From: Candidatus Rokuibacteriota bacterium
GTDB lineage: Bacteria > Methylomirabilota > Methylomirabilia > Rokubacteriales > CSP1-6
NCBI GenBank assembly: GCA_016184305.1
Contig: JACPCX010000090.1
Location: forward strand, 1 to 11,014
Length of the DNA stretch: 11,014 nucleotides
Direction: 5' to 3'
A program made the position numbers and the translations under genes. The notes below the pieces were generated by a model, which did not search any database, was not told the origin of the DNA, and was given only the letters and a program-made list of their open reading frames with translations. Position 1 is the first letter of the stretch; every line of letters begins with the position of its first letter. Below, in pieces: positions 1-11,014 of this stretch.

Positions 1-380
1 ACGGTCTCCCCCTCCACACGCTCCATGAGGATGCCGGGCTTGAGCCCGTGGGGCGCGCCCTCGGGGATGCACCAGTAGGCCCGGGGCGCGGGGACGCCGG
101 CCGCGTGCATCGCCGCGATCACGCGCAGCTCGTCGTCGCGGGGGACGCGCGAGTAGAGGATCTCGGCGCCGCAGTCCGCGAGGAGGACGAGGCGGTGGAG
201 TCCCGCCCAGACGCCTCCCGCGATCTCCACGTCGAGCGCCCAGGCTTCCCGCATGGTGCCGCCGGGAAGCCGCGAGAGTGTGCGGATCGTCGCGGCATGC
301 CCGGTTTCGCCGGCGATGAAGACCTCGAGTCCCGCGTGGAGCGACTCCACCGGCGTGGCGGCGGACGCCTCCGAGCTCAC
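1..380 (-). CDS. Phosphotransferase (APH / ACAD10-11 kinase-domain / LvaA-like) family protein, N-terminal part; truncated by the window edge
   Basis: Not in the ORF track. Manual translation from GTG at 380 gives VSSEASAATPVESLHAGLEVFIAGETGHAATIRTLSRLPGGTMREAWALDVEIAGG...RDDELRVIAAMHAAGVPAPRAYWCIPEGAPHGLKPGILMERVEGET. The Gly-rich loop (LPGGTMREAW), E-x-RV...AGVPAP and LMERVEG fit the APH-family N-lobe. It lies directly downstream of an ACAD10/11-type dehydrogenase. Confidence 0.8.
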   Translation of the reverse strand, partial: MSSEASAATPVESLHAGLEVFIAGETGHAATIRTLSRLPGGTMREAWALDVEIAGGVWAGLHRLVLLADCGAEILYSRVPRDDELRVIAAMHAAGVPAPRAYWCIPEGAPHGLKPGILMERVEGET

Positions 381-411
381 CGCGGCGCCCGCGTCGCCGC
401 GCGGCTCCTGC

Positions 412-1608
412 TCACGGCCAACGGCGGATCTCGTGCTCGGCGATCTTGGCCTTGTGGACCTCGTCCGCGCCGTCGCCCAGTCGCAGGATGCGGGCGTACC
501 GCCACATGGCCGCCAGCGGGACGTCGTCGGTGACGCCCAGCGCCCCGTGGATCTGGATGGCGCGGTCCACCACGCGGCAGGCGGTCTGGGCGCAGATCAC
601 CTTGGCCATGGAGATGTGCGGCCACGCCTCCTTCTTCCCCATGGTGTCCATGGCCCAGGAGGCCTGGAGCATCATGAGGCGCGCGGCATTCACCTCGATC
701 CTGGAGGTGGCGATCATGTCCTGGACCATCTGCTTCTCGGCCAGCGCCCCGCCCACCACCATGCGCGTCCGCGCCCGGCGGGCCATCATCTCCACCGCGC
801 GATCGGCCATGCCCACGGCCCGCATGCAGTGGTGGATGCGGCCGGGCCCGAGCCGCGCCTGCGCCACGGCGAAGCCCTCGCCCTCCCCGCCGAGCAAGGC
901 GCTCCGTGGGACCCGCACCCCCTCGAAGGCGACCTCGCACTCGCCGGGGCCGCTCACGTGGCCGAATACCGGCATCGCCCGCACCACCGTGAGCCCCGGG
1001 TTGTCCATCGGCACCACGAGGAGGCTCACCCGCTTGTGGCGGGAGGCCGCCGGATCGGTCACGGCCATGACGAGGAGCACGCGCGCGTGCATGGCGCCCG
1101 TGGTGAACCACTTCCGCCCGCTGATGACGTAGTCGCCTCCGTCCCGGACGGCGCGCGTCTTCAGCTGGGTGGGGTCTGAGCCCGGCGTCATGGGCTCGGT
1201 CATGGAGAAGCCGCTGCGGATCTTGCCCTCGAGCAGCGGCTCGAGCCACTGCGCCTTCTGCTCGGGGTTGCCGTACTGCGCCAGGATCTCCATGTTGCCG
1301 GTGTCCGGCGCCGAGCAGTTGAAGACCTCGGAGGCCCAGAGGACACGCCCCATGATGGCCGCCAGCGGCGCGTACTCGAGGTTGCTGAGCCCGGGGCCAT
1401 GGGCGCGATCGGGCAGGAAGAGGTTCCAGAGCCCGGCGCCCCGGGCCACCGCTTTCAGCTCCTCGAGGATCGCGGGGCGGTGGTGGCGGTCACCCGAGCC
1501 CTCGATGGCCTCGTAGTAGGCGCGCTCGCTCGGGGAGACCCAGCGCTCCATGAACTCGGTGATCTGCTTCGAGAGGGTCGTGGCTCTCGCAGTGGGCGTC
1601 AGGTCCAT
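412..1608 (-). CDS. Acyl-CoA dehydrogenase, ACAD10/ACAD11/LvaC-type
   Basis: Motifs GLWNLFLP, FNCSAPDTGNME, FSMTEP, GRKWF, AQARLGPGRIHHCMR, AIQIHGALG and RLGDGADEVH. The ATG at 1608 is preferred over the GTG at 1623 because an AAGGAG RBS (1620-1615) precedes it. Confidence 0.93.
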   Translation of the reverse strand: MDLTPTARATTLSKQITEFMERWVSPSERAYYEAIEGSGDRHHRPAILEELKAVARGAGLWNLFLPDRAHGPGLSNLEYAPLAAIMGRVLWASEVFNCSAPDTGNMEILAQYGNPEQKAQWLEPLLEGKIRSGFSMTEPMTPGSDPTQLKTRAVRDGGDYVISGRKWFTTGAMHARVLLVMAVTDPAASRHKRVSLLVVPMDNPGLTVVRAMPVFGHVSGPGECEVAFEGVRVPRSALLGGEGEGFAVAQARLGPGRIHHCMRAVGMADRAVEMMARRARTRMVVGGALAEKQMVQDMIATSRIEVNAARLMMLQASWAMDTMGKKEAWPHISMAKVICAQTACRVVDRAIQIHGALGVTDDVPLAAMWRYARILRLGDGADEVHKAKIAEHEIRRWP

Positions 1609-1627
1609 GGATTGCTCCTTCACCTGG

Positions 1628-1663
1628 GGCGGGCACCCGGGCTGTCGCCCGCCCGTGCCCGCC
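1628..1663. other. GC-rich intergenic stem-loop between the two acyl-CoA dehydrogenase genes
   Basis: GGCGGGCAC (1628-1636) pairs with GTGCCCGCC (1655-1663), enclosing an inner CGGGC-TGTC-GCCCG stem. No U-tract follows in the operon (minus) direction. Confidence 0.5.
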
Positions 1664-1742
1664 GGTTTCTCGCGCTGCTCGATTTTCTGCAGCCGATCTC
1701 AGCCGCTGTCTTGGCTCGGTCTCCCTGCTCGCTCCCGCTCCC

Positions 1743-2885
1743 TCAGAGAAGCCCGAGGGACCGGGCGATGACGCTCAGCTGGATCTCGTTGGTGCCTTCC
1801 CCGATCCAGGCCTCGGGGGCGTCGCGGTAGAGACGCGCCACCTTCATCTCCTCCATGTAGCCGGCGCCGCCGTGGAGCAGGAGGGCCTCGCCGGTGACGC
1901 GCACCGCGGTCTCGCTTGCCAGTAACTTGGCCATGGAGGCCTCGCGGATGCACTCACGCCCCCCCATGTGAAGCCGGGCCGCGCGGTAGATCATCAGCCG
2001 GACGGCGTCGACGCGCGCCGCCTGGTCGGCGATCTTGAAGGCCACCGCCTGGAAGCTGCCGATGCTCTTGCCGAAGGCCTGCCGCTCTCCCGCGTAGCGC
2101 AGGATCAGCTCGTGGGCCTCCTGGGCCAGCCCGAGGCCGCGGTTGGCCACGAGGATGCGCCCCTCGGTGAGCGTCGCCTTGAGCTGGCCGAGCCCCTGCC
2201 CCACCTGGCCGAGCAGGCGGCGGCCGGGGACGCGCACGTCTTCGAGACTCACGAAGGCCGTCGAGGACGAGTGGTTGCCGACCTTGACGAGGTCGCGCGC
2301 GCTCACGCCGGGATCGTCGGTCTCGACGAGGAAGAGCGAGAGCGCATCCCCCGACCGTCCCTCGCCCGTGCGGGCGGCCACCACCATGAAGTCGGCGATC
2401 GCGCCGTTGGTGATGTAGAGCTTGCTCCCGTTGAGCACCCAGTCGCCGCCGCTGCGGCGCGCCGTCGTCTTGATCCCGCGGATATCGCTGCCGGCGTCCG
2501 GCTCGGTGAGACCGAAGGCGCCGATCCGTTCGCCCCGGAGCGCGGGCAGGAGGAACTCGCCCTGCTGCTCCTCCGTCCCGATGCGAAAGACGGGGCCGGC
2601 AGCCAGGTGCTGATGGGCGAAGACGCCGGCGGAGACGCCGGCCGAGGCGCGCGTCAATTCCTCGTAGAAGATGCACCCGATGAGGAGGTCGCCCCCACTG
2701 CCGCCCACCGCCTCGGGGAAATTCACCGCGAGGAAGCCGCCGTCGCGGAGAACCGGGTAGACCTCTCGCGGGAAGCGGTGCTCGCGCTCCCCCGCCTCGG
2801 CCAGCGGGGCGATCTTCGCCGTCACGAACCGCCTGAACTGGTCCCTGAACTCCCGGTGCTCCCGCTCCAGCCCGAAGTCTTCCAT
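1743..2885 (-). CDS. Acyl-CoA dehydrogenase, canonical (short/branched-chain-like)
   Basis: 380 aa. Motifs GAFGLTEPDAGSD, LNGSKLYITNG, ERQAFGKSIGSFQAV, ASMAK, HGGAGY and IGEGTNEIQ (canonical catalytic Glu). Confidence 0.95.
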   Translation of the reverse strand: MEDFGLEREHREFRDQFRRFVTAKIAPLAEAGEREHRFPREVYPVLRDGGFLAVNFPEAVGGSGGDLLIGCIFYEELTRASAGVSAGVFAHQHLAAGPVFRIGTEEQQGEFLLPALRGERIGAFGLTEPDAGSDIRGIKTTARRSGGDWVLNGSKLYITNGAIADFMVVAARTGEGRSGDALSLFLVETDDPGVSARDLVKVGNHSSSTAFVSLEDVRVPGRRLLGQVGQGLGQLKATLTEGRILVANRGLGLAQEAHELILRYAGERQAFGKSIGSFQAVAFKIADQAARVDAVRLMIYRAARLHMGGRECIREASMAKLLASETAVRVTGEALLLHGGAGYMEEMKVARLYRDAPEAWIGEGTNEIQLSVIARSLGLL

Positions 2886-2895
2886 GCCGTCGTTC

Positions 2896-3657
2896 CTACC
2901 AGGTGACGGTCTCGCCGCCGTCGATGTAGACGGTCTGGCCCGTCATGAAGTCCGAGGCCGGCGAGGCCAGGTACACCGCCAGCGGCCCCATCTCGTCGGG
3001 CTCGGCCAGGCGCCGCGCCGGGATCTTGGAGAGGATGAGGTCGCGGATGCGCGGCTCCGCGCGGGAGAAGTCGGTGGCGAGATAGCCCGGCGCCAGGCAG
3101 TTGACCTGGATATTGTGGCGCGCCCACTCGACGGCCAGGCAGCGGGTGAGGGCATCCACACCGGCCTTGCTCACGCAGTAGGCGGTGTGGCGCGACACGC
3201 CGAGGCGGCCCCACATGGAGCCGATATTGACGATCTTCCCCCGCCCCCGCGCGATCATCGAGGGGGCGACGGCGCGGCAGCAGCGGAACATGGACGTGAG
3301 GTTGGTGGAGAGCATCCCCTCCCACTCGTCGTCGGTCATCTCGACTGTCTTCTTCTCGATGACAATCCCCGCGTTGTTCACGAGGATGTCGATGGGCCCG
3401 AGCGCCTGCGTCACGGCGGCCACGGCCGTGACGATCTGCTCGCCGCGCGTGACGTCGAGGGGAAACGCGCGCGCCTGCCCGCCTGCCTCGCGGACGCGCG
3501 CCGCCGTGTCCTCCACCTGGTCCCCCGAGCGCGCGGCGCATGCCACCGTCGCGCCGGCCGCGCCGAAGGCCAGCGCGAGGGCCCGGCCGAGCCCGCGGCT
3601 CGCCCCGGTCACCAGCGCCACGCGCCCCGCCAGCGACAGCGCCTCCCCAGAGGTCAC
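2896..3657 (-). CDS. Short-chain dehydrogenase/reductase (SDR; FabG/gluconate-5-dehydrogenase-like, possibly LvaD-like oxoacyl-CoA reductase)
   Basis: Rossmann motif TGASRGLG, NNAG, catalytic YCVSK (YxxxK), VN.LAPG and C-terminal TGQTVYIDGG. The GTG start at 3657, after GGAGACGAAGGC, is more plausible than 3702. Confidence 0.93.
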   Translation of the reverse strand: MTSGEALSLAGRVALVTGASRGLGRALALAFGAAGATVACAARSGDQVEDTAARVREAGGQARAFPLDVTRGEQIVTAVAAVTQALGPIDILVNNAGIVIEKKTVEMTDDEWEGMLSTNLTSMFRCCRAVAPSMIARGRGKIVNIGSMWGRLGVSRHTAYCVSKAGVDALTRCLAVEWARHNIQVNCLAPGYLATDFSRAEPRIRDLILSKIPARRLAEPDEMGPLAVYLASPASDFMTGQTVYIDGGETVTW

Positions 3658-3705
3658 GCCTTCGTCTCCGTCATGTGGATGTGCCTCCCGCGCCCAACAC
3701 AATTG

Positions 3706-3719
3706 ACTGACTGGTTAGT
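3706..3719. promoter_or_regulatory. Putative TetR operator 1 (ACTGAC-TG-GTTAGT)
   Basis: Near-perfect 14-bp palindrome in the AT-richer divergent intergenic region, upstream of the SDR arm. It matches the site at 3828-3841. Confidence 0.6.
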
Positions 3720-3771
3720 GACAATCCATGGGGCGTCTGCCTCATTTCCCTGGGCCCCTCCGGCGAGCGCC

Positions 3772-3801
3772 TTGATGTTAGCGCATTCGACCCTCTACAA
3801 T
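3772..3801 (+). promoter_or_regulatory. Putative sigma70 promoter for the tetR-mutase-ligase arm
   Basis: TTGATG (3772-3777), an 18-nt spacer, then TACAAT (3796-3801). An alternative pair, TTGCGC (3817-3822) and TAGGTT (3841-3846), brackets operator 2. Confidence 0.4.
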
Positions 3802-3827
3802 GAAGCCTCGACTCGATTGCGCGGGTT

Positions 3828-3841
3828 ACTGAACGATTAGT
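3828..3841. promoter_or_regulatory. Putative TetR operator 2 (ACTGAA-CG-ATTAGT)
   Basis: Imperfect palindrome, extendable to TACT...AGTA (3827-3842), about 20 nt upstream of the tetR start. It shares ACTGA....TTAGT with operator 1. Confidence 0.6.
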
Positions 3842-3862
3842 AGGTTCGCCGATGAGGGCGCC

Positions 3863-4537
3863 ATGCGCAAGCGGAAGACTGCGGCGAGGGCCGGGGCTCA
3901 CCTCACGCGCGAGCGGATCCTCGCGGTGAGCGCCCGCGTGTTCAACCGCCGCGGCTACCACGGCACCACGCTCGACGACATCGCCCGGGCCCTCTCCGTC
4001 ACCAAGGCGGCGCTCTACTACCACGTCAAGAACAAGGAGGAGCTGCTCTTCCAGTGCCACCAGCTCGCGCTGGACATCGGCATGGAGGGCTTCCACCGCG
4101 CCTTGGCCCAGCCGGCGCCGCCCGACGAGCAGCTCCGCATGGCGCTGAGCCATTACATCGAGGGCATGGCCGACCAGCTCACGGGCACGGTGGTCCTGCT
4201 CGAGCAGGGGGCGCTGTCGCCACGCCATCACCGGCAGATCGTCCGCGGGCGGGACGAGTACGAGCAGGCGCTCCGCACGCTGATCGCCGGCGGCATCGCG
4301 GCCGGCGTCTTCGTGCCCTGCGATCCCAAGCTCGTGGGCTTCGCCATCCTGGGCGCGGTACACTGGATTCCGAAGTGGTACAATCCGGCCGGCCCGAGCC
4401 GGGCGCCGGAGATCGCCGAGGCCTTCGCCGCCTATCTCGTCCGCGGCCTGACGAAGCAGCCGTCGCCCGATCTGCCCGCGCCCCGGCGGACCGCCGCGGC
4501 GGCGGAGCGTGGAGTCCCCCATGACACCGCCGCCTGA
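3863..4537 (+). CDS. TetR/AcrR family transcriptional regulator (KstR2/PaaR-like, probably acyl-CoA responsive)
   Basis: N-terminal HTH RERILAVSARVFNRRGYHGTTLDDIARALSVTKAALYYHVKNKEELL. The C-terminal GIAAGVF...ILGAVHWIPKWYNPAG is typical of the KstR2-like C-domain. Confidence 0.93.
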   Translation: MRKRKTAARAGAHLTRERILAVSARVFNRRGYHGTTLDDIARALSVTKAALYYHVKNKEELLFQCHQLALDIGMEGFHRALAQPAPPDEQLRMALSHYIEGMADQLTGTVVLLEQGALSPRHHRQIVRGRDEYEQALRTLIAGGIAAGVFVPCDPKLVGFAILGAVHWIPKWYNPAGPSRAPEIAEAFAAYLVRGLTKQPSPDLPAPRRTAAAAERGVPHDTAA

Positions 4538-6212
4538 CGCCCCGCGCCCCCCCGACCTCCCCCGCAAGGGCCATCTCGACGCCTACTTCGAGAAGCCCGC
4601 GCGGCTCAGGACCTGGTCGGGCCTCGAGGTCAAGCCCGTGTATCGGCCCGAGGACGTCACCGGCGCCTACCAGGAGCGCCTGGGCGACCCCGGGCACTTC
4701 CCCTACGCGCGCGGCATCCACGCCGACATGTACCGGGGCAAGTACTGGACGCGGCGCGAGGTGTGCGGGTACGGCGGCCCGGAGGAGACGAACCAGCGGA
4801 TGAAGTTCCTGCTGGCCCAGGGCGCCTCGGGGCTCAACGTCATCTTCGACATCCCGACCATGACGGGGATGGACGCCGATCACCCGATGGTGGAGGAAGA
4901 GGTGGGCGTCCAGGGCACCTCGCTCTCCACGGTGGAGGACATGGAGGCCCTCATGGAGGGCCTGCCGCTGGACGGCATCAGCATGTCCATCGTCGTGACC
5001 TCCCATGCGGCGCCCGTGGTCCTCGCGATGTACCTGGCGGTGGCCCGCCGGCGGGGGCTCCCCCTCGACCGGCTGCGCGGCACGATCCAGAACGATCCGC
5101 TCCACCACCGCTTCTGCGGCTATCCGCCCGCCTACTCGCCGCTCAACCTGGGGCTCAAGACGGCGGTGGACTGCCTCGAGTTCTGCGCCCGGCAGATGCC
5201 GCACTGGTACCCGATCAACGTCAACGCCTACGACCTGCGCGAGGAGGGGCTGGGGGCGGCGGAGGAGATCGGCTTCTCCTTCGCCATGGCCCGCACCTAC
5301 ATCGACCGCGCCCTCGAGCGCGGGCTCGCCATCGACGAACTGGCTCCGCGGATGGTCTTCTACTGCTCGGCCCACATCGACCTCCTCGAGGAGGTGGCGA
5401 AGTTCCGCGCCATGCGGCGCATGTGGGCCCGGATGCTCCGCGACGAGTACGGCGCCCGCGATCCGCGCTCGTGGCAGTTCAGGTTCGGCGTCCACACGGC
5501 GGGCGTCTCCCTCGTCCCGCAGCAGCCGCTCAACAATATCGTCCGCGTCGCCTACGAGGCGCTCGCCGCCGTCCTGGGCGGCGCCCAGTCGCTGCACTGC
5601 TGCTCCTACGACGAGCCCATCTCGCTCCCCACCGAGCAGGCCCACCAGATCGCGATCCGCACCCAGCAGATCCTGGCCTACGAGACGGGCGCGGGGAACA
5701 CCGCCGACCCGCTGGGCGGCTCCTACTTCATCGAGGCGCTCACCGACCGCCTCGAGACGGAGGCGCGCGCCATCCTCTCGCGCATCGCCGAGCAGGGCGG
5801 GATGTTCCGGGCCATCGAGACCGGCTGGGTGGACCAGGAGCTCGAGAACGCCGCCTACCGCTACCAGCAGGAGGTGGAGCGCCGCGAGCGCCTCATCGTG
5901 GGATCCAACGCCTTCATCGTCCCGCCCGAGCAGGACCACGAGGTGCCCGCCCACCCGCGGCCGTCGGCCACGCAGGTCCGCGCGCGCCTGGACCAGCTGA
6001 AGCGCTTCCGCGATCTCCGGGACGCGGGCGCCGTCATGGCCGGGCTCCGGCGTTTGCGGGACGAGGCGGGGCAAGGCGAGCGCCACAACCTCATCCCCTG
6101 CCTCATGGACGTCGTCGGCGCCGGCGCGACGCTCGGCGAGGCGGTGGGGGTGATGCGCGAGGCCTATGGACATGCCTATGACCCGGCCGGCCAGATCCGC
6201 TCCGTCCTCTGA
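4521..6212 (+). CDS. Adenosylcobalamin-dependent acyl-CoA mutase, large (substrate-binding) subunit, methylmalonyl-CoA mutase family
   Basis: SGLEVKPVY, PGHFPYARGIHADMYRG, FDIPT..G.DAD, GTIQND, EEVAKFRAMRRMWA, TAGVSL..QQPLNNIVR, LGGAQSLH, DPLGGSYFIE and ATLGE. The ATG at 4521 follows GGAG (4511-4514). It has no C-terminal B12 domain, so it is the split type. Confidence 0.93.
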   Translation: MTPPPDAPRPPDLPRKGHLDAYFEKPARLRTWSGLEVKPVYRPEDVTGAYQERLGDPGHFPYARGIHADMYRGKYWTRREVCGYGGPEETNQRMKFLLAQGASGLNVIFDIPTMTGMDADHPMVEEEVGVQGTSLSTVEDMEALMEGLPLDGISMSIVVTSHAAPVVLAMYLAVARRRGLPLDRLRGTIQNDPLHHRFCGYPPAYSPLNLGLKTAVDCLEFCARQMPHWYPINVNAYDLREEGLGAAEEIGFSFAMARTYIDRALERGLAIDELAPRMVFYCSAHIDLLEEVAKFRAMRRMWARMLRDEYGARDPRSWQFRFGVHTAGVSLVPQQPLNNIVRVAYEALAAVLGGAQSLHCCSYDEPISLPTEQAHQIAIRTQQILAYETGAGNTADPLGGSYFIEALTDRLETEARAILSRIAEQGGMFRAIETGWVDQELENAAYRYQQEVERRERLIVGSNAFIVPPEQDHEVPAHPRPSATQVRARLDQLKRFRDLRDAGAVMAGLRRLRDEAGQGERHNLIPCLMDVVGAGATLGEAVGVMREAYGHAYDPAGQIRSVL

Positions 6213-6216
6213 GCCC

Positions 6217-6624
6217 GTGGCCGCCATCAAGGTGGTGCTCGGCAAGGTCAGCATGGACGGCCACGACCGGGGCGTGCGCGTGCTGGCGCGGCTGCTGCGG
6301 GATGCGGGAATGGAAGTCGTGTACCTCGGCAAGTTCCTCCCGCACGAGGCGCTGATCGAGGCCGCCATCCAGGAGAACGCCCAGGTGGTGGGCCTGTCGT
6401 TCCTGTCCGGGGAGCATCTGCCCCACACCCGCCGCTTCGCCGCAGCGCTCCGGAGCCGTGGCCTCACGGATGTGCTCTTGCTCGTGGGCGGGGTCATCCC
6501 GCGCCAGGATATCCCGCACCTCCTCGAGGGCGGCGCCGGCGGCGTCTTCGTGACGGGCACGCCGGTGGAGCAGGTGGTGGGCTTCATCCGCGACTGGGTG
6601 GCGGCGAAGGAGGCGAGCGGATGA
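6217..6624 (+). CDS. Cobalamin-binding small subunit of the acyl-CoA mutase
   Basis: DxHxxG motif (MDGHDRG), plus GLSFLSG, VGGVIP and FVTGTP. The start is uncertain: GTG 6217 just after the large-subunit stop, or an upstream ATG at 6166, 6172 or 6178. Confidence 0.92.
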   Translation: MAAIKVVLGKVSMDGHDRGVRVLARLLRDAGMEVVYLGKFLPHEALIEAAIQENAQVVGLSFLSGEHLPHTRRFAAALRSRGLTDVLLLVGGVIPRQDIPHLLEGGAGGVFVTGTPVEQVVGFIRDWVAAKEASG

Positions 6625-8114
6625 CGAGCCTGGGAGGATTCGCGCGGCAGCAGGCCCGCCGCTTCGGCGACACGCCGCTGTTCTTCTCCGGCGATGAGGT
6701 CGTCAGTTACCGCGGCTATGACGAGCGCACCGACCGCCTGGCCGGCGGTCTCGCCCGGCTGGGCCTGCGCCGGGGAGACCGGATGGCCGTGCTCCTCCCC
6801 AATGGGCTCCCCATCCTCGAGGCCTACATGGGGGCGGCGAAGGTCGGGGCGGCCTCGGTGCCGCTCAATCCCATGTTCACGCCGCGGGAGATCGAGTACG
6901 TCGTCAACAACTCGCGGGCGAAGGTCATGATGGCCTCCCCGCGCGATGCGGAGCGGGTGCAGGCGATTCGCGACCGGCTGCCGTCCCTCGCCCACGTGGT
7001 GGTGGCGGGCGAGGCCGTGGCCGGCACGCTCCCCTACTCTCAGGTGGCGAGCGCGGCGCCCCTCGAGGTCACCGCCCCCGTGGACGGCGACGACGTGGCG
7101 ATGATCGCCTACACCTCGGGCACCACGGGCCACCCCAAAGGCGCCATGCTCACCCACGCCGGGCTCCTCGACAACGCCGCCGCCGTGGTCGAGGCGGTGG
7201 GCTTCCGTGACGCCGACCGCTCGCTCTGCATCCTGCCCCTCTTCCACGTGTTCGCCATCGCGTTCGACTATCTCCAGATGATGACGGTGGGAGCCTCCAG
7301 CGTCATCGTCGAGCGCTTCGACGCGGGGGGGGCGCTCCGCCTCATCGAGCGCCACCGCGCCACGGTCCTGGTCGGCGTGCCCACCATGTTCATCTACATC
7401 CTCCGCCACCCCGACCGGCAGCGACACGATCTCTCCTCGCTGCGCATCGGCGACACGGGCGGGGGTCCGGTGCCCACGGCGCTCAAGACCGAGTACGAGC
7501 GCGACATCGGCATGGTGCTGCTCGAGAGCTACGGCCTCACCGAGGCCTCACCCGTGGTGACGATCGAGCGCCCCGGGCTCCCGCGCCGCGAGGGCGCCTG
7601 CGGGCTCACGCTGCCGGGGATGGAGACGAAGGTGGTGGACGCCACGGGGCAGGAGGTCCCGCCCGGGGAGCTGGGCGAGATGCTGGTGCGCGGCCCCAAC
7701 GTGATGAAGGGCTACTTCGAGATGGCCGAGGCCACGACCCGGACCATCGTGGACGGGTGGCTCCACACCGGCGACCTCATGCGCAAGAACGCCGACGGCC
7801 ACGTCTACATGGTGGACCGCCTCAAGCACATGATCATCTGTGGCGGCTACAACATCTACCCCAAGGAGATCGAGAACGTGCTCCACGACCACCCGGCGGT
7901 GCTCGAGTGCGCGGTGGTCGGCGTCCCGGACGAGGACAAGGGCGAGATCCCCAAGGCCTGCATCGTGCTCCGCGAGGGCGCGCACGCCACCGAGGCGGAG
8001 ATCAAGCAGTTCTGCCGCGAGTCCCTCGCCGCCTACAAGGTCCCGCGCGTCGTGAAGTTCCTGGCGAGCCTGCCCAAGACCGCCACCGGGAAGATCCGCA
8101 AGGGCGAGCTGTAA
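6621..8114 (+). CDS. Acyl-CoA synthetase / fatty-acid-CoA ligase (AMP-binding, class I adenylate-forming)
   Basis: YTSGTTGHPKG, LPLFH, SYGLTE, GPNVMKGY, GWLHTGD, DRLK..I..GG.NIYP.EIE and LPKTATGKI. ATGA overlap with the upstream stop and a GGAGG RBS. Confidence 0.95.
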   Translation: MTSLGGFARQQARRFGDTPLFFSGDEVVSYRGYDERTDRLAGGLARLGLRRGDRMAVLLPNGLPILEAYMGAAKVGAASVPLNPMFTPREIEYVVNNSRAKVMMASPRDAERVQAIRDRLPSLAHVVVAGEAVAGTLPYSQVASAAPLEVTAPVDGDDVAMIAYTSGTTGHPKGAMLTHAGLLDNAAAVVEAVGFRDADRSLCILPLFHVFAIAFDYLQMMTVGASSVIVERFDAGGALRLIERHRATVLVGVPTMFIYILRHPDRQRHDLSSLRIGDTGGGPVPTALKTEYERDIGMVLLESYGLTEASPVVTIERPGLPRREGACGLTLPGMETKVVDATGQEVPPGELGEMLVRGPNVMKGYFEMAEATTRTIVDGWLHTGDLMRKNADGHVYMVDRLKHMIICGGYNIYPKEIENVLHDHPAVLECAVVGVPDEDKGEIPKACIVLREGAHATEAEIKQFCRESLAAYKVPRVVKFLASLPKTATGKIRKGEL

Positions 8115-8244
8115 CGCATCTGCCACGACCCCCCCTGAGCCCTGTCTGAAACTTTGGACATTCCCGCGGCGCTGCCGCCGTGGGTAGGCTCGCTCCACGC
8201 GGAATCGCGATCGGCGATCCGCGATCACGTGGAGGGAGCCAGCC

Positions 8245-8481
8245 ATGACGGGCCGCATCGAGTTCTACGACGAGCCCACGGCCTGGGGCGTGATCCTCGG
8301 GGAGGACGGCCGCGTCTATGTCGTCCGCGGCACCCGCGCCCCCGGGTCCGCGCCGCGGGTGGGCGACACGGTGATCTTCGAGCCGCGCGACACGACCACC
8401 GGCCTCCGGGCTGACGCGGTGCGCCGGGTGGCGCCCGCACAGCAGAGCCCGGAGCGCTCGGCTTTCAGGCGGCCGGCGTGA
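8245..8481 (+). CDS. Small cold-shock-domain (OB-fold)-like protein with degenerate RNP motifs
   Basis: 78 aa with a strong RBS (GGAGGGAG, 8231-8238). MTGRIEFYDEPTAWGVILGEDGRVYVV...RVGDTVIFE....GLRADAVR follows the CspA beta-strand pattern (TG.VKWF...KGFGFI...DG..VFVH...EG..V.FE....G..A.NV). Confidence 0.65.
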   Translation: MTGRIEFYDEPTAWGVILGEDGRVYVVRGTRAPGSAPRVGDTVIFEPRDTTTGLRADAVRRVAPAQQSPERSAFRRPA

Positions 8482-8561
8482 GGGCGTTCACCAGGTCGCG
8501 GACGGCGTCCCGGGCCTGCGCGATGGCGCGCAGCCGTCGCGCCGGCTCTACGAGATCGTAT

Positions 8562-8574
8562 TATCAATCTGTTA
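8562..8574 (+). promoter_or_regulatory. IHF-consensus site
   Basis: TATCAATCTGTTA matches WATCAANNNNTTR exactly and sits at the edge of the AT-rich tract. Confidence 0.45.
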
Positions 8575-8611
8575 CGTGATAGACAATCGCGCATCCGTGA
8601 AGAGGCGAGCG

Positions 8612-8620
8612 TGCTACCAT
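8612..8620 (+). promoter_or_regulatory. Putative extended -10 promoter element for the two-gene cassette
   Basis: TG-C-TACCAT (TGnTAnnnT) overlapping the first 18-bp repeat. No clear -35 element. Confidence 0.35.
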
Positions 8621-8689
8621 GTCCGTGATAGTAAACATGTACATGGTAATAATCATGATCATGATATTTCTCATGTCCATGATGGAGAG
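8618..8689. repeat. Four tandem imperfect 18-bp repeats, each starting with a CATGnnCRTG palindrome-like box
   Basis: 8618 CATGTCCGTGATAGTAAA; 8636 CATGTACATGGTAATAAT; 8654 CATGATCATGATATTTCT; 8672 CATGTCCATGATGGAGAG. The period is exactly 18 nt. Confidence 0.85.
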
Positions 8690-8700
8690 GATGCAAGCTC

Positions 8701-9921
8701 ATGGCGCGCATGCAGCCTAAGCCCTCCCTCCATCAGGAGCTGCTCGAGCAGGCGGTCGGCGACGCGTTCCGTCACGCCAGGTGGAAGGTCGTTTCGCGGC
8801 CACGCATCGAGGAGTTGCGCCCCGACCTGCTCGTCCGCCGCGGTGATCGCCAGTACGCCGTGGCAATCAAGAGCTCCTCGGCGCCACGCCGCGATCGCCT
8901 GGTCCCGCTTCTCGCCCAGGCCATTCTGGAGGCGAGAGCGGGCGCCTCGAACGCCGATGTTTCGCCGCGTCCTCAGCCCCTTGCGATTGTTGGCGCCCGA
9001 GGACTGTCGGGCTCGCTTGTCGGCGCCCTTCGATCTTTTGCTGCCCGAGTCGCTCCGGACGTGTCCATTGGCATCATCGACCTCGACGGATCCCGGCACT
9101 TCCTCGGGCCAGACCTGGAGGAACTGAACTCGTCCGCTGTCCGCCTACCAAGCGGCATCTGGCTCCCGCCTCTTGCTCCGCAGCTCCATTTGTTCTCGGA
9201 CCTGAACCGGTGGATGCTGAAGGTTGTACTCGCCCCGGCAATCCCCGAGCCCCTGCTGAACGCTCCGCGCGAGAGACTGGCGAATGTGTCGGAACTGGCA
9301 CGGGTCGCGGGCGTTTCCCCGATGAGCGCCTTCCGCTGCGTCAGGCTGCTGAAGGACGCGGGGTTCATGGATGAGCCATCGCCCATGTTGCGGCTTGCAC
9401 GGGTCGAGGCCCTCCTGGACCGCTGGCGAGCCGAAAGCCTCAAGCCAGTCCCCGAACTGCCGATGCACTGGATCATCCCTGGTAACCGGAGCAGTCAGCT
9501 CTCGGAGGCCGTTCTTGCGTACTCGATGAACTGGGAATCAGCCCGGTCACCCGTTCGGAGCCGGCAGGCAGGGCGCCCGCTGCCCCGTGTTTGCCTCGGG
9601 CTCTTCGCTGCAGCTGACGCGCTCGGATTCGGTTTCGTCCAGGGTGTCGCCCCTCACCTCTATCTCGAGCGGCCCGATCCGCTTGCCCTGGAGCGGCTTG
9701 GCCTCGCCCCCGCCCGTCCAGGTCAACGCATTGACGTGTTCATCCGTATCCCGGCCTTTCGGGAATCGATATTTCGTGCCGCAGTTCAGCGGGATGGAAT
9801 CCCAGTCTGTGACGTCATTCAGGTGTGGCTGGATGTCGCTGATCATCCATCACGGGGCGCGAGTCAGGCCAAGGAGCTCCGACGGGTGCTGGACGCCGCG
9901 TGGAAGCGGGCACCAGGATGA
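8701..9921 (+). CDS. AbiEi-like (type IV toxin-antitoxin antitoxin-like) HTH protein with an N-terminal degenerate PD-(D/E)XK-like segment
   Basis: 406 aa. RPDLLVRRGDRQYAVAIK (restriction-fold-like), HTH NVSELARVAGVSPMSAFRCVRLLKDAGFM, LLDRW, and a C-terminal GIPVCDVIQVWLDVADHPSRGASQA resembling AbiEi_2-type C-termini. RBS GGAGAGG at 8684-8690. Translationally coupled to a nucleotidyltransferase. Confidence 0.65.
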   Translation: MARMQPKPSLHQELLEQAVGDAFRHARWKVVSRPRIEELRPDLLVRRGDRQYAVAIKSSSAPRRDRLVPLLAQAILEARAGASNADVSPRPQPLAIVGARGLSGSLVGALRSFAARVAPDVSIGIIDLDGSRHFLGPDLEELNSSAVRLPSGIWLPPLAPQLHLFSDLNRWMLKVVLAPAIPEPLLNAPRERLANVSELARVAGVSPMSAFRCVRLLKDAGFMDEPSPMLRLARVEALLDRWRAESLKPVPELPMHWIIPGNRSSQLSEAVLAYSMNWESARSPVRSRQAGRPLPRVCLGLFAAADALGFGFVQGVAPHLYLERPDPLALERLGLAPARPGQRIDVFIRIPAFRESIFRAAVQRDGIPVCDVIQVWLDVADHPSRGASQAKELRRVLDAAWKRAPG

Positions 9922-10727
9922 AGGCCGCCGACGAGTCTGCCGCGTTCGCGCGCCTGGTGCTGGCGCTGCGGCCCTACCTGGGCGACCTGGTGCTCATAGG
10001 GGGCTGGGCACAGCGGCTCTTCCGGCTGCACCCGTGGGCGCAGCCGGCCGAATTCCCGCCCCTTCTCACCCAGGACGTCGATGTGGCCATTCCGAAGAAG
10101 CTGAGTCCCCGAGCGGAAGGTCTCCGCACGCTCCTGCGTACGGCCGGATTTACGGAGCGCTTCTTTGGCGAGGACCACCCGCCTGTCACGCACTATCAGC
10201 TCGGCGACGATGCGACCTTCTACGTCGAGTTCCTCACGCCCCTTGTCGGGCCCCCCAAGACGAGTACCAGCAGCGTTGCCGGTGTCGCGGTCCAGCATCT
10301 TCGCCATCTCGCCATCCTGATGATCGAGCCATGGTCGATTTCGCTCAGCCCCCCAGCGTATCCACTCGGCTCGACGCCGATTGAAGTTCGAATCGCGAAC
10401 GCGACAGGGTACCTTGCCCAGAAGCTATTGGTCCTGGACAGGCGCAATCCGGATGACCGCGCGAAGGACATTCTCTATATTCACGACACGCTGCTTACGT
10501 TTGGCCGCTCCTTGGCCGACCTCGAGCGGCTTTGGATTGACCGCGTCGCGCCGGGAATTCACCGGAACGCCGCTCGTATGCTGCGAGGTTCTCCGGGCGC
10601 CCTCTTCTCGCAGACCACCGACCCGGCACGAGCGGCCAGCCGGGTCGCTACGGCCGCCGGGCGGCCGGTCACTCCAGAGGAGATCGCCGCGGTGTGCCGT
10701 ACCGGACTGGCGAGAGTGTTCACTTAG
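9918..10727 (+). CDS. Nucleotidyltransferase-fold protein (AbiEii / GSU2403-like; putative type IV TA toxin)
   Basis: LVLIGGWA (hGG motif), LLTQDVDVAI (TxDxD), VEFLTP and YLAQKL...R....RAKDILYI (K...R..KD). The ATG at 9918 overlaps the upstream TGA (ATGA). Confidence 0.8.
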   Translation: MKAADESAAFARLVLALRPYLGDLVLIGGWAQRLFRLHPWAQPAEFPPLLTQDVDVAIPKKLSPRAEGLRTLLRTAGFTERFFGEDHPPVTHYQLGDDATFYVEFLTPLVGPPKTSTSSVAGVAVQHLRHLAILMIEPWSISLSPPAYPLGSTPIEVRIANATGYLAQKLLVLDRRNPDDRAKDILYIHDTLLTFGRSLADLERLWIDRVAPGIHRNAARMLRGSPGALFSQTTDPARAASRVATAAGRPVTPEEIAAVCRTGLARVFT

Positions 10728-10850
10728 GGCCTGTCACGGAATACGCAACGTGGCTGATGAGCCGCTTGCCGCGCCAGGTCTGGGTGATGAACGAGAAGAG
10801 CGTGTACTCGATCGTGTTCCACTTGCCGGTGCCCGGCGGAAAACTGGACA
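10727..10850 (-). mobile_element. ISAzo13-family insertion-sequence remnant: transposase fragment plus probable terminal inverted repeat
   Basis: The minus frame from 10842 reads FPPGTGKWNTIEYTLFSFITQTWRGKRLISH, matching the ISAzo13 transposase signature HFPPGTSKWNKIEHRLFSFI..NWRG.PL.S. It is followed directly by TATTCCGTGACAGGCCC-TAAG, which resembles ISAzo13-type ends as I recall them. The rest of the transposase is absent. Confidence 0.8.
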
Positions 10851-10949
10851 ATCCATTCGACCACCGGGCCATCCACGGGGCCCCCGTGTAGCATGGCAGC
10901 ATCAGCGGGCGACAGGGCCCCCCGGCGCAGGGTACGATGCGCCGCAATC

Positions 10950-11014
10950 GTGAGCGCCCTCGCCGCCCCTCACCCCGTCCGGCAGCTCGCCCTCCTCGCG
11001 CTGGCCGAGCTCCT
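10950..11014 (+). CDS. Probable MFS transporter, N-terminal start; truncated by the window edge
   Basis: GTG at 10950 gives VSALAAPHPVRQLALLALAEL(L), resembling the first TM helix start of an MFS subfamily (R.LALLALAELL...W). A -10-like TACGAT lies at 10933-10938. Only 21 codons are visible. Confidence 0.45.
   Translation, partial: MSALAAPHPVRQLALLALAEL

Follow-up and report, generated by a model that had tools for sequence, protein, structure and literature searches.

The 11,014-nt stretch analyzed here (the window, which is an entire contig of a groundwater Rokubacteria genome) carries two divergent operons in which a B12-dependent acyl-CoA mutase with atypical active-site residues lies next to a kinase and an acyl-CoA dehydrogenase (ACAD) of the ACAD10/11 type, an arrangement that recurs in related genomes. 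Kinase/dehydrogenase sets of this type are known to strip 4-hydroxy groups from compounds resembling fatty acids, and here one repressor gene serves both the set and the mutase. The locus, read from its sequence, points to a candidate route for the breakdown of branched small acids. Probably its genes form one integrated route under TetR control, with the mutase supplying a 4-phosphoacyl-CoA module or drawing on the same substrates. To our knowledge, few substrate classes have been described for B12-dependent acyl-CoA mutases, and every addition has proved useful in pathway engineering.

Gene content and operator-like palindromes

The gene set that the earlier note had described (an APH kinase, an ACAD11-type enzyme, a further ACAD, an SDR, a TetR, a split mutase and a ligase) is real: all eight genes were found at the coordinates in Table 1 using the open reading frame list, a GC3 frame test and Pfam, with the kinase truncated by the contig end. 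The true start of the mutase large subunit is probably 4521 rather than 4509, and the Atlas record of this protein begins at residue 5. RNA-library contigs from two studies span both operons, as evidence of presence only.

Table 1. Features of the window.
Feature	Coordinates	Strand	Basis
APH-family kinase (LvaA-like), N-terminal 126 aa only	3..380	-	Pfam; runs off contig end
ACAD10/11/LvaC-type acyl-CoA dehydrogenase-fold enzyme (putative 4-phosphoacyl-CoA phosphate eliminase type)	412..1623	-	PDB matches and aligned motifs
Second acyl-CoA dehydrogenase, short-chain (SCAD/butyryl-CoA DH-like) type	1743..2885	-	Pfam, PDB matches
SDR oxidoreductase, mutase-associated clade	2896..3702	-	Pfam, tree
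Operator-like imperfect palindrome 1, ACTGACTGGTTAGT	3706..3719	.	Adjoins SDR start
Operator-like imperfect palindrome 2, ACTGAACGATTAGT	3828..3841	.	22 nt upstream of TetR start
TetR-family repressor (TetR_N + TetR_C_24)	3863..4537	+	Pfam
Acyl-CoA mutase large subunit, Asp-for-His clade	4509..6212	+	PF01642, aligned residues
Cobalamin-binding small subunit, DGHDRG (DxHxxG) motif	6166..6624	+	Pfam PF02310, motif
Acyl-CoA ligase (AMP-forming)	6621..8114	+	ORF and Pfam; 4-nt overlap with small-subunit stop

The repressor matches PDB 3vpr (E 3e-33), with KstR2 at 52.7 bits, and a TetR gene adjoins the mutase in many distant loci, that of L083 being confirmed as TetR_C_24. Two copies of ACTGANNGNTTAGT flank the divergent promoters, both are invariant in two related loci (L004 and L007), and no further match to the pattern occurs in the window. 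Two matches arose in 0 of 200 shuffles, a statistic that is partly circular since the pattern was derived from the same two copies. The shared operators proposed earlier correspond to two conserved operator-like palindromes in the shared promoter region, which are candidate operators for TetR.

The ACAD10/11-type enzyme, the kinase and their linkage to the mutase

The ACAD10/11-type enzyme matches PDB 4hr3 (E 6e-115) and mouse ACAD11 (8v3u, E 1e-106), compared to 1.6e-48 for the best ordinary ACAD. According to an excerpt of PMC12440821, mouse ACAD11 is marked by an HCMR motif (H634, R637), an upstream R626 and a catalytic Asp (D753) instead of the usual Glu. Aligned to 8v3u, the window protein carries HCMR, its segment aRlgpgrihHCMR matching R626 and H634/R637 (aRlgpg versus grlgpg in ACAD11), and it keeps the catalytic Asp (lrlgDGaDEVH versus lrlaDGpDEVH). 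These features of ACAD10/11 and LvaC uphold the assignment made in the earlier note, and we class the protein as an ACAD10/11/LvaC-type enzyme, putatively converting 4-phosphoacyl-CoA to 2-enoyl-CoA by elimination. The second ACAD, which carries a Glu within ...IGEGTNEI..., is SCAD/butyryl-CoA-dehydrogenase-like by its best PDB match (7szv, 272 bits), and an isovaleryl-CoA-dehydrogenase-like identity (4o5m, 230 bits) was rejected.

The kinase gene starts (380) 31 nt past the ACAD11-type stop (412), so that an APH gene adjoins an LvaC-type gene, as in Lva-type pathways. The 126-aa fragment matches Pfam APH at E 0.0019 (18.5 bits, under the 23.2-bit cut-off), and we identify it as an APH kinase because it is 84% identical to a full-length APH of a related locus (L007:4117-5160; PF01636, E 1e-31). 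Full-length orthologues match PF01636 at E 1e-31 to 4e-33, that of L004 shows the HGDyrlgN (HGD..N) and DWE motifs, and similarity to the kinase domain of ACAD11 is remote (35 bits, E 8e-8). In all 9 loci compared, a DUF6285 gene comes 5-25 nt after the kinase, its counterpart here lying beyond the window, and its product is modelled as binding the kinase: the predicted complex scores 0.86 and the best of three controls 0.00. Of 157 solved complexes, 116 attain that mark, compared to 2 of 215 mismatched pairs. Contacts agree between runs to at least 89%, with a partner pLDDT of at least 89.

In the inferred tree, the window SDR clusters (99/94) with SDRs encoded directly upstream of the mutase in three loci (L095, L005 and L026) and falls outside the SDRs of stand-alone kinase modules. 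Sister to this mutase-adjacent clade (97/92) is the SDR encoded ahead of the kinase at other loci. Both SDR types of the stand-alone kinase modules are missing from the window-type locus, whose single SDR is of the mutase-associated clade.

The earlier note had made synteny of the mutase and kinase/ACAD genes a test of its proposal, and within the phylum such adjacency is recurrent. The mutase adjoins the window-type ACAD11/APH pair in 6 of the 7 phylum genomes carrying this mutase subclade (G000, G222, G223, G224, G216 and G215), which represent 3 of 4 genera and three different gene orders, with four of the six positive genomes belonging to one genus. Further afield the expectation fails, none of 76 more distant mutase loci having the pair, and either module can be found without the other. 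No mutase was present in the fetched flanks of 8 of the 14 genomes with a window-type ACAD11, several of these contigs being short, and at four Rokubacteria loci (L006, L095, L096 and L098) the mutase and ligase are present but the kinase/ACAD11 pair is not. Stand-alone kinase modules are accompanied by a LIV-type ABC transporter, two of them (L153 and L159) also by their own ligase, and in L095 a stand-alone TetR-SDR-mutase-ligase operon is likewise followed by an ABC transporter.

Modules that occur separately with their own transporters, and in two cases their own ligase, and a kinase pair missing from every distant mutase locus are what would be expected if two uncoupled catabolic modules shared a small-organic-acid gene island, with the mutase-ligase-SDR set and the kinase/ACAD11 pair degrading different substrates. 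We consider this unlikely, although it deserves weight: the modules are joined in three gene orders across three genera, in G215 as a single string of genes on one strand, broken by a 44-nt gap; the SDRs and ligase that belong to the kinase module are gone from the window-type locus; and the palindromes lie on both promoter sides.

Active-site residues of the mutase, and a carboxylase in close relatives

By its domains, the mutase is placed in the AdoCbl-dependent acyl-CoA mutase superfamily, with a full PF01642 barrel in the large subunit (E 4e-170, positions 1-512 of 512 covered) and a B12-binding domain with DxHxxG in the small subunit (E 8.5e-25); a MeaB gene is present in the genome (at C76). 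At the positions occupied by Tyr/Ala/Arg/His in methylmalonyl-CoA mutase (MCM) and Ile/Asp/Gln/His in 2-hydroxyisobutyryl-CoA mutase (HCM), the window mutase has Val/Ile/Tyr/Asp, of which Val, Ile and Tyr predict a neutral pocket, and Asp replaces the conserved catalytic His in 90 of 90 homologues. We take the MCM signature to be Tyr89, Arg207 and His244 (P. shermanii numbering), that of isobutyryl-CoA mutase (ICM) to be a Phe/Gln pair at the Tyr89/Arg207 positions, and that of HCM to be Ile90, Asp117 and Gln208, a numbering that fits 4r3u at a constant offset of 11; the functional roles of these residues are likewise assumed from the HCM and MCM literature. The clade is made up of uncultured genomes only and is widespread in groundwater, soil and sediment bacteria, and we know of no characterized member.

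In three relatives (L004, L007 and L151), the operon continues past DUF6285 with an MCC-beta-type carboxyltransferase and an alpha subunit bearing a BT_MCC_alpha domain. Against P. aeruginosa MCC beta (3u9r), the beta subunit of the relatives reaches 579 bits, and in G001 the operon carboxyltransferase is the sole MCC-type one in the genome. We saw this carboxylase in one genus only, the preceding gap being about 290-300 nt in two of three species; at L005 the carboxyltransferase is of the PCC type. The window's own assembly, which is 88.8% complete, holds no MCC orthologue (best match 38%). The MCC-type carboxylase of the relatives is consistent with the hydroxypivalyl-CoA route proposed earlier, which ends at 3-methylcrotonyl-CoA.

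The same carboxylase would be left unexplained if the mutase were an alternative exit and not a feeder, converting a 4-oxoacyl-CoA (e.g. levulinyl-CoA) to a 2-methyl-3-oxoacyl-CoA for thiolase cleavage while the kinase/ACAD11 arm takes the 4-hydroxy form. Such a role would suit the minimal TetR-SDR-MutL-MutS-ligase operon of L095 and L096, which would be self-sufficient given a housekeeping thiolase; Tyr in place of the carboxylate-binding Arg might accommodate a ketone analogue of succinyl-CoA, and the sister relationship of the mutase and kinase SDR clades also favours it. We nevertheless judge it improbable, since two routes for one substrate within one regulon would be redundant and no thiolase was found at any Rokubacteria locus examined.

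Finally, an ordinary methylmalonyl-, isobutyryl- or 2-hydroxyisobutyryl-CoA mutase of routine propionate, valine or butyrate metabolism, as the split layout shared with ICM and HCM, the HCM structure 4r3u as best solved relative and the butyryl-CoA-dehydrogenase-like neighbour might suggest, is very improbable, since all class-defining residues are absent and the same residue mapping returns YARHTN, the MCM signature, for a control paralogue. MCM was rejected on Val, Tyr and Asp where the human enzyme has Tyr, Arg and His, and on an NF006944 equivalog score of 423 bits, far under the cut-off of 876; HCM on Val, Ile and Tyr at the Ile90, Asp117 and Gln208 positions; and ICM on Val/Tyr instead of Phe/Gln and an IcmF equivalog score of 216 bits where the cut-off is 1500. 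The aligned residues thus rule out a plain methylmalonyl- or isobutyryl-CoA mutase, either of which would have undercut the earlier proposal.

Proposed pathway and comparison with known systems

The reading that we favour, tentatively and at a little under an even chance, is a single TetR-controlled regulon that serves the catabolism of a small organic acid taken up by the cell, in which two separable modules have merged in this lineage. In the right arm (TetR, mutase subunits and ligase), the ligase would form the acyl-CoA from the acid, and the AdoCbl mutase would move the thioester to the neighbouring carbon of a neutral, non-carboxylated substrate. In the left arm, the mutase-associated SDR would interconvert oxo and hydroxy groups, the kinase and its DUF6285 partner would phosphorylate the 4-hydroxyacyl-CoA, and the ACAD10/11-type enzyme would eliminate phosphate to yield the 2-enoyl-CoA; the SCAD-type ACAD might admit the non-hydroxylated analogue. 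In close relatives the MCC-type carboxylase would act next, which suggests an enoyl-CoA with a 3-methyl branch (3-methylcrotonyl-CoA or a homologue), and convergence on 3-methylcrotonyl-CoA itself is our guess.

The earlier interpretation of the locus along these lines is supported in part, strengthened by the recurrent adjacency and the atypical mutase and weakened in that the two modules are not always linked and the second ACAD is unlike isovaleryl-CoA dehydrogenase. We infer that the left arm's 4-oxo- or 4-hydroxyacyl-CoA is what the mutase makes or consumes, and likewise the coupling, the flux direction and the identity of the acid. It is conceivable, if doubtful, that the Asp-for-His clade catalyzes an undescribed rearrangement of oxo/hydroxy branched acyl-CoAs (e.g. 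2-methyl- or 2,2-dimethyl-3-oxo/hydroxyacyl-CoA to 4-oxo/hydroxyacyl-CoA), feeding the kinase/ACAD11 module and the MCC-type carboxylase in Rokubacteria and unblocking alpha-branched or quaternary-carbon acids for beta-oxidation. The solved MCM and HCM sequences in our alignment retain the catalytic His that this clade has replaced, and the repeated joining with the recently discovered 4-phosphoacyl-CoA route yields a short, concrete list of substrates. If the coupling is true, a radical carbon-skeleton shift and a phosphorylation-driven hydroxyl removal would be combined in a single pathway for branched acids refractory to beta-oxidation.

HcmAB of Aquincola tertiaricarbonis (4r3u; 409 bits, E 2e-121) is the best solved relative of the window mutase and shares its split subunits; at the position equivalent to Tyr89 the two have small aliphatic side chains, Ile in HCM and Val in the window enzyme, but the hydroxyl-binding Asp117 is replaced by Ile, Gln208 by Tyr, His245 by Asp and SLHTN by SLHCC. 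The resemblance to IcmAB, IcmF and PCM lies in a neutral pocket lacking the carboxylate-binding Arg, in the split architecture, and in the ACADs of the locus and the MCC of its relatives, which are what pivalate-to-isovalerate catabolism would need. In contrast, the window mutase has Val/Tyr for Phe/Gln and Asp for His244, and IcmF aligns to it over residues 179-551 only (206 bits). The relatives' MCC-type beta and BT_MCC_alpha-bearing alpha subunits recall the liu leucine/isovalerate pathway; however, the locus lacks an isovaleryl-CoA-dehydrogenase orthologue, a methylglutaconyl-CoA hydratase and an HMG-CoA lyase, and the carboxylase is absent from the window and its assembly.

The levulinate operon lvaABCDE of Pseudomonas putida was reportedly described by Rand et al. 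in 2017. As far as its descriptions in excerpts of PMC12440821 and PMC11342911 go, the window locus shares with it the gene types of an APH kinase, an ACAD10/11-type enzyme that would eliminate phosphate, an SDR and a CoA ligase, the last two being candidate counterparts of LvaD, which reduces the 4-oxo group, and of LvaE. DUF6285, encoded beside the kinase in relatives and predicted to bind it, is a candidate counterpart of LvaB, the small partner protein of the kinase in that pathway. The window locus differs in its TetR regulator, the extra SCAD-type ACAD, the B12 mutase within the regulon, the mutase-associated clade of its SDR and the MCC-type carboxylase downstream in relatives. Compared to mammalian ACAD10 and ACAD11, as portrayed in the same excerpts, the likeness extends over the ACAD domain (E 1e-106), R626, HCMR and the catalytic Asp, whereas the kinase is here a separate gene, as in bacteria.

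Gene content, promoter region and occurrence

The window, which is the entire contig C195 of an assembly of 3.2 Mb (239 contigs, completeness 88.8%), has its nearest relatives among genomes labelled Rokubacteria/Methylomirabilia. Codon-position G+C and Pfam searches recovered eight divergently arranged genes, bearing out the complete gene list of the earlier note. NCBIfam yielded no equivalog for any protein searched, and the nearest solved relatives of the ligase (feruloyl-, fatty-acyl- and 4-coumarate-CoA ligases) are uninformative on its substrate.

Genes and promoter palindromes of the window
Feature	Position	Strand	Details
APH-family kinase	3-380	minus	126 aa only, contig end inside gene
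ACAD, ACAD10/11-type	412-1623	minus	403 aa
Second ACAD	1743-2885	minus	
SDR	2896-3702	minus	
Palindrome 1	3706-3719		ACTGACTGGTTAGT
Palindrome 2	3828-3841		ACTGAACGATTAGT
TetR	3863-4537	plus	
Mutase large subunit (MutL)	4509-6212	plus	PF01642, E 4e-170
B12-binding small subunit (MutS)	6166-6624	plus	
AMP-forming CoA ligase	6621-8114	plus	

The G+C content is 0.69-0.74 until about position 8000 and 0.635-0.668 from there on. Within 8114-11014, an NTP_transf_8 domain (9900-10727) is the sole Pfam match, the other ORFs having none, and PADLOC matched nothing on the ORFs downstream of the ligase. Since the genes following the ligase in the related loci L004 and L151 differ from those of the window, this looks like a strain-variable segment.

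The divergent promoter region spans 160 bp and contains two 14-bp imperfect palindromes, both invariant in L004 and in the near-identical relative L007. They occur nowhere else in the window, and two matches were obtained in 0 of 200 shuffles, the pattern being derived from these very copies. In L067, a distant Desulfobacteraceae locus, the spacer between TetR and mutase holds one more match. The TetR protein is of the TetR_C_24 type, with KstR2 among its solved relatives (52.7 bits).

Eighteen DNA runs from groundwater and soil contained half or more of the sampled words. Furthermore, two metatranscriptome runs from different studies contained short contigs (at least 90% likeness) on both arms of the locus, the minus-strand kinase arm (with both ACADs and the SDR) and the plus-strand mutase arm (TetR, mutase and ligase). 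In run X19 these cover the second ACAD, TetR, mutase and ligase, and in run X20 the kinase/ACAD11 junction, SDR, TetR, mutase and ligase; stretches without such cover, 8465-10672 included, carry no meaning. What these contigs show is that both arms are represented in RNA libraries; they are no measure of transcription level or co-induction.

A putative new type of B12 acyl-CoA mutase

Among solved structures, 2-hydroxyisobutyryl-CoA mutase (HCM; 4r3u) comes closest to the mutase at 409 bits, ahead of human MCM at 320 bits, and four class-distinguishing positions were taken directly from these two alignments. The residue numbers and roles are those we take to apply, and the numbering fits 4r3u with a constant offset of 11. 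The window mutase presents Val at Tyr89 of MCM (Ile90 of HCM), with a Cys one residue further on, Ile at Asp117 of HCM (Ala in MCM), Tyr at Arg207 of MCM (Gln208 of HCM) and Asp at the His shared by both classes (His244 of MCM, His245 of HCM); in addition, SLHTN is replaced by SLHCC. Applied to all homologues in the fetched loci, this mapping returned VIYDCC in 11 and LIYDCC in 2 of the 13 homologues with at least 70% identity. Among the 77 homologues at 48-70% identity, Asp at the His position and Cys as the final residue of the CC pair were present in all 77, the preceding residue was Cys in 71 and Ser in 6, and the Arg207 position was variable (F, Y, W, M, G, I, H). A single paralogue reads YARHTN, and the recovery of this canonical MCM pattern validates the mapping. 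The mutase looks functional, given that its small subunit carries DGHDRG and that MeaB is encoded in the genome.

All 80 genome-collection loci with clade members stem from metagenome-assembled genomes. The 423 matching records of the plasmid collection all fall below 44% identity, and the ESM Atlas returned generic mutase clusters only. The literature searched for this clade contained no description of it, and a search of PMC11599936 and PMC2847961 for active-site residues found none. As judged from its sequence, the mutase is a new type; its clade is uncharacterised and carries an unusual residue at a catalytic position.

Uncultured Desulfobacterales/Deltaproteobacteria harbor tandem arrays of two to three MutL/MutS pairs (L083:9941-17260, where MeaB is included; also L031, L035, L041-L045, L052, L054 and L057-L060). 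The diverse signatures of the array paralogues (LCQHTN, IVQVTS, VVKASD and others) suggest several further uncharacterised mutase specificities. An ORF of 506-508 aa separates MutL from MutS in L028 (11681-13201) and L029 (11684-13210), with the same spacing in L053 and L063; that of L029 matches the flavin amine-oxidase family.

The kinase arm and its association with the mutase

The 403-aa ACAD aligns with a mycobacterial homologue (4hr3, E 6e-115) and with mouse ACAD11 (8v3u, E 1e-106), compared to just 1.6e-48 for the best ordinary ACAD. The ACAD11-type alignment includes aRlgpgrihHCMR and lrlgDGaDEVH, which match Arg626, the HCMR motif and the catalytic Asp, features unique to ACAD10/11 and LvaC according to PMC12440821. 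The kinase fragment alone scores 18.5 bits in Pfam, under the 23.2 cut-off, and is 84% identical to the full-length APH of L007; the L004 orthologue carries HGDyrlgN and DWE motifs and is remotely similar to the ACAD11 kinase domain (35 bits). The second ACAD shows a Glu within ...IGEGTNEI..., and its best solved relatives are butyryl-CoA dehydrogenases (SCAD-type).

In L007, L004 and L151 the minus-strand operon extends by three genes, encoding a DUF6285 protein (144-145 aa), a carboxyltransferase and a biotin carboxylase/BCCP subunit that includes a BT_MCC_alpha domain. The best solved relatives of the carboxyltransferase are MCC beta subunits (3u9r, 579 bits; human, 553 bits), followed by 9tps (titled propionyl-CoA carboxylase beta, 532), AccD1 (530) and geranyl-CoA carboxylase (491), versus 262 bits or less for classical PCC beta subunits. 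In L007 a gap of 18 nt precedes it, in L004 and L151 one of about 290-300 nt, and L005 encodes a PCC-type carboxyltransferase instead. Genome G001 has no other MCC-type carboxyltransferase (runner-up 37% identical), and hydratase and HMG-CoA lyase are absent downstream of its MCC alpha gene. Searches of the window's own assembly (88.8% complete) found neither an MCC-beta orthologue (best 38%) nor a second kinase copy, so the end of the window-type operon is known through relatives only. After MCC alpha, L114 (G001:C175, 2049-4588) encodes an ADP-forming acyl-CoA synthetase of 707 aa and a fragment of 124 aa that aligns with no more than the first 58 positions of the PEP-mutase/isocitrate-lyase family profile and may be a broken gene.

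DUF6285 lies 5-25 nt after the kinase in all nine loci, and the model of their complex scored 0.86 versus 0.00 for the best of three controls, a mark that 116 of 157 solved complexes attained, as did 2 of 215 mismatched pairs. Model runs share at least 89% of contacts, with a DUF6285 pLDDT of at least 89. The modeling supports binding of DUF6285 to the kinase; the literature searched yielded no paper on this family.

A survey anchored on the mutase (80 genome-collection loci; ACAD11-type criterion of at least 40% identity) located the kinase, DUF6285 and ACAD11-type genes in three loci (L004, L005 and L007). All three genes were absent from L006, with an 82% identical mutase, and from 76/76 loci at 49-62% identity. 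In the eight distant loci annotated, the mutase mostly resides in beta-oxidation-like clusters (ACADs, SDRs, enoyl-CoA hydratases, thiolase, CoA-transferase, ligase and ETF), often with more mutase paralogues, and in one (L010) its neighbours are unrelated housekeeping genes. The 22 metagenome loci include repeats of L007 (L091) and L004 (L092), a locus similar to L006 (L098), and two compact operons of the order TetR-SDR-MutL-MutS-ligase, L095 and L096 (83% identity); in L095 a LIV-type ABC transporter comes next.

A second survey, anchored on ACAD11 (E 1e-80 or better), found matches in 155 of 251 phylum genomes, two unpublished genomes being included in this tally only. These are of two kinds, the common type at about 50% identity and the window type at 73-100%, the latter present in 14 genomes. 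The mutase adjoins the window-type gene in four genomes of a single genus with the window's gene order (G000, G222 with locus L007, G223 with L004, and G224), in G216 with L005 (SDR-SDR-ACAD-carboxyltransferase-MutL-MutS-MaoC-ACAD11-unk370-SDR-APH-DUF6285) and in G215 (MutL-MutS-ACAD11-APH-DUF6285). The remaining eight carry stand-alone ACAD-SDR-ACAD11-(unk370-SDR)-APH-DUF6285 modules, several on short contigs; LIV-type ABC transporter genes lie beside such modules in L153, L157 and L159, and those of L153 and L159 bring their own ligase. Eight common-type loci showed no mutase and no DUF6285 match. A mutase with at least 80% identity is present in 6 of the 251 genomes, or 7 with the partial copy of G215 (one unpublished genome is counted in a wider mutase tally of 18). 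Of these 7 genomes, 6 (from 3 of 4 genera) have the mutase next to the kinase/ACAD11 pair, and both modules are also found alone elsewhere; the association is therefore recurrent, in three gene orders, but facultative. The synteny in other genomes on which the earlier note's pathway depended extends to these relatives and stops short of L006, L095, L096, L098 and the distant loci.

The common ACAD11-type gene (e.g. L163-L170) occurs in most genomes of two phylum families and makes up most of the 155 matches; an APH of 30-34% identity is often nearby. The gene of a conserved protein of 370 aa, which matches no Pfam or NCBIfam family, separates the ACAD11-type gene from the kinase-adjacent SDR; it lies at L153:6556-7623 and L155:8890-9918 in stand-alone modules and at L005:13940-15052 in the mutase-linked locus. 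At L005:7055-7959, the ACAD upstream of the carboxyltransferase is a 206-aa ORF with the C-terminal domain only, suggesting a frameshift or assembly error.

A candidate regulon joining both arms

In a tree of 29 sequences, the window SDR groups (99/94) with the SDRs encoded immediately ahead of the mutase in L095, L005 and L026 (Nitrospirae), far from the ACAD-SDR-ACAD11 type; this mutase-associated clade is sister (97/92) to the SDR preceding the kinase in stand-alone modules. The window-type locus lacks both SDRs of the kinase module and a second ligase, so the kinase arm, if it works at all, would rely on the SDR and ligase of the mutase arm.

The simplest interpretation is one regulon under TetR control that joins both arms, for which we infer the coupling, the flux direction and the substrate. 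An imported acid would be activated by the ligase, its thioester shifted by the mutase on a neutral substrate, and the oxidation state at C4 set by the SDR; the 4-hydroxyl would then be removed as phosphate by the kinase with DUF6285, followed by the ACAD11-type enzyme. In this genus, the MCC-type carboxylase would handle the 3-methyl-2-enoyl-CoA, and the SCAD-type ACAD could admit a non-hydroxylated analogue. This regulon comes close to the earlier proposal that a mutase 1,2-shift feeds 4-hydroxy/oxo-acyl-CoA to an Lva-like kinase/ACAD pair, and the carboxylase, seen in one genus, fits a route ending at its example product, 3-methylcrotonyl-CoA.

That the arms are instead two independent modules is a sizeable minority possibility: both also work alone elsewhere, but the absence of the kinase module's own SDRs and ligase from the window-type locus is a sign of integration. 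It is rather improbable that the mutase serves as an alternative exit for 4-oxoacyl-CoA. An ordinary mutase is very hard to reconcile with the replaced MCM/HCM position residues (Val, Ile, Tyr and Asp) and with scores far under the cut-offs of NCBIfam's MCM and IcmF equivalog models.

Relative to the literature searched, where neither a mutase-lva link nor a regulon with the mutase and kinase/ACAD11 was found, joining this mutase clade with the kinase/ACAD11 set in one regulon would be new. The kinase/ACAD11 set itself is of an already known kind, and its kinase-DUF6285 pair parallels the LvaA/LvaB pair reportedly described by Rand and colleagues in 2017.
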